Source: Candidatus Aenigmatarchaeota archaeon (GTDB lineage Archaea; Aenigmatarchaeota; Aenigmatarchaeia; CG10238-14; SCSR01). From it: DNA of 53,817 nt. Below, one piece after another: positions 1-53,817 of the stretch (position 1 is the first letter of the stretch; every line of letters begins with the position of its first letter). The stretch spans positions 1 through 53,817 of the forward strand of contig JASEGQ010000001.1 in the NCBI GenBank assembly GCA_030017875.1, read 5' to 3'. The notes under the pieces were generated by a model. It did not search any database. It was not told where the DNA came from and saw nothing but the letters and a program-made list of their open reading frames with translations. The position numbers were made by a program, and so were the translations under genes.

Positions 1-1
1 A

Positions 2-355
2 AATCCTGATTTACCGAGTGTTGCTGATGCTCTAAAAACTGCGAGAATTGCCAGAGAGGCTAACAAGAGAATTGTAGGTGTGGTTGTTAACAGAGTAAGA
101 AGAAAGGCTCATGAGCTGACGAAGAGAGAGGTAGAGGAGATGCTTGACTTGCCGGTTTTGGCGGAGATACCAGAGGACAATAATATTCGCAAGAGCATTG
201 CAGTAAAAAAGCCTGTTATAGAATTTGCTCCTTTCTCGCCTGCTTCAATAGAGATTAGAAGGCTAGCTCACACTCTCTGTGGCATACCATTCAGGCAAAA
301 AGAGCCGTTTAGGTTTAACATAATAGAAAAATTAGTCTCGTGGATGACTAGATAG
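2..355 (+). CDS. MinD/ParA-family P-loop ATPase, C-terminal part (5' end outside window)
   Basis: The frame is open from the window edge. The tail ...VVVNRVRRKAHELTKREVEEMLDLPVLAEIPEDNNIRKSI...SPASIEIRRLA parallels the C-terminal half of the complete MinD-like ORF at 34739..35554. Confidence 0.7.
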   Translation, partial: NPDLPSVADALKTARIAREANKRIVGVVVNRVRRKAHELTKREVEEMLDLPVLAEIPEDNNIRKSIAVKKPVIEFAPFSPASIEIRRLAHTLCGIPFRQKEPFRFNIIEKLVSWMTR

Positions 356-1999
356 CAGTTCTACATCGATTTCAAAGCCAGCAAGAGGAACTTCCAATTT
401 CCAGTTGTCGATAACGCTAGGATGAATCTCGCCAATTATTCCAATCTCTCTATTATTTACTATTACTTCTGCTGTTCTACCTGGAATAAAGCTCGGATGT
501 TCTACAGCCTTTAACTTATACTTAACTCCTAAATTTGTTAAGAGAGAATCAAGTAGAGAAGATATGCTTTCATAGCTAGCTTTGTTGTCTGCGATAACAC
601 AAGCCAACTTTCTTTCGTCTCTTGTTTTAGTTTCTCTTGTTTCATCTACCACAACAGCATCCCCGATTTCGAATACTTTCTGAGGATAATCTACATGCTT
701 GTTGTTCGATAAAAATTCGATAACGCTTGGCAATAGCCAACTTCTTAAAACATCCCAATTAGCAGAGACAGGGTTCTCTATCTCAACTACATCTTCCTCT
801 CTCAGGTTCATCTTCTTGAACAAGTTTTCCTTGTTTGTTAGGTTATAAGAAATAATTTCTTGTAATCCAAGCCCTATCATCACCTCTGCGACAGAGTTAG
901 AAAAGACTTCTATTTTGCTACTTCCTCCTATTGTCGGCAACCTTGGAGCAAGAGGCTTGATTTTGTTATAACCATAGGAGATTATCGCGTCCTCTACGAT
1001 ATCGCGAGCATGCATTATGTCTTGTCTGTAAGCAGGATAGAGCAGTTGAATTCTCCTTCCTTTAAGTTTTGCTTCATATCTTGCTTTTTCAAGTAAGTCG
1101 CAAATTTCCTTTCCACTTAATCTCAACCCAGAGATTCTGTTCACATAATCAATCTCAACAAAAGTCTTTTTTGGCTTCAAGTCAGGGGTAAAAATTACTT
1201 TATCCGGATAAACAACCTTTACACTCTCAATTCTACCTTTTCTATCCGCTAAAGCACAAGCCATCACGTTCAGAGCAGGAATCAAAAATTTGAAATTAAA
1301 TCCTGAGCATTCTATAAAAACTTCCTTTGTCTTTTCAGTGACTTTACCTGAATATTCTGAATTTATTATCGGTGGTATCGATAGGACTTCGTTGGCAGAA
1401 TCAATAAACATTGGATACTCAGGAAAGCCCTTTAGCAGATGGCCAAACTCCTTCCCCTTCGGATGTTTTTCTAAAACTTCTCTTGGTGTAAGCCTCTCTT
1501 TAAAATCTAGGGGAACAAATTTTATTCCGTCAGGCTTAACAGTCGTATATCTTATAGGAGGCTTAATCTTGCTCAAATCATAAACCCCTAGAGCAACTTC
1601 TCTTCTGTTCCTCCCGAAAGTGTTGCAAACCTTTTCTTGGAGTTGAATAATCTGCGATAAAACAGCTTTGTTTATCTTTAGCCTTCTCACAACTGCACAA
1701 ACTGTTAAGGGCCTTATTTTGCTAACTCTTTTGTCAACCTCTACCAGAACTTTTGATTTTTTCACTTCGTATCGTGGAAGACCAGCTTTTTTTATCCTAC
1801 CACTTATCTCTCTAGCAATTCCTTCTGCAGACCACAGATCAGGCCGATTAGAATCTTTGATATCAATTTTTATCAAATCTTTGCTTATTCTTTCGATCTC
1901 CCCCTTTGCATACAACACTGCATCTCTTAATTCTTCCAGACTTATTTTCTTTCCAATTAAGCTGCACAAATCTTTATAAGAAACCTCTATACTCGGCAT
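332..1999 (-). CDS. pheT: Phenylalanyl-tRNA synthetase beta subunit
   Basis: About 555 aa starting MPSIEVSYKDL, typical archaeal PheT length and N-terminus. It lies directly downstream of pheS, and the ATG at 1999 overlaps the pheS stop (TAATG). The ORF-track start at 2029 is an upstream in-frame alternative. Confidence 0.9.
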   Translation of the reverse strand: MPSIEVSYKDLCSLIGKKISLEELRDAVLYAKGEIERISKDLIKIDIKDSNRPDLWSAEGIAREISGRIKKAGLPRYEVKKSKVLVEVDKRVSKIRPLTVCAVVRRLKINKAVLSQIIQLQEKVCNTFGRNRREVALGVYDLSKIKPPIRYTTVKPDGIKFVPLDFKERLTPREVLEKHPKGKEFGHLLKGFPEYPMFIDSANEVLSIPPIINSEYSGKVTEKTKEVFIECSGFNFKFLIPALNVMACALADRKGRIESVKVVYPDKVIFTPDLKPKKTFVEIDYVNRISGLRLSGKEICDLLEKARYEAKLKGRRIQLLYPAYRQDIMHARDIVEDAIISYGYNKIKPLAPRLPTIGGSSKIEVFSNSVAEVMIGLGLQEIISYNLTNKENLFKKMNLREEDVVEIENPVSANWDVLRSWLLPSVIEFLSNNKHVDYPQKVFEIGDAVVVDETRETKTRDERKLACVIADNKASYESISSLLDSLLTNLGVKYKLKAVEHPSFIPGRTAEVIVNNREIGIIGEIHPSVIDNWKLEVPLAGFEIDVELLSSHPRD

Positions 2000-3258
2000 T
2001 ACAAAATCACCTTCTGACTCCTCAGCCATTCCAAATCTCTGCTAAAAAGGTTGCGGATGTCATCTATTCCTATTTTAAACATCGCTAGCCTGTCTATACC
2101 TAACCCCCAAGCTAGCACAGGTGCCTTTATACCCAACGGATAGGTTACTTCTTCCCTAAACATACCAGCACCACCAAGCTCTATCCAGCCTAGTTGAGGA
2201 TGCTTACAAGATAGCTGGGTTGAGCATTCTGTAAACGGGTAGTAGTCGGGAATAAATCTGACTTCTTTTGCTTCAGCTATTTCCTTTGCAAGCATTTCCA
2301 GTATTCCCAAAAGATTTCTGAAATTCAGTGATTCGTCTATAGCTATACCTTCAAGTTGGTTAAACTCTATAGCGTGCATAGCATCAATAACATCTGGCCT
2401 ATAGCATCTAACAATAGCGAAATATTTCCCTGGAATCTCTGGTTCATAAGCTAAGGTTCTAGCAGACAAGCAAGTCCCATGTGCTCTTGGCATGAGCTGC
2501 ATAGCCTTTCTAGGGTCCCATCTGTATTGCCAGCCAATACTTCTAGAAACACCAACTTCATGAGCTTTTCTAACATTTTCTACAATTCTTTTCTCAGGCA
2601 ATTTGCCAAACTTCGGTTTTTTGAGTTGATAGGTCATCGCCCAATCACGTGATGGGTGATCTTGTGCTTGGTATAAAGCGTCGAAGTTCCAGAATTCTGT
2701 CTCTATTGTTGGGCCTTTCATTTCTTTAAATCCAAGCTCCACCAACTTTTGTCTTATTAAAATGAGGAACTGATTGTAGGGATGCCTTTTCCCAGCATAA
2801 ATTTTTTTGCCAACAGCTTCAACGTTGTAGGGTTTAAACTTTACCTTTTTCCACAAGCCAGTTTTTATCAGCTCAGGAGTTAGGTGTAAAACTTCCTTTC
2901 CAACTAGTTTTTTTGTCTTTTCTACTTCAGCACTAATCTTTTCCACAAGTTTTCTCTGAATCAAAATGTTTAGAAGGCTTTCACTTACTTCTTCTTCTTT
3001 TGCTATTTTTTCCAGGGCTTCTTGTTCTTCGATCTTTTTAGGAATTTTAACAAGAATTAATTTTTTGTCTTCCTTTTTTACCCACCCTTTTTCGATCGCC
3101 CACTTTAGAGCTATGTGAAAGTTCTTTATCTTTTTGTTAGCCTCTTCTAATGTAACGGGCTTTTTCAAATAGCTGAGGAGCTTAACGAGGTTCTTTTCAG
3201 GTAGCCCTTCTTTTAAATACCCCTTTCCCTCTTCAGTCAGTCTGTATTTTGCTATCAT
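1999..3258 (-). CDS. pheS: Phenylalanyl-tRNA synthetase alpha subunit
   Basis: 419 aa with a class II aaRS core (HPSRDWAMTY, RCYRPDVIDAMHAIEFNQLEG, GAGMFREEV). Coupled to pheT. Confidence 0.9.
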   Translation of the reverse strand: MIAKYRLTEEGKGYLKEGLPEKNLVKLLSYLKKPVTLEEANKKIKNFHIALKWAIEKGWVKKEDKKLILVKIPKKIEEQEALEKIAKEEEVSESLLNILIQRKLVEKISAEVEKTKKLVGKEVLHLTPELIKTGLWKKVKFKPYNVEAVGKKIYAGKRHPYNQFLILIRQKLVELGFKEMKGPTIETEFWNFDALYQAQDHPSRDWAMTYQLKKPKFGKLPEKRIVENVRKAHEVGVSRSIGWQYRWDPRKAMQLMPRAHGTCLSARTLAYEPEIPGKYFAIVRCYRPDVIDAMHAIEFNQLEGIAIDESLNFRNLLGILEMLAKEIAEAKEVRFIPDYYPFTECSTQLSCKHPQLGWIELGGAGMFREEVTYPLGIKAPVLAWGLGIDRLAMFKIGIDDIRNLFSRDLEWLRSQKVIL

Positions 3259-3298
3259 ACAATCTTATTAAAAATTACAAATATCAACAATTAAAACT

Positions 3299-4306
3299 TC
3301 AATATTTCTTCTTAGTCCTAATTCCAATTAAAAGTGGCCTAACAAAAGCTCGAAGTGGAAGAGAGTACGAGAGGTAGCATATGTATGAGCACGCATTACA
3401 TCTTTCGTTCTCCCTTCTAATTTTTTCTGCCTCTTCTGAATACCAAAAATCTTTAATATCGTAAATTGTCGAAACAGGTTCCTTAAGATGACAACCTGAT
3501 ATCCTTCCTAAATGGTCTAACATCAAAAAATTTTTTAAAGCCCCGCAGGCGTGCTTTCTCTTTCTTGTTTGAATGTAATGTTCTAATTCGTCCAAGCTCT
3601 CTAAAGGTAAAAGCAACGGAGCTTTTTTCCCTAAATTCTTAAGTTCCTCAATAACCTTCACTGCTTTCTCTTTATCTTTAATAACAAATTCATCAACTTT
3701 CTTTCCAAAACTAAAAAGGGAATCAGAATTGTAGTCAAAACCAATAAAGCTTAAGTTAAAAGGCACGCCGATTCTTTCGAAGCATCTTACCATAGGAATT
3801 ATTTCTTCTAAGTTTAAGTTGGAAATTGTGGTAGAGAACGCGAATTTAATTCCCTCCTTTCTCAGCAATTTTGCGGATTCGATTGCATCCCTAAAGCTTC
3901 CCTCTACTCCTTTTATATAATCCTGCTTTTCTTCTTCGAGGCTGTCTAAGGATATAGCAACAAAATCAACGTACTTTAAGTCTTCAATCCTCTTTTTTAT
4001 CATGCTTCCGTTATCATATATGGTTGTTATGAAATGTTTCGAGGAATATCTTAGAATCTCTCCTATATCATCCCTTAAAAGAGGATTGCCTCCAGAAAAA
4101 GTAATTTCCGCTACTCCTAGATCTCTAAGTACATCCAAGCCATAAAGAGTTTCTTCTAGCCCAATTTCATTTTTTTCTTGAGCTTCCCAAACATTACAGG
4201 TCTTGCATTTGTAATTGCATCTTCTTGTTATAAACCATTGAGCATGAAGAGGGTGGTTTGGGGTTAATGCTCTTTCAAGAATAGATAGGTATTTCAAAAT
4301 TCTCAT
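3299..4306 (-). CDS. Radical SAM protein with Cys-rich C-terminal extension (SPASM-like), function unknown
   Basis: CX3CX2C cluster motif in RRCNYKCKTCNVW, a GGNPLL glycine-rich motif, and C-terminal CGALK...GCH...CNACSYICY cysteines. Confidence 0.75.
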   Translation of the reverse strand: MRILKYLSILERALTPNHPLHAQWFITRRCNYKCKTCNVWEAQEKNEIGLEETLYGLDVLRDLGVAEITFSGGNPLLRDDIGEILRYSSKHFITTIYDNGSMIKKRIEDLKYVDFVAISLDSLEEEKQDYIKGVEGSFRDAIESAKLLRKEGIKFAFSTTISNLNLEEIIPMVRCFERIGVPFNLSFIGFDYNSDSLFSFGKKVDEFVIKDKEKAVKVIEELKNLGKKAPLLLPLESLDELEHYIQTRKRKHACGALKNFLMLDHLGRISGCHLKEPVSTIYDIKDFWYSEEAEKIRRENERCNACSYICYLSYSLPLRAFVRPLLIGIRTKKKY

Positions 4307-4441
4307 ACTATTCCTTAAATTCTATCTCTTCTTAAACTTTCTGATGGTTAAATTATAATTTTAAAGCAACGAGATATGAGGCAAGATATTTTCATGCTGG
4401 ATTGGTAAGAATAATAAAAATTTTGATAACAGAACAGTAAC

Positions 4442-5542
4442 TCATTTTTGTAAGAGCTTCCTTGCCATATCCATCATTTTCTCTCTTTTCTTTTGGTGTT
4501 TTTTTAAGAACTCAGCAACGATATCTGCTATCTCTTCTTTGCACTCGCCGCACAACCTCTTTCCAGCCTTACACTCTTCATAGATTTTCTTCAGTTTATT
4601 ATCGTCCTCAACAAAGTGAAATAAAGCGAGCTCATAGTTAACGCATTTTTCTGGTTCTCCACCGAGTCTCCTTTGCTCTTTTACTGTCTTTCTTCCACCA
4701 TCAACACAATTAATTATTTTCCTTTTAGCCAACTCGGGCTCATCATTTAAAAATAAAACAGACATAGGATCTCTTTTGCTCATTTTGGTTTCTCCGTCCA
4801 AAGCCCTAAAGAATTTATGATAAATTGCTGAGGGCGGGAAAAAGTGAAATACGTCTTTAACTCTCTCTACTATATCCCTACAAAGGAAAATGTGCGGAGA
4901 TTGGTCTAAGCCTATCGGAACTAAGACATTTTTAGGCCCGTCAAAATCCTCTAGTTGAGGAAGTAAGATGTCTCCTGCTTGGGTAAAAGCAGCAAAATAT
5001 AAGCCGAGATGTCTCTCTCCATATAGATTTTTCATGTGGCTTAGTGTAATTCTTCTGCTAAATAAATAAGCCAAGTTTGTGACTCTTTTTTCTTCAGATT
5101 GTCTATAAATATATGCATTCTTTGGGTCTAGGCCTAAAGCAAGGATATCAGCCACATTACCGATAGCAATTTTTTCTGCTTCGTTTAAAGGTATTTGGTT
5201 ATCTACCAGACTTTCTAAATCAGCGATGCAGTAAAAAACTTTTGCCTCAAACTCTTTTTGAAAATAGATTATTTTTTCGGCAGTCACTTTGCTTCCCAGG
5301 TGAAACTCATTTGTTGGTTTTATTCCAGATATCACAGCTATCGGTCTCCCCTCTTCAAAAGAAGCTAAAAATTTGTCAAAATCTTGATGGGCAAAATCTA
5401 TTCTCCTTCGCAAATATCTACTTGGGTTTTTTATTCTTCTTAATATATCTTCAGTTATTGGTTGTAAACCTAGTTGAGTGAAAAGTTTAGAATAATCCGT
5501 TATTATGCTTGTTCCGAACGGATCAATTATGTTTTCTTCCAT
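4442..5542 (-). CDS. trpS: Tryptophanyl-tRNA synthetase
   Basis: Class I aaRS: HIGH-like GIKPTNEFHLGS and a KMSKRDP (KMSKS) loop. The N-terminal YSKLFTQLGLQPITEDIL...RRRIDFAHQDFDKFL resembles archaeal/eukaryotic TrpRS. Confidence 0.8.
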   Translation of the reverse strand: MEENIIDPFGTSIITDYSKLFTQLGLQPITEDILRRIKNPSRYLRRRIDFAHQDFDKFLASFEEGRPIAVISGIKPTNEFHLGSKVTAEKIIYFQKEFEAKVFYCIADLESLVDNQIPLNEAEKIAIGNVADILALGLDPKNAYIYRQSEEKRVTNLAYLFSRRITLSHMKNLYGERHLGLYFAAFTQAGDILLPQLEDFDGPKNVLVPIGLDQSPHIFLCRDIVERVKDVFHFFPPSAIYHKFFRALDGETKMSKRDPMSVLFLNDEPELAKRKIINCVDGGRKTVKEQRRLGGEPEKCVNYELALFHFVEDDNKLKKIYEECKAGKRLCGECKEEIADIVAEFLKKHQKKREKMMDMARKLLQK

Positions 5543-5686
5543 ACTCCTTACCTATAATTTTATTCTTAGAATTTATGTTGATAAAAAAATAAACAAAAAT
5601 AAGAACAAGCTAGTAACATAGCGTTATCATTATTTTAGAGATATAAATACTTTTAAGAACTAATAACGCGATTAAAATTTTAAAAG

Positions 5687-6172
5687 GTGGTTTTTGTTCC
5701 AACGTTCAAGTTTGTTATAAACGACCCAGAAAAGAGGAAATCCTATCAGCTAGAGATAGATCAGAGCATGGCTTTGGGTTTGATCGGTAAAAGTATTGGA
5801 GAGGAATTTAATGGTGATATAATTGGTTTGCCTGGCTACACTTTGAAGATTACTGGTGGAACAGACAGAGACGGTTTTCCAATGCATCCTAAAGTAAAGG
5901 GACCGGGAAGGAAAAAAGTTCTGCTAACCTCTCCACCTTGCTTTCACCCGAGACTAAAAGGAGAGAGAAGGAGAAAGACAGTTCGTGGAAACACTATATC
6001 GGAGGCAATAGCTCAGATAAACGTCAAGATTGTTAAAAAAGGAGAAAAACCGATAGAGGAGTTAGTTCCGATTAAACAAAAAGAGAAAAAAGAGGAAAAG
6101 CCGAAAGAAGAAAAGAGAGTTGAAGAAAAAACAGAAGAAAAAGGAGGGGAGGAAATTAAAAAAGAAGCTTGA
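5687..6172 (+). CDS. rps6e: Ribosomal protein S6e with Lys/Glu-rich C-terminal tail
   Basis: FKFVINDPEKRKSYQLEIDQ...GGTDRDGFPMHP...RRRKTVRGNTI matches S6e. GTG start follows an AAAGGTG. The tail is low-complexity KEKKEEKPKEEK. Confidence 0.9.
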   Translation: MVFVPTFKFVINDPEKRKSYQLEIDQSMALGLIGKSIGEEFNGDIIGLPGYTLKITGGTDRDGFPMHPKVKGPGRKKVLLTSPPCFHPRLKGERRRKTVRGNTISEAIAQINVKIVKKGEKPIEELVPIKQKEKKEEKPKEEKRVEEKTEEKGGEEIKKEA

Positions 6173-7407
6173 AGAGTTAAGCCAAAAGGAAATTCCAGAA
6201 GTTAACATCGGAATGGTCGGACATTGGTGATAAGCCAACCGAATACGTTGCTCATGGTAAAACAACTCTAGTCGAGAGTTTGACAGGTAAATTAACCCTA
6301 ACTCATTCTGAAGAATTGAAACGAGGCATAACTATAAGGTTGGGCTATGCTGATGCTACTTTTTATAGATGTAAGAATGGGCATTATTGCACAAGCGAGA
6401 AGTGTCCGATTTGTTTCTCTGACTGTGAAATTTTAAGAACAGTAAGCTTTGTTGACGCTCCTGGTCACGAAACCTTAATGGCTACAGTTTTGACAGGAGC
6501 AGCTCTGATGGATGGCGCCTTGCTTGTAATAGCTGCAAACGAGAAGTGTCCTCAACCTCAAACTCGCGAGCATCTAGCTGCTTTAGAGTTAGTTGGGATA
6601 AAAAATGTGGTGATAGTTCAAAACAAGATCGATCTTGTTAGTGAAGAGAGAGCTTTAGAGAATTATAATGAGATAAAGGAATTCGTTAAGACTACGATCC
6701 TGGAAGGCTCGCCAATAATTCCTGTCTCGGCTCAACAAAGAGTTAATATCGATTTGGTTATCGAAGCTATTGAAAAGTTTGTACCAACACCTAAAAGGGA
6801 TGAAACAAAGGAGCTGAAGATGTTAATAGCAAGGAGTTTTGACATCAACAAACCTGGAACACAGCCAAAGAAGCTTTTGGGAGGAGTTCTAGGAGGAGCG
6901 ATAGTTCAAGGTAAATTAAAAATTGGTGACAAAATAGAAATCAGGCCTGGGATAAAGGTTGGAGCAAATTATAAGCCGATTTTAACCGAGGTAAAAGGGC
7001 TGCAAAAGGCTGGGATTGATCTGGAGGAAGCAGGGCCAGGAGGTTTGCTAGGTGTGCTAACAAGCTTAGACCCATTTCTAACAAAATCAGATTCTTTAGT
7101 CGGGAATGTTGTTGGTTTTCCTGGAAAGCTACCTGAAACAAGGGAGAGCCTAAGCATAGAGGTAAAGTTGCTCGAAAGGGTTGTCGGCTCTAAAGAGACT
7201 AAGGCTACAGCTCCGATAAAAATCAATGAGGAGCTGATGATAAATACGGGAACAGCGAGAAGTATTGGTAGCGTTACTTCAATAAAAAAAGATGTGATAG
7301 AATTGAAGCTAAAAGTTCCTGTTTGCGCAGAGAAAGGCGAAAAAACAGTTATTTCTAGACAAGTTTCTGGAAGATGGCGGTTAATAGCTTCTGGTACTGT
7401 TTGCTGA
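6120..7407 (+). CDS. eif2g: Translation initiation factor aIF2 gamma, interrupted: exon 1 about 6120..6222, exon 2 6245..7407
   Basis: Exon 2 reads HGKTTLVESLTGK...SEELKRGITIRLGYA...FVDAPGHETLMATVL...VQNKIDLV plus a zinc-knuckle insert, which is aIF2-gamma. The missing N-terminus PEVNIGMVGH is in the -1 neighbouring frame upstream. Removing 6223..6244 gives one 421-codon ORF. The TTG 6120 start is a guess, because no ATG precedes the beta-1 strand. Confidence 0.85.
6223..6244 (+). other. Candidate 22-nt bulge-helix-bulge (HBh') intron in aIF2-gamma pre-mRNA
   Basis: TCGG 6217-6220 pairs with CCGA 6239-6242. Bulge ACA is at 6221-6223. TTGG 6224-6227 pairs with CCAA 6235-6238 around the loop TGATAAG. 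A second bulge ATA is at 6243-6245. Cutting after the 2nd bulge nt on each side excises 22 nt and restores GGA CAC GTT GCT CAT GGT AAA (GHVAHGK). Confidence 0.6.
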
Positions 7408-7409
7408 TT

Positions 7410-7826
7410 TTATCCTGAGCATGTTGCGTAAAGATCCGTAGAACCGCCAGGCCACACTACATGATAAGTGCACATTCTTGTACCTGGGGGGTCTACACAG
7501 TTGTCTGTAATCCTCAATACGGTTGAGTTGTACGGCGCTAGTGGTGTTGTGTCTAGCGAATGAGTTACAATAGTTGTGCCTCTGTAAACTGTTATTTCTG
7601 CTTGTGTAATTTCAGCCGTTCCACTGTTTTGTACAACTATAGCTATGCTATCATCGCCAGAATCTACCTGACAAGTAGGGGTTCCTGTAAAAGTCAGCTG
7701 TTTCGCAGTTCTCAGCGTCCAATAACCAAAGACATAAAGGAATGCCATCCCTGCCAGCGCTATTGTTATCATCAGCATAAGAATAGTCGCTACTACCGCG
7801 GATACACCTTTCATCTGCTTATTCAC
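7410..7826 (-). CDS. Archaeal type IV pilin-like protein (class III signal peptide)
   Basis: The N-terminus MNKQMKGVSAVVATILMLMITIALAG is a typical K/R-G | V-S-x-V-I-A-T-I-L prepilin peptidase site followed by a hydrophobic helix. The remainder is a beta-rich secreted domain. Confidence 0.7.
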   Translation of the reverse strand: MNKQMKGVSAVVATILMLMITIALAGMAFLYVFGYWTLRTAKQLTFTGTPTCQVDSGDDSIAIVVQNSGTAEITQAEITVYRGTTIVTHSLDTTPLAPYNSTVLRITDNCVDPPGTRMCTYHVVWPGGSTDLYATCSG

Positions 7827-7877
7827 CTTATTTTAATTTCGAAACCGTTATTTAAATATTTTACTCAAAGCTTTTAT

Positions 7878-8255
7878 ATGAGAAAAGTAATCCTAGACAC
7901 AAATTTTTTGATTAGCTCTTTCTTTTTTAAGGTTGATTTTTTAGACGAAATCAAAAATCTTGTAGGAGAGTCTTTAGAATTTTTGACTTTAGACTCTGTG
8001 GTTAGTGAATTGAATAGAATAGGTGAAACAAAAAGAAAAGATAGCAAGTATGCAAAACTTGCCCTAAAATTTTTGAAGCAGGAAAAAATCAAAGTAATCA
8101 GGTCTAAAGCAAAAAATGCAGATGAGGCAATCCTTGGTGTTGCAGACGAAAACTGTATAGTTGCGACTAATGACAAAGAACTAAGAAAAAGGTTAAAAAC
8201 TTTTAAAGCGAAAGTGATTTATTTAAGAGCAAAAAAACATTTAGCTATAGGCTAG
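7878..8255 (+). CDS. PIN-domain endoribonuclease, Fcf1/Utp24-like
   Basis: MRKVILDTNFLI...DEAILGVADENCIVATNDKELRKRL carries the PIN acidic residues and an Fcf1-type ATNDxxLRxRL motif. ATG 7878 is chosen because the upstream part of ORF 7560..8255 is antisense to the pilin gene. Confidence 0.7.
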   Translation: MRKVILDTNFLISSFFFKVDFLDEIKNLVGESLEFLTLDSVVSELNRIGETKRKDSKYAKLALKFLKQEKIKVIRSKAKNADEAILGVADENCIVATNDKELRKRLKTFKAKVIYLRAKKHLAIG

Positions 8256-8260
8256 AGAGA

Positions 8261-10249
8261 ATGCTGCTAATTGCGCATGTTGCAGGAATAACTTCAATCG
8301 CAGCTTCCATATACTTGTTTTACTACATCAACAAGCAGGATAGAGGAAATAAGAAAATGATAGAAATTTCTGAAGCGATAAGAATAGGTGCAGATGCTTA
8401 TCTCAAAAGGCAAAACATTACTCTAGCTGGTTTTGTTTTTGTCATGGCAATAATTATTGGAATTCTGCTTGGCTTTAACGTAGCTTTAGCTTATATCTTT
8501 GGAGCAATTTGCACAACAATAGCAAGTTTTTTTGGGATGGCTGCTGCGGTAAGAGCAAATGTAAGAACTGCAAATGCTGCTAGGAAAAGCCTAAAAAAAG
8601 CTTTTTCTGTTGGCTTTTACGGAGGAGCAATAACTGGCTTGTCTATAGTTGGAATGGCTTTGCTCGGAGTAAGTATACTTTATTATTTTTATCCAGAGCA
8701 TCTTGATGTAATTTTAGGTTTTAGCTTTGGTGCATCTTCTCTAGCCCTATTCGCAAAAGCTGGTGGAGGTATTTATACAAAAACTGCTGATATCAGCGCG
8801 GATTTAGTCGGTAAAGTAGAACTAGGCATACCGGAAGATGATCCAAGGAATCCAGCTGTCATTGCAGATAATGTTGGCGATAATGTTGGAGATGTGGCTG
8901 GAATGGGTGCAGACTTGATCGACTCTTATATCGCTTGCTTGGTAGCAGCGATGATACTAGGAGCTACAATGGGGGTAACTTTTGTTGTCCTTCCCTTGCT
9001 GATAGCAGCAATTGGCACATTTGCTTCACTAATTGGAATGTTTTTTACTAGATTTAAAAGGGATAACCCTGGTGCAGCTTTGAACAGGGGAACTTTTTCA
9101 ACTTTTCTCTTTTTCACAATTCTTACGTTTTTACTAGTTTATTCCTTGGGAATTGGAGATAGGGGTTTAGGTGTATTTTTTGCAACTCTAGCCGGGTTAA
9201 TTGCTGGTATGATAATAGGAATCACAACTGACTATTTTACTTCGATAGACAGAACTCCTGTTTTAAGAACAGCAGAAGCTGCAAAATCAGGAGCTGCGAT
9301 AAACATTTTATCAGGATTTTCATATGGAATGATGAGTGTTGTCCCTCCTGTAATTGGGATATGCGCTGCCATCCTAGCTTCATGGTATCTTGCCGGAATT
9401 TATGGTGTTAGTAATGTGTATGGCGTTGCTATTTCTGCTGTAGGAATGCTATCGATAGTCGGAATGATAATCTCTGCGGACGCTTATGGCCCTATTGTTG
9501 ATAACTCAAAAGGCATAGCTGAACAGTCAGGGTTAGGAGGAAAAGTTATAAGAATAGCTGATAGATTAGATGCAGCTGGCAATACTGCAAAAGCAATAAC
9601 AAAAGGTTTTGCTATAGGTGCAGCAGCTTTAACTGTTCTCTCCCTTTTTGTAGCATATTCAGAGTTAGTTGGGATTAAAAGTTTAGATTTGATAAACCCA
9701 TACGTGATAGTTGGTGTTTTTATTGGTGCGATAACTCCACCATTCCTTTGTGCTTTATTAATTCTTGGTGTTGAAAAGAACGCCTCTCGTATGGTCGAAG
9801 AGGTCAGGAGGCAGTTCAGGGAAATTCCTGGTTTGGTAAAAGGAAAAACAAAACCAGACTATGCTAAATGTGTTGACATAGCAGCTAAGGGAGCGCTAAA
9901 AGAACTTATAACCCCCTGTGTTCTTGCGATAGTTGTTCCTATCGCAGTTGGTTTTTTGCTTGGAAAGCATGCCCTAGGAGGATTTTTAGGAGGAAGTATT
10001 TTTACAGGAATCATATTTGCATTACTTATGGCAAATTCTGGCGGAACATGGGATAATGCTAAAAAATATATAGAAGCAGGATTTTTAGGTGGCAAGGGTT
10101 CAGAAGCCCATAAATCAGCAGTGATAGGCGACACAGTAGGAGATCCTTTTAAAGATACTGCTGGCCCTACAATTAACACTTTAATAACTGTTATGGCTCT
10201 GAGTGCATCTGTTTTTGCTCCTTTGATTGTCGTGTATGCTTTAGTATGA
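8261..10249 (+). CDS. hppA: Membrane-bound proton/sodium-translocating pyrophosphatase
   Basis: 662 aa and polytopic, with signature motifs DNVGDNVGDVAGMGADL, DNAKKYIE and GDTVGDPFKDTAGP. Confidence 0.95.
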   Translation: MLLIAHVAGITSIAASIYLFYYINKQDRGNKKMIEISEAIRIGADAYLKRQNITLAGFVFVMAIIIGILLGFNVALAYIFGAICTTIASFFGMAAAVRANVRTANAARKSLKKAFSVGFYGGAITGLSIVGMALLGVSILYYFYPEHLDVILGFSFGASSLALFAKAGGGIYTKTADISADLVGKVELGIPEDDPRNPAVIADNVGDNVGDVAGMGADLIDSYIACLVAAMILGATMGVTFVVLPLLIAAIGTFASLIGMFFTRFKRDNPGAALNRGTFSTFLFFTILTFLLVYSLGIGDRGLGVFFATLAGLIAGMIIGITTDYFTSIDRTPVLRTAEAAKSGAAINILSGFSYGMMSVVPPVIGICAAILASWYLAGIYGVSNVYGVAISAVGMLSIVGMIISADAYGPIVDNSKGIAEQSGLGGKVIRIADRLDAAGNTAKAITKGFAIGAAALTVLSLFVAYSELVGIKSLDLINPYVIVGVFIGAITPPFLCALLILGVEKNASRMVEEVRRQFREIPGLVKGKTKPDYAKCVDIAAKGALKELITPCVLAIVVPIAVGFLLGKHALGGFLGGSIFTGIIFALLMANSGGTWDNAKKYIEAGFLGGKGSEAHKSAVIGDTVGDPFKDTAGPTINTLITVMALSASVFAPLIVVYALV

Positions 10250-10286
10250 TATTTAAGCTTGCATTTAAAAAGAATAAAGTGATCAT

Positions 10287-10841
10287 ATGTATAGGATTTT
10301 CACAGTTGAAGAAAGGATAAGGGTTCCTCCCGAAAAGCTTAAAATGAAAGTTAGGGACGCTGTAAGAGAAAGTATAGCAGATAAGTTTGAAGGTTTGGTA
10401 GATCCAAGGCTTGGAGTAATTCTTTCTGTTGTTTCTGTAGAAAAAGTTGGAGAAGGAAGAATTGTAGCTGGCGACCCAGGAGTTTTTTACAATTCAACTT
10501 TTAAGCTCTTGACTTTTAAGCCAGAATTAAATGAGCTCACTTACGGAGAAGTTATTGACAACACAGAATTTGGTTCTTTTGTTAGGATCGGACCAATGGA
10601 TGGCTTGATCCACATCTCTCAGATTATGGATGACTTTGTTAGCTATGACAGCAAGAACGCTGTTTTTCTTGGAAAAGAAACGAAGAGAACTTTGAAAGAA
10701 GGTGATAAGGTAAGAGCAAGGGTTATTGCTGTTAGTTTTGGAAAGGAGGAAAACAAAATCGGCTTAACGATGAGGCAGAGCGGGTTGGGCAACATTTTGT
10801 GGTTAGAGGAAGAAAAGAAAAAAGCAAAGAAGGGTAAATAA
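10287..10841 (+). CDS. rpoE: DNA-directed RNA polymerase subunit E' (Rpo7)
   Basis: An Rpb7-like N-domain plus an S1 domain (GEVIDNTEFGSFVRIGPMDGLIHISQI). Followed by Spt4/E''. Confidence 0.85.
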   Translation: MYRIFTVEERIRVPPEKLKMKVRDAVRESIADKFEGLVDPRLGVILSVVSVEKVGEGRIVAGDPGVFYNSTFKLLTFKPELNELTYGEVIDNTEFGSFVRIGPMDGLIHISQIMDDFVSYDSKNAVFLGKETKRTLKEGDKVRARVIAVSFGKEENKIGLTMRQSGLGNILWLEEEKKKAKKGK

Positions 10842-11029
10842 TGGCTAGGAGAACACAAGTTTGTAGAAATTGTAGGAGATTCACAACAGAGCAAGCTTGC
10901 CCAGTCTGCAAATCAACAAACCTATCAACGAGTTGGAAGGGTTTGGTTGTTATAGTTAGCATAGAGAGTGAAGTTGCAAAGATGCTAAAGGTGAATGAGC
11001 CAGGAAGGTATGCTTTGTACGTAGGCTAA
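10841..11029 (+). CDS. spt4: Transcription elongation factor Spt4 / RNAP subunit E''
   Basis: 62 aa zinc ribbon CRNC...CPVC followed by SWKGLVVI. The ATG overlaps the rpoE stop (TAATG). Confidence 0.8.
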   Translation: MARRTQVCRNCRRFTTEQACPVCKSTNLSTSWKGLVVIVSIESEVAKMLKVNEPGRYALYVG

Positions 11030-11977
11030 TCACTTGTACTTTCCGTTCAAGAATTCTTTCTTGCTTCTCAGATATTCATAAGCTGATAGAGCTGCTTTTG
11101 CTCCCTCTCCTGCAGCGATAATAATCTGTTTGTAAGTTGTATCAGTAACATCACCAGCAGCAAAAATTCCAGGCACAGAAGTCTTGCAATCCTTATCAAC
11201 TATTATTTCTTTTCTCTCGTTTAATTTCACTGGAAGCTCTATGTCTGTTCCTGGCTTCAAACCTATCTCAACAAACACACCTCTAACTTCCAACTTAAAT
11301 CTTTTGTTTGTAACTATGTCTTGAACCTCGACACTTCTCACCACTGTATCTCCCTGTATAGAAGCGATCTTACAATTGTTAAAAACTCTCACGTATGGAA
11401 GCTTCATTACTTTTTCTCTTGCTATCTCATCCCCTCCGAGGTTTGGTGTAATATTGACTAAATAAATCTCTTTCGTGAATTTCGATAACTGCAAAACAGC
11501 GTCCAGAGCAGAGTTGCCTCCACCAACTACTACAACAGGTAAGTCTTTAAAGATAGGGGCATCACAGATAGCGCAATAAGTTACTCCTCTCCCGATGAAC
11601 TCTTTCTCTCCTGGGCAATTAAGAGCAAGAGGAGTTTTCCCAGAGGCTATTATTACAGAGTTTGCTAGATAATTGTACCTGTCCGTTTCTACAGAGAAGA
11701 GCTCGCCTTCTATTCTCACAGCCTTTACCCTTTCATGCTTTAACTCTATACCAAAGGTTTGCATGTGTTCATCAAACTTTTTAACAAGCTCAGGACCTGT
11801 GATCATTCTATATCCTAGGTAGTTCTCAATAGAAGAAGATAGAGAGGCTTGTCCTCCCAGATCTTGAGATAGAACCAAAACATCGAGTTTTTTCCTCGCC
11901 AGATATATGCTTGCAGTTATCCCAGCAGGGCCTGCGCCGATTATTATACAGTCATAAGGAACAATAGACGCTTCCAT
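11030..11977 (-). CDS. trxB: Thioredoxin reductase
   Basis: FAD motif IIIGAGPAG, redox-active CAIC in TYCAICDAP, NADPH motif VVGGGNSA, and C-terminal GDVTD. Confidence 0.85.
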   Translation of the reverse strand: MEASIVPYDCIIIGAGPAGITASIYLARKKLDVLVLSQDLGGQASLSSSIENYLGYRMITGPELVKKFDEHMQTFGIELKHERVKAVRIEGELFSVETDRYNYLANSVIIASGKTPLALNCPGEKEFIGRGVTYCAICDAPIFKDLPVVVVGGGNSALDAVLQLSKFTKEIYLVNITPNLGGDEIAREKVMKLPYVRVFNNCKIASIQGDTVVRSVEVQDIVTNKRFKLEVRGVFVEIGLKPGTDIELPVKLNERKEIIVDKDCKTSVPGIFAAGDVTDTTYKQIIIAAGEGAKAALSAYEYLRSKKEFLNGKYK

Positions 11978-12011
11978 AAAATTAATTTCTTAAGTTGAGT
12001 AATAAATTATT

Positions 12012-12509
12012 ATGGTTAAGGCTTTGTTCATCACTCGCGCGCAGCCGTTCCACAAAGGCCATTTGCACGCGATAAAAGAGGCGATGAAAAAGTTTGATGA
12101 ATTGGTAATCGGGATTGGTAGTTCAAACGAGAGCAACACATGGAAAAACCCGTTTTCCTTTGAAGAGAGAGTGGAGATGATCAAAAGGGCAGGAGTTAGG
12201 TGCAAGGTTATCGGCATACCAGATGTCGAGAGCGATAAGAAGTGGGTGAAGCAGATCTTGGAGATGGAAGATTTTGATGTTGTAATAACTGGAAGTGAAT
12301 GGGTAAAGAGATGCTTCTCTGGGATTAAGGAAGTAAGAAAGCCAAACTTTTTGTTGCTGGAGATATACAATGGAACAAGAATAAAGGAAAAAATTGTTAG
12401 AGACGAAGAATGGGAAGATCTTGTTCCAAGAAAGGTTGCCAACTTTATAAAAAAATTAGGTGGAACAAAAAGAATTAAGAAACTAGCTGAAAAAGAATTA
12501 GAGTTTTAA
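12012..12509 (+). CDS. nadM: Nicotinamide-nucleotide adenylyltransferase (archaeal type)
   Basis: The RAQPFHKGHLHAI nucleotidyltransferase (H/T)xGH motif, about 165 aa, archaeal NMNAT layout. Confidence 0.8.
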   Translation: MVKALFITRAQPFHKGHLHAIKEAMKKFDELVIGIGSSNESNTWKNPFSFEERVEMIKRAGVRCKVIGIPDVESDKKWVKQILEMEDFDVVITGSEWVKRCFSGIKEVRKPNFLLLEIYNGTRIKEKIVRDEEWEDLVPRKVANFIKKLGGTKRIKKLAEKELEF

Positions 12510-12511
12510 AA

Positions 12512-13876
12512 TTATTTCCCTGCATATGGCTTGAATATTTTTTCCAAATTGGAAAATATTGAATCTGTTCTTCCTTTCCATTCATTAAAACCATAGGGAG
12601 AACTCGGATAGTTTAAGCAATGGGTTTTGATTTCTTCCATAACATTTTTTATATAATTAAGATTATCAAGAAGTTTGGGTCTTCCTAGACCTCTAATGAT
12701 CCTTCCAGTCTTATCAAATATATTTAATCTAAGCTCTCCTTTTGTTGACAGAGTAATAAGGTCATCTTCTTTTATTATCCTACGCTTCATAGCATAGTCC
12801 AAATCTTTTGGAGTAACGCTTTGAAGAAGAAAGCGAAAAGCATCCAACCTACTGTATCTCAGGCCAAAACCATCTCTTTCCGTGTAATGTCTTAAATTAT
12901 ACGACCAAAGAGCTCCCTCGCTTGTATCGCCCTCTTCCAAAGCTTCACATGCTGTATCGCCAGCAAACTTTCCCGTCACAATCGCTGGCCCATTCCCCCC
13001 ACCTGTTATCGGGTTAACAACACTTCCAGCTTCTCCTGCGAATATTATGCCGTTTCGTACAAGGGAAGCTAAAGGCCTTCTTGTGGGTACGTCCATTCTA
13101 CCAGCTTGTTTAATTCCGTTTACTTCCAAAACCTCAGATCCTTTGAACATATCTTTTTTAAGGACAGTCTCATAAAGCCTAACCTTTGGGTCAGGAAATC
13201 CTTCTACTTTCTGAACTCCTAACCCCACGTTAACGCTATCATCGCTCTGTGGGAATAACCAGGCATATCCGCCCGGAAACTTGTCTGGATCTAAATACAT
13301 CTCGCATTTTTCTAGCTCATGCCTAACTTTCCTTATTTCCCTGTAGGCAAGGTTAACATCCTTTTCTTCCACGGTTTCTATGCCTAAAGATGCTGGCAGT
13401 TTTCGTCTGATCAAAGATTTTAGTCCACTCGCATCGATAACGATCTCCGCATAAATTTCCTCACCAAAGCGAGTTTTCACACCTTTCACAAAGTCCTCTT
13501 TAACGATTGCTTCATCGACAATTGTTTTCTCTTTCAGTTCAGCTCCGGCGCTGATTGCTAAATCCAAAAGATACTGGCCAAATGCCACTCTGTCGAGCAT
13601 TCCGCCTACGTAATCTCCTAAGGGTACGTCCCAGAAATAAAGGCTAGGAGAATAAATAATTACTCCATTTATTTTGTTCGTTATCACTTCATTAGGAATT
13701 TTTAGATCAATTCTATCCAGATGATGAAAGCCCAAGGCATTACCGCAGATCTTGTCCCCAACCTTTTCTTTTGACTTTGCATCGATCAAACAAACCTTGA
13801 AGCCCTTTTTGGCAGAAGTGTAAGCAGCCATGCAGCCTGCAGAACCAGCACCAACAACAACCACGTCATATTTCAT
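12512..13876 (-). CDS. FAD-dependent geranylgeranyl reductase family oxidoreductase
   Basis: MKYDVVVVGAGSAGCMAA Rossmann motif and GGR-family length. ATG 13876 is preferred over the ORF-track start at 13927, which adds 17 non-conserved residues. Confidence 0.7.
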   Translation of the reverse strand: MKYDVVVVGAGSAGCMAAYTSAKKGFKVCLIDAKSKEKVGDKICGNALGFHHLDRIDLKIPNEVITNKINGVIIYSPSLYFWDVPLGDYVGGMLDRVAFGQYLLDLAISAGAELKEKTIVDEAIVKEDFVKGVKTRFGEEIYAEIVIDASGLKSLIRRKLPASLGIETVEEKDVNLAYREIRKVRHELEKCEMYLDPDKFPGGYAWLFPQSDDSVNVGLGVQKVEGFPDPKVRLYETVLKKDMFKGSEVLEVNGIKQAGRMDVPTRRPLASLVRNGIIFAGEAGSVVNPITGGGNGPAIVTGKFAGDTACEALEEGDTSEGALWSYNLRHYTERDGFGLRYSRLDAFRFLLQSVTPKDLDYAMKRRIIKEDDLITLSTKGELRLNIFDKTGRIIRGLGRPKLLDNLNYIKNVMEEIKTHCLNYPSSPYGFNEWKGRTDSIFSNLEKIFKPYAGK

Positions 13877-13920
13877 TTGTGTAAATTGGAAAAATAAATT
13901 TAAATATATAATTCTAAAAT

Positions 13921-14256
13921 TCAGCAAGTTAAATGCAAAGCAGCAACAACTTTTTTTGTTTTGAAAAATTTGTTATACATCTCGCATGCCTTTTCAGTAA
14001 TATCAGCTTTCAATTCAACCTTATTTGAGTTAAGATATTCTCTAACTTCTTGCACAATTTCCATCATTCCGCTGTATCCTGTCCCAACAATCAAAATTTT
14101 TGGTTTTACTTTAGTTATTTCTTCGATATCTTCTACCTGCAGCTTATGCCCTTCCTTTCTCCACCAATTAATCACTCTGTTCGGGAAGATTATTACATCA
14201 TTTGTGTATTCCTTGCCGTTTATTACAATTCTACCGAATTCGTAAGATTCTATCAT
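13921..14256 (-). CDS. Mth938-domain protein (DUF498-like)
   Basis: 111 aa. IESYEFGRIVINGKEYTNDVIIFPNRV...KILIVGTG resembles the Mth938 fold family. Confidence 0.65.
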   Translation of the reverse strand: MIESYEFGRIVINGKEYTNDVIIFPNRVINWWRKEGHKLQVEDIEEITKVKPKILIVGTGYSGMMEIVQEVREYLNSNKVELKADITEKACEMYNKFFKTKKVVAALHLTC

Positions 14257-14285
14257 TCTTTCACTTGAAAGTTATCTTGAAATAG

Positions 14286-15128
14286 TTAAAATTTTATGGC
14301 TTCGTGAATAGAAGCAATAAGATCTGTAGCTGTTATACTTTCTCTAAGTTTTTTTGCAGCAATTTCTCCAGCCAGCCCGTTTATATATGCAGAAGCACAA
14401 GCCGAGGTAAAGCAATCGTTACCTCTTGCTAATAATGCTCCACAAATTCCAGCAAGTGTATCTCCCATTCCACCTTTAGTTAAAAATGGAGAACCAGTTT
14501 TGTTCAGAGCAACTTCTTTCCCATTAGAAATGACGTCTACATGGCCTTTCAATAGGATTGTTGTTTTTAGTCTTTCTGCGGTTTCTTTCACAGCTTTAAT
14601 TCTTTGGCTTAAATCTTTGCTTACCTGAATTCCGGACAGTACAAGAAATTCGTGGCTGTGAGGGGTTAAAACTGCGTTTTTATTTTTAATAACCTCTTTT
14701 TTTGTTGCTACTGCATGAATGGCATCAGCATCTATCACGCAGGGTAAATCAATCCTTTCCAAGTACTCGACCACAGTTTCCAAAACCTCTCTTTCTCTTG
14801 TTAAGCCACCGCCAATAACAACTGCATTTTTGTTGTGAGTAAGCTTTACTATTTCGTCTAAATGCTCACCACAAAGATAATCTCCTTTCAAAGGATAAGC
14901 TATCAAGTCTGGAAGAAAGGAAGCAATGATATTTGCTGCCCTTTCTGGTGCTACTATTGTAACTAAATCTACACCTGCTCTTAAAGCTGCCAGAGCATTA
15001 AGTGCAGGAGAGCCAGAGTAGTGTTTGCTCCCGCCGATCACTAATAAATGGCCAAAGTTATATTTGTGACTCCACGGATCTCTTTTCTTATAGATTTTCT
15101 TAAGAATACTCGCCCTAACTACCTCCAT
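14286..15128 (-). CDS. nnrD: NAD(P)H-hydrate dehydratase (YjeF C-terminal kinase-like domain)
   Basis: LVIGGSKHYSGSPALNALAALRAGVDL and C-terminal GGMGDTLAG motifs. Confidence 0.8.
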   Translation of the reverse strand: MEVVRASILKKIYKKRDPWSHKYNFGHLLVIGGSKHYSGSPALNALAALRAGVDLVTIVAPERAANIIASFLPDLIAYPLKGDYLCGEHLDEIVKLTHNKNAVVIGGGLTREREVLETVVEYLERIDLPCVIDADAIHAVATKKEVIKNKNAVLTPHSHEFLVLSGIQVSKDLSQRIKAVKETAERLKTTILLKGHVDVISNGKEVALNKTGSPFLTKGGMGDTLAGICGALLARGNDCFTSACASAYINGLAGEIAAKKLRESITATDLIASIHEAIKF

Positions 15129-15142
15129 AAAAAATATTATCT

Positions 15143-15560
15143 ATGTTTTTTAAATTAAATCAAGAGAGAATGGCATTCAAAAAGCCAGATGAGATAGCTG
15201 AGCAAGTAGTTGAAATTGGTATAAAAAAAGCTAATTTACCTTTGGGAAAAATGTTTGCCCTGGCTTTCCTTGCCGGAGTTTTCATTGCTTTTGGTGCTGA
15301 GCTCTCAACAATAGTTTCTTATGATTTGGGAAATTTCAGTGTTGGCTTTTCTAGATTTTTGGCAGGAAGCGTTTTCTCTTTTGGACTGATGCTAGTTATA
15401 ATTACAGAAGCAGAGCTCTTTTACCGGAAATACTTTGATGGCAATTCCTTTGCTAGAGAAGAGAATTGGCTTTAAACAACTTTTTGAAAAATTGGAGCAA
15501 TATCTCTATAAAAAGCATAGTCAAAATTTATTATCAGAAAAAACTAATTTAAATAGGTGA
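15143..15560 (+). pseudogene. Formate/nitrite transporter (FNT) gene remnant: frameshifted and 3'-truncated
   Basis: The N-terminal about 95 aa look like FNT (FLAGVFIAFGAELSTIV...GLMLVIITEAELF). An extra T after ELF shifts the frame, and the +1 frame continues TGNTLMAIPLLEKRIGFKQLF. Only about a third of a normal FNT length remains before gap starts. Confidence 0.65.
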
Positions 15561-15564
15561 TATT

Positions 15565-16599
15565 TTGACAGTAAAAGTCGTTGTTAACGGTGTAGGTACA
15601 ATAGGAAAAAGAGTTGCTCATGCTGTTAAACTACAAAACGACATGAAGCTCATCGGAATATCAGACGTTGCTGCAACTTCTTGGTTAAGAACAGTATTAG
15701 AGCCAGAGGGTCCTCTTTTCAAAACTGATTTGTATGCTAGCAACAAGGAAGGTATGCAAAAAATGAGAGATGCAGGAATGTATGTTCACGGCTTATTAGA
15801 AGATTTGCTTGCTTCCGGGCAAGTTGATGTTGTTGTTGATTGCACACCAGCTGGAATAGGAGCGAAAAATAAACCACTATACGAAAAGCAAGGAGTTAAA
15901 GTTGTGTATCAAGGTGGAGAAAAAGCAGACGTTGCTCCAATTAGCTTTGTTACGATTGCAAATTACGAAAAGGCTTTGAACGCTCAAGCTGTTAGAGTGG
16001 TGAGCTGCAACACAACTTCCTTGGTTAGAACCCTGCACGCTTTAGATGCTAGATTTGGAATTGAAGAAGTTTTTGCAGTTTTGGTTAGAAGGGCAACAGA
16101 CCCTTGGGACGAAATGTCAGGGCCGATAAATGCTGTTGTTCCAGAAACGCATATTCCTTCTCATCAAGGACCTGATTTGCAGACTGTGATGCCTCATATT
16201 AATATAAAAACAATGGCTTGTAAGGTTCCTTCAACTTTAGCTCATACGCACTTTATTACGGGTAAACTAAGAAGAAAAGCTACAAGCGAGGAGATAAAAA
16301 GAGCATTTGAGGATGCAGGAAGAATCATTCTGTTAAAAGCTGCTAACGGCTATTCTGCTACTTCTAGAATAATTGAGAGATATCGTGACTTGTGTAGGCC
16401 AAGATACGACATGTATGAGGTTGCTGTTTGGGAAGAATCAGTTACAGCAGAAGGAAACAGATTCTATTGGATTCATGCTGTTCACTCTGAGGGGATAGTG
16501 ATTCCAGAAAATATCGATGCGATAAGGGCAGTGACAGGAATCGAAACTGATAAATTCAAGTGTATAGAGAAAACGAATAAATCGCTTGGGATTAAATGA
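15565..16599 (+). CDS. gap: Glyceraldehyde-3-phosphate dehydrogenase, archaeal type II
   Basis: VVVNGVGTIGKRVA Rossmann motif and the catalytic SCNTTSL motif. TTG start follows AGGTGA. Confidence 0.9.
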   Translation: MTVKVVVNGVGTIGKRVAHAVKLQNDMKLIGISDVAATSWLRTVLEPEGPLFKTDLYASNKEGMQKMRDAGMYVHGLLEDLLASGQVDVVVDCTPAGIGAKNKPLYEKQGVKVVYQGGEKADVAPISFVTIANYEKALNAQAVRVVSCNTTSLVRTLHALDARFGIEEVFAVLVRRATDPWDEMSGPINAVVPETHIPSHQGPDLQTVMPHINIKTMACKVPSTLAHTHFITGKLRRKATSEEIKRAFEDAGRIILLKAANGYSATSRIIERYRDLCRPRYDMYEVAVWEESVTAEGNRFYWIHAVHSEGIVIPENIDAIRAVTGIETDKFKCIEKTNKSLGIK

Positions 16600-16952
16600 A
16601 ATTTGCAATGAAAAAATATTGGTTAGTGCCAATAGTATTTTTAGTGATTATCTTAGTCTTGTTCTTTCTACCCTCTTATTTAGTTCCAGAAGGTGTTAAA
16701 CAAAAGACAACAGAACTTTGCATTCAAAAATGTATTGCAGTGATCAATGCTACTGAGATTGCCGATTGGCAAAGAGGGCCCTGTTTACTTAATCCTATAC
16801 CCGAATATCCAGACTGGGTTTGTGATGTTGCTCATTCACCTAGAGAAGCTATAGACAACCAACCAGAAAACCAATGCTCAGCCTACAGAGAAGGCATAGC
16901 AAATCATTTTGTTGAAGTTGACTTGGGTTGCAAGTTAATAAGGGCAGTGTAA
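16596..16952 (+). CDS. Hypothetical membrane-anchored Cys-rich protein
   Basis: An N-terminal TM helix (YWLVPIVFLVIILVLFFL) is followed by an about 85-aa domain with 7 Cys. The ATG overlaps the gap stop (ATGA), and the stop lies 2 nt before the pgk ATG. Confidence 0.5.
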   Translation: MKFAMKKYWLVPIVFLVIILVLFFLPSYLVPEGVKQKTTELCIQKCIAVINATEIADWQRGPCLLNPIPEYPDWVCDVAHSPREAIDNQPENQCSAYREGIANHFVEVDLGCKLIRAV

Positions 16953-16954
16953 AG

Positions 16955-18199
16955 ATGAAGGATTTTTTGACTTTAGATGATGTTGAGGTTAAAGACAAAA
17001 CAGTTCTGGTGAGAGTAGACATAAATGTTCCTTATGATGTTTCTACAAGGCAAATACAAGACTCTGAGAGAATAAGGGAGCATGCAAAGACGGTTAAAGA
17101 GCTAGCAGACAAAGGAGCAAAAGTTGTTGTTTTAGCTCATCAAGGAAGAAAGGGAGATCAAGATTTCATTCATCTGGATCAGCATGCAAAGCTACTAGAG
17201 AAACATTTGGGAAAAGAGGTCCAGTTTGTTGAAGATGTCATAGGAGAAAGGGCAGTAGAAAAGATAAAATCCTTGAAACCTGGAGAAATTCTCCTGCTAG
17301 ATAACGTAAGGTTTTTAGATGATGAAACTGAGGAGAAGACTCCTGAGCAGCATCTAGAAAGCCAAATAGTTCAAAATCTAGCTCAGCTAGCAGACATTTT
17401 TGTTTTAGATGCTTTCTCTGCTTCTCATAGAAGTCATGCCTCAATAGTAGGGTTTACAGAGGCTCTGCCTAGCTACGTAGGGAGGGTGATGGAGAGAGAG
17501 CTGAGTTCCGAGGAAAAAGCATTAGATCCTCTAGGAGTGAATGTCTTTGTTCTTGGAGGAGCCAAGCCTGATGATTGCTTGAATATAATCGAGTATATGT
17601 TTATTAACAAGCCAGGATCAATAGAAAAAGTTTTGACGTGCGGAACAGTAGGAGAAGTTTTTCTAGCAGCAAAAGGATACGATTTGGGAAAAGCAACTCT
17701 AGATTTTTTTGAAAAAAAGGGTTTTCTTAAATTAATACCACAAGCAAAAAAATTGCTCGAAAGATACGAGACTGAAATAGAATTTCCAGTAGACGTTGCG
17801 TTTGAGATGAATGGAGGAAGAAAGGAGATTCCAATAGCAGAATTGCCCGCTGGCTCGATGTTGCTCGATATAGGAAGAATAACAGCACAAAAATATGCAT
17901 CTATCATTAAAAATGCTAGGACAATTGTGGTGAAAGGTCCTGCCGGGGTCTATGAGAAGGAAGGGTTTGAAATCGGTACAAAGCTCTTGCTCCAGGCCAT
18001 AGCAAACTCAAGAGGGTTTTCTCTAATAGGCGGAGGAGACACCTTAGTTGCAATAGAAAAAGTTGGGATCGAACCAAACTATTTTTCTCATGTAAGCTTA
18101 GGTGGTGGAGCTTTGATCGCCTTTCTTTCAGGAAAACCGATGCCTGGGGTAGAAGCACTTAAAGATGCAGCAAAAAAAATAGAAATATGGAAAAAGTAA
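16955..18199 (+). CDS. pgk: Phosphoglycerate kinase
   Basis: VLVRVDINVP, AHQGRKG, LDNVRF, GGAKPDD and GGGDT motifs. Start set at MKDFLTLDDV. Confidence 0.92.
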   Translation: MKDFLTLDDVEVKDKTVLVRVDINVPYDVSTRQIQDSERIREHAKTVKELADKGAKVVVLAHQGRKGDQDFIHLDQHAKLLEKHLGKEVQFVEDVIGERAVEKIKSLKPGEILLLDNVRFLDDETEEKTPEQHLESQIVQNLAQLADIFVLDAFSASHRSHASIVGFTEALPSYVGRVMERELSSEEKALDPLGVNVFVLGGAKPDDCLNIIEYMFINKPGSIEKVLTCGTVGEVFLAAKGYDLGKATLDFFEKKGFLKLIPQAKKLLERYETEIEFPVDVAFEMNGGRKEIPIAELPAGSMLLDIGRITAQKYASIIKNARTIVVKGPAGVYEKEGFEIGTKLLLQAIANSRGFSLIGGGDTLVAIEKVGIEPNYFSHVSLGGGALIAFLSGKPMPGVEALKDAAKKIEIWKK

Positions 18200-18465
18200 G
18201 AGTTCATGCTTTTGTCTCTGGTCTTGTACAAGGAGTTAATTTCAGATACTACACAAAACAGTTAGCTGACAAGCTAGGATTAAAAGGATGGGTTAAGAAT
18301 TTGCCAGACGGAAGAGTTGAGGTTGTTGCAGAAGGCGATGAACTAGAAATTAATGAGCTAATAAAATTTTTGAAAAAAGGGCCGAGAGGAGCAAAAGTTC
18401 TGAATTTTGAAATAGAGAAAGAAGAATACCAAGGTGAGTTCAAGTATTTTGACATTGTTTACTAG
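18187..18465 (+). CDS. acyP: Acylphosphatase
   Basis: 92 aa with VSGLVQGVNFRYYT and GWVKNLPDGRVEV signatures. Overlaps the pgk 3' end by 13 nt. Confidence 0.85.
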   Translation: MEKVRVHAFVSGLVQGVNFRYYTKQLADKLGLKGWVKNLPDGRVEVVAEGDELEINELIKFLKKGPRGAKVLNFEIEKEEYQGEFKYFDIVY

Positions 18466-18466
18466 C

Positions 18467-18703
18467 TTACAAGTTTTTAAGCAGCTCTAACATTATCTTG
18501 TTTCTCAGCTCAGGGTCTTTTAGAGCTTGCTCAACGATCATCTTCTTAAGTTTTTCTTTATCTATAGAACCCATTAGCATCTCGCTGAGTTTTTCTGCAG
18601 CCTCTGAGCTTGTCTTTGCAGCCTCTATCATAGAGCTAACAACCTTTTCATCTATTTTCTCTTCTTCCTTTTTCTCAGGTATTCCCAATTTTATTTCTGG
18701 CAT
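18467..18703 (-). CDS. Hypothetical acidic helical protein
   Basis: 78-aa ORF predicted to be all-helical. I recognise no family. Coding status rests only on ORF length in an otherwise empty interval. Confidence 0.35.
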   Translation of the reverse strand: MPEIKLGIPEKKEEEKIDEKVVSSMIEAAKTSSEAAEKLSEMLMGSIDKEKLKKMIVEQALKDPELRNKIMLELLKNL

Positions 18704-19039
18704 GATTTTCCCTATTCTTAACTGAATAGTAAAAGATTTATTCTTTTTATAAAAATGGACGATAAAGATTTAAGTATATGTGATACAAGGGGTGGATTTG
18801 AAACCATGCCTATTTATAGAGCATCCAACAAATTCTTAAATCTTTAATCATCCCTCTATTATTTGAGTTGAAATGACGTTAGCACATAAAAATATCTTGG
18901 TGAAATTCATATTGTCTAATGCCAAGAATAGCGATGAATTTTTCGGCGAACTGATGAAATTTCTGCATAGAAATCAAAGCAAGAGAGACCTAATCCTAGC
19001 TATCTTTAAGAGAATCCTTATTGAGGAGAGTAAAAAAAT

Positions 19040-19714
19040 CTATTCCTGAATTGCTTTCGCAAATTCAATCAAAACTTTTTTTGGATTTGTAGCTTTTACT
19101 ATGCTTGAAGCAACTAACACCCCTTTGGTTCCTAGTTCTATTGCCCTCTTAACATCTTCCCCTGAAGTAATCCCAGCTCCACACAAAACTTTAACTTCAG
19201 GATTAATTCTAGAAATAGTTTTAACAAAATTTCTTACACTATTCGGTTTTACTTTTGATATAGCTTCTCCTGTTCCAATAAGCAGCGGGTCTTCATAAGC
19301 TATGAAATCAGGGTCAAACCTTGCAATATTTCTACCTTTCATCAAACTATCAGAACAAACAACAGAAATCAAATCGTATTTTTTTGCAATTTCAGTACAC
19401 TTTTTTATTTCTTTTAAAGATAACCTTCTTTCAGAGTGATTGATCAGAGTCCCTGCAGCTCCCGATCCTTTTATTGCCAAAGCTGAGATATGGCCTGTAA
19501 AAGCTCCAGGTTCTTGGTAATCTATATGCTGTGCGAAGATCGGAATTTTTACTTTACTTGAAATGAGTCGAATGTCCGTAAACTGAGGTGCTATAGCTAT
19601 ATTTACATTGAATTTTTTTGACACAACCTCGCAGATTTTTGCCAGCTTTAAGGCCCCTTTACCTGTTCCTTCAACATAAGTCTTAAAATTTACGAGTATT
19701 AAAGGAAGTTCCAT
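19040..19714 (-). CDS. tpiA: Triosephosphate isomerase (archaeal short form)
   Basis: ILVNFKTY, INHSERR and CGAGI motifs, 224 aa. Confidence 0.88.
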   Translation of the reverse strand: MELPLILVNFKTYVEGTGKGALKLAKICEVVSKKFNVNIAIAPQFTDIRLISSKVKIPIFAQHIDYQEPGAFTGHISALAIKGSGAAGTLINHSERRLSLKEIKKCTEIAKKYDLISVVCSDSLMKGRNIARFDPDFIAYEDPLLIGTGEAISKVKPNSVRNFVKTISRINPEVKVLCGAGITSGEDVKRAIELGTKGVLVASSIVKATNPKKVLIEFAKAIQE

Positions 19715-19746
19715 AAATTAATTTAATAAAAAACGAAATAAATAAT

Positions 19747-20850
19747 ATGGCAGAAAAGATTACCATTTCATTGATTAAAGCTGATATAGGTTCTTATCCT
19801 GGCCATGGAAGAGTTCATCCAGATTTGATAAAAACCGCTAAAGAATGCTTGCAAAGAGCAAAAGATGAAAATTTGTTAATAGATTTCTTTGTTACTAACT
19901 GTGGAGATGATCTTTGTCTACTTCTTTCACATAAAAAGTTTATTGAAAATCCAGAAATTCACAAGCTAGCCTTCGACACTTTTATGAAATGTACAGAAGT
20001 TGCTAAAGGTATGAAACTTTATGGAGCGGGGCAAGACCTGATCTCCACAGCGTTCTCAGGCAATATTAGAGGGATGGGTCCCGGAGTAGCTGAGATGAGC
20101 TTTTTTGAGAGAGAATCGGAACCGCTAGTAGTTTTTTTATCTGATAAAGCGGAAGCAGGTATGTGGAATTTATACTTATTTAAGATTTTCGCCGATCCCT
20201 TTACAACTCCTGGCTTGATAATAGATCCAAAATTACATGATGGATTCAGTTTCGAAGTTCATGATGTAATCGAACACAAAAAAATTATATTTAAATGCCC
20301 CAATGAAATGTACGATCTTTTAGTTTTTATAGGCGCCCCATCAAAATATTGCATTAAAAGTGTTGTAAGAAATTCTGACAATGAAATAGCTGCTGTTACA
20401 TCAGTTGAGAAATTAAGTTTAACAGCAGGTGGTTATCGAGGGAAGGATGACTCTGTAATGATGGTAAGGAGCCAAAGTGGCTTTCCAGCTGTAGGTGAAA
20501 TTTTAGAACCTTTTGCCTTTCCTGCTTTGATTGCTGGAGGAATGAGAGGATCGCATCATGTCCCAGTTATGGCGGTTAGTTTAAAGGACGCTCATCCAAC
20601 AAGATTCGATTCTCCTGCTAGAGTAGTTGCTCTTGGCTTTCAACTTAATGGTGGTAATTTCATTGGTCCTATCGATCTTTTCGACGATCCTGCTTTCGAT
20701 TTAGCTAGACAAAAATGTAATGAAGTTATGGATTATATCAGGAAACACGGTCCTTTTGAACCCCATCGTTTACCATTGTCCGAGATGGAATATACAACTC
20801 TTCCGTATGTAATGAGAAAACTTAAAAATAGGTTTCAATCCTTAAAATAG
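19747..20850 (+). CDS. fbp: Fructose-1,6-bisphosphate aldolase/phosphatase (class V FBPase)
   Basis: The N-terminal ITISLIKADIGSYPGHGRVHP and about 367 aa length are characteristic of the archaeal bifunctional FBPA/P. Confidence 0.9.
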   Translation: MAEKITISLIKADIGSYPGHGRVHPDLIKTAKECLQRAKDENLLIDFFVTNCGDDLCLLLSHKKFIENPEIHKLAFDTFMKCTEVAKGMKLYGAGQDLISTAFSGNIRGMGPGVAEMSFFERESEPLVVFLSDKAEAGMWNLYLFKIFADPFTTPGLIIDPKLHDGFSFEVHDVIEHKKIIFKCPNEMYDLLVFIGAPSKYCIKSVVRNSDNEIAAVTSVEKLSLTAGGYRGKDDSVMMVRSQSGFPAVGEILEPFAFPALIAGGMRGSHHVPVMAVSLKDAHPTRFDSPARVVALGFQLNGGNFIGPIDLFDDPAFDLARQKCNEVMDYIRKHGPFEPHRLPLSEMEYTTLPYVMRKLKNRFQSLK

Positions 20851-20857
20851 TTCTTAT

Positions 20858-21892
20858 TTATTTCCTTTTGATCCATTTTCTTCCAACTTTTTGATACATA
20901 GCTAACCATTTGTGAATTGCTTCCTGTCCACGCCCATATTTTTGTTTCACTTTTATAGCATCTATAAGCTTTTCTTGTTTACGCTTTATGCTGAAACCTA
21001 TATTTCTTGCAAATTTTATTGTATCGGGAAACCTATCGATAGTTAGTCTCCAAGCATCTTTTGTAGTCCTAGTTATATGCCCTTTAGATATACGGACAGT
21101 ACCTGCTCTAACATTTATTGGTATGTTGCTTTTTATGTTAAAATGATTTTTTAATAAGTTTTGTACATATTTTAAAATTGCACGATTAGTATTACACGCA
21201 ACAATGACCCTTACATCAAAACGACCCCTTCCCCTATCTTTGTAAATGGTTACATTAGGTGAACCTTCGCTATCTGCAAAACCTTGAATGAACTCCTTAG
21301 GAAAATTTTCTATAAATAGCCTTAAATAACTAAGCTGTTTTTTCAGAAAATTACAGAGAAGTTTACATCCAATCCAAACATAAGGCAGTCCATTTGACTC
21401 ACGAATTGGGCAAGTTTTCTCCAAAATCTTTGTCATACAATGAGCGAATTTTTCAACAAACTCCCTATCAATTGAAGTTAAGTGAATGTATCCTGTTTTA
21501 GTAGCACTCCCATCTCCAAATGCCACTCCGATAACATAGCTAATCTCCTTACTTATTTTTGGTGTAAAGAGAGTAAAATGAGAGGATGGATTAACTCCTT
21601 TGTGAATCCAATTTTCAACTGTGTTAGGATTTAGGTTTAATGCTTTTCCTATACGTACTTTGCCCCAAGCAAATTTTTGATGAAGTCGCAAGGCTTTTCT
21701 GTGCAAATTTATTCGTTCTTGGATTGGTATGTCTCTTGATTTTCTAGTAGGATATCCATTTATATCTTTTGCAGTTTTTTGTGAGTCCAATCCCAATTCC
21801 TTATGAAATTTCATAGCTTTCTTGTGTATTTGTATTCTTTTCTCTAAAGACAACTCACGAAGTTTTTGAATTTTTACTTCTTTCTTTTTCAT
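20858..21892 (-). CDS. Free-standing double-motif LAGLIDADG protein fused to N-terminal helix-turn-helix repeats
   Basis: Two LAGLIDADG motifs with acidic residues retained (YVIGVAFGDGSA, FIQGFADSEGSP). The N-terminal about 110 aa hold repeated RIxxHxKAxxxH units and the HTH IGKALNLNPNTVENWIHKG. ATG 21892 follows GGTGA, and GTG 21901 is an alternative. Confidence 0.8.
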   Translation of the reverse strand: MKKKEVKIQKLRELSLEKRIQIHKKAMKFHKELGLDSQKTAKDINGYPTRKSRDIPIQERINLHRKALRLHQKFAWGKVRIGKALNLNPNTVENWIHKGVNPSSHFTLFTPKISKEISYVIGVAFGDGSATKTGYIHLTSIDREFVEKFAHCMTKILEKTCPIRESNGLPYVWIGCKLLCNFLKKQLSYLRLFIENFPKEFIQGFADSEGSPNVTIYKDRGRGRFDVRVIVACNTNRAILKYVQNLLKNHFNIKSNIPINVRAGTVRISKGHITRTTKDAWRLTIDRFPDTIKFARNIGFSIKRKQEKLIDAIKVKQKYGRGQEAIHKWLAMYQKVGRKWIKRK

Positions 21893-21934
21893 TTTCACCA
21901 CTTTTTTATTTTGTAGACAATTGTGTTATGATGC

Positions 21935-21942
21935 TATTTAAA
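21935..21942 (-). promoter_or_regulatory. TATA-box candidate (TTTAAATA on minus strand) for the LAGLIDADG gene
   Basis: An AT-rich octamer about 40 nt upstream of ATG 21892, immediately downstream of the shared motif. Confidence 0.4.
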
Positions 21943-21948
21943 AGCCTA

Positions 21949-21976
21949 TGGGAGTACCGTTCCGATGAATTCACAT
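21949..21976. promoter_or_regulatory. Operator-like motif shared with 41781..41818
   Basis: The plus strand reads TGGGAGTACCGTTCCGATGAATTCACAT. The other copy reads TGGGAGTGCACTTCCGATGGTTCCGATGAAACATTCAT. Both lie just 5' of the TATA candidates of the two LAGLIDADG loci. Confidence 0.45.
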
Positions 21977-22084
21977 GAAAAGGCAAAATAGAACTCCTTC
22001 ATGCTAAATAAGCCAAAATAGACAGATCTGACCTAAAAACCTCTAAAATCGAAGATCTGAGCGAGAAAGGCTATTTTAAATAGA

Positions 22085-23338
22085 TTACAGCTTCTTCCCT
22101 TTTGTCAGTTCAGTGATAACTCTTGCCTTCAAATCAGAAATTATTTCCATGAAATTTGCAAATCCATCTTGAGGTGTAGGAAAGCAGGAAAAGTATTTAT
22201 GCACATCGCCATCGTTCCACCACTTTGTGCAGATGTAATACAAATGATCGCTTATCTGTAGTAATCTCCAAATTTTTGTCAGGTCTTTGTTGTCTAGTCT
22301 TTTAACAATCTGCTCGAGATTTTTCAATTCTTCGAAACAAACTTGTTGCATCCTGTTACCAAGCCATGCAGAAACGTCACGCTCCATATCAGCCCAAGAT
22401 ACTGTTGATAGTTCAAAAACATCTATTTCACCTACAGGTTCATGTTTTTTAACAACCTCTGAAGGAATTGAGAATTCTAAGTTTTCATACTTCAATATCT
22501 CAAATGGCAAAGCTTTTAAGAACCAGAAAATTCCTGATTCTTGCCATTGGTGCTCACCAAAAGTTTCATAATCCATGAACAAATTAATGCAGTGGCCAGG
22601 AGTTGCGGCTAACCATGCTGCAAACTTATCTGCAGTTAATGGCCACTCATCCCAGTCCTTTGCTGAAAACCTATAGCCAATATCATCGCTCAGCCTGTAA
22701 TTTCTCAGAAGAACTTTAATTCTTTTCTCTGGTCTAGGATCGCCTGGAAAGCAGAACTTTCTCAAATAAACATAATTTGGGCTTCTCCAACCAAGAATTC
22801 TTTCTGTTCCTTCTGTAAAAATAGCTTCAAATCCCAAATCTTCGACAATCTTTGCAATCAGGTTGTTATAAATCATCTCTGTATTAACAAAAACTCTAGG
22901 CTTGAAGTTCAGCAAATCTTTAATTGCTTGTTTATGCATGTTGACTTGCTCAATAAATTCACCCTTATGCTCAAACAAGCTAGACAAAGAGTGATAATAA
23001 GTTTCTCCTAAGAATTCAACACACTTAGTTTCTGCTAATTGCTTAAAGCTTTCTAGTAAGTCTTTGTTAAACATCTCGCAAAGCTCGAGAAAAACTCCAC
23101 TAATTGAGTAAGAAACCTTAAGCCTCCTTTTTTCATGTTTAAGTTGATCTATTAGCTCTAAGATTATTTTGTTAGTCGGGAAATAGCATCTGTTAGCTAC
23201 CCTATCGAAAACCAATTTGTCCAAGCCGTGATTAAAATAATGGGAAAAAATGTCTTGGTTACTTATATTACCGTTTGGTTGAAAGGCTGCTAACCTAAAA
23301 GGCTGATGAACTTGAAAGTTAAGACTTATCGAAGCCAT
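22085..23338 (-). CDS. Glycoside hydrolase family 57 enzyme (alpha-amylase-like)
   Basis: The N-terminal SLNFQVHQPFRL (GH57 region 1), an NTEM-type region and 417 aa. Confidence 0.8.
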   Translation of the reverse strand: MASISLNFQVHQPFRLAAFQPNGNISNQDIFSHYFNHGLDKLVFDRVANRCYFPTNKIILELIDQLKHEKRRLKVSYSISGVFLELCEMFNKDLLESFKQLAETKCVEFLGETYYHSLSSLFEHKGEFIEQVNMHKQAIKDLLNFKPRVFVNTEMIYNNLIAKIVEDLGFEAIFTEGTERILGWRSPNYVYLRKFCFPGDPRPEKRIKVLLRNYRLSDDIGYRFSAKDWDEWPLTADKFAAWLAATPGHCINLFMDYETFGEHQWQESGIFWFLKALPFEILKYENLEFSIPSEVVKKHEPVGEIDVFELSTVSWADMERDVSAWLGNRMQQVCFEELKNLEQIVKRLDNKDLTKIWRLLQISDHLYYICTKWWNDGDVHKYFSCFPTPQDGFANFMEIISDLKARVITELTKGKKL

Positions 23339-23399
23339 TCTATTCTATTTAGTAATCAGCTTAAATAAAGTTAATGATTTTGGATACCAATAAAAATAT

Positions 23400-25412
23400 A
23401 TGAGTATAATACTAGCAAAAGAACTTTCTCAACACTCTTACATTCTATCAGGAAAAAAGTCTTTCTTTTATCGCTATTGTGATACAGGATTTAAAACAAA
23501 GTGGACAGGTTTGTGGCAAGGCTCAAAAAAATTCTTGGAGTATTTTGCATTTAAAATAAACGATAAATGGCTATCTCCTTCGAGCTGCCATGCTTTTGAA
23601 TTGAGCGAAATTGATGCAAGCCATCACTTTTCGGTAGATAATCTAAACATAAAAGAATTTCTTTTGGTCCCTGAATTTTTTCCATCTTTAATCTGTTTAT
23701 TATCTGTTCAAAACTCTTCAAACGAGCAAGAGAAAGTCAAGCTTGAGTTGGAAGTTGCGGCAAATATAAGAGAAAGAGAAGAGAATTGGCATGACAGAGA
23801 ATACGAGGCAAAGACTCGAGAAAAGAAGGTTATAATAAATTCTCCTAAAGGTTCAATAGTTTTCGGAAGCTCCCCTCCTGGTGATTTGCTACTAAAGCAG
23901 TATTACAAAGACCATCATCCTTCTGGTGAGGAGCAAAGGTGTTTTATTCCAGGTATTTATTCTTTAGGCTTTGCCTTAGAGCCAAGATCAACAAAAGAAG
24001 TCCTGTTCATTTTTTCTTTGGGTAAAGACGAAAATGAGGCTTTTTCAAACTTGGAAAAAATCAAAAGCTCTATATTTTCTATGTTCTTGGAAAAGGAAAG
24101 GAGTTATCAGAAGCTTTTGTTTAACAGCAGGCTAGAAACTAGTATGAATGAGATAAATGAGCTCTTTAAATGGAGTGTTGTTGACCTGGAAAAGCTCTCT
24201 TTTGATTCAGAGCTTGGCTATGGCTATTTTGCTGGCTTTCCTTGGTTCACTCAATTCTGGGGTAGAGACTTGGCTTGGACCATTCCTGCTGTTGTTGACA
24301 TAGGAAATTTTGAGGCCGCCAGGAACTCTTTGAAAACGTTGGCAAAATTCCAGTCAAACGAAGGGGAGATCCCAAATGTTGTTTATTTGAGTGGCCATAG
24401 GGATTATGAATCAATAGATGCAACTCCTCTTTGGATAATTGCTCTGTATCATTATTTGATAAACTCTGGCGATGTTTCTTTTTTGAAAGAGATCAAAGAA
24501 AACTTTTTCAAGGCTTTGGATTGGCTCAAACAAAAGGATTCAGACAAAGATGGGTTTATAGAGCACGGAGATAGGGAAACGTGGATGGACACTTTAGATA
24601 GAGGGATTAAAGCAGTAGAAGCCCAGGCATTTTTAATAACAGCGCTTAAGCTCGGAGCTAGCCTAGTAAAAATACTTTGGAACAATGGTAGAGAAATAAA
24701 AGAGGAAGCAGCAAGGATCGAGCAAAAGTTTGAAAAAGAGTTTTGGAATAAGGAAGATAATTTCTATTTTGACAGAATTAGTTTAAATAGCAGAGACAAA
24801 ACAAAGACAATAAACTCTATCTTTCCGTTGATACTTGGAATTTCTCAGAATCCAAAAAAAGTTTTGGAGAGAATAGAGAGTGAAGAGTTCACCTCTCAAT
24901 TCGGAGTGAGAGCAATATCTAAAAACGAATTAAAATACGATCCTGCAGGCTATCACACCGGCAGCGCTTGGGGTTGGCTCACAGCCTTAGTAGCTTGTGC
25001 AGAGTTTAAGAATAAAAGGCCTGAAAGAGGTTTAGAGTACTTGAAAATTCTTTACAATAATTTGAATCAGAATTGTGTCGGAGCAATAGGGGAAGCATGG
25101 AATTCTGAAAATAACGATGTGATGCTTTCAAAGGAATTCTGTCAAGAGCCAGGAGCTTGTCTGCAAGCCTGGAGCTCTGCTTTAATTGTCCGTTGCATAG
25201 ACGAATTCATGCTTGGTATGCGAATAAATGCTTTAAACGGCACGATAACACTCTCGCCTTCTTTGCCATCAGGATTTAGGGTAATAAGGAGAAAGAGGAT
25301 AGGGAATGACTTTGTAGATTTTCTTATTCAGAGAATAGGAAGTAAATTGAACGTGAAATACAATAGTGAGAATCAAAGAGAGTACAGGATAGTTCTTTCT
25401 CCGAACTTCTGA
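23400..25412 (+). CDS. Amylo-alpha-1,6-glucosidase / glycogen debranching enzyme (GDE C-domain family)
   Basis: YFAGFPWFTQFWGRDLAWT and HTGSAWGWL motifs are typical of the archaeal GDE_C (alpha/alpha)6 barrel. Confidence 0.8.
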   Translation: MSIILAKELSQHSYILSGKKSFFYRYCDTGFKTKWTGLWQGSKKFLEYFAFKINDKWLSPSSCHAFELSEIDASHHFSVDNLNIKEFLLVPEFFPSLICLLSVQNSSNEQEKVKLELEVAANIREREENWHDREYEAKTREKKVIINSPKGSIVFGSSPPGDLLLKQYYKDHHPSGEEQRCFIPGIYSLGFALEPRSTKEVLFIFSLGKDENEAFSNLEKIKSSIFSMFLEKERSYQKLLFNSRLETSMNEINELFKWSVVDLEKLSFDSELGYGYFAGFPWFTQFWGRDLAWTIPAVVDIGNFEAARNSLKTLAKFQSNEGEIPNVVYLSGHRDYESIDATPLWIIALYHYLINSGDVSFLKEIKENFFKALDWLKQKDSDKDGFIEHGDRETWMDTLDRGIKAVEAQAFLITALKLGASLVKILWNNGREIKEEAARIEQKFEKEFWNKEDNFYFDRISLNSRDKTKTINSIFPLILGISQNPKKVLERIESEEFTSQFGVRAISKNELKYDPAGYHTGSAWGWLTALVACAEFKNKRPERGLEYLKILYNNLNQNCVGAIGEAWNSENNDVMLSKEFCQEPGACLQAWSSALIVRCIDEFMLGMRINALNGTITLSPSLPSGFRVIRRKRIGNDFVDFLIQRIGSKLNVKYNSENQREYRIVLSPNF

Positions 25413-25413
25413 C

Positions 25414-25620
25414 TTATTCTGTCAGTTTGAATAGCGTGCCCCTTTTGCCGTTTATTATACATATCTTTCCTTCTCTTCCTAGCCAGCCTAGAGCACCGAA
25501 GACCTCGTTAAGCTTGAGCTGAGTTTCCTTTGCTATAGCATTTGCTGACAAAGATCCCTTTGTTTTTAAAGCACTCCAAACTTTGCCAGCGTTCACACCA
25601 AAAACTTCTTCAGGTTTCAT
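25414..25620 (-). CDS. Small winged-helix DNA-binding protein (DUF2582-like)
   Basis: 68 aa. NAGKVWSALKTKGSLSANAIAKETQLKLNEVFGALGWLGREGKI has a wHTH pattern. Confidence 0.55.
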   Translation of the reverse strand: MKPEEVFGVNAGKVWSALKTKGSLSANAIAKETQLKLNEVFGALGWLGREGKICIINGKRGTLFKLTE

Positions 25621-25630
25621 ATTATCAACT

Positions 25631-26377
25631 TCATCTTCCTATAAAATAAATCTTTTTATATTTTTCTGGATTTTCTAGAATATCTTTTAATTTTTCTGGA
25701 TTTCTTTCAAGAAGTTTTATAGGATTTACTCTTGTTTTAACTTTTTCAATTAGCTCGTATCTACTGTTTTTAAATTTTGGATTTTTCACGATTTTCGTTC
25801 TATTTTTGCAACGAAATACATGAAAAGGAAATCCCCTATTTTTAATTATCTTATAATCATGCCCAGCTAATTCTGGGTAGAATGTGGCAAATAAAACATC
25901 CTTTTTGTCGCATGCAGTTCTGTGCAAGAATTTAGGGTGTATAAACAGGTAGTCAGCCTCTTTCAGATGTAGTATAAAAGTTTCATACGTTTTCTTATCA
26001 CTTAAAATAAGGAAGCAACTGTTTTTTAAAACAAAATAAGCTTCGCCGCATTCGGTCTCATGCGCATGTCCATATGTTGAAAATAGTTCCCCCTCATTTG
26101 AAGTAGAAAATACACCAAAGTTTAGAAGCGTTAAATCTGATGCAATTTTAGTTTTTTTAAAAATTTCTTTAAATCTATCGATGCTTTTCCATAAATTATA
26201 TTGTTCATAAACTACTGGCTCGCGTTTAGTTTCTATCATTTTCTTAGCATTTTTCAAGTCAAGAACCACTTTATCTTCAACCATTTCAGAAGCAAGTCTT
26301 TTCCAACCTACGACCTTTTGTTTGAAATTTACAGTTAACTCACCATTAGATTCTTTCAATGCATATCCGAAATCCAT
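25631..26377 (-). CDS. Cupin-fold sugar-phosphate isomerase, cPGI-like (possible glucose-6-phosphate isomerase)
   Basis: ELFSTYGHAHETECGEAYFV approximates the cupin PGI signature TxGHxH...ExY. The second motif (IHPKFLH) matches only partly, and the protein is longer than characterised cPGIs. Confidence 0.5.
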   Translation of the reverse strand: MDFGYALKESNGELTVNFKQKVVGWKRLASEMVEDKVVLDLKNAKKMIETKREPVVYEQYNLWKSIDRFKEIFKKTKIASDLTLLNFGVFSTSNEGELFSTYGHAHETECGEAYFVLKNSCFLILSDKKTYETFILHLKEADYLFIHPKFLHRTACDKKDVLFATFYPELAGHDYKIIKNRGFPFHVFRCKNRTKIVKNPKFKNSRYELIEKVKTRVNPIKLLERNPEKLKDILENPEKYKKIYFIGR

Positions 26378-26419
26378 CTTTCCACTATTTTAAAATTCTC
26401 AGGAGCTAAAATAAAACAT

Positions 26420-27679
26420 ATGATTGCCTGTTATGTGCCATGGCTTCACATGCATCAGCCATTAGTTTGGCTAAGAGCAAACAAAGAAGAAAATCTTGTT
26501 AGCAATTTGCAAAAGATGCTTCTATCAAAAGATTCAAGAGAAGCTTGGGACGGTAAACTTATTGCAAGAGCCTACAAGAATCCTGCAAAGTATGTGAAAC
26601 AACTAAAAAAAGAGGGGTATGACCCAAAGATAATGCTTGATTTTTCTGGAGTTTTGCTGGAGAGTTTGGTGGAGCTTGGAAAAAATAAAGTTTTTGATGA
26701 AATAGAAGTAGAAGGAGAAAGGATCGGAGATATTATAAAACTGTTTAGAGAAGTTTTAAACGAATTTTCTTCTTCTATCGAAGTTGCTGGCACAGCTTAT
26801 TCTCACTGCTATTTTCCTGCGACTCCCGAAGAGGATTGGATTTATCAGATCGAGGAATGGCAAGCCACTTATAAAAAAATTTTTGGAAGGGAGGCTTTAG
26901 AAAGAGTAAAGGGTTTCTGGCTTCCTGAATTGGGAATACCAGGTTTTGAAGATAAGCTAGTAAAGCTAATTAGAGTTTTAAATGATGCAGGTTATGAATG
27001 GCTAATTCTACCTTTGCAAGCTGTTGAAGGCTATGAGCATTTGTCATATGAGGAAAGAATTCAGGTAGCTTGTCAACCACACATGCTAAAAATAAAAGAT
27101 CAAGCCATCCCAGTCATTTTCCGTTTCCCGAGTTATATAATAGATCAGCAAGCTGGATGCGAAGCAAAAGAAGTTTACGATAAAGCTAAGCATGTTGGAA
27201 AAATTTTTAAGAGCAAAAAACCTGCTTTGCTAGTTCCTGCTTGCGATGGAGAGAACGGGAATGTGATGATGAACGAGTTCTTCCCAAAGACTTTTGTCCC
27301 ATTTTTTAAAGAAAGGGTTAATAATAGCATAGGCTCTTTAACAGTTTCAGAATTTCTAGATAAGTTCTACAAGAAGAATGGAAAGTTTGATATAAAGAGT
27401 GAGATAAAGGTTAAAATCTTTGGTGCCTCTTGGGTTGACACACATAAATTTTGGCTAGAAGGAACAAGAAGAATGGAAATGGTAAAGAAAATTGAAGAAT
27501 TGAGTAAGAGATTTCACTCCATTAAAGAAAGGCTGAAAGGTAAAAGTTTGCTGGAAGAGGTTAAAAGAGCTTTGCTCATCGCTGAAACTTCTTGCTACGT
27601 ATACTGGGGAACAGATTTTTGGTTTGACCAGGGAGAAAAAGCAATAGAATTTGCGAATAGAAAAATGGATGAAGTATGA
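26420..27679 (+). CDS. Second GH57-family glycoside hydrolase
   Basis: PWLHMHQPLVW (region 1) and GFWLPELGIPG (nucleophile Glu region), 419 aa. Confidence 0.7.
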   Translation: MIACYVPWLHMHQPLVWLRANKEENLVSNLQKMLLSKDSREAWDGKLIARAYKNPAKYVKQLKKEGYDPKIMLDFSGVLLESLVELGKNKVFDEIEVEGERIGDIIKLFREVLNEFSSSIEVAGTAYSHCYFPATPEEDWIYQIEEWQATYKKIFGREALERVKGFWLPELGIPGFEDKLVKLIRVLNDAGYEWLILPLQAVEGYEHLSYEERIQVACQPHMLKIKDQAIPVIFRFPSYIIDQQAGCEAKEVYDKAKHVGKIFKSKKPALLVPACDGENGNVMMNEFFPKTFVPFFKERVNNSIGSLTVSEFLDKFYKKNGKFDIKSEIKVKIFGASWVDTHKFWLEGTRRMEMVKKIEELSKRFHSIKERLKGKSLLEEVKRALLIAETSCYVYWGTDFWFDQGEKAIEFANRKMDEV

Positions 27680-27733
27680 AAAAATATTTATATCGCTTGC
27701 AGATAATTTTAAGTAGATATCTGAGGTCGAAAG

Positions 27734-28903
27734 ATGAGAATAGGGCTTTTTTCTTGGGAATCTCTGCACTCCATAGCAGTTGGAGGAATAGCAGTTCATG
27801 TGACTGAGCTTGCAGCTGCTCTACAAAGAAAGGGAAATGAGGTTCATGTCTTTACAAGAATAGGTCCAAACCAAAAGATCTATGAAGTTATCGATGGAGT
27901 GCACTATCATCGCTGTCCTTTTGGCTTTAGCTCTGATTTTGTCCATGAAATGAGCAACATGAGCAAATCCATGGTTCATCATTATTTTGAAACAGAGAAT
28001 GTTTCTGGACATTTTGATATAATCCATGGACATGACTGGCATGTTGTTAATGCTTTAGATGAGATAAAAAAAGCGAGAAACAAAAAAATTGTTTGGACTC
28101 TGCACTCAAATCAATTCGGAAGGGATGGAAATACTTTTCATGACGGTAGGGCTGCGGATATAAAAAATATAGAATGGTACGGTACTTATATCGCAGATAG
28201 AGTAATTGTTTGCTCTCAAACAATGAGAGCAGAAACTCAATGGATTCATCGCGTTCCAGAGTGGAAGATGAGGGTTATTCACAACGGTATCTCTTTTCAC
28301 AACTTTGACGGCTTTCTCGACCCTTGGCACGATGTCAAGAAAAAGTACGGAATTAGACCAATGGATCCCGTCGCTTTGTTCATAGGAAGGATGACGTATC
28401 AAAAGGGGCCTGACCTCTTTCTTGAAGCCATACCAGCTGTTTTGAATGATTATAAAAATGCAAAATTTGTTTTTGTTGGCGATGGTAACATGAAATCCCA
28501 CCTTGAAAATAGGGCTAGGCAATTAAATGTCGCTCATGCTGTCAGATTTACAGGCTATATACCTGAGCATGAAAAGATAAATTTGCTCAAGGCTTGTGAT
28601 TGCGTTGTTGTTCCAAGCAGGAATGAACCTTTTGGTATCGTTGTTCTCGAAGCATGGGCAAGTGGAAAGCCTGTAATTGCTACACATGGAACAGGAGCAG
28701 GAGAAATTGTTTGGCATGATGTGACAGGCTTAAGAGTTTATCAAAGTCCAAATTCAATTGCTTGGGGAATAAAAACTCTTTTCTCAAACTTCGAGAGAGC
28801 AAGATGGCTAGGCAGGAATGGAAGAGTAGCGGCAGAACAAGCTTTCAATTGGGATAAGATCGCTGAACATACTTTGAATGTTTATAAAGAATTGGTAGGT
28901 TAA
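27734..28903 (+). CDS. Glycogen synthase-like glycosyltransferase (GT-B fold)
   Basis: The N-terminal MRIGLFSWESLHSIAVGGIAVHV (starch-synthase-type) and C-terminal PSRNEPFGIVVLEAWASGKPVIA. Confidence 0.75.
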   Translation: MRIGLFSWESLHSIAVGGIAVHVTELAAALQRKGNEVHVFTRIGPNQKIYEVIDGVHYHRCPFGFSSDFVHEMSNMSKSMVHHYFETENVSGHFDIIHGHDWHVVNALDEIKKARNKKIVWTLHSNQFGRDGNTFHDGRAADIKNIEWYGTYIADRVIVCSQTMRAETQWIHRVPEWKMRVIHNGISFHNFDGFLDPWHDVKKKYGIRPMDPVALFIGRMTYQKGPDLFLEAIPAVLNDYKNAKFVFVGDGNMKSHLENRARQLNVAHAVRFTGYIPEHEKINLLKACDCVVVPSRNEPFGIVVLEAWASGKPVIATHGTGAGEIVWHDVTGLRVYQSPNSIAWGIKTLFSNFERARWLGRNGRVAAEQAFNWDKIAEHTLNVYKELVG

Positions 28904-28915
28904 CTGGGAAAAAAT

Positions 28916-29965
28916 TTAAAATAATTTCAAAAATTTTCCTGCAATAATAAACATTGCATGACTCCAGGCCAAAGGAGTTATTGAAGCAGTCTCACCGTTT
29001 TTAATTTGTTCTGGTAATTTTTCTTCTACCCTTTCTATCACCCAGTTAAAATACTTAAAAGCCTCCTCTCTATCTCCAGATTTAGAATAATAAATCGACA
29101 ACCAAAAGTTTAAAATAGGCCATGCCCCAGCTACTTCCCTTCTCAAAAATCCAGCATATCTATCGCCTTTGTACCTCATTATACCTCCATTCTCCGTCTC
29201 ATTAACTTCAATAATTTTTTCAACAGTCGATACCATTCTAGGGTCATTCAATTTTATAACTTCAGAAGGCCATGCCAAGCCCAGCAAAGAAGAATCAATA
29301 GCAAAATCTTTTTTTCCATTAAACTTCCTTACAAAATATCCAAAATTTTTATCATAAGCTCTTTCGATCTCACCTCTCATTTGATCTCTGCACACAACCC
29401 ATTCCTTTTTTTGCTCAATTAGCTTGATCGCAGACTCTAAGCCCTTTACGCACATCGCTAAAGAATAAGTAAAGTTCTCTCCTTTTCTTGGTGAAGCAGC
29501 CCTCTCTTCCCAAAGGTCATAACATCTTCTAAAACATCTGCCGTTCCAAGAAGAGCAAATTCCATCAGCAGCTCTCTCTACCAAGTCAGAAAATTTTCTT
29601 GTGCTCCAGTATTTTGAGTGATGTTCTATTGCCCAAAGCAGTGATCCAGTTTGATCAGGTTGAAATTGTCTTCCGTACATTTTCCCGTTAGGATAATATC
29701 TCATGTAAAAAACCCCTCTTTCTTCGAATTTCTCAGCCTTCCAGCACCAGTCAAAAAATCTCTCAGGTACTTTCTTTAATCCAAGCATATCACAAGCAAC
29801 ACAGACAAAAGCAGCATCCCTAGGCCAAACAAAATAATAATTTTTAACACCTTTTGGATAAGCTGGATCATAGATGTTCGAAGCAACTATAGCCCCATTT
29901 TTAAGGGAGCAATCTCTTATAACCTTTCTGCTCATTTTCAAAATTCCCTTCATCTTGTCTTCCAT
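28916..29965 (-). CDS. GH15-family glucoamylase-like hydrolase (catalytic domain only)
   Basis: YYFVWPRDAAFV and CYDLWEERA are GH15 catalytic-region motifs, 349 aa. Confidence 0.75.
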   Translation of the reverse strand: MEDKMKGILKMSRKVIRDCSLKNGAIVASNIYDPAYPKGVKNYYFVWPRDAAFVCVACDMLGLKKVPERFFDWCWKAEKFEERGVFYMRYYPNGKMYGRQFQPDQTGSLLWAIEHHSKYWSTRKFSDLVERAADGICSSWNGRCFRRCYDLWEERAASPRKGENFTYSLAMCVKGLESAIKLIEQKKEWVVCRDQMRGEIERAYDKNFGYFVRKFNGKKDFAIDSSLLGLAWPSEVIKLNDPRMVSTVEKIIEVNETENGGIMRYKGDRYAGFLRREVAGAWPILNFWLSIYYSKSGDREEAFKYFNWVIERVEEKLPEQIKNGETASITPLAWSHAMFIIAGKFLKLF

Positions 29966-30879
29966 CTTCTCAAAAACCTAATTACTTCTTCTTCTTTTGC
30001 AAATCTTCTTTCATCTGTTTTTGTTATGGCTAGAGCACCAGCTGCGTTTGCAAAAATTCCTGCCTTCTTTATGTCTCCTGTTTTCAAATATTCAAAAACA
30101 AAAGCAGCGTTGAATATATCACCAATTCCAGTCGGATTTATGGCCTTTACTCTAATTCCTTTTATTGTAAAGATTTTGTTTTTGCTTCCAACAACACATC
30201 CTTTCTCTCTACATTTTAAAGCGACAACTTTACAGCCAAGATTTAATAGGCTTTTAACTATTTCTCTCTTTTCTTTTTTGCCTGTTAAAACCTCTCCTTC
30301 TTTTCTGTTTGGAAAGAATAGATCAACGAATTTCAAAATTTTTCTTAAATCCTTAATGCCAAACCTTATTCCGCTTTTTATGTCTGGTTCTAAACTCACC
30401 AGCATTTTTTTCTTTTTAGCATATTTTACAATTTTATAAATATCTTTTCTTAGTTTGTCTAAAAAGTTGTATCCTCCTATGTGAATTGCTTTTCCTTCTA
30501 TATCTTCTAATTTGAAATCTTTTTTTGAAAGCAAAGAGTTTGTTCCCCTGAAAGTTAGAAGAGATCTTGAACCATCTTCAAGTTGAATACCAACTGTTAT
30601 GCCTGTTTTTTCCTTGTTTGTTTTTCTTATCTTACTTTCAATCCCAAATTCCTCTGCTTTTCTACCAATATATTCTCCAAAGATATCATTTCCGACCAAG
30701 CCGATTAATCTCGTTTTTAAGCCAAGCCTAGAAATCGCAAAGGCAAAGTTTGCAGCCCCTCCACCAATCTGTAAGTTTATTGAGGGAATTAAAGTCTGAA
30801 AATCTCTTTTTGGATAAGAAACAATAGGTGAAGAGAGCAAATCAACATTCACATCCCCTATGACACTGACATCAGTCAT
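29950..30879 (-). CDS. PfkB-family carbohydrate kinase
   Basis: GGGAANFA near the N-terminus and C-terminal NPTGIGDIFNAAFV (DTxGAGD-type) motifs. Confidence 0.8.
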   Translation of the reverse strand: MTDVSVIGDVNVDLLSSPIVSYPKRDFQTLIPSINLQIGGGAANFAFAISRLGLKTRLIGLVGNDIFGEYIGRKAEEFGIESKIRKTNKEKTGITVGIQLEDGSRSLLTFRGTNSLLSKKDFKLEDIEGKAIHIGGYNFLDKLRKDIYKIVKYAKKKKMLVSLEPDIKSGIRFGIKDLRKILKFVDLFFPNRKEGEVLTGKKEKREIVKSLLNLGCKVVALKCREKGCVVGSKNKIFTIKGIRVKAINPTGIGDIFNAAFVFEYLKTGDIKKAGIFANAAGALAITKTDERRFAKEEEVIRFLRRWKTR

Positions 30880-32201
30880 CTGATCGCTCTCAATTTTTGA
30901 TTTATGAGCTTCGAGTATTTCTGGACAATTTCCTTTAATCTATTTTTGTTTTTTCCTTCAGCACAAAGATTTATTTCTGGTAGAGTTTGGCTCGCTCTTA
31001 TCAAAACCCATTCTATGTCGTTTAGCTCAATTTTTATCCCGTCCATTATGTCTATAGCTTTTGGAAAACTTTTTTTCAATTCTTCTATCACTCTGATTTT
31101 GTTTTCATCTGTTTCAGCGTTAATGTACAATTTCTCAGTAGGATGTAGTTTGAGCTCATCAACAAGTTTTGATAGCTTTTTTCCTCTCGAGAGAATTTTC
31201 GCTAAGTATAGAGTTGCCAGTATACCATCAGAGAAAGGATAAAACTCGTTAAAATAAAAATGCGAGCTTTGCTCTCCTGCAAACAGGGCCTTTTCCTCTA
31301 AGCACTTCTTTTCTATAAAACCATGGCCAACTCTCCACCAAATCAGTTCTCCTCCCAAGCTTTCAACAATTTTCTTTATTTCACTCGCGCAATCCGCTGT
31401 TAATATTATTTTGCCTTTTCTTTTTTCGAGAATTTCCCTTATGAAAATAGAAGACATTACACTGCCGTTAAGCTCCCTCCCTTTGTTATCAACGAAAACC
31501 GATCTGTCCGCATCACCATCAAAAGCAACACCAAACTCAGCTTTTTCCCTCTTCACAGTTTCTCTTAGAAATTTAAGGTTTTCTCCTTTCGGTTCTGGTC
31601 TTTCAAATCCATAAAAATTTCCATCAGGTTTACCGTGCAAGCTGATTACTTCTAAGCCAAAATCTTTGAAAATGTCTACTGCCTTTACTCCAGCCCCACC
31701 AAAGCATTCAACAGCAATTCTGTTTTTAAGTATACCGAATTTTTTCTGAAAGAACCTCTTGTATTCTTCTATCGCATTTTTATCTCTCTCCAACCTTCCT
31801 TTCTTCTTAAGAAAGGTTCCAGAATTAAAAATTCTTTCCACTCTTTCCACGTCTTCTACAAAGCTTGTACCATCAGGCTCTATCATCTTAAAACCTCCCC
31901 ACTCCTTAGGGTTATGGCTCGCCCCGATGTAACATCCAAAAATTCTGTTTTCCCATGCATAGAAGTAAACTATAGGGTTCGGAACCAAACCAAGAGAAAT
32001 CACCTCACAGCCTGTAGATACTAAGCCAGAAGAAAAACAATCAAAAATTTTTTTGGAAGAAAATCTTGTATCGAAGCCTATGCAAACAGTCTCACTCCCT
32101 CTCAAGAAAGTTCCTAAGGCTCTACCAACCCTTAAAGCTATCTCATCTGTTAAGTCCTTGCCATAAATCCCTCTTAAGTCATAGGCTCTAAAAATACTCA
32201 T
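30876..32201 (-). CDS. Phosphoglucomutase/phosphomannomutase
   Basis: Active-site GASHNPKEWGG, metal loop FDGDADR, four-domain length of 441 aa. Confidence 0.85.
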   Translation of the reverse strand: MSIFRAYDLRGIYGKDLTDEIALRVGRALGTFLRGSETVCIGFDTRFSSKKIFDCFSSGLVSTGCEVISLGLVPNPIVYFYAWENRIFGCYIGASHNPKEWGGFKMIEPDGTSFVEDVERVERIFNSGTFLKKKGRLERDKNAIEEYKRFFQKKFGILKNRIAVECFGGAGVKAVDIFKDFGLEVISLHGKPDGNFYGFERPEPKGENLKFLRETVKREKAEFGVAFDGDADRSVFVDNKGRELNGSVMSSIFIREILEKRKGKIILTADCASEIKKIVESLGGELIWWRVGHGFIEKKCLEEKALFAGEQSSHFYFNEFYPFSDGILATLYLAKILSRGKKLSKLVDELKLHPTEKLYINAETDENKIRVIEELKKSFPKAIDIMDGIKIELNDIEWVLIRASQTLPEINLCAEGKNKNRLKEIVQKYSKLINQKLRAIR

Positions 32202-32240
32202 TGATATTTAATTTATCTTTGAAATTATTATAATGATTTA

Positions 32241-33278
32241 ATGATAATTTTTAAGAAAAAAACATTAAAGGCAAAACTCAGAAATCCATTGTTGAATTTC
32301 GCTATCGATGAGCAAGAAATTGAATTAAGAAGAGATCCTTTAACAAAGAAGTGGTGCAGGATAAACATCAACAGAGTAAAGAGGGCTCACCCTGGTTTAG
32401 CAGAAGACGGGAAGGCTACCAAGGCTGTCGTAGAAAGATCAAAAAAAGGTTGTCCATTTTGTCAAGATAACGTATTCAAAGCTACGCCGAAATTTGTTAA
32501 CATAAAAGAAAGGATGATTTTGAATGAATCAGTTCTTTTTCCAAATCTTTACCCCTTTAGCGTTTTTCATGCTGTTGTTGTCCTTTCTTCAAAAAAACAT
32601 TTTATAGATCTAAATGACTTGAGTTCAAAGTTGTTGTTCGATTCTTTGAGAAATAGCATAGAATTTTTTAAAATTGCTAGAAGGAAAGAGCCAAGTTTCA
32701 AATATCCGAGCATAAGTCTAAACTTTATGCCCCCTGCTGCTGCTTCTGTAGTCCACCCACATTTTCAGATCATTCTTGACGACAAGCCGACTTTTTTTAC
32801 AGACCTGCTAATAAAAAATAGCTTAGCTTATTACAAAAAATATAAATCGAGTTTCTGGCTGAGTTTGATAAAAACTGAAAAGAAGAGCAGAGAAAGATTT
32901 ATCGGCGAGACTGGAAGTTTCTCTTGGGTTACAGACTTTGCTCCTTTTAGAAACAATCAAGTCTCTGGGATACTTACCGAAAAGGTTTCAAGCGTTACTG
33001 ATCTAAGTAAAAAACAGATAAAAGACTTGTCAAATGGGTTATCAAAGATATTCAAAATGTTTTGGAGAAAAAATGTGAGAAGCGTTAACATGTCGATATT
33101 CTCCAGTGCTATTGATAAAAACATAGGTAGCTATTTCCCAGTAAATCTGAAGATAGTTTCGAGGCCAACTCTGACTCAAAGCTATGTTAGCGACATAGGT
33201 TTCATGGAGCTTATGAACGAAGAGCCTGTAGTAGAAACCTTGCCAGAAGAGGTTGCAAAAAGTTTAAGATTTGCTTAA
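32241..33278 (+). CDS. GalT-like HIT-superfamily hexose-1-phosphate nucleotidyltransferase/phosphorylase
   Basis: Zinc motif CPFCQDN, LFPNLYPF, and the catalytic VVHPHFQII (HxHxQ). Confidence 0.7.
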   Translation: MIIFKKKTLKAKLRNPLLNFAIDEQEIELRRDPLTKKWCRININRVKRAHPGLAEDGKATKAVVERSKKGCPFCQDNVFKATPKFVNIKERMILNESVLFPNLYPFSVFHAVVVLSSKKHFIDLNDLSSKLLFDSLRNSIEFFKIARRKEPSFKYPSISLNFMPPAAASVVHPHFQIILDDKPTFFTDLLIKNSLAYYKKYKSSFWLSLIKTEKKSRERFIGETGSFSWVTDFAPFRNNQVSGILTEKVSSVTDLSKKQIKDLSNGLSKIFKMFWRKNVRSVNMSIFSSAIDKNIGSYFPVNLKIVSRPTLTQSYVSDIGFMELMNEEPVVETLPEEVAKSLRFA

Positions 33279-33291
33279 ATAAAATAAGTTT

Positions 33292-34536
33292 ATGAAAATT
33301 GCTGTCTTTTGCTGGGAGTTTTTTCCTAAGCTGGTTGGTGGGTTAGGAACTTATGCTATAGAGATCACGAAAAAATTTGAAGAGCTAGGCCATGATGTAA
33401 CGGTCTTTACTCTTAACGATGGAAGCTTGCCAACAAGAGAAAATTGGAATGGTATAGAGATTCACAGGCCGATCGTAGTAGATGCAAGCGATATATTTCC
33501 TTTTTTTGTTGTCGAAGACCTGAGAAAGTGGGGGCAGAATATAAGGTTGTTCTCAGATATATTTGCCTATAATTTGCTCTCTGCAACGAAGTTTGTTAAT
33601 GATTGCATAAAAAAACAGGGGAAAAAATTTGATATCGTTGCTGTTCATGACTGGCTCTCCTCAATCTCTGGCCTACTTATAAAAAAAGATTTGAAAGATT
33701 TGCCGATAGCTTTTCACATACATTCTGTTGAAGAACAGAGAAGCTTAGGTGGTGGATCAGAAGTAGTTAAGCACTTGGAAAAAACCATGGGTGATAAGGC
33801 AAATCATGTTATAACAGTTTCGAACTCGATGAAAGAGTATTTGGCTTCTCTAGGTTATCCTGCTAACAAGATAACTGTTTGCTATAATGGGTGTGACCCT
33901 GAGAAGTACGATCCAGCAAATGTGGATAAAAGAAAGTTGGAAGAACTAAGAAAAAAATATGAGATTAAGCCGGATGAAAAAGTTATACTTTTTGTTGGCA
34001 GGCTCACTTGGGTAAAGGGAGTTTACAATCTTGTTCATGCTATGCCAAGCATTTTGAAAGATTTTCCCGATACAAAGTTGATAATTTTAGGGAAGGGGGA
34101 GCAGTATGGGGATTTGATAGCTCACATTCAAAAGCATGATATTGCTGATAAGGTTAACATTCGCTCAGAATGGGTTGATGAGAGCGAGAGGATAACACAT
34201 TATGCTTTGGCTGACCTTTGTGTCTTTCCATCGATTTCAGAGCCATTTGGTATTGTAAGTTTAGAGGCCATGGCGATGGAAAAGGCTGTAGTTGTTGGAG
34301 CAGCTGGGGTAAGTGGCTTGAGAGAACAAGTTATTCCTTCAGGCGAGAACAAAACTGGTGTGCACGTTAACGGAGAAAATCCTGAAGATATTGCTTGGGG
34401 GGTAAAAGAAATTCTTAAAAATTTTGAGGAAGCAAAGAAATGGGGGAAGAACGGGAGAAAAAGAGTTCTAAAAGAATTTACTTGGGATATAGCAGCAGAG
34501 AAGACTTTATCAATTTACGAAAGTTTAACTAGATAA
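33292..34536 (+). CDS. Second glycogen synthase-like glycosyltransferase (GT-B fold)
   Basis: MKIAVFCWEFFPKLVGGLGTYA and PSISEPFGIVSLEAMAMEKAVV. Confidence 0.75.
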   Translation: MKIAVFCWEFFPKLVGGLGTYAIEITKKFEELGHDVTVFTLNDGSLPTRENWNGIEIHRPIVVDASDIFPFFVVEDLRKWGQNIRLFSDIFAYNLLSATKFVNDCIKKQGKKFDIVAVHDWLSSISGLLIKKDLKDLPIAFHIHSVEEQRSLGGGSEVVKHLEKTMGDKANHVITVSNSMKEYLASLGYPANKITVCYNGCDPEKYDPANVDKRKLEELRKKYEIKPDEKVILFVGRLTWVKGVYNLVHAMPSILKDFPDTKLIILGKGEQYGDLIAHIQKHDIADKVNIRSEWVDESERITHYALADLCVFPSISEPFGIVSLEAMAMEKAVVVGAAGVSGLREQVIPSGENKTGVHVNGENPEDIAWGVKEILKNFEEAKKWGKNGRKRVLKEFTWDIAAEKTLSIYESLTR

Positions 34537-34575
34537 GCTCATTTATAGGTCTTCCTCCTCATCTTCTGAAGTTTA

Positions 34576-34776
34576 ATGGCTTCGGTGGCAGTTGATGACG
34601 ACCTGCATCAAAAACTTAAAGTGAGATGCTCAGAGTCGAGACTAAAGATTAAGGATATGGTTAATGAGCTTATCGCTGAATGGTTAAAAAACATGAGAAT
34701 AGAAGCAATAAAAATAGAGCAAAACAATAAATATATAGTTGGTAATTTTGAGAACAATAGGAATAGTTTCTGGTAA
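34576..34776 (+). CDS. Possible ribbon-helix-helix protein
   Basis: VAVDDDLHQKLKVRCSESRLKIKDMVNELIAEWLKN fits a beta-strand plus two helices (CopG/Arc-like). The 3' end overlaps the MinD-like start. Confidence 0.45.
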   Translation: MASVAVDDDLHQKLKVRCSESRLKIKDMVNELIAEWLKNMRIEAIKIEQNNKYIVGNFENNRNSFW

Positions 34777-35554
34777 AGGTGGAGTAGGAAAAACTACTTT
34801 GGTGGCAAACCTAGGAGTTGCATTATCAAAATTTGACAGAAGAGTTACTCTCATAGATTGCAACATAACAACCTCTCATCTAGGATTTTGTTTTGGTCTT
34901 TTTTACTATAACAAAACTCTGAATCACGTTTTGAGAAAAGAAGCAAATCTATCAGAAGCCACTTATTTTCACTTTAGCGGTATAAAGATAATTCCTGCAT
35001 CTCTGTCTTTAGAAGAATTGATAGGCGTTGACATAGATCAGCTTAAGCCTTCTATTGAAAATATCGAAGACACAGATATAGCTTTGCTCGATGCTGCTCC
35101 TGGTTTTGGAAGAGAGGCTATGAGTGTTTTGAGCGCTAGCAGTGAGGTCATCTTTGTTACAATACCTTATATGAATGCTATAGCAGATGTTGTCCGGGGC
35201 TACAGAGTTGTTAAGCAGCTGGGGGTAAGACCTTTAGGCATAGTTTTGAACATGGTCAGAAATGATTTACACGAGCTAACAGAGACAGAAGTGGAAGAGC
35301 TGACAGAGTTGCCTGTAATAGCAAGCATACCATTCGACAAAAATGTCCAGAAGAGTTTAGCTGAAGGAGTTCCTACAATTCTTTATAAGGATTATTCCCC
35401 TGCTAGTATAGCAATTATGAGGCTGGCATCAGAACTTTTAGGAGAATATTATTCTCCACCCAAGGCAAGAATATTCTCTAGAATACTTGATTTTCTATTT
35501 CCTAAAAAGCCAAATCTTTTGAGCTCGAACAATAACTTGAGATTATGGAAATAG
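34739..35554 (+). CDS. MinD/ParA-family ATPase
   Basis: Deviant Walker A in GIVSGKGGVGKTT and a Walker B-like ALLDAAPG. The C-terminal IFSRILDFLF is a potential amphipathic helix. TTG start. Confidence 0.85.
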   Translation: MVILRTIGIVSGKGGVGKTTLVANLGVALSKFDRRVTLIDCNITTSHLGFCFGLFYYNKTLNHVLRKEANLSEATYFHFSGIKIIPASLSLEELIGVDIDQLKPSIENIEDTDIALLDAAPGFGREAMSVLSASSEVIFVTIPYMNAIADVVRGYRVVKQLGVRPLGIVLNMVRNDLHELTETEVEELTELPVIASIPFDKNVQKSLAEGVPTILYKDYSPASIAIMRLASELLGEYYSPPKARIFSRILDFLFPKKPNLLSSNNNLRLWK

Positions 35555-35826
35555 AGATTAAGGAAGAGAAGGACAATCCGTTTCTTGGGAGAAAGGAACT
35601 AAGACTAGAATTGAAGCACGATAGAGCTGCGACTCCTTCTAAGCAACAGCTTATAAAAGAGCTGGCTTCTAGATACTCTGTTCCTGAAGAGAGAGTTTTG
35701 ATAGATTTCATTTTCACAAAAAAAGGAGTTAGCGAGTCGATAGCAAAGGTAAAGATATGTAAAGAGCCAAAAATTAAGGAGAAAAAGGAGGTAAAGAGTG
35801 AAGCACAAACCAGTGAAGCAGAGTAG
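35545..35826 (+). CDS. rps24e: Ribosomal protein S24e
   Basis: EIKEEKDNPFLGRKELRLELKHDRAATPSKQQL matches S24e. Followed by S27ae, as in most archaea. Confidence 0.88.
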   Translation: MEIEIKEEKDNPFLGRKELRLELKHDRAATPSKQQLIKELASRYSVPEERVLIDFIFTKKGVSESIAKVKICKEPKIKEKKEVKSEAQTSEAE

Positions 35827-35968
35827 CTTTTTTAAACTCAGAGAAGGAAAGATAGAAAGAACTAGGAGATATTGCCCTAGATGTGGCGACGGTTACGTTT
35901 TGGCTGAGCATAAGGACAGATGGTTTTGCGGCCATTGCTTGTATACCGAATGGAAGAAAACTAGATGA
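35798..35968 (+). CDS. rps27ae: Ribosomal protein S27ae (zinc ribbon)
   Basis: Hand translation of a 56-aa ORF below the track cutoff gives VKHKPVKQSSFFKLREGKIERTRRYCPRCGDGYVLAEHKDRWFCGHCLYTEWKKTR. GTG start, overlapping the rps24e end. Confidence 0.8.
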   Translation: MKHKPVKQSSFFKLREGKIERTRRYCPRCGDGYVLAEHKDRWFCGHCLYTEWKKTR

Positions 35969-35969
35969 T

Positions 35970-36647
35970 TTATTGAAAACCCAAAGTTTCGAAAAATCTT
36001 TGAACCTCTGGTCCACTTGTGCTTTTGCCTACTAAGCAGCCGTTACTGTTTGCTATTGAACAACTTCCGACAAATGGAGAACCAAAGTTTGCAGTTCCGA
36101 CATCAGCATTTACTTTTAACAGCTCTTGAATAATTTCAATTTCCTCTTCTCTTGCATCTCGATGAAGCAAGCAGCCTTTGTTTGTTGTTATGCCGCAGGA
36201 GCCGACAATACTCATTCCTGCAATCTTTGAGTATCCGCTCTCAACTCCCAAGCAATCTTCTATTTTTTCCTTATCTTTTTTTGACAGCAACCTGCTTATT
36301 ATCGCTCCTTTGTCGTTGCAAAGAACTAAATTCCCAATCGCAGTAAACCTTGAGTTCAAAACATCTAAATTTATGCCAAACTCCTTTTTAATTTTTTTTA
36401 ATTCCTCAATCTCTTTCTCAGTAACAATTTTTGGCAATAAAATTCCGTTAGAATTAAAGCAGCAAAACATACCAACAAAGTCTGTATTAGCGATAGTTAG
36501 TTTTATTACTCTAACTTTCAAAACGTTTTCAACTTGAGTCTTATTTTTTTCCGAGACAAAGTTTCCTAAAATGCAGAATCTATCACAGGCCTCTCCGAAC
36601 AAGCCTAGATTATGGTCTCCATGAAAATTTGTTTGAAGGACTTTCAT
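35970..36647 (-). CDS. eif6: Translation initiation factor 6
   Basis: 225 aa with the pentein repeat pattern: FHGDHNLGLFG..., TAIGNLVLCND, SIVGSCGITTNKG, PFVGSCSIANSNG. Confidence 0.9.
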   Translation of the reverse strand: MKVLQTNFHGDHNLGLFGEACDRFCILGNFVSEKNKTQVENVLKVRVIKLTIANTDFVGMFCCFNSNGILLPKIVTEKEIEELKKIKKEFGINLDVLNSRFTAIGNLVLCNDKGAIISRLLSKKDKEKIEDCLGVESGYSKIAGMSIVGSCGITTNKGCLLHRDAREEEIEIIQELLKVNADVGTANFGSPFVGSCSIANSNGCLVGKSTSGPEVQRFFETLGFQ

Positions 36648-36887
36648 TCAAATCAATTCTGCCCTTGAGGTTTTTTCGTCAATTTTGACAATTTTGATTC
36701 TCAACTTTGCAGGATTTTCTCCCTTTGACCAAATCCTTTTGTTTATCGAAGGATCAATTTTCACTTCAGTCTTCGCAATTCTTTTAAGTCTTTCCCTCAA
36801 AAATTTCAAAGCCAACTTACTTCTCCTCCATCTAGGAGCTTTCACAAGCTTTCCCCTCAAGTTGATCGTAACAACTCTTTCTTCCAT
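36648..36887 (-). CDS. rpl31e: Ribosomal protein L31e
   Basis: VVTINLRGKLVKAPRWRRSKLALKFLRERL...RIWSKG. Confidence 0.88.
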   Translation of the reverse strand: MEERVVTINLRGKLVKAPRWRRSKLALKFLRERLKRIAKTEVKIDPSINKRIWSKGENPAKLRIKIVKIDEKTSRAELI

Positions 36888-37054
36888 TATATCCTCAGCC
36901 TAGTTCTTCTCCATCTTTTAATTTTGTCAACACTTATTCTTCTAGTCCTAGCTCTTTTAAGTCCAAGCTTTCTTATGTCAGCCCATCTAGGAGCCATCTT
37001 AACTTTCCCTATTCTCGCAAGCTTTATCTTTTTAGCCAAACTTTTCTTTGACAT
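36887..37054 (-). CDS. rpl39e: Ribosomal protein L39e
   Basis: Hand translation of a 55-aa ORF gives MSKKSLAKKIKLARIGKVKMAPRWADIRKLGLKRARTRRISVDKIKRWRRTRLRI. The stop overlaps the rpl31e ATG (TAATG). The L39e-L31e-aIF6 order is conserved in archaea. Confidence 0.75.
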   Translation of the reverse strand: MSKKSLAKKIKLARIGKVKMAPRWADIRKLGLKRARTRRISVDKIKRWRRTRLRI

Positions 37055-37058
37055 TTTC

Positions 37059-37820
37059 TCACCTTATCAGACTTCTAATCTCCTTGCTCTTTTCGATTGC
37101 AACATCAATCATCTTTTCTATATCTTCTAAACTTAATTCTTTGTTCCCCTGTTTCTGTAAAGCACAAACTCTGTCATCATCTCTCACACAAACGCTCAGC
37201 TTTGCACCAAGAATTTTTTCTTCTTCAAAGCTAGGATCTACAAGCAAGCTGTTTCCAGCCTTGCAAACTGTTATGTTAATAGGCTTGAATACAACTGGCA
37301 AATTTCTTTCAAATTCTCCTCTCAAAATTTTATCATCTTCCAATTTTGGAATTTTCGTGTTTAACAAAGCTACTAAGCTAGCTAAAGCAGAAGCGTCCAA
37401 TAAGTTGCCTTGATGGTTTATTATATGGATATCAACAAAAACACTCCATACTTTTTCTGCGGGAGCAATGCAGAGCTTTTCTAACTCTATGCAGTTGGAT
37501 TCCCTTATTCCTCTGTCAACAATCCTTGCTAGCTCTACGGCATCCTCTCCTGGAGGTCCAGACTCAAAATCAGGAGAAGCCAATGGAGTGAACTCGGCAT
37601 TAACAATCAACATTCCCTCTTCTGGGCTATCTGGAAACGGCTTTCCGAAATCCAATTTTACCCCAGCGGTTACTTCTGTCTCTCCAATTCTAACACTAGC
37701 AGAACCTTCAGCTTTTTTAATTATCCCTTCTTTTATCTCTACTTTTCTAAACTCATCAAATCTTCTCTTGTCGACTCTCTTTCCTTTTTCGATCAGCTCT
37801 AAAGTATAAAGCTCTTCCAT
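37059..37820 (-). CDS. rrp42: Exosome complex component Rrp42
   Basis: RNase PH-like fold (GKRVDKRRFDEFRKVEI...AEGSASVRIGETEV), located downstream of rrp41. Confidence 0.85.
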   Translation of the reverse strand: MEELYTLELIEKGKRVDKRRFDEFRKVEIKEGIIKKAEGSASVRIGETEVTAGVKLDFGKPFPDSPEEGMLIVNAEFTPLASPDFESGPPGEDAVELARIVDRGIRESNCIELEKLCIAPAEKVWSVFVDIHIINHQGNLLDASALASLVALLNTKIPKLEDDKILRGEFERNLPVVFKPINITVCKAGNSLLVDPSFEEEKILGAKLSVCVRDDDRVCALQKQGNKELSLEDIEKMIDVAIEKSKEIRSLIR

Positions 37821-38546
37821 TCACTCAACCCTCTTATACTTTTCTTTCAGCACCTTCTTTTGCGTCTCATACACTTTCTCGCAAGAATCTTTAGCCAGTT
37901 TCAAAAGCTTGTTCAACTCTTCCTTTGTCAAAATACCATCCATCTGTAACAAAGTGATCTTTTTCTTGCTAGGGAGCATGGCAAAGGCTAAGTCAGCTTC
38001 AGAGTTGTTATCTTCGTCAGCGGTCAAATCAACTACTAGCGTACCACTAATTTTTCCTACAGAACATGCAGCTACCAAGTCACGCATAGGAATTCCTGCA
38101 TCTGCTAAAGCTAAGCTAGCAGCGTTTATTCCCGCAACTCGAGTAGAACCATCTGCCTGCAAGATCTCAACGTAAACATCTATTGTCGCTCTAGGAAAAT
38201 CCTCCAAGAATAGCGTCGGCTCTAAAGCAAGTCTGATGACTTTTGATAGTTCAACACTTCTTCTATCAGGGCCAGGAGATTTTCTCTCATCAACAGAGAA
38301 AGGTGCCATGTTGTACCTGCATCTAAGCAAGCAAGTCTCAGACTCCTGCAAATGCCTTGGAAACAAAGCCCTTGGACCATGAACAGAAGCGATCGCTATT
38401 GTGTTACCAAATTTCATTAATGCAGAACCATTTGCTCTTGTTACGACACCAGTTTTCATCTCTATTGTTCTTAATTGCTCTGGCAACCTCCCGTCTAGTC
38501 TTTTGCCGTCAACAATCAATTTTTCTCTTGTCTTCACTTTACCCAC
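37821..38546 (-). CDS. rrp41: Exosome complex exonuclease Rrp41
   Basis: DGKRLDGRLPEQLRTIEMKTGVVTRANGSALMKFGNT...VHGP and the phosphate-binding region. Confidence 0.9.
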   Translation of the reverse strand: MGKVKTREKLIVDGKRLDGRLPEQLRTIEMKTGVVTRANGSALMKFGNTIAIASVHGPRALFPRHLQESETCLLRCRYNMAPFSVDERKSPGPDRRSVELSKVIRLALEPTLFLEDFPRATIDVYVEILQADGSTRVAGINAASLALADAGIPMRDLVAACSVGKISGTLVVDLTADEDNNSEADLAFAMLPSKKKITLLQMDGILTKEELNKLLKLAKDSCEKVYETQKKVLKEKYKRVE

Positions 38547-39195
38547 CCAGCATCTTCTCTATCTTTTCTGTCAGGCCAATTACATGGGACTCGTTCTCTA
38601 TTGTTAGGATTGCTTCAATAGCCTTATCCTTTCTTTCTCCTCTTATCCAGATAACTCCATTTTGCCCGATAACAATATCACAGCCTGTTTTGTTTTTTAT
38701 TAGGTTTATCATGCTTCCTCCCTTTCCGATTATCCTCGGCACCTTGCTCGGAGTTACTTTTATTATTATCCCGTCTCGCATCTTTCTCGATCCGAGGTCG
38801 CGCATAGAGACTTGAACAATCTTGCTCTTTGTCACTCTTGAAATTCTGCAAAAAATGACGTCATTTACATCAAAAAACCTGCTTAAGTCTGTTCTAGTCA
38901 CATCAACAAAAAAATCAACGCCCTCTGACAAAGGCAAGAAGGCTGTATAAGGAGAGTTTATGTCGACACTCCAGCCAGAGATCTCAACCTGAGTTACTAT
39001 TCCTATAACTCTATCACCAACAGAGGGAATGTAAACTCCAGATAAAGGTATTACAGAGACCTCATCTTCATCTATTCTAGGTATACCCAAGACCTTGGCA
39101 AAAACTCTATCGTTTTCAGCATAAACTCCTTTACCGATTTTTCTTCCTTTTCTCTCTATTAGTTCTCCTGGAAGAACAACCTCTCTTGTCTCCAT
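38539..39195 (-). CDS. rrp4: Exosome RNA-binding subunit Rrp4 (S1 + KH)
   Basis: S1 domain GDRVIGIVTQVEISGWSVDI and KH GxxG in RIIGKGGSMINLI. Confidence 0.85.
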   Translation of the reverse strand: METREVVLPGELIERKGRKIGKGVYAENDRVFAKVLGIPRIDEDEVSVIPLSGVYIPSVGDRVIGIVTQVEISGWSVDINSPYTAFLPLSEGVDFFVDVTRTDLSRFFDVNDVIFCRISRVTKSKIVQVSMRDLGSRKMRDGIIIKVTPSKVPRIIGKGGSMINLIKNKTGCDIVIGQNGVIWIRGERKDKAIEAILTIENESHVIGLTEKIEKMLGG

Positions 39196-39905
39196 CAGAT
39201 ATCCTCCCTCTTAATTATCTTTGACTCGAATTGACCATGGGTTAGCGAGGAAATTTTTTGAAACAACTCGTCTTGTATGCCAGCTAGTATCTCTAAACTC
39301 ACCTGCAAGCTGCCATCGCTTAGCCATTGCTCACTTTTAATCGTCCCTGAACTCTTTAAGATCGAATAGATCCTTCCTGAGTACTGCGGCAATACCTTTA
39401 TCTGTAAAATTACCTTTTGAAATTTAATTGGTATCAAAGCTTTTATTTCTTTAAGAACCTTCTCGATCTGCAGTTCAGCATCTATAAAAGGATCTACATT
39501 CACCCCGGCTTTTTCCATAGCATTCAATATCCTTTGAGGAGGATGTGGGGTGTTTGTTTGTGGATTTATCCCCTTCTTTGCGATGATGTTTGCTATCTGA
39601 TTTTTCTTTTGCTCAACCATTTGCCTCCTCTGCTCAGTTGTCAGCTGTAGCTCGCCTTCTCTCACGATTTTTTCAGCAATTTTGATGATATCGGTTGTGC
39701 CAAAGACTTTTTGCAACTCTTGCTCTGGAACGCACTCTGTGCTCCTGACATCGCGGTAAACTGCAGGATAGGCCAAAATCTCTTCAATGCTAATTTTCGC
39801 TCCTTTCTTAAACTCTAATGCTTTATAAGGGTCTACCAAAATTTCATACTTTTTTCCAAAAACATGCAGTCTAGAAGTAACAGCTTTCTCCAAGCTCACA
39901 ACCAA
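39195..39905 (-). CDS. sdo1: SBDS-family ribosome maturation protein
   Basis: RLHVFGKKYEILVDPYKALEFKKG... has an SBDS N-domain pattern, and the position between psmA and rrp4 is conserved. TTG start. Confidence 0.85.
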   Translation of the reverse strand: MVVSLEKAVTSRLHVFGKKYEILVDPYKALEFKKGAKISIEEILAYPAVYRDVRSTECVPEQELQKVFGTTDIIKIAEKIVREGELQLTTEQRRQMVEQKKNQIANIIAKKGINPQTNTPHPPQRILNAMEKAGVNVDPFIDAELQIEKVLKEIKALIPIKFQKVILQIKVLPQYSGRIYSILKSSGTIKSEQWLSDGSLQVSLEILAGIQDELFQKISSLTHGQFESKIIKREDI

Positions 39906-39909
39906 GCAA

Positions 39910-40596
39910 TCACTTCAAAATCTTTTTAATTTCCTCTGCGCTAAGTTTTCTGAACTTCTTCTCCTCTTTCCTTATTATCGCTATGTCTACTGCACTCTCC
40001 TTTCTCTCTTTCTCTGTTTTTGTGATCACGTCGTAAGCAAGCTCTATTGCTTCCTTCTCGCTCATCCCTACCTTCCACTTCTGCTTTAATATCTTGTTTG
40101 CTATCACCCCTCCTCTTCCTATGGCATAAGCGTTCCATTCGTAGAGCATTCCAGAAGGATCAGACTCGATAAGATGCAAGCCTGTTTTGTCGACTCCTCC
40201 TATCAAGAGGGAAACTCCAAAAGGCCTTAGGCCAGCATACAGAGTCGAGATCTGCATCCTGTCTCCTATAACCCTGGCCAAGCTCCAGATGTCTATCGCC
40301 TCTTCATAGGTTATCTTGTGGACCTGAGCTCTGACTCTTGCTTGATTCACTAATACGCGAGCGTCAGCTAGCAAACCGGAGGCAACTGCTCCTACATGAT
40401 CATCGATCTGGAATATTTTTTCTACTGTCTCAGATACCATTAGGCTTGCTGTTGGTTTTATCGTTGCTAGTAAAACCCCATCTTTGAAAGTTATTCCTAA
40501 GCATGTTGTCCCTCTTTTGACTGCTTCTTTTGCGTACTCTACCTGGAAAAGTCTACCATCTGGAGAAAAAACTGCTATTGTTCGGTCGTACCCCAT
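39910..40596 (-). CDS. psmA: Proteasome alpha subunit
   Basis: MGYDRTIAVFSPDGRLFQVEYAKEAV is the canonical alpha-subunit N-terminus. Confidence 0.92.
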   Translation of the reverse strand: MGYDRTIAVFSPDGRLFQVEYAKEAVKRGTTCLGITFKDGVLLATIKPTASLMVSETVEKIFQIDDHVGAVASGLLADARVLVNQARVRAQVHKITYEEAIDIWSLARVIGDRMQISTLYAGLRPFGVSLLIGGVDKTGLHLIESDPSGMLYEWNAYAIGRGGVIANKILKQKWKVGMSEKEAIELAYDVITKTEKERKESAVDIAIIRKEEKKFRKLSAEEIKKILK

Positions 40597-40603
40597 ATTT
40601 CCG

Positions 40604-40633
40604 AGAGAGGAAGGATTATCATCTTACCTCTCT
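40604..40633 (-). repeat. 7-bp inverted repeat (hairpin) in the psmA 5' leader / downstream of the LAGLIDADG gene
   Basis: AGAGAGG at 40604-40610 and CCTCTCT at 40627-40633 are exact reverse complements separated by 16 nt. The stem ends 7 nt upstream of the psmA ATG. Confidence 0.3.
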
Positions 40634-40740
40634 ATTCAGGTAAAATTTGTGGGGACACGATATCACCAATTACTTCTCCTCATTTTTATTTTCACCTCAT
40701 AATTCCTTGAAATAACTTTGATTTTATATTATTTTAAATA

Positions 40741-41511
40741 TTAGTCTTTATATCTTTGGATGAAGCCGGGGAACAATTGATCAAATCTTTTCGATTCCTC
40801 CAAACACCCTATTAACTGTTTTCGCTTGGTAAGATTGGTAAAAGAGATGACAGATAGGAACTTTTTAAGATTTTTCAAATTTGATATAGTAAAACCAAGA
40901 TTTATACCGTTTACAGTCTTGCCCATTTCTACAACTTTCGATGGTCTGATACCTAGTTCTAAAAGCATCTTTCTAACATCTTCTAAGAACCTAACATGGT
41001 TATTGATAAACTTAGCACATTTACTCATATTGATTCCAATCATTCTTTGCGTACTACTTGATGGACGAATAAATTTTATTTTGATCCAACCTTCATCATC
41101 AAATACTGCTCTTATAAAAGCGATTTTTATTTCTTTCGATCCGTTCATCACCCATTCTGGAACTCTAAATGGCAAGAATACTTTTTCTCCGAGTGGTCCA
41201 CCAGCTAATGAAATTAACCTAGCTATATTGGTAGGAAACTCTATTTCCCATCCACCACTTTTTTTGAACTCTTTTGGTATTATGTTAGTAGAAAATGCTG
41301 CATTTACATTCGCCGTGACTTCGTCTACCAACTCTCTAGATTGGTTAAAGAAACTAAATTGCCTTTCAGTTAGGCTTCCGTCCCCAATGCAGTGGCCTAT
41401 TACAGATGCCAACTCAGGGGAAGCAACTATAGGAAATTTAATCTTTATTCTCCTTTTTCTATTTCTTGTTTTCAGTTCTATTATATGCTTCTCTATTTTA
41501 TTCAAGGTCAC
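40741..41511 (-). CDS. Free-standing double-motif LAGLIDADG protein
   Basis: LASVIGHCIGDGSL and FIRAVFDDEGWI are two LAGLIDADG motifs with acidic residues retained. GTG start at 41511 overlaps the upstream HTH ORF by 14 nt. Confidence 0.8.
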   Translation of the reverse strand: MTLNKIEKHIIELKTRNRKRRIKIKFPIVASPELASVIGHCIGDGSLTERQFSFFNQSRELVDEVTANVNAAFSTNIIPKEFKKSGGWEIEFPTNIARLISLAGGPLGEKVFLPFRVPEWVMNGSKEIKIAFIRAVFDDEGWIKIKFIRPSSSTQRMIGINMSKCAKFINNHVRFLEDVRKMLLELGIRPSKVVEMGKTVNGINLGFTISNLKNLKKFLSVISFTNLTKRKQLIGCLEESKRFDQLFPGFIQRYKD

Positions 41512-41737
41512 AGAGCTTATCTCTGAATTTCCTTAAATGAAAAATTTTTGTAAACGATTTACCTTTCTTCAGATTCAAAATAGTGTTAGTATTACATTTT
41601 AAAATCTTAGCTAACTCTGTATTTCTGCCAATTTTCTCTGTAGCAATTCTGGATAATTCTTTTCTAAATTCGTCTTCTAAACCAACCCTGAAATTATCAG
41701 CCAAATCTTCTAGCCCAATCACTTTCATTCCCATCAC
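41498..41737 (-). CDS. Small HTH protein, probably the detached N-terminal domain of the LAGLIDADG protein
   Basis: ELAKILKCNTNTILNLKKGKS parallels IGKALNLNPNTVENWIHKG in the fused paralog at 20858..21892. A +1 shift at 41498-41511 would fuse it to the LAGLIDADG ORF. Confidence 0.5.
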   Translation of the reverse strand: MMGMKVIGLEDLADNFRVGLEDEFRKELSRIATEKIGRNTELAKILKCNTNTILNLKKGKSFTKIFHLRKFRDKLCDLE

Positions 41738-41753
41738 TTATCCTACGGAAGAA

Positions 41754-41765
41754 TTATATAAATAG
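41754..41765 (-). promoter_or_regulatory. TATA-box candidate (CTATTTATATAA on minus strand)
   Basis: An AT-rich box about 20-25 nt upstream of ATG 41737, suggesting a leaderless or near-leaderless transcript. Confidence 0.35.
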
Positions 41766-41780
41766 TTTATTTACCACTTG

Positions 41781-41818
41781 TGGGAGTGCACTTCCGATGG
41801 TTCCGATGAAACATTCAT
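41781..41818. promoter_or_regulatory. Operator-like motif shared with 21949..21976 (TTCCGATG unit duplicated here)
   Basis: The plus strand reads TGGGAGTGCACTTCCGATGGTTCCGATGAAACATTCAT. It holds the same position relative to the TATA candidate as the other copy. Confidence 0.45.
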
Positions 41819-42243
41819 CCCTATTGTAATTGCTCAATAGTCTAGTCTTTTACGCTCTTCTTTAGATATGTAGCCCTTCTTCAGTGCCCAACAAGGAAAA
41901 ATTATGAATCCTATGAAGTACTCCTTTTCCTAACAGTTTCGCCGCCTCTCTGTATTTTTTTCCCAAATACATGTAATATGCCATACCAATCGCGATGCTC
42001 CTGCTCCTCCCAGATTCGCAACAAACCAGTATATTCCTCGGCTATGTGTTTTTTGATGAATTCTATGGAATAGTCGAAAACCCAATCAGACTGTCTCCAT
42101 GTAAACAGTTAATTACAGCTGCGGATGTGGAGTATGGGTGGTGTTCGGATAACATAGGTCTTCGAGACACCCGATTATAATTTTGTTTTTAGGAGATTTT
42201 CTTGGCATAGAATAACTATTGGAAGTAGGCTTTAAAAATTTAG

Positions 42244-42591
42244 CTACAATTTTAATCCTTTTATTGTTCCTGAAACCTTTAATATTTTGAATATGACTCT
42301 CGTATCGCCTAAGCGTGAAATCAAGCCTAAGCAAGAGATTACTTGCGAAACAGATTTGTTATTACACCTAACCACACCAATCTGTCTTTCAATATCATAA
42401 AGGCTTTTAATCACATACATACTCATTTTACTAACTCCATGCTCACCAAAAAAGTCAAGTGCAACGTTCCATATTGCTTGTTCGATGTCCTCGTATACTA
42501 CAGGCTCTTCTGAAATTATCTTGAAAGCGATGTACCTTTCTCTTTCTCTAAGAGTAGGCAATAGAAATTTCAATTGATTTTTTCCCCTCAT
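42244..42591 (-). CDS. rnp2: RNase P protein component 2 (Pop5)
   Basis: LRERERYIAFKIISEEP...IGVVRCNNKS is a Pop5 pattern, adjacent to Rpp30. Confidence 0.8.
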   Translation of the reverse strand: MRGKNQLKFLLPTLRERERYIAFKIISEEPVVYEDIEQAIWNVALDFFGEHGVSKMSMYVIKSLYDIERQIGVVRCNNKSVSQVISCLGLISRLGDTRVIFKILKVSGTIKGLKL

Positions 42592-42640
42592 CTAACCACT
42601 CAAAATTTTTATAGTTTGTTCATTCTTTTGATGAGTTTGA

Positions 42641-43357
42641 TCATTCTATCACTTTTACCCCAGGTATTATAAAATTTTCACTCCTCCTCTCTTTTATTTT
42701 TTTTACTATACTCTCAGGAGTTTTCGATATAGCTTCTTTTGCTTCTTTTAATTCTAAGCCCAATTGATTAGCAAATGATATTAAAACTTTCGGATCTCTT
42801 AACTCATAGTGAGATATCCCCCCTGAGCAGATTATTATTGTTGCATGATATTTTTTTGCAAGTTTTACATTGCGAGACATGTTCTTTAAAATCATACTTC
42901 TCGTCTTTTTGTTCGAAATCAGAATCTCTCTAAAATTAACTTCTATTGCAACGTTATTCTTTGCAGCAAACTTTACAGAGACATGATCTAATCCAGAATC
43001 TAATCTTTCAAACTCGGGATGGGTCAGAATATCAACTTCTGGAGTTTCACAAGCTTCTCTATTTAGCTTTAAATCCCCTCCCCTCGCAAGCAAAACGTCA
43101 AACTCCCCCCTCCTCTTTGCTAAAAATTTTAGTTCTTTAATATTTCTTGCCTCAAAACCGAGTAAGATCTCTATCCCAGCCTCCTTTTTCACTCTTTCGA
43201 TTTCAGCCTTAAGTATGCTCTCTTCTCTTTTGCTTATAGGATAAGCAGTGAAACAAATTCCTCTGTAGCCTAACTGCTTTGCCATGGATGCTAATTGCTC
43301 TAGACTTGACTCTCCGCCTGAAAAACTCGAATGAACGTGCATGTCAAAGGCTTGCAT
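42641..43357 (-). CDS. rnp3: RNase P protein component 3 (Rpp30, PHP/TIM-barrel)
   Basis: FDMHVHSSFSGGES N-terminus, about 238 aa, conserved position upstream of Pop5. Confidence 0.8.
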   Translation of the reverse strand: MQAFDMHVHSSFSGGESSLEQLASMAKQLGYRGICFTAYPISKREESILKAEIERVKKEAGIEILLGFEARNIKELKFLAKRRGEFDVLLARGGDLKLNREACETPEVDILTHPEFERLDSGLDHVSVKFAAKNNVAIEVNFREILISNKKTRSMILKNMSRNVKLAKKYHATIIICSGGISHYELRDPKVLISFANQLGLELKEAKEAISKTPESIVKKIKERRSENFIIPGVKVIE

Positions 43358-43452
43358 TTTTGTCCTCTAAATTTTTAATATCCAAATCATAAAAAGTTTA
43401 TAATTAAAATTGTATTGCCGCTATTTTTAATAAAGTGCAGAAGCATAAAGGG

Positions 43453-43977
43453 CTATCTTAATCCTCTGCTCTTTTTAGCAGAACTCGTTAATCCTCTTAA
43501 TACGCGTTTTCTATGCTGCGGTTGACATATCCAGTTAATTTTTGGATCGTTAATGATATTAGGGTGGTGTGGGTCTACTAGCAAAACTTCAAAATAGTGG
43601 TGAGTACCGTTTTCAGCAACAGGATAAGAAGCGAGCACCTCTAAGTTCTTAAACTTCCTCGCAGCTTTTATTTCGGCTATGGTTTGTTTTGAAAGTTTAG
43701 AAGTGAAGTGAACCAAGCCAGCTTTGCTCGGCTTTCTCCCTTTTCTTCCCCTCAATTTTCTTCTTCTACCACCTTTTCTTATTTTCACCCTCGCCAATAC
43801 AAAACCTTGCTTTGCCTTGTATCCCAATGCTCTTGCTCTGTCTAAGCGAGTTGGTTTCTCTATCCTCTCTACAGTGTGCTGCTTTCTCCACTCTATAAGC
43901 CTTTTTTTCAGAATCTCATCTAATTCTTCTGACTTTCTCCAGGTCTCTCTTATATATTGATAAGCTCCCTTTACCAC
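43453..43977 (-). CDS. rpl15e: Ribosomal protein L15e
   Basis: [12 protein letters not shown]...[33 protein letters not shown] start. Confidence 0.9.
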
Positions 43978-44038
43978 AAAACCACTTTATACTTAAAGTT
44001 TAAATATTCTTCTTTACTTAAAATCTTTAGGTGATGAA

Positions 44039-44272
44039 TTGCATCCGATAGTGAAAATAATCATAGGAGCTGCGTTGATGGTAGGGAGTGCATGGACGAT
44101 ATACAAGTACACTCTGATGGAGTTCTGGATTATTCTGCAAGGTATAATTCCTCCTCTAGTGTTCATTCTCGGCTTGTTCATAGTCTGGTTAGAGCTGGAT
44201 GAGCTGAGAATAGAGAGGGAGTTAAGAGCAGAAGAGAGAAAAGTAGCTAAAGCAAAGAGAAGGAGAAGGTAG
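44039..44272 (+). CDS. Hypothetical small membrane protein
   Basis: Two predicted TM helices followed by the basic tail RAEERKVAKAKRRRR. TTG start follows AGGTGA. Confidence 0.4.
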   Translation: MHPIVKIIIGAALMVGSAWTIYKYTLMEFWIILQGIIPPLVFILGLFIVWLELDELRIERELRAEERKVAKAKRRRR

Positions 44273-44411
44273 AACTTTTTAAACTTATTTTAACTTTTTA
44301 TTAATTGTAATAGCGTAACTTTTTTACAACTCTCGTACTAAACACCAAAGAAATGATCTGATCAAGAAAAGATAAATAAAATAATAATAAATGGTTCGAC
44401 CTGGTGTTTAG

Positions 44412-45446
44412 ATGGGTGTTCAACTAGCAGGAATTATACCCACTAAAGAAATAGAACTCCAAAACCTCTCTGGCAAAAAGGTAGGAATGGATGCGCTAAA
44501 TTGGAGTTACCAGTTCCTTAGCATAATTCGTGATAGAATGACTGGTGAACCTCTTAAGGACTCAAAAGGCAGAATTACATCAGTAGATTCTGGTGTTTTT
44601 TATCGCACTACTAATCTCATTGAAGCAGGTATTAAGCCTGTTTATGTTTTCGATGGACCAGAAATACCAGAATTTAAGAAAAAAACTATAGAAGAACGAA
44701 AAGAGCAACGAGAGGAAGCAAGAAAGAAATGGGAGGAAGCATTAAAAAGAGGGGAGGAAGCAAAAGTATATGCACAGGCAGCAGGGCAACTAACAGACGA
44801 AATGATTGAAGATGTGAAAAAACTTCTAGACTATATGGGTGTTCCATGGGTACAAGGAAAAAGCGAGGGTGAAGCACAACTGGCAGCAATGGCAATTAAA
44901 GGAGATATATGGTGTAGTGCCTCGCAAGACTGGGATAGCCTTTTGTTTGGCTCCCCTCGTTTGGTTAGAAATCTGTCAATAACAGGGAAAAGGAAGTTAC
45001 CTAGAAAAGAGGCTTACATAGAAATTAAGCCTGAGATAATTGAACTAGATCGAGCACTTTCCACTTTAGGGGTAACTCAAAAGCAATTGATAATCATTGG
45101 CATTCTCGTGGGCACTGACTATGCTCCAGGAGTTAAGGGCGTTGGACCAAAAACTGCTTTAAAGCTTGTAAAAGAGCACAAGACTCTAGAAAGAGTTTTA
45201 GAGAACGTGAAATGGGAGGCTGATGTAGAAGCCGAAGAAATATACAACTTCTTTTTAAAACCTCCTGTCACAGATAAGTACAAAATCGAGTGGAAGGAGC
45301 CAAACAGAGAAAAGCTTATAGAGTTTATGGTTGAAGAGCACGACTTTTCTAGGGAGAGAGTTGAAAAAGCTATAGATAAACTGCAACAAAGTTTTACTGC
45401 TGGGAGACAAGTTAGTTTGAAGGGATGGTTTAAAAATAAGCCTTGA
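44412..45446 (+). CDS. fen: Flap endonuclease 1
   Basis: MGVQLAGIIP N-terminus, XPG-N/XPG-I acidic motifs (VYVFDG, SEGEAQLA, SQDWDSLLFG) and an H3TH (GTDYAPGVKGVGPKTALKL). Confidence 0.92.
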   Translation: MGVQLAGIIPTKEIELQNLSGKKVGMDALNWSYQFLSIIRDRMTGEPLKDSKGRITSVDSGVFYRTTNLIEAGIKPVYVFDGPEIPEFKKKTIEERKEQREEARKKWEEALKRGEEAKVYAQAAGQLTDEMIEDVKKLLDYMGVPWVQGKSEGEAQLAAMAIKGDIWCSASQDWDSLLFGSPRLVRNLSITGKRKLPRKEAYIEIKPEIIELDRALSTLGVTQKQLIIIGILVGTDYAPGVKGVGPKTALKLVKEHKTLERVLENVKWEADVEAEEIYNFFLKPPVTDKYKIEWKEPNREKLIEFMVEEHDFSRERVEKAIDKLQQSFTAGRQVSLKGWFKNKP

Positions 45447-45676
45447 CCTCAAGCGCCAACCCCCTCTTTTATTTCCTCTGCGATTTTTCCGATTTTTCTT
45501 CTATTTTACCAAACCGCCAGAGTCAAAATATAACTTATCAATCAAAATACAGAAAACCTTCTCTGCAGGAAAATAAACGCAACTGGTTTCAAATAAAAAA
45601 TAAACAAGAAAAGGTTTAAGGTTGTTGTAAAAAGCATTTGAATAAAGATAAATTACAGAAATTTCAATTGATTTTT

Positions 45677-47161
45677 ATGAACATAGGAAAAATTATCACG
45701 GTAGCGAAGAGAAGAGGTTTTATCTTTCCTTCTTCTGAAATCTATGGCGGTCTTGCCGGGATGTACGACTTTGGTCCTTTAGGTTGTTTGATGAAGAAAA
45801 AGATAGAAAATTTTTGGCGTGAGTTTTTTGTTAAAACTGATAATATCTATGAGGTTGAGACTTGCACGATAATGTCAAAGCCTGTTTTTGTTGCTTCAGG
45901 TCATCTAAAAGATTTTATCGATCCTTTAGCTCAGTGCAAAAAATGCAAGTCAACTTTTAGAGCAGACGATCTTATAAAAGAAAAAACAGGAAAATTTGTT
46001 GAAGGTCTGAATCCTGAAGAGCTGACAGAAGAAATTCGAAAAAATGATATAAAATGCCCTAAATGTAAAGGCGAACTTAGCGAAGTTAGAATTTTTAACT
46101 TGATGCTGGGAACAAATGTAGGACCAGTAGAAGGCAATCTCGCATACCTAAGGCCAGAAACTGCTGCCGGAATTTTTGTCAATTTTAAAAACATTTTGAA
46201 TGCTACTCGAGCCAAATTGCCTTTTGGGGTTGCTCAGGTTGGTATTTCTTACAGGAATGAGATTTCACCAAGACACTTCCTTATAAGGCTAAGGGAGTTC
46301 AGACAAATGGAGATAGAATTTTTTGTTCATCCAGAAAAGCTAAATGAGTGCCCAAACTTTGATAGATTTGCAGATATAAAAATAAAAATTTTTACAAGAG
46401 AGGAGCAAGAGAGAAAAGGCAAACCAATAGAAATAACAGCTGAGCAAGCTGTAAAGCAGAAGATTTTGCCAAACCAATTCATGGCATATTTTTTGGCAAA
46501 AGAGTTTTTATGGTATCAGAAATTGGGAATCCCTGCTAAAGCCTTGAGGTTTAGGCAGATGACTGAAGCTGAAACGCCCCACTACAGTGCTGGGAATTTT
46601 GATATGGAGATCGAGTTTGATTTTGGCTGGAAGGAAGTTGTAGGAAATGCTTACAGAACTGATTTTGACTTAAAATCTCACATGAAGCATTCAAGAGAAG
46701 ATCTCTCTATAACTGAAAATGGGAAGAAAGTTATTCCTCACGTAGTAGAGCCTTCTTTCGGTATAGACAGAACAATCTATGCGATATTGCTTTATTCTTT
46801 TTTCGAAGATAAGAAAAGAGGTTGGGACTGGTTTAGATTTCCACCAAGAATTGCCCCTATAACAGTAGCAGTCTATCCTTTAGTATCAAAAGACAGGCTT
46901 CCTGAAAAAGCATGGGAGATTTATGAAATGCTCAAAAAAGATTTTGATGCAATTTATGATGAAACCGGCTCAATAGGAAAGAGGTATGCTAGAAGCGATG
47001 AAGCTGGAATTCCTTTTGCAATAACAGCAGATTATCAAACTTTAAAGGATAGCACAGTCACAATCAGAGATCGCGATAGTACTGAGCAAAAAAGAATAAA
47101 AATAGATGATTTAACAAGGATTTTAACTCAACTTGTTAATGAGGAAATAAAATTGTTTTAA
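45677..47161 (+). CDS. glyS: Glycyl-tRNA synthetase (archaeal/eukaryotic alpha2 type)
   Basis: AKRRGFIFPSSEIYGGLAGMYDFGPLG, YLRPETAAGIF, FRNEISPR and GIDR motifs. ATG 45677 is preferred to the TTG at 45638. Confidence 0.9.
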   Translation: MNIGKIITVAKRRGFIFPSSEIYGGLAGMYDFGPLGCLMKKKIENFWREFFVKTDNIYEVETCTIMSKPVFVASGHLKDFIDPLAQCKKCKSTFRADDLIKEKTGKFVEGLNPEELTEEIRKNDIKCPKCKGELSEVRIFNLMLGTNVGPVEGNLAYLRPETAAGIFVNFKNILNATRAKLPFGVAQVGISYRNEISPRHFLIRLREFRQMEIEFFVHPEKLNECPNFDRFADIKIKIFTREEQERKGKPIEITAEQAVKQKILPNQFMAYFLAKEFLWYQKLGIPAKALRFRQMTEAETPHYSAGNFDMEIEFDFGWKEVVGNAYRTDFDLKSHMKHSREDLSITENGKKVIPHVVEPSFGIDRTIYAILLYSFFEDKKRGWDWFRFPPRIAPITVAVYPLVSKDRLPEKAWEIYEMLKKDFDAIYDETGSIGKRYARSDEAGIPFAITADYQTLKDSTVTIRDRDSTEQKRIKIDDLTRILTQLVNEEIKLF

Positions 47162-47514
47162 GCAGCTTTTCCTCTGAAAACTCTAGCAAAGTCAGGAGTT
47201 ATTATCAAGAAGTCTTCATCTACTCCTACTATATCTCCGTTCATCGCCAAACAAGTTTTTCTAAGCCTGTCAACACATCTTTTCAATTCGTTTATATCTT
47301 TATCCCTCAGCTCTCTTATCTTCAGAAAGACAACATTTCCCTCTCTTACAAGCTGCTGAACTTTTTCTGTGTCTGCAAATCCCTTTAGATGCTCAATTCT
47401 TACGCTAACTTTTCCCTGCTCTCCCAAGAGAGAGCTGTCGACCTCAAGAAATTCTTCTTCAGTCTTCCCCTCTGTTCTTGTTGACTTAAACTTTCCAAGA
47501 AGTTCTTTGAGCAT
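47158..47514 (-). CDS. sepF: SepF-like cell division protein (DUF552)
   Basis: VRIEHLKGFADTEKVQQLVREGNVVFLKIRELRDKDINELKRCVDRLRKTCLAMNGDIVGVDEDFLIITP follows the archaeal SepF pattern. Confidence 0.7.
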   Translation of the reverse strand: MLKELLGKFKSTRTEGKTEEEFLEVDSSLLGEQGKVSVRIEHLKGFADTEKVQQLVREGNVVFLKIRELRDKDINELKRCVDRLRKTCLAMNGDIVGVDEDFLIITPDFARVFRGKAA

Positions 47515-47556
47515 TTTATCTCCTTATATTAAAAACTGATTTTTAAACTTAAATAT

Positions 47557-47817
47557 TTAGTTCAACTCTCTCCTTCTTTCCTCGAGCATGCTAACGATGT
47601 TCCATATCTGCGTGCGAGTGTACATTGGCATGTTAGGGTCGTTGATTATCTCGTCCAGAATATGAATCGCTGTGCTTATTCTGACTTCTGGAGTATCATT
47701 GCTGTTCAAGACAGCCTTCGAATCTTCCACAGCCTTTCTTATGTTTTTTGGAACAGTTCTGTCATTAATTATTTTGTCCAAAAGTTCAAAGACATGCTTA
47801 AGCTCCATAATAATCAC
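47557..47817 (-). CDS. UPF0147-family protein
   Basis: VPKNIRKAVEDSKAVL...ISTAIHILDEIINDPNMPMYTRTQIWNIVSMLE has the characteristic UPF0147 repeats. Confidence 0.65.
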   Translation of the reverse strand: MIIMELKHVFELLDKIINDRTVPKNIRKAVEDSKAVLNSNDTPEVRISTAIHILDEIINDPNMPMYTRTQIWNIVSMLEERRRELN

Positions 47818-48149
47818 TTTATCACTTCTTTTAATTTCGCTTGTAATTCTTTCAGTTTGTTGCCTACTTTTTCTTCTGTCTTTTCCAAACTCTTTATTCT
47901 TATGTCAATATTTTCTTTTGTCTCGTTCAACTCTTTTTTCAATTCTTCCACAGGCTTCAGAACCATTATCTGCCCTGTAATTTTGTATGCACTTGCTTGT
48001 TTAGTTTCGTTGAGCTCTTCTAAAGCTCTCTCTATCTCTATCGCTTGCAGTTTCAGACTCTCTTTTTGTATAACTATAGTTTGCAATTGTTGTTGATAGC
48101 TCTGAAATTGTGCTATCAAATTTTTTGTTTCTTCAGATAGCTCTGTCAT
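47814..48149 (-). CDS. pfdB: Prefoldin beta subunit
   Basis: 111-aa coiled coil - beta hairpin - coiled coil (QFQSYQQQLQ...AYKITGQIMV...LKEL), next to rpoP and rpl37ae as in other archaea. Confidence 0.8.
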   Translation of the reverse strand: MTELSEETKNLIAQFQSYQQQLQTIVIQKESLKLQAIEIERALEELNETKQASAYKITGQIMVLKPVEELKKELNETKENIDIRIKSLEKTEEKVGNKLKELQAKLKEVIK

Positions 48150-48202
48150 AAAATCACTTAAGATTTAATTTATTTCGAAATTGTTATTCAAAGAACTTAA
48201 GT

Positions 48203-48331
48203 TTATCTTGCTTGTACTCTCTTGACTACTTCTGGCCTGAGCTTTACAAAAATGCGATATCCGCAATAAGGACATCTTATCTTTTCTTCCAGCTTTGGTA
48301 CAATTTTTTTACATTTTACACACTTGTACAT
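48203..48331 (-). CDS. rpoP: DNA-directed RNA polymerase subunit P (Rpo12)
   Basis: Hand translation of a 42-aa ORF gives MYKCVKCKKIVPKLEEKIRCPYCGYRIFVKLRPEVVKRVQAR, a zinc ribbon CxxC...CxxC. Conserved position after rpl37ae. Confidence 0.8.
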   Translation of the reverse strand: MYKCVKCKKIVPKLEEKIRCPYCGYRIFVKLRPEVVKRVQAR

Positions 48332-48332
48332 G

Positions 48333-48572
48333 TCACCCCTCTTTTTTGATTATCTCTGCTCTTGGATAATAAGCTGATCCAGCAAACTTTGTCCCACACT
48401 TCTCGCACTGCCAAATTCCAGAAGAAACTCTTTTGACATAAGGCAAGTTGCAGCTAGGGCAGACGTGTCTCTGCTTCTGGATCCTTTCTATTTCGCTAAC
48501 CGCTAGCCTGATCCTCTTCCCGTATCTTGCTCCAAACCTCCCCGTAGTTCCAACTCTTTTCTTCCTTCCCAC
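48333..48572 (-). CDS. rpl37ae: Ribosomal protein L37ae
   Basis: GTTGRFGARYGKRIR...CPSC...WQCEKCGTKFAG. Confidence 0.9.
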   Translation of the reverse strand: MGRKKRVGTTGRFGARYGKRIRLAVSEIERIQKQRHVCPSCNLPYVKRVSSGIWQCEKCGTKFAGSAYYPRAEIIKKEG

Positions 48573-48576
48573 AAAA

Positions 48577-48834
48577 TCACTTCACGAATCTGAATCCTTT
48601 CTTTGACGTCAGGCTTTCGAGTATAAGTTTTAGCTGCTCATCAGAAATCTCAGTTTTGAGTTTTCCGGCTTGATACAACTGAACTAAATAGAGTTCTAGC
48701 TGAGCAGCTAGTGCAGGCTTTACCAGTCTTATTCTTCCAAGTCTCTCAAAAGCGTGCCTAGACAATATCTTCTTTAAAATTATTTTTTTCAGTTCTTCGA
48801 TCCTTTTCATCTCTTCTAGAGTTCCTCCGTTCAT
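48577..48834 (-). CDS. PDCD5/TFAR19-like DNA-binding protein
   Basis: ILSRHAFERLGRIRLVKPALAAQLELYLVQLYQAGKL, a conserved neighbour of rps19e. Confidence 0.7.
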   Translation of the reverse strand: MNGGTLEEMKRIEELKKIILKKILSRHAFERLGRIRLVKPALAAQLELYLVQLYQAGKLKTEISDEQLKLILESLTSKKGFRFVK

Positions 48835-49244
48835 CTGCTCACCTCGAAGGCAATTCTGTCCAGAAGGCTCTGACCTTTTTTTGTTATCTTCCTTCCCCTT
48901 GCAACTTTTTCTATCAGACCAGCTTTTTCCAGTTGTTGCAAGAGCTTTCTTATAATATTTCCAGAGGCTTTTCTGAAGCGGGCAGGCTTGTAGCCCCTTC
49001 TCTTTCTCCCCCCATAGTAGGTCCTCAGCCTTTCTGTCCCTACAGGCCCGTTCAGATAAATTCTTCTCAGAATTGATGCAGCTCTTATATACCAGAAGTC
49101 TTCTTGCTCAGGAGGCCTCTCCCTGTGCGCTCCAGACTTAACGAACTTGGTCCAGGGCAGAGGCTGAATCTCTCTGAATTTTTTCAACTCCTCCTTTGTT
49201 TTTTCTATTAGTTTTTCTGCTGGCACTTCCCTTACTGTTACCAT
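48831..49244 (-). CDS. rps19e: Ribosomal protein S19e
   Basis: VREVPAEKLIEK...VKSGAHRERPPEQEDFWYIRAASILRRIYLNGPVG...GRKIT. Confidence 0.9.
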   Translation of the reverse strand: MVTVREVPAEKLIEKTKEELKKFREIQPLPWTKFVKSGAHRERPPEQEDFWYIRAASILRRIYLNGPVGTERLRTYYGGRKRRGYKPARFRKASGNIIRKLLQQLEKAGLIEKVARGRKITKKGQSLLDRIAFEVSR

Positions 49245-49245
49245 A

Positions 49246-49467
49246 CTAAGCCTTTGGAAATAATAATATATAAGCTGTTACACAGATGATGACTATAAGT
49301 CCTGCAACTATTAATAGGACTGCTAGCATAGAAAGTGTGAATGGGCTTAATCTTTCGCATACAGGCAGATTCTCTGCTCTGCATCTTTCGGAGATTTTTT
49401 CAATGTTGTAGAAGACGTAGAAAAGCATAAATGTAGCTATGAACACTGTTGCCAGGCCTATCGCCAA
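49246..49467 (-). CDS. Hypothetical small membrane protein
   Basis: 73 aa with two hydrophobic helices flanking a CRAENLPVCERL loop. No family recognised. Confidence 0.4.
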   Translation of the reverse strand: MAIGLATVFIATFMLFYVFYNIEKISERCRAENLPVCERLSPFTLSMLAVLLIVAGLIVIICVTAYILLFPKA

Positions 49468-49489
49468 AGGTATTCTTGCTCCCGTCTTC

Positions 49490-49801
49490 TCATCCTCGAA
49501 AAGGATACCTATAAATTCTATTGCAACTTAGACATTTTATACTAATCGTTTTTTTGCTCTTTACTCTGACTTGGGAGCTCAGCCCTGGGATTAGTAAGCT
49601 GTTGCAGTTTTTGCAGAATTTCTTTTTCTGCTCTTTTGTTAGTCTTATGTTATACCTCAGCCCAATCTTTCTTGCCAGCTCTACGTAGCGCTTAGACCTC
49701 TCCGGATGTTTTCTAAATTCTTTTTCTGCTAGGTCAAACAAAATCTGAATTCTCTCTTTCGCAATTTTTAGGTATCTGAAAGGCTTTGTTCTTATCATCA
49801 A
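49490..49801 (-). CDS. rnp4: RNase P protein component 4 (Rpp21/Rpr2)
   Basis: A helical N-half (AKERIQILFDLAEKEF...RYVELARKI) plus the zinc ribbon FCKNCNSLLIPG...CLSCN. Confidence 0.8.
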   Translation of the reverse strand: MMIRTKPFRYLKIAKERIQILFDLAEKEFRKHPERSKRYVELARKIGLRYNIRLTKEQKKKFCKNCNSLLIPGLSSQVRVKSKKTISIKCLSCNRIYRYPFRG

Positions 49802-49831
49802 ATAATAATTTTGATTTTAAAGAAAAAGAAA

Positions 49832-49940
49832 TGGGGTTGCTGGGATTTGAACCCAGATTATCAGCGCCCAAGGCTGAAGTCCTAGCCAAGTTAGACTACA
49901 ACTTCATGCCTATTGTCCCATGTTATTTTATTTCAACCCC
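49832..49940 (-). tRNA. tRNA-Pro (anticodon UGG) with an intervening sequence in the acceptor stem; no encoded CCA
   Basis: Minus strand: GGG[35 nt]GTTG TA GTCT AACTTGGCTA GGAC T TCAGC CTTGGGC GCTGA TAAT CTGGG TTCAAAT CCCAG CAACCCC A. All arms pair, and G37 follows the anticodon. Confidence 0.8.
49903..49937 (-). other. 35-nt intervening sequence between acceptor-stem positions 3 and 4 (boundary ambiguous within the duplicated GTTG)
   Basis: GGGGTTG at 49940-49934 is the exact complement of the 3' acceptor strand. The 7 nt adjacent to position 8 (GAAGTTG) pair only through GTTG. Confidence 0.5.
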
Positions 49941-49972
49941 ACAAATTCTGTTAATTCAGATAGATCTCCACT

Positions 49973-49980
49973 TATTTAAA
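49973..49980 (-). promoter_or_regulatory. TATA-box candidate (TTTAAATA on minus strand) for tRNA-Pro(UGG)
   Basis: 32 nt separate the box from G1 at 49940, which fits transcription starting just upstream of the proposed exon 1. Confidence 0.45.
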
Positions 49981-50046
49981 GCTACCCCAACTAGATGTTT
50001 TTGATTCTAATGGGGTTGCTGGGATTTGAACCCAGGATTACTAGCA

Positions 50047-50058
50047 ATTTGGTCTAAT
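50047..50058 (-). other. 12-nt canonical BHB intron at tRNA position 37/38
   Basis: CTAGC-TTGG-GG|A-TTAGA-CCAA-AT|T-GCTAG: the anticodon stem is the outer helix, TTGG/CCAA is the 4-bp central helix, and the two 3-nt bulges are GGA and ATT. Confidence 0.75.
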
Positions 50059-50095
50059 CCCCAAGCTAGTGTCTTAGACCAAGCTAGACCACAAC

Positions 50096-50124
50096 TTAGC
50101 GTTAATATCCCGCCTTTATACAAC
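50096..50124 (-). other. 29-nt intervening sequence between acceptor-stem positions 3 and 4 (boundary ambiguous within the duplicated GTTG)
   Basis: GGGGTTG at 50127-50121 complements the 3' strand CAACCCC. The adjacent TAAGTTG pairs only through GTTG. Confidence 0.5.
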
Positions 50125-50160
50125 CCCAGCCATATTATATTTGATTAGAGGTCACAAAAT

Positions 50161-50168
50161 TTTAAATA
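50161..50168 (-). promoter_or_regulatory. TATA-box candidate (TATTTAAA on minus strand) for tRNA-Pro(GGG)
   Basis: 33 nt separate the box from G1 at 50127, the same spacing as the other tRNA-Pro. It lies in the divergent intergenic region and touches the HerA-like start codon. Confidence 0.4.
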
Positions 50169-51436
50169 TGTACGAAACAATTGTCGGCAGAACAAAAGAA
50201 GATTTGGAGAAGTTTGGTTCTAAGGCCACGGGCTATATAGGAAAGCACATCGTCGGCATGGGAGAAGACGCCCACCTAACAACAAAGGTTTTTCTTGATT
50301 TATTAAGGCCACATGTAATACTAATTTGTGGAAAAAGAGGTTCTGGAAAGTCGTACGATGCTGGAGTTATAGCAGAAGAAATTGCCTCGCTTCCAGAAGA
50401 ATTTAGGCAAAATCTGGCAGTTGTGATGATCGACACGATGGGAATTTTCTGGAGTTTGAAGAGAAAAAATGAACAACAAATTAATTTATTAAGGGAATGG
50501 GAATTAGAGCCAAAAGGTTTTGGTAACGTAAAGGTTTTTGTTCCTTTCTTGCAAATAGAAGAATTTCAGAGAGCTGGAATTCCCGTTGATGCTGGAATTT
50601 CTATTTTGCCTTATGAATTCTCAGGAGAAGAGTGGTGCTTGGCATTTAATCTAAAAAGAACGGATGCGGTAGCAATCTCTCTAGAAAAGAATGTCAACGA
50701 GCTTCTGGAAACAAGAGAAAAATTTACGATCGAGGATTTGATAACAAAAATAAGGGGCGATAAGGAAACTTCTCAAGATACGAAGAATGCTTTAGAGAAC
50801 ATGCTCAGAGTGGCAAATCGATGGGGAGTTTTTGGAGTGCAGGGAATTAACATCGACGAAATTGTTCAGCCTGGGCAAATCTCCGTAGTTGATGTTTCTC
50901 ATCTAAGAGCAACTGAGGCGTGGAGCGTAAGAAATTTTATCGTTGCAATCCTAGCAAGAAAGATCTATCAGGAGAGGGTGATAGCAAGAAAGGAGGAGGA
51001 GATAGCAAAAATGGAAGGAGCAGAAATAAAGAAAAAGTTTCCTATGGTTTGGTTGATTATCGACGAAGCGCATGTATTCTGTCCAGCAGAGTTTGAGACA
51101 GTTTCTTCCCAGCCTTTACTGACAATAGCAAAGCAAGGAAGAGAACCTGGTATAAGTTTAGTTGTTATAACACAAATGCCTTCAAAAGTACATCAAGATA
51201 TTTTAAGCCAGTGTGATTTAGTTATTTCGCATAGACTTACTTCAAAAAACGATTTACAAGCTTTACACACTGTTTATCAGGTTTACATGGCTGAAGAGAT
51301 AGAAAAATTTATTAATAGACTCCCACGTTGGCCAGGAAGTGCAATTATTTTGGACGATAATCTAGAAAAAGTTTTTACAGTTCAAATTCGTTCTAGACTT
51401 AGTCATCATGCGGGTGGGACAGCAGCTCTTTTGTAG
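50168..51436 (+). CDS. HerA/FtsK-like P-loop ATPase (DUF87-type)
   Basis: Walker A in LICGKRGSGKSY and Walker B in VWLIIDEAHVF, with a TQMPSKV...ISHRL sensor region. ATG 50168 is preferred to TTG 50141. Confidence 0.65.
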   Translation: MYETIVGRTKEDLEKFGSKATGYIGKHIVGMGEDAHLTTKVFLDLLRPHVILICGKRGSGKSYDAGVIAEEIASLPEEFRQNLAVVMIDTMGIFWSLKRKNEQQINLLREWELEPKGFGNVKVFVPFLQIEEFQRAGIPVDAGISILPYEFSGEEWCLAFNLKRTDAVAISLEKNVNELLETREKFTIEDLITKIRGDKETSQDTKNALENMLRVANRWGVFGVQGINIDEIVQPGQISVVDVSHLRATEAWSVRNFIVAILARKIYQERVIARKEEEIAKMEGAEIKKKFPMVWLIIDEAHVFCPAEFETVSSQPLLTIAKQGREPGISLVVITQMPSKVHQDILSQCDLVISHRLTSKNDLQALHTVYQVYMAEEIEKFINRLPRWPGSAIILDDNLEKVFTVQIRSRLSHHAGGTAALL

Positions 51437-51599
51437 TCTTACATTTTGTTCGTCTATACTCCTCTTTAGCTTAAGGAATTCTTTATTCCAGTCTTGTTTA
51501 ATTGCTATAATGAATTTCATTTTCTGAATTTTTTCTTAATTAAAAAATCTCAGTTTACTTACCACTTTCGAGGGCAAACTTCCAACCAAAAAGAGTTAT

Positions 51600-53186
51600 T
51601 TAGCCTGCATATTTAACAATCTTTGTTATAGTTCCTATTCCTTTTGTCTTTCCTTCTCTGAAAACAAATCTATCTCCCACTTCTAGAAAGTGTGGATTAT
51701 ATTTGAAGGTAAATCTAACCAAACCAGAATCTCCAGCTTTTAGGTATTCTTTATCTAAGCACTCTATCCTAGCAACTTCTGCTGTTGTCTGGCAATGAAC
51801 AACAGGCTCATAATTTGTAGCAATTCTTGTAGGATGGTTCAAAACTAGAATTTCTGCCTCAAAACTTTTTACTGCCCTTGGTTTAACAGATTCATCGCAG
51901 AGTACCATCCCTCTTTTTACTTCCTCATGCTTCATCCCTCTTATCGCTATACCAACTACTAAACCAGCATCAGCCTCTTCCAAAGGGTGGTAATGCATCT
52001 CTATGCTCTTTGCTTTAACTTTTTTGAAATTTCCAGAAGCATCTGGCCCTAGCAATAGTTCAGAACCAGCTTTTAGCTTCCCTTGCTTAATTGTCCCCGA
52101 AACAACCGTTCCTGCACCAGAAACATTGTAAATCCTATCGATAAACATCAAAAAAGGTTTTTCCAATTCTTTTTTCCTTTCAGGCAAAGAATACAATAAT
52201 TTATTTAGCAAGTCATAACCTTCCAAATTTACTGCAGAAGTCCTAATAACAGGCACGATCATGTCCAGTTTGTCTATTACAAGTCCGATATCCTTTTCAT
52301 ACCTTACAGGAAAAGGAACTCTTCCAACATTTTTTAATAGTTCTTCTATTTGTTGTTCAACCTCGCTGATTCTTTTCTCTCCTACTCTATCAGTCTTTGT
52401 AATACAAACTATTACTGGTAAATTAACACCTAGGAGAATTCCTAAGTGCTCTTTTGTTATATTTGTGATACCATCATCAGCAGCAACTATAAGTAAGCTG
52501 TAGTCTAGGCTTTGCCCAACCAAACCACGAATCGTGGTCCTGAGAAATGGTTCATGACCCGGAGCGTCGATAAAGCTTACAAGCTTGTCTGCTTTTTCTA
52601 CAATCTTTGCTCTCTCCTTTTTGTTCAAAGGATTCTTTAGATGTAAAATTTCACCAGCTCTGAAGCCGTATAAACCATAGTGCAAATCAGCTGAAAGGCC
52701 TCGTTCTATTTCGTGTGGTAAAACGTTGAGATATAACCAAGCCTTGTGTGATCTATCAGCTTCTCCTGTCATCAAGGTAGCGATAAGAGTTGACTTTCCA
52801 TGTCGAACATGACCAGCAGTTGCCACTATGATATGCTGCTTCATCTTAGTTTCATATTTTCTTGATATCAAAATTCTTCCTATAGTTTTTCCATTTTCTT
52901 CGAATTTCTCAACCTTTTCTATTTCAGCACTATTTTCTCTAGCAATAACCCTTAAAACATTCAAACTTTCTTCGAATTCTAATTCTGTCAAACCTTTTGC
53001 ATTTCCTTTATCATCCACTCCTAGAATATAGACAGCTCTTCCGTCTCCTGTTTCGAGTCTAAACTTCATTTGACTCGCTAAATGCTGCTTCTTGTCATTT
53101 TTTAAATGAGTTTCAGGACTAAGTTTTTCCTTAAACTCGATGTTTTTATTCTCTTTTTTTGGAATTGTTATACTTTTTTCTGCCAT
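51600..53186 (-). CDS. EF-Tu-superfamily GTPase, GTPBP1-like
   Basis: G1 AGHVRHGKST, G3 DAPGH, G4 TKTD, followed by beta-barrel domains II/III and preceded by an about 120-aa N-terminal domain. The in-frame start at 53240 is an alternative. Confidence 0.7.
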   Translation of the reverse strand: MAEKSITIPKKENKNIEFKEKLSPETHLKNDKKQHLASQMKFRLETGDGRAVYILGVDDKGNAKGLTELEFEESLNVLRVIARENSAEIEKVEKFEENGKTIGRILISRKYETKMKQHIIVATAGHVRHGKSTLIATLMTGEADRSHKAWLYLNVLPHEIERGLSADLHYGLYGFRAGEILHLKNPLNKKERAKIVEKADKLVSFIDAPGHEPFLRTTIRGLVGQSLDYSLLIVAADDGITNITKEHLGILLGVNLPVIVCITKTDRVGEKRISEVEQQIEELLKNVGRVPFPVRYEKDIGLVIDKLDMIVPVIRTSAVNLEGYDLLNKLLYSLPERKKELEKPFLMFIDRIYNVSGAGTVVSGTIKQGKLKAGSELLLGPDASGNFKKVKAKSIEMHYHPLEEADAGLVVGIAIRGMKHEEVKRGMVLCDESVKPRAVKSFEAEILVLNHPTRIATNYEPVVHCQTTAEVARIECLDKEYLKAGDSGLVRFTFKYNPHFLEVGDRFVFREGKTKGIGTITKIVKYAG

Positions 53187-53336
53187 GCTTTGAGAAAAAT
53201 TTAATTGCAATAGGCTTAAACTTAACTTTAATTGCTCCATGGCTTCTAAATAAAATTTGAATAGCTTATTCTTTCCGTTTTGACTCTAGTTTAAATCTAA
53301 AAGATTTAAAATAAGATATAAATTAGGTGTGTTAAA

Positions 53337-53756
53337 TTGGATATTATCGAAAAAAGCAAAATAGTTTTTAAGAAAATTTGGAAAAATGTCGGAATAGATT
53401 ATGCCGTTATTTTTGGTTCTGCTAGTAGGGAAGCCTTGAACGTGGAGAGTGATGTAGACTTTGGAATAAAGTTCAGAAGACTTTCAAAAAGTTCGAAAAT
53501 TCTGCTAAGAAAGATTATAAGAATAAAAAAAGCGCTTGAGGACGAGCTGAAAAGAAGCGTAGATATAGTAGTTCTAAACAAAGCAAATTTGGGTTTGTGC
53601 TATGAAATCTTTTCTACAGGGAAGCCCGTCTTCCTTTCAAATGAAGAAAAGTTTATGGAAGAGAAGATAAAGACATTGAGGGAATACCTAGATTTTAAAT
53701 ACTATATTCAAAGGCATTTTGAGGAAAAAGTCGAGAGGTTATTATATGGTGAGTGA
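53337..53756 (+). CDS. Minimal nucleotidyltransferase (MNT) domain protein
   Basis: VIFGSASREALNVESDVDFGI is a GSxxRG...DxD pol-beta-type NTase motif. TTG start. The 3' end overlaps the next ORF by 12 nt. Confidence 0.7.
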   Translation: MDIIEKSKIVFKKIWKNVGIDYAVIFGSASREALNVESDVDFGIKFRRLSKSSKILLRKIIRIKKALEDELKRSVDIVVLNKANLGLCYEIFSTGKPVFLSNEEKFMEEKIKTLREYLDFKYYIQRHFEEKVERLLYGE

Positions 53757-53817
53757 AAGCACCCTGAGAAGAGTGGAGAGATTTGAGGAAGGTACAAAAC
53801 TGCTTGAAGAAATTGCC
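53745..53817 (+). CDS. Start of a probable HEPN (DUF86) partner gene (3' end outside window)
   Basis: The ATG overlaps the MNT stop region, and MVSESTLRRVERFEEGTKLLEEIA is helical. Assignment rests on the usual MNT-HEPN gene pairing, since only 24 codons are visible. Confidence 0.4.

What the first reader, a model, noticed from the sequence alone, without database searches (positions are those of the whole stretch)
6217..6246. 22-nt bulge-helix-bulge intron candidate splitting the P-loop codons of aIF2-gamma
Seen in sequence: the aIF2-gamma frame breaks inside its GTP-binding loop. One frame reads ...K E I P E V N I G M V G H (CAT 6222-6224) and then TGG TGA TAA. The +1 frame resumes with GTT GCT CAT GGT AAA ACA (V A H G K T T L V E S L T G K...) and runs to 7407. 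The break is spanned by a hairpin. TCGG (6217-6220) pairs with CCGA (6239-6242). Three nt, ACA (6221-6223), are unpaired. TTGG (6224-6227) pairs with CCAA (6235-6238) around the 7-nt loop TGATAAG, which carries both stop codons. ATA (6243-6245) follows CCGA. This is a 4-bp central helix flanked by 3-nt bulges on opposite strands plus an inner helix, the HBh' form of the archaeal BHB motif. Cutting after the 2nd nucleotide of each bulge removes exactly 22 nt (6223..6244). This is the same rule the canonical tRNA-Pro(GGG) intron at 50047..50058 in this window obeys. The cut joins GGA C + AC GTT GCT CAT GGT AAA, which encodes G H V A H G K T, a textbook G1 motif. The result is one 421-codon ORF from TTG 6120. 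Established knowledge: the archaeal splicing endonuclease cuts BHB motifs irrespective of RNA context, and the well-documented protein-coding example is cbf5 pre-mRNA in Crenarchaeota. Inference: an essential translation initiation factor here depends on endonuclease/ligase-mediated mRNA splicing. Caveat: I see no convincing outer helix (only G6216:C6246), so the motif is the relaxed type. That type needs a broad-specificity endonuclease.
Basis: partly seen in the sequence, partly recalled or inferred. Interest (0 to 1): 0.9.

Follow-up and report, generated by a model that had tools for sequence, protein, structure and literature searches.

The report
Mini-intron splitting an archaeal initiation-factor gene
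The gene for the essential translation initiation factor aIF2-gamma in this DPANN archaeon is interrupted, inside its GTP-binding loop, by a 22-base insert shaped like a tRNA-type (bulge-helix-bulge) intron; related genomes carry the same insert, so the mRNA almost certainly has to be cut and rejoined before the protein can be made, something known so far for only one other archaeal protein-coding gene.

Summary
The aIF2-gamma frame breaks at 6222-6246. Removing 6223-6244 gives a 421-codon ORF with an intact GHVAHGKT P-loop.

The hairpin alone proves nothing: motifs this strict occur 67 times in the window, against about 87 in shuffles. The case rests on comparison with relatives:
- Thirteen further assemblies (13 distinct sequences with the window's, all Aenigmatarchaeota-like) carry an insert at the same codon.
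- Insert lengths are 20, 21, 22 and 23 nt.
- All share the invariant central helix UCGG:CCGA, the 3-nt bulges ACA and A[U/C]A, and an inner helix whose last pair is G:C, C:G or U:A. The loop varies.
- Cutting after the second nucleotide of each bulge restores NIG[MLI]VGHV[AS]HGKT in all 13.
- Exon 1 evolves as coding sequence.

One pair of about 97%-identical genomes differs by presence of the intron. A hyper-divergent tract of about 55 nt surrounds the site, which points to turnover by recombination.

No transcript data could be examined. No EndA or RtcB gene lies in the window.

[quoted passage not shown] I found no prior report in the library searched. Confidence about 0.88.

The parts
6120..6222 (+). 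aIF2-gamma exon 1. It runs from the first possible start, TTG 6120 (the true start codon is uncertain), and ends with the first base of the His codon (C6222). It overlaps the 3' end of the S6e gene (5687-6172).
   Evidence: The peptide ...IPEVNIGMVG is conserved in this frame in all 13 intron-bearing sequences. Variable columns by codon position are 6/5/12 of 14.
6223..6244 (+). 22-nt intron AUUGGUGAUAAGCCAACCGAAU. It is a phase-1 intron that splits the His codon C|AC of the G1 motif GHVAHGKT. Two other registers, 6224-6245 and 6225-6246, would encode the same protein. The BHB geometry selects 6223-6244.
   Evidence: Homologous inserts of 20-23 nt sit at the same site in L023 and L030-L041.
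6245..7407 (+). aIF2-gamma exon 2. It starts AC GTT GCT CAT GGT AAA and ends with the stop codon at 7405-7407.
6217..6220 (+). 5' strand of the 4-bp central helix (UCGG, in exon 1, codons GTC GGA).
   Evidence: It pairs with 6239-6242. It is invariant in 13/13 intron-bearing sequences, while intronless relatives vary these codons.
6221..6223 (+). 5' three-nucleotide bulge ACA. Predicted cleavage lies between C6222 and A6223.
   Evidence: Invariant in 13/13.
6224..6238 (+). Inner helix UUGG (6224-6227) with CCAA (6235-6238), plus the 7-nt loop UGAUAAG (6228-6234) that carries the stops TGA and TAA.
   Evidence: The pair 6227:6235 is G:C in 5, C:G in 4 and U:A in 1 of the 10 aligned sequences. 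The three further loci add C:G, G:C and C:G. Loop length and sequence vary.
6239..6242 (+). 3' strand of the central helix (CCGA, inside the intron).
   Evidence: Invariant in 13/13.
6243..6245 (+). 3' three-nucleotide bulge AUA (A[U/C]A in relatives). Predicted cleavage lies between U6244 and A6245.
6216..6216 (+). G6216, partner of C6246. This is the only invariant outer pair. In this sequence the fold offers an alternative imperfect outer helix, 6212-6215 with 6246-6249.
   Evidence: RNAalifold does not predict an outer helix on the alignment.
50011..50127 (-). tRNA-Pro(GGG) with two introns, used as an in-genome control. The canonical 12-nt intron is 50047-50058. A 29-nt intron lies in the acceptor stem at 50096-50124; its register is ambiguous by up to 4 nt because of a GTTG repeat.
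   Evidence: Removing the 29 nt turns a mismatched acceptor stem into a perfect one. ARAGORN then reports tRNA-Pro(ggg) with the 12-nt intron.
49832..49940 (-). tRNA-Pro(UGG) with a 35-nt non-canonical intron in the acceptor stem, at 49903-49937 (same register ambiguity).

Best explanation
The aIF2-gamma gene contains a 22-nt archaeal endonuclease-type (BHB) intron in the codons of its P-loop.

Proposed mechanism:
1. The pre-mRNA folds so that exon-1 bases UCGG pair with intron bases CCGA. This 4-bp helix is flanked by two 3-nt bulges on opposite strands, and an intron hairpin stacks on the inside.
2. The tRNA-splicing endonuclease (EndA) cuts after the second nucleotide of each bulge, at C6222|A6223 and U6244|A6245.
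3. An RtcB-type ligase joins the exons.
4. The mature mRNA reads GGA CAC GUU GCU CAU GGU AAA and encodes a normal 421-residue aIF2-gamma.

Unspliced mRNA can only give a 36-residue peptide, or a protein lacking strand beta-1 and the first glycine of the P-loop. Production of this essential factor would therefore depend on the tRNA-splicing machinery.

Shown here: the sequence, the fold, conservation of the motif, the single cut rule restoring the frame across four intron lengths, and coding constraint on both exons.
Inferred: cleavage by EndA, ligation by RtcB, and the existence of the spliced transcript.

The intron is patchily distributed among close relatives. At least once it was gained or lost by recombination with a diverged allele.
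For: **Structure**
- The BHB core is the minimum-free-energy fold here.
- All 8 core pairs are in the fold in 12 of 13 homologues, and 7 of 8 in the other.
- RNAalifold predicts exactly this core from the alignment.
- All 90 pair-cells are paired, against 12-42% when partners are slid by 1-3 columns. One pair shows G:C, C:G and U:A.

**Cut rule**
- Introns of 20 (3 loci), 21 (4), 22 (5) and 23 nt (1) all yield NIG[MLI]VGHV[AS]HGKT when cut after bulge nucleotide 2.
- All four 21-nt, in-frame introns carry an in-frame stop.

**Coding constraint**
- In exon 1, variable columns by codon position are 6/5/12 of 14. In exon 2 they are 12/9/19 of 20.
- The spliced product is a full-length aIF2-gamma.

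**Not an artefact or pseudogene**
- Of the 120 best protein hits, 108 have an intact P-loop. All 12 with an aberrant N-terminus turned out to carry the insert.
- Two independent assemblies of one lineage, L030 and L041, are 99.9% identical and have the same intron.
- Synteny (TrpRS/TyrRS-type synthetase, S6e, aIF2-gamma, pilin-like ORF, PIN, H+-PPase) is kept, so this is the orthologous copy.

**Exon constraint**
- All 13 intron-bearing genes use GTC GGA CA. Only 2 of 9 intronless relatives do.

**Host context**
- The window's tRNA-Pro(GGG) canonical intron follows the same rule.
- Both tRNA-Pro genes also have introns in the acceptor stem.
- DPANN endonucleases with extra loops are reported to accompany disrupted tRNA genes (PMC5829648).

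**Precedent**
- Crenarchaeal cbf5 introns are 16-39 bp, patchy and of variable length. [quoted passage not shown]
Against: - No RNA-level evidence could be obtained. No spliced junction, circular intron or in-vitro cleavage was seen.
- No EndA or RtcB gene is in the 53.8-kb window, so the enzyme type is unknown.
- The outer helix is only 1-2 bp and is not supported by the alignment. A strict alpha4-type enzyme might not cut it.
- Covariation rests on a single pair; the other eight pairs never vary. Four central-helix bases and the closing pair lie in constrained codons.
- The hairpin is not energetically exceptional (z = -0.48). BHB-like motifs are as common in shuffled sequence as in the window.
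Confidence: 0.88

Rival explanations
1. Translational bypassing (ribosome hopping, as in phage T4 gene 60). The ribosome takes off at His CAU (6222-6224), skips the hairpin, lands on [C/U]AC (6244-6246) and resumes at GUU. This gives the same GHVAHGKT protein without any RNA cleavage.
For: - It would also tolerate the four insert lengths, because landing is set by a codon rather than a frame.
- A hairpin follows the take-off codon, and stop codons lie 1-2 codons downstream in 11 of 13 sequences.
- In 5 of 13 sequences the landing triplet is CAC, cognate for tRNA-His.
Against: - In 8 of 13 sequences the landing triplet is UAC, which does not match the take-off codon.
- L031 and L032 have no stop within the insert in the exon-1 frame; the first lies 15-16 codons downstream of the His codon.
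- Hopping does not predict what is invariant here: two 3-nt bulges exactly 4 bp apart on opposite strands, which is the endonuclease's recognition geometry.
- To my knowledge no bypassing is known in Archaea, whereas the endonuclease cuts BHB motifs in any RNA context (PMC7714728, PMC2738675).
Confidence: 0.04
2. The insert is retained and translated by recoding (+1/-1 frameshift or stop readthrough), or translation starts inside or just before the insert in the exon-2 frame. The product would carry an extra approximately 7-residue segment or lack exon 1. Gene callers annotated the relatives in this second way.
For: - Gene callers produced ORFs starting MSDIGDKPTEHVAHGKT, LEWSDIGDKPTEYVAHGKT and LLKATEYVSHGKT.
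- In the window the exon-2 frame is open back to 6190.
Against: - Insert lengths of 20, 21, 22 and 23 nt would need -1, readthrough, +1 and +2 events in different lineages.
- The resulting P-loop would lose its first glycine (E-Y-V-A-H-G-K-T), or the protein would lose strand beta-1 (alignment).
- The exon-1 peptide NPKLIPEVNIGxVG is conserved with mainly third-position changes, so it is translated and needed.
- The 'intron-frame' peptides differ between lineages (DIGDKPTEY versus LLKATEY) in step with RNA pairing, not protein conservation.
Confidence: 0.03
3. A decaying pseudogene or a sequencing or assembly artefact.
For: Taken alone, the window shows a broken essential gene, and the hairpin is not statistically unusual.
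Against: - The same insert is found in 13 other assemblies from ENA, JGI, NCBI and Logan data.
- Both exons are under purifying selection.
- There is no other lesion over 421 codons.
- Synteny is conserved and no second copy lies in the window.
Confidence: 0.01

Closest known systems
BHB intron in cbf5 (pseudouridine synthase) pre-mRNA of Crenarchaeota (Watanabe et al. 2002; Yoshinari et al. 2006; Yokobori et al. 2009, PMC2738675)
   Same: - It is a short insert (16-39 bp there, 20-23 nt here) in a protein-coding gene, with BHB-type boundaries.
- It interrupts the codon of a functionally critical residue.
- Length varies between species, including in-frame lengths.
- Distribution is patchy, with inferred secondary loss.
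- Often only a relaxed motif is present.
- Removal is by the tRNA-splicing endonuclease (shown for cbf5, inferred here).
   Different: - The gene is different (aIF2-gamma, an essential translation GTPase), and so is the superphylum (Aenigmatarchaeota, DPANN, rather than Crenarchaeota).
- The two introns share no sequence.
- Here both 3-nt bulges and the 4-bp helix are fully canonical and invariant; only the outer helix is weak.
- The cbf5 work proposed loss through reverse transcription of spliced mRNA. Here a near-identical genome pair shows a diverged flanking tract, which indicates recombination between alleles.
- Splicing of cbf5 was shown experimentally. This one has not been tested.
BHB intron in the 5' UTR of Haloferax volcanii HVO_1309 mRNA (PMC7714728)
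   Same: It is an endonuclease substrate inside an mRNA.
   Different: It lies in the untranslated leader (46 nt) and does not interrupt the reading frame. That paper states that cbf5 was then the only other mRNA example.
Archaeal pre-tRNA introns, canonical (37/38) and non-canonical (Marck & Grosjean 2003; PMC5829648)
   Same: - The geometry and cut rule match the window's own tRNA-Pro(GGG) intron (central helix UUGG:CCAA, bulges GGA and AUU, 12 nt).
- The size lies within the tRNA-intron range of 11-175 nt (PMC2738675).
   Different: The host RNA is an mRNA, so no tRNA body can help recognition. Recognition must rest on the BHB alone.
Unconventional cytoplasmic splicing of XBP1/HAC1 mRNA in eukaryotes (IRE1 cleavage, RtcB or Trl1 ligation)
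   Same: - A short intron (26 nt in XBP1) is removed from a coding region by an endonuclease that leaves a 2',3'-cyclic phosphate.
- The exons are joined by an RtcB-type ligase, and removal changes the reading frame.
- It therefore works like a splice-gated switch. This comparison rests on established knowledge.
   Different: - The nuclease is different (IRE1, not EndA).
- The recognition motif is different (twin stem-loops, not BHB).
- No regulatory role has been shown here.

Membership tests
Archaeal BHB (splicing-endonuclease) intron | Two 3-nt bulges on opposite strands, separated by exactly 4 bp | tested here: met
   UCGG:CCGA is flanked by ACA and A[U/C]A. This is invariant in 13/13 sequences. 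It is present in the fold of 12/13 and in the RNAalifold consensus.
Archaeal BHB (splicing-endonuclease) intron | Inner flanking helix (h') | tested here: met
   A 4-5 bp helix UUGN:NCAA is present. Its last pair is G:C, C:G or U:A, and the loop varies from 3 to 7 nt.
Archaeal BHB (splicing-endonuclease) intron | Outer flanking helix (H) of at least 2 bp, as in the strict hBHBh' form | tested here: inconclusive
   - Only G6216:C6246 is invariant.
- L035-L037 have a second pair (C:G).
- The window's fold offers AAUG:CGUU with one unpaired G.
- No outer helix appears in the alignment consensus.
- The motif is therefore best called a relaxed or near-canonical form.
Archaeal BHB (splicing-endonuclease) intron | Cutting at the symmetric bulge positions and ligating yields the functional product | tested here: met
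   In silico, 13/13 sequences with four different lengths regain the aIF2-gamma P-loop and frame. The window's tRNA-Pro(GGG) intron follows the same rule.
Archaeal BHB (splicing-endonuclease) intron | Cleavage by EndA, exon ligation by RtcB, and existence of the spliced RNA and circular intron | not testable with these tools
   No transcriptome, reads or enzymes were available.
Archaeal BHB (splicing-endonuclease) intron | The host encodes EndA (with broad specificity if the motif is relaxed) and RtcB | not tested
   - Neither gene is among the ORFs of at least 120 aa in the window (Pfam scans). The rest of the genome is not available.
- Indirect support: three tRNA introns lie in the window, two of them at a non-canonical acceptor-stem position.
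cbf5 pre-mRNA intron family (Crenarchaeota) | [quoted passage not shown] | tested here: not met
   The host gene is aIF2-gamma. It is the same kind of element but not a member of that intron lineage.
Programmed translational bypass (T4 gene 60 type) | Matched take-off and landing codons, with a stop directly after the take-off codon | tested here: not met
   Take-off is CAU. Landing is UAC in 8/13 sequences and CAC in 5/13. The stop is never adjacent to the take-off codon, and L031 and L032 have none within the insert.

The most novel reading that the evidence does not exclude
The mini-intron may be a mobile, or at least laterally exchanged, element that encodes nothing. It would spread or disappear between Aenigmatarchaeota lineages by homologous recombination of a roughly 55-nt exon tract carrying it, a homing-like pattern without a homing enzyme. 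Because it gates synthesis of an essential initiation factor on EndA/RtcB activity, it could also couple translation-initiation capacity to the state of the tRNA-splicing machinery, as an archaeal analogue of XBP1/HAC1-type splice-gated expression.
Probability: 0.25. Interest if true: 0.9.

Novelty: new member of a known kind. Interest (0 to 1): 0.78.

Why it matters
- **Rarity.** By the papers I could search, endonuclease-type introns in archaeal coding sequences were known from one gene, cbf5, in one phylum. PMC7714728 said so in 2020. My searches for aIF2-gamma, DPANN or Aenigmatarchaeota examples found none.
- **Generality.** A second, independent case in a DPANN lineage, inside the P-loop of an essential translation GTPase, suggests that mRNA splicing by the tRNA machinery is not a crenarchaeal oddity.
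- **Annotation.** Current pipelines mis-annotate these genes. All 12 relatives were called as N-terminally wrong or truncated proteins.
- **Evolution.** The 13 natural variants, together with a near-isogenic pair that differs by the intron, offer a compact system. It could be used to study how such introns are recognised without a tRNA body and how they are gained or lost.
- **Regulation.** The same system could test whether such introns regulate expression.
- **Methods.** Frame-break plus BHB scans of DPANN genomes may uncover more cases.

Tried and rejected
1. **Hairpin statistics.** The fold z-score is -0.48, and the BHB-pattern scan gave 67 hits against 87 in shuffles. The motif alone carries no significance, so I dropped it as evidence.
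2. **Rfam.** Searches at gathering and E-value thresholds found only the two tRNA regions, and nothing at 6200-6250.
3. **EndA and RtcB in the window.** Pfam scans of 50 ORF translations found neither. The endonuclease type stays unknown.
4. **Collection scans.** The genome contigs and metagenome-contig scans were partly wasted, because the low-complexity N-terminus (MKKKQKKK) filled the candidate list. They gave only 19 and 10 loci. The intron-bearing relatives had to be fetched one at a time by exact-protein look-up.
5. **Acceptor-stem tRNA introns.** I tried to draw a strict BHB for them. For tRNA-Pro(UGG) a central helix UGUG:CAUG with bulges GGG and AAG gives the right cuts, but two pairs are G·U and there are no flanking helices. 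For tRNA-Pro(GGG) one central pair is C-C. I therefore report their existence, not a structure.
6. **Gain versus loss in L001 and L030.** Neither tract has a close donor among the loci held: nearest 11/60 and 15/60 differences. Polarity is unresolved.
7. **Spliced transcripts in 90% clusters.** I looked for near-identical 'intact' members that could be assembled spliced transcripts. The only intact member, P0121, is a genomic MAG contig (L001) and not a transcript.
8. **Literature.** Seven searches found no prior report. The library lacks many subscription papers, so absence is not proof.
Full report
**1. The observation**

- The aIF2-gamma reading frame that encodes ...KEIPEVNIGMVGH ends with CAT at 6222-6224 and runs into TGG TGA TAA.
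- The next frame carries GTT GCT CAT GGT AAA ACA (VAHGKT) from 6247 and stays open to the stop at 7405-7407.
- Between them, TCGG (6217-6220) pairs with CCGA (6239-6242), and ACA (6221-6223) is unpaired.
- TTGG (6224-6227) pairs with CCAA (6235-6238) around the loop TGATAAG, and ATA (6243-6245) follows.

RNAfold returns this as the minimum-free-energy structure of 6205-6260 (-12.7 kcal/mol). It adds an imperfect outer helix, AAUG 6212-6215 with CGUU 6246-6249, leaving G6216 unpaired.

Deleting 6223-6244 gives a 421-codon ORF from TTG 6120 reading ...NIGMVGHVAHGKTTLVESLTG....
- It scores 619.8 bits on the NCBIfam aIF2-gamma equivalog, whose cut-off is 315.
- It aligns without any gap across the junction to Pyrococcus aIF2-gamma 1kk0: EVNIGMVGHVDHGKTTL against EVNIGMVGHVAHGKTTL.

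**2. Is the hairpin more than chance?**

By itself, no.
- The fold is no more stable than shuffles (z = -0.48).
- I wrote a scanner for the same geometry and strictness. It required a 4-bp Watson-Crick central helix, 3-nt bulges, an inner helix of at least 4 bp, at least one outer pair, and an intron of 12-80 nt.
- It found 67 hits on the two strands of the window. Twenty shuffles gave a mean of 87.

What is improbable is the position. From that density, the chance of such a motif lying in one of the three registers that restore G-H-V is roughly 3e-5. That figure is my estimate, not a tool result. The real test is comparative.

**3. Relatives**

The spliced protein's best hits are aIF2-gamma proteins at 70-83% identity. 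Where a source names them, they come from Candidatus Aenigmatarchaeota, a DPANN lineage. The window has 37% G+C.

Of the 120 best hits, 108 have an intact GHV[AS]HGKT and 12 do not.
- Several of the 12 begin with peptides that are simply the window's insert read in the exon-2 frame: MSDIGDKPTEHVAHGKT, LEWSDIGDKPTEYVAHGKT, MAGKPTEYVAHGKT, MVWSDIGSKPTEYVSHGKT.
- Others begin with a second version, LLKATEY/HV[AS]HGKT.

I fetched the DNA of all 12 plus one more assembly. Every one has an insert at the same place. The gene order is also the same: a class-I tRNA synthetase on the other strand, then S6e, aIF2-gamma, a small pilin-like ORF, PIN and H+-pyrophosphatase. These are therefore orthologous copies, not paralogues.

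**4. Anatomy across the 13 distinct sequences** (window, L023, L030-L040)

All read GUCGGACA | UUGN-loop-NCAA | CCGA A[U/C]A C GUN. The table lists the conserved and variable parts.

| Feature | State across the 13 sequences |
|---|---|
| Central helix UCGG:CCGA | invariant |
| 5' bulge ACA | invariant |
| 3' bulge | AUA or ACA |
| Closing G:C pair | invariant |
| Last inner-helix pair, 10-sequence alignment | G:C in 5, C:G in 4, U:A in 1 |
| Same pair in the three later loci | C:G, G:C, C:G |
| Loop | varies in sequence and length |

- On the alignment, all 90 pair-cells are standard pairs, against 12-42% when the 3' partners are slid by 1-3 columns.
- RNAalifold independently predicts exactly the central and inner helices and nothing else.
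- The core is in the unconstrained fold with 8/8 pairs in 12 sequences and 7/8 in L030.
- Covariation is thin, resting on one pair. Part of the invariance could come from codons.

**5. The decisive point: one cut rule, four lengths**

The inserts are 20 nt (L033-L035), 21 nt (L036, L037, L038, L040), 22 nt (window, L023, L030, L032, L039) and 23 nt (L031).
- Cutting after the second nucleotide of each bulge restores NIG[MLI]VGHV[AS]HGKT in all 13.
- No single recoding event can do this. The lengths would need -1, readthrough, +1 and +2 events respectively. The in-frame 21-nt inserts all carry a stop.
- The window's own canonical tRNA-Pro(GGG) intron obeys the same rule. It spans 50047-50058, with central helix UUGG:CCAA and bulges GGA and AUU.

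Exon 1 is clearly coding. Over the 14 codons before the His codon, variable columns fall 6/5/12 by codon position, and the peptide NPKLIPEVNIGxVG is kept. Exon 2 shows 12/9/19 of 20. So two conserved coding segments in different frames, or separated by a stop, must be joined precisely.

The exon bases that pair with the intron are also constrained. All 13 intron-bearing genes use GTC GGA CA. Intronless relatives use GTT GGG, GTA GGC, GTG GGG, ATT GGT, CTT GGT and others; only 2 of 9 use GTC GGA.

**6. Mechanism proposed**

The geometry is outer pair, 4-bp helix, 3-nt bulge, inner hairpin, 4-bp helix return, 3-nt bulge. This is the recognition motif of the archaeal tRNA-splicing endonuclease.
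- That enzyme cuts BHB motifs in tRNA, rRNA and mRNA contexts (PMC7714728, PMC2738675).
- Ligation by RtcB is the established archaeal pathway; this rests on general knowledge and was not tested here.
- Cuts at C6222|A6223 and U6244|A6245 make this a phase-1 intron in the His codon (C|AC).
- Unspliced mRNA yields at most a 36-residue peptide.

The steps from folding onward are inferred, and no RNA data could be consulted. The window holds no EndA or RtcB gene (Pfam scans of 50 ORFs).

There is indirect support that the host handles unusual substrates. Both tRNA-Pro genes have an extra intron in the acceptor stem, 29 nt at 50096-50124 and 35 nt at 49903-49937 on the minus strand.
- Removing them turns acceptor stems with 2-3 mismatches into perfect stems.
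- The Rfam tmRNA model even bridges 50008-50127.
- Kaneta et al. report that DPANN endonucleases are diverse (alpha4 with an L3 loop, (alpha-beta)2, epsilon2). They also report that loop-bearing forms go with disrupted tRNA genes (PMC5829648).

**7. Rivals**

- **Translational bypassing** from CAU to [C/U]AC would also give GHV and tolerate all lengths. However, the landing triplet is UAC in 8 of 13 sequences. L031 and L032 have no stop within the insert. Hopping also does not predict two 3-nt bulges exactly 4 bp apart. I give it about 0.04.
- **Recoding or internal starts** are excluded by the four lengths, the damaged P-loop and the conserved exon 1.
- **Pseudogene or artefact** is excluded by 14 assemblies, purifying selection and the 99.9% identical L030 and L041 from different data sets.

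**8. Distribution and turnover**

In a neighbour-joining tree of 114 proteins, the intron-bearing genes fall into at least five groups interleaved with intronless ones. It is a single-gene tree, so this is only indicative.

One case is sharp. L001, the GTDB species representative CAZRMN010000003.1, is intronless. It shares a 90% protein cluster with intron-bearing L030 and L041.
- Their DNA is about 97% identical over about 4.2 kb.
- The intron is precisely absent from L001, which reads GGG CAC GTT.
- Differences pile up at the site: 16 mismatches between -12 and +40 nt, counted in a 90-nt test window, against a 2.9% background (binomial P about 8e-9).

Loss through reverse transcription of the cell's own spliced mRNA was the idea offered for cbf5 (PMC2738675). 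It predicts no such tract. The tract instead indicates replacement by a diverged allele through homologous recombination. I could not tell whether this was a gain in L030/L041 or a loss in L001, because neither tract has a close donor among the sequences held.

**9. Comparison with the known**

The closest known thing is the cbf5 pre-mRNA intron of Desulfurococcales and Sulfolobales. It is 16-39 bp, of variable and sometimes in-frame length, patchy, often with a relaxed motif, and it interrupts the catalytic codon (PMC2738675).

The present element is the same kind. It differs in four ways:
- It lies in another gene and another superphylum.
- It shares no sequence with the cbf5 intron.
- It has a fully canonical bulge-helix-bulge core.
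- It shows recombinational turnover.

The Haloferax HVO_1309 intron lies in a 5' UTR. The paper describing it states that cbf5 was the only other mRNA case (PMC7714728).

Seven full-text searches found no report of an aIF2-gamma intron, or of a coding BHB intron in DPANN or Aenigmatarchaeota. The library is incomplete, so this is not proof of novelty.

**10. Verdict**

This is a new member of a known but very rare kind. It matters in three ways:
- It extends mRNA splicing by the tRNA machinery beyond Crenarchaeota, to an essential translation factor.
- It exposes a systematic annotation error.
- It offers natural variants and a near-isogenic pair with and without the intron for experiments.

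The missing piece is RNA-level proof.

Noticed in passing
L001:3001-3100 versus L030:2980-3100 and L041:1480-1600: An intronless genome and an intron-bearing genome are about 97% identical in DNA over about 4.2 kb. They differ by the 22-nt intron and by a hyper-divergent tract around it: 16 mismatches between -12 and +40 nt, against a 2.9% background (P about 8e-9). This looks like a recombination or co-conversion tract. The direction, gain or loss, is unresolved.
   Followed up: partly
window 50011-50127 (-) and 49832-49940 (-): Both tRNA-Pro genes have a non-canonical intron in the acceptor stem: 29 nt at 50096-50124 and 35 nt at 49903-49937, with the register ambiguous by up to 4 nt because of a GTTG repeat. 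ARAGORN and Rfam miss the true 5' end. Removing the inserts gives perfect acceptor stems. I could draw only a relaxed BHB for them.
   Followed up: partly
window 50047-50058 (-) versus 6223-6244 (+): The tRNA-Pro(GGG) canonical intron AUUAGACCAAAU and the aIF2-gamma intron AUUGGUGAUAAGCCAACCGAAU both start with AUU, contain CCAA and end with AAU. The tRNA's central helix UUGG:CCAA has the same sequence as the mRNA intron's inner helix. This may be coincidence or a hint about origin.
   Followed up: no
window 20858-21901 (-) and 40741-41511 (-): Two free-standing ORFs (347 and 256 aa) have LAGLIDADG_3 homing-endonuclease-like domains. They sit between housekeeping genes (FBPase and GH57; proteasome alpha and RNase P proteins). 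They are not obviously inside an intron or an intein.
   Followed up: no
window 41740-42240: An approximately 500-nt stretch without a convincing ORF lies between the LAGLIDADG ORF and a small ORF (42244-42591) that I did not scan and that adjoins the RNase P p30 gene. No Rfam family matches it, even at E <= 0.05. It could hold an undescribed or highly divergent RNA gene.
   Followed up: partly
window 51600-53240 (-): An EF-Tu-family GTPase of 546 aa has its GTP_EFTU domain starting only at residue 134. It therefore carries an N-terminal extension of about 133 residues of unknown nature.
   Followed up: no
window 5687-6172 and 6120-6222: The S6e gene has a long Lys/Glu-rich tail that overlaps the putative start of aIF2-gamma exon 1 by about 50 nt in another frame. 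There is no ATG before the conserved IPEVNIG, so the true aIF2-gamma start codon (TTG 6120 or another) is uncertain.
   Followed up: no
P0003, P0009, P0017, P0042, P0051, P0059, P0060, P0062, P0087, P0089, P0108, P0116 and their cluster members: Public gene calls for all intron-bearing orthologues are wrong at the N-terminus. They start inside the intron frame or downstream of the P-loop. Several are nevertheless labelled 'translation initiation factor 2 subunit 3', and none is flagged as interrupted.
   Followed up: yes

Follow-up and report, generated by a model that had tools for sequence, protein, structure and literature searches.

Two tandem tRNA-Pro genes of an Aenigmatarchaeota archaeon with probable mini-introns after the third nucleotide of the acceptor stem

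Results

The stretch of DNA analyzed here, referred to as the window, comprises 53,817 nt of contig JASEGQ010000001.1 from a Candidatus Aenigmatarchaeota archaeon and has a G+C content of about 37%. Two tandem tRNA-Pro genes, both on the minus strand and with the anticodons GGG and UGG, sit between a gene for a HerA-like ATPase (start 50168, plus strand) and the gene for the RNase P protein Rpp21 (49490–49801, minus strand), beyond which lie genes for ribosomal protein S19e, prefoldin, SepF, GlyRS and FEN1. The RNase P proteins Pop5 and Rpp30 are likewise encoded in the window. A Pfam scan of its roughly 50 ORFs, which cover a fraction of the genome, found no gene for a splicing endonuclease (EndA) or an RtcB ligase and no Thg1-like domain. 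The tRNA region is identical in an independent assembly (L199, Logan SRR23186779), which rules out an assembly error. An exact look-up of the HerA-like protein from its assigned start had no match, and the assembly was reached through a near-identical protein (P0002). Sources name close homologues of this ATPase as Candidatus Aenigmatarchaeota.

Both tRNA genes end in the 3′ acceptor strand CAACCCC (49839–49833 in Pro-UGG, 50018–50012 in Pro-GGG) followed by the discriminator A (49832 and 50011). The 7 nt preceding position 8, where the 5′ acceptor strand would be expected, read GAAGTTG (49905–49899) in Pro-UGG and TAAGTTG (50098–50092) in Pro-GGG, leaving positions 1–3 mismatched, and an exact GGGGTTG is found 29–35 nt farther upstream, hereafter called the distal copy. 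A TATA-like box ends 32 nt before each of these GGGG sequences. An initial reading of the letters without database searches, which we call the sequence-only reading, had been built on these facts, and all of them hold. That reading had also proposed running ARAGORN, which on the unspliced DNA called a tRNA-Pro(tgg) at 49831–49906 and left a second tRNA, at 50011–50098, without an identity. The Rfam tRNA model scored 51.4 bits for Pro-UGG and 38.7 bits for Pro-GGG, the latter match beginning only at model position 4. The coordinates of all features are collected in Table 1.

Table 1. Features proposed for the two tRNA-Pro genes, with positions counted along the window.
Feature	Position	Strand	Basis or remark
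TATA-like box TTTAAATA, Pro-UGG	49973..49980	-	Read from the sequence; spacing equals that of intron-less relatives
Distal GGGGTTG in the 5′ leader of pre-tRNA-Pro(UGG), exact complement of the 3′ acceptor strand	49934..49940	-	
Leader spacer AAATAAAATAACAT, Pro-UGG	49920..49933	-	
Proposed 5′ exon G1–G3, Pro-UGG	49917..49919	-	CAUG/CAUG helix and in-silico splicing
Proposed 14-nt intron ACAAUAGGCAUGAA at 3/4, Pro-UGG	49903..49916	-	
3′ exon, Pro-UGG, G4 to A73	49832..49902	-	CCA not encoded; T-run next
TATA-like box ATTTAAAA, Pro-GGG	50160..50167	-	Back to back with the HerA-like gene start
Distal GGGGTTG in the leader of pre-tRNA-Pro(GGG)	50121..50127	-	10 nt past the conserved AATCAAATA block
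Leader spacer TATAAAGGC, Pro-GGG	50112..50120	-	
Proposed 5′ exon G1–G3, Pro-GGG	50109..50111	-	GGCG/CGCU helix and in-silico splicing
Proposed 13-nt intron AUAUUAACGCUAA at 3/4, Pro-GGG	50096..50108	-	
Middle exon, Pro-GGG, G4 to G37	50059..50095	-	
Canonical 12-nt 37/38 intron AUUAGACCAAAU, Pro-GGG	50047..50058	-	ARAGORN on the 5′-spliced sequence and sequence reading
3′ exon, Pro-GGG, U38 to A73	50011..50046	-	

Related loci were collected by scanning a genome collection with the shared 3′ half and metagenomes with the ATPase, which gave about 200 loci from Aenigmatarchaeota MAGs, “uncultured archaeon” MAGs and metagenome contigs that share the gene neighborhood. The tandem Pro(GGG)–Pro(UGG) arrangement between the ATPase and Rpp21 genes is widely conserved among them, and in most relatives the 5′ acceptor strand is contiguous. 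Such intron-less genes read GGGGTTG or GGGGTCG without interruption, in agreement with the earlier suspicion that the contiguous GAAGUUG and UAAGUUG are not the mature 5′ strands. It had also been suggested that the inserts are older than the duplication of the two genes. Since many relatives have the tandem pair without introns, the tandem duplication predates the inserts, and this suggestion was given up.

The sequence-only reading had proposed a non-canonical intron at position 3/4, with nucleotides 1–3 supplied by the distal copy. It overlooked a second GGG followed by A in each insert (49919–49916 and 50111–50108), flanked by self-complementary 4-mers: the 4 bases ending in the first G of this proximal GGG complement the 4 bases just before the AA that ends the insert. 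In both genes this gives a bulge-helix-bulge (BHB) layout, consisting of a 4-bp helix (H) and one 3-nt bulge per strand, with the cut after the second bulge base. With the cuts marked by arrows, the motif reads ..AAUAA-CAUG-GG↓A-C-AAUAG-G-CAUG-AA↓G-UUGUA.. in Pro-UGG (CAUG/CAUG, four Watson-Crick pairs) and ..UAUAAA-GGCG-GG↓A-U-AUUA-A-CGCU-AA↓G-UUGUG.. in Pro-GGG (GGCG/CGCU, three Watson-Crick pairs and one G·U). An outer helix (h) joins leader bases to tRNA nucleotides 5–8, and an inner helix (h′) lies within the intron. In the Pro-UGG spacer, AUAA (−7 to −4) pairs with nucleotides 5–8, and CAU together with G1 makes up the 5′ strand of H, so that G1 closes this helix and bulge 1 (GG↓A) opens with G2G3; in the intron there follow a 5-nt loop closed by a C-G pair, the 3′ strand of H (CAUG) and bulge 2 (AA↓G). 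In the Pro-GGG spacer, UAUAA pairs with nucleotides 5–9 with an offset of one base, and GGC together with G1 supplies the 5′ side of H. The inner helix h′ consists, in the window genes, of one pair closing a 4–5-nt loop.

Excision of the 14 nt or 13 nt thus delimited joins G3 to G4 and produces perfect cloverleaves, and on the sequences spliced in silico ARAGORN identified tRNA-Pro(tgg) and tRNA-Pro(ggg) with acceptor stems paired at 7/7 positions. The Pro-GGG gene also contains a canonical 37/38 intron, which had likewise been overlooked and to which the rule H(4)-NN↓N for the cuts applies as well (UUGG-GG↓A..CCAA-AU↓U, with H = UUGG/CCAA). Judging from motif and in-silico splicing, both Pro genes are likely to be interrupted at 3/4 by a short BHB intron of archaeal type (Pro-UGG, 14 nt; Pro-GGG, 13 nt), and we would place the 5′ exons, with good confidence, in the proximal GGG and not in the distal GGGGTTG. 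The earlier proposal of a BHB-type interruption at 3/4 is thus supported, and its boundaries at the distal copy (35 and 29 nt) are not.

The same layout was found in four further genes, namely a Pro(GGG) gene (locus L059), a Pro(UGG) gene (L143) and two tRNA-Trp genes (L083 and L093). All six of these cassette genes contain the pattern H(4 bp)/GG↓A/AA↓N, with introns of 13–20 nt, and helix H is fully paired in every one (23 Watson-Crick pairs and one G·U) despite five different sequences (CAUG/CAUG, GGCG/CGCU, AGCG/CGCU, CACG/CGUG, and GAGG/CCUC). In an alignment of the module across five distinct sequences, the same ones that gave the structure, 92.9% of cells were paired and 8 pairs had changed on both sides (three of the four H pairs, the h′ pair, and four h pairs). 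In 500 shuffles, neither the pairing nor the covariation score of the real alignment was ever reached, and shifting the register left about 40% paired. RNAalifold, applied to an unedited MAFFT alignment, independently predicted H and h.

The accompanying helices were more variable. Helix h spans 4–5 bp in five genes, with window Pro-GGG requiring the one-base offset. Helix h′ covaries at its closing pair (C-G, U-A) and is 4 bp long in L059, 2 bp in L083 and L093, where it carries a GNRA loop, and just 1 bp in both window genes and L143. The strict motif calls for flanking helices of 2 bp or more, and the motifs of these three genes are accordingly relaxed and BHL-like. For some genes, RNAfold favored a 2 × 2 internal-loop register over the 3-nt bulge. 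In L143, where the acceptor stem is GGGGUCG/CGACCCC, the intron would lie at 4/5, and a proximal GGGG joined to UCG restores that strand; helix h has changed to CGUCG/UGACG and so covaries. Compared with an intron-less gene (L127), spliced Pro-UGG shows three differences, two of which form a compensatory 6:67 pair. A filtered search for additional BHB introns near tRNA gene ends, with or without an upstream copy and covering about 250 loci, returned no further true case, and no cassette without a distal copy.

These observations would be accounted for by the following pathway, of which we infer every enzymatic step. The primary transcript would begin a few bases before the distal GGGGUUG, and for Pro-UGG we predict a start about 6–10 nt upstream of it, a placement that rests on the usual archaeal distance from TATA box to start site. 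Leader bases and G1 would then pair with the 3′ part of the intron to form H (4 bp), with G2G3↓A and AA↓G4 as 3-nt bulges and leader positions −7 to −4 pairing with tRNA nucleotides 5–8 in helix h. The splicing endonuclease would cleave after G3 and before G4, an RtcB-type ligase would join the ends, and RNase P would subsequently trim the whole leader, including the distal GGGGUUG, before CCA addition. The predicted spliced but untrimmed intermediate is ..AACAUGGG-GUUGUAG (also written ..AAUAACAU-GGG-GUUGUAG) for Pro-UGG and ..AAAGGC-GGG-GUUGUGG for Pro-GGG. We count the presence of RNase P subunit genes in the window in favor of this pathway. The distal copy, which misled the sequence-only reading, most likely belongs to the trimmed-off leader, and its removal would fall to RNase P.

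On the two strands of the window, GGGGTTG occurs seven times against 2.44 expected. Its chance of occurrence is about 2 × 10⁻⁵ per position and about 1 × 10⁻³ per 40-nt upstream stretch for one gene; for both genes, with the motif on the correct strand, it is about 1 × 10⁻⁶, which argues that the upstream copies are non-random. Its spacing from the AATCAAATA promoter block in Pro-GGG falls within the 7–13 nt that separate this block from the tRNA 5′ end in relatives, which places the copy at the ancestral 5′-end position, and in Pro-UGG the distance from TATA box to distal copy likewise equals the spacing in intron-less relatives. All six cassette genes retain the copy unaltered, although the surrounding sequence diverges; in L083 and L093, it is kept at 7/7 positions even though the leader upstream of it is unalignable. 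In all six minimum free energy (MFE) folds, the copy pairs with the 3′ acceptor strand, which would otherwise be free because nucleotides 1–8 are engaged in the BHB. Cofolding of the cut 5′ fragment gave −8.7 to −12.7 kcal/mol with the distal copy and −1.8 to −6.1 kcal/mol without it, and the copy is predicted to add about 6–8 kcal/mol of binding between the cleavage products.

On these grounds, we tentatively suggest that the distal GGGGUUG serves as a surrogate acceptor strand on CAACCCC, tethering the short 5′ exon until ligation. About equally likely, in our estimation, and hence also somewhat short of an even chance, is that splicing proceeds at the proximal site as proposed and that the distal copy has no function, being the native 5′ strand left behind by an insertion. 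Its ancestral position speaks for such a leftover, as do the seemingly recent gain in L143, the lack of a cassette in the nearest relatives of every cassette lineage, and the fit to an intron-gain model in which a 5′ tRNA fragment is left over (PMC3293823). A leftover would be harder to reconcile with the fact that all six genes keep precisely those 7 nt able to pair with the 3′ strand while the leader and spacer around them diverge, and with L143, where the native strand reads GGGGTCG and the TTG of the copy must for this reason be inserted DNA, lying within the inserted 28 nt. Nor does the stretch between the repeats resemble the trace of an integrating element or of att-site duplication: the direct repeat is 7 nt long, its copies are only 9–14 nt apart, and no integrase or element remnant was found between them. 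Separately, a C/D box or K-turn in the spacer was considered and rejected, as UGAUGA occurs in L143 only and has no D box there, and the other genes have neither.

The clearest view of how the inserts arose comes from L143 and L243, whose ATPases are 88% identical and whose promoters are nearly identical. L243 carries a contiguous GGGGTCG and no block, and L143 reads GGGG[TTGATGACGGAGGGGACAATTGCCTCAA]TCG, a presence/absence difference of 28 nt. The block is also absent from relatives of L143 at 80–86% identity, from the nearest relatives of the window lineage (79%), and from those of L059 (75–76%). Absence from the nearest relatives points to a single and probably recent insertion, and, as far as these comparisons indicate, the block of 28–42 nt (the rest of the distal copy, spacer, proximal GGG, and intron) appears to behave as one insertion in the 5′ acceptor strand. 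An origin by tandem duplication found no support, because the spacer does not convincingly resemble the leader sequence that comes before the distal copy (5/14 identities in Pro-UGG, by eye). A pattern scan of viral contigs for cassette-like sequence gave 39 matches, all of them chance occurrences inside phage ORFs. In L059, a LAGLIDADG ORF abuts the cassette, upstream of both GGGGTTG copies and not between them; L244 has a LAGLIDADG ORF and no cassette, and the window has cassettes and no adjacent LAGLIDADG ORF, so that a link between such ORFs and the cassette is at most a lead. A more far-reaching suggestion, which we regard as doubtful, is that the block is a self-contained mobile splicing cassette for tRNA genes that start with GGGG, bringing its own copy of the 5′ exon and demoting the native strand to a leader surrogate that clamps the 3′ strand.

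The insertion boundaries between L143 and L243 coincide with those of a long, distal-site intron, with the RNA-processing signal lying internally, which leaves a small probability for the distal site as an alternative 5′ splice site. [quoted passage not shown] The L143/L243 difference, GGGG[28 nt]TCG, has exactly these boundaries, and the distal copy lies at the ancestral 5′-end distance from the promoter. We tried every register that the GTTG repeat allows. The leader/intron helix required (UGUG/CAUG in Pro-UGG, GCUG/CGCU in Pro-GGG) reached 4/4 pairs in only two of the six homologous genes, window Pro-UGG (with two G·U pairs) and L143 (in register 5/6), and showed no covariation. Such a motif has neither the outer helix h nor the inner helix h′ and leaves the perfectly conserved proximal H1-GG↓A unexplained; moreover, an enzyme that recognizes the hairpin-bulge of the 3′ site would cut at the proximal H1-GG↓A too. 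We therefore rejected the far-upstream BHB as the main motif and hold an exon taken from the distal copy to be improbable.

Two further explanations dispense with 5′ splicing. That GAAGUUG and UAAGUUG are used as they are, or that the genes are decaying pseudogenes, seems very unlikely: ARAGORN and Rfam do call tRNAs on the unspliced DNA, but the acceptor stem would be topped by two to three A·C or U·C mismatches (four in L143), the locus, which is conserved across the clade, holds no other Pro(UGG) or Pro(GGG) gene, an independent sample yielded the identical sequence, and the splicing motif has been kept by compensatory changes. Thg1-like proteins carry out tRNA 5′ editing or repair in amoebozoan mitochondria, and mismatches confined to positions 1–3, as found here, are the pattern of mitochondrial tRNA 5′ editing. 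The sequence-only reading had offered as its alternative that RNase P (or, as we add, another nuclease) cuts the transcript before G4 and that a Thg1-like 3′–5′ polymerase rebuilds G3–G1 on C70–C72 of the 3′ strand, which could indeed be the template. This is the least credible of the explanations weighed: it is unnecessary, as the correct GGG is encoded 13–14 nt upstream within the splicing motif, it leaves the conserved and covarying BHB, the proximal GGG, and the distal copy unexplained, and in L143 four bases would need to be rebuilt. The lack of a Thg1-like gene among the approximately 50 ORFs of the window, a fraction of the genome, weighs slightly in the same direction. A split or permuted tRNA was rejected because the pieces are collinear within 110–117 nt, with one TATA-like box upstream of each gene.

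Discussion

Non-canonical BHB introns occur at many positions of archaeal tRNAs, including 3/4 in Thermoproteales (Sugahara et al., 2008, as cited in PMC4090602), and an intron at 3/4 is in this respect of an already-known kind. As far as the Thermoproteales introns are described in the account given by PMC4090602, the proposed introns resemble them in having a 3-4-3 BHB, in interrupting the acceptor stem after nucleotide 3, and in occurring alongside other introns in the same gene. In both cases, the site lies so near the 5′ end that the BHB must include the leader. Relative to the same account, they differ in their host, a member of the DPANN (Aenigmatarchaeota) and not of the Crenarchaeota, and in their length of just 13–20 nt. 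Every Aenigmatarchaeota example has, in addition, a full upstream copy of the 7-nt acceptor strand, a comparison in which the Thermoproteales cases are represented by PMC4090602 alone. Our search of the literature on acceptor-stem introns found no description of such a copy.

An intron of similar size is known from pre-tRNA-Cys of ARMAN-2, in which a 13-nt intron at 59/60 with an hBH/BHL motif was cleaved in vitro by the epsilon2 endonuclease (PMC3239211). The similarities extend to one splice site being loop-like and to a DPANN host with many disrupted tRNA genes. The ARMAN-2 intron differs in lying in the T-loop and not in the acceptor stem, and cleavage, which is predicted here, is experimental there; we count this cleavage in favor of reading the inserts as mini-introns. 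The split tRNAs of Nanoarchaeum equitans, with complementary leader and trailer sequences and a BHB at the boundary of leader and exon (PMC4033280, PMC4090602), offer another parallel, in that pairing of flanks that are not part of the tRNA holds the pieces together and builds the BHB, which is the logic proposed here for the distal GGGGUUG and helix h. In contrast to the split tRNAs, the arrangement here is in cis, with one transcript and one promoter, and the distal copy would be held by the tRNA's own 3′ acceptor strand rather than through a dedicated G+C-rich duplex.

With regard to origin, tRNA-Thr of Caldiarchaeum subterraneum is a case in which a mobile element integrated, an intron was gained and a fragment of the tRNA 5′ end stayed behind (PMC3293823). 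Our case shares with it the presence and absence among close relatives. In Caldiarchaeum, a 1.8-kb element that encodes a recombinase lies between the repeats, whereas those described here are 9–14 nt apart with no element, and the repeat is the 7-nt acceptor strand. The genes also share a feature with Thg1 editing, namely genomic mismatches limited to acceptor positions 1–3, but differ in that the correct bases are encoded nearby in a splicing motif, so that rebuilding them on a template is unneeded.

DPANN genomes contain many disrupted tRNA genes and encode endonucleases with extra loops, and disrupted genes that escaped detection have been held responsible for tRNAs that appear to be missing from them (PMC5829648). 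To find introns close to the gene ends, tRNAscan-SE 2.0 lengthens its candidates by 60 nt (PMC8450103). For genes such as those described here, standard finders give broken acceptor stems or no assignment, and recognizing the cassette recovers tRNA-Pro and tRNA-Trp genes in Aenigmatarchaeota. A 5′ exon of three bases raises the question of how it is retained for ligation, and the conserved upstream copy suggests a concrete answer that mutations could put to the test. If the mobile-cassette reading is true, the block would be a cis counterpart of the split-tRNA splint and would explain how an intron survives at the extreme 5′ end of a tRNA, with a 5′ exon of 3–4 nt staying attached through cleavage and ligation. 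The clean 28-nt difference between L143 and L243 offers a recent case for the study of intron gain in archaeal tRNA genes, and the patchy occurrence of the cassette in genes for tRNA-Pro(UGG), tRNA-Pro(GGG), and tRNA-Trp with a common GGGGTTG acceptor strand may be put to the same use.

Genes Surrounding the tRNA-Pro Pair

Free-standing LAGLIDADG_3 ORFs, which are homing-endonuclease-like, were found in the window and in three related loci (L059, L083 and L244), and the window also encodes three RNase P protein subunits. In the window, tRNA-Pro(UGG) is directly followed downstream by the Rpp21 gene, an arrangement that is kept in relatives.

Coordinates of features in the window and related loci
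Feature	Locus	Position	Strand
LAGLIDADG_3 ORF	window	40741-41511	-
LAGLIDADG_3 ORF	window	20858-21901	-
LAGLIDADG_3 ORF	L059	5526-6302	+
LAGLIDADG_3 ORF	L083	4136-4472	
LAGLIDADG_3 ORF	L244	332-1003	-
Pop5/Rpp14 gene	window	42244-42591	-
Rpp30 gene	window	42641-43357	-
Rpp21 gene	window	49490-49801	-
Canonical 37/38 intron of tRNA-Pro(GGG), 12 nt (very short), BHL type	window	50047-50058	-

The L059 ORF is a homologue of window ORF 40741-41511 (30% identity, E 2e-18) and is flanked on one side by the gene for the HerA-like ATPase and on the other by the tRNA-Pro(GGG) gene with its cassette. The reading frame of this ORF continues across the distal GGGGTTG, its stop falls within the mini-intron, and a promoter-like sequence is repeated on either side of it. 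In L244, an ORF of this type separates the two tRNA-Pro genes, and the cassette is absent. Any connection between these ORFs and cassette mobility is speculative.

In a relative (L121), Pro(GGG) reads ..TATAT-GGGGA-GGGGTCG.. on the reverse strand, in a stretch some 50-65 nt ahead of where the ATPase gene starts. The additional GGGG, immediately 5′ of the real tRNA and at the ancestral 5′-end distance, may be a trace left by a cassette that has since been lost.

Other tRNA Loci

At four pattern matches in Bathyarchaeia, Micrarchaeota and Nanoarchaeota MAGs (L071, L074, L097 and L098), we found a T-arm plus CAACCCCA 3′ end with no recognisable 5′ half in the 150 nt upstream; these are candidates for tRNA genes that are split, permuted or heavily interrupted. 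Several Aenigmatarchaeota (L025, L033, L075, L096, L115) share a conserved block, ..AAGTTTAGAAATAAAACAGTGAACTAATTCT.., that precedes tRNA-Pro(CGG) by about 60 nt; it may represent either a conserved promoter/leader or the terminal part of a different RNA gene. Micrarchaeota tRNA-Trp(CCA) genes with a GGGGTTG acceptor (many loci among L002-L118) carry long anticodon-loop introns containing C/D-box-like motifs (UGAUGA...CUGA); ARAGORN labelled most of these genes wrongly, mainly as Arg(cct).

Introns in the tRNA-Pro Genes

Since the window tRNA-Pro(GGG) carries a 37/38 intron besides the mini-intron, it contains two introns. In relatives (L120, L121, L127, L130, L135, L139, L140, L142, L143 and L243), the orthologous tRNA-Pro genes, which also lie upstream of the one for the ATPase, bear D-loop, anticodon-loop and T-loop introns in varying combinations, with the maximum load in L143 (up to three per gene), and the clade is therefore very intron-rich.
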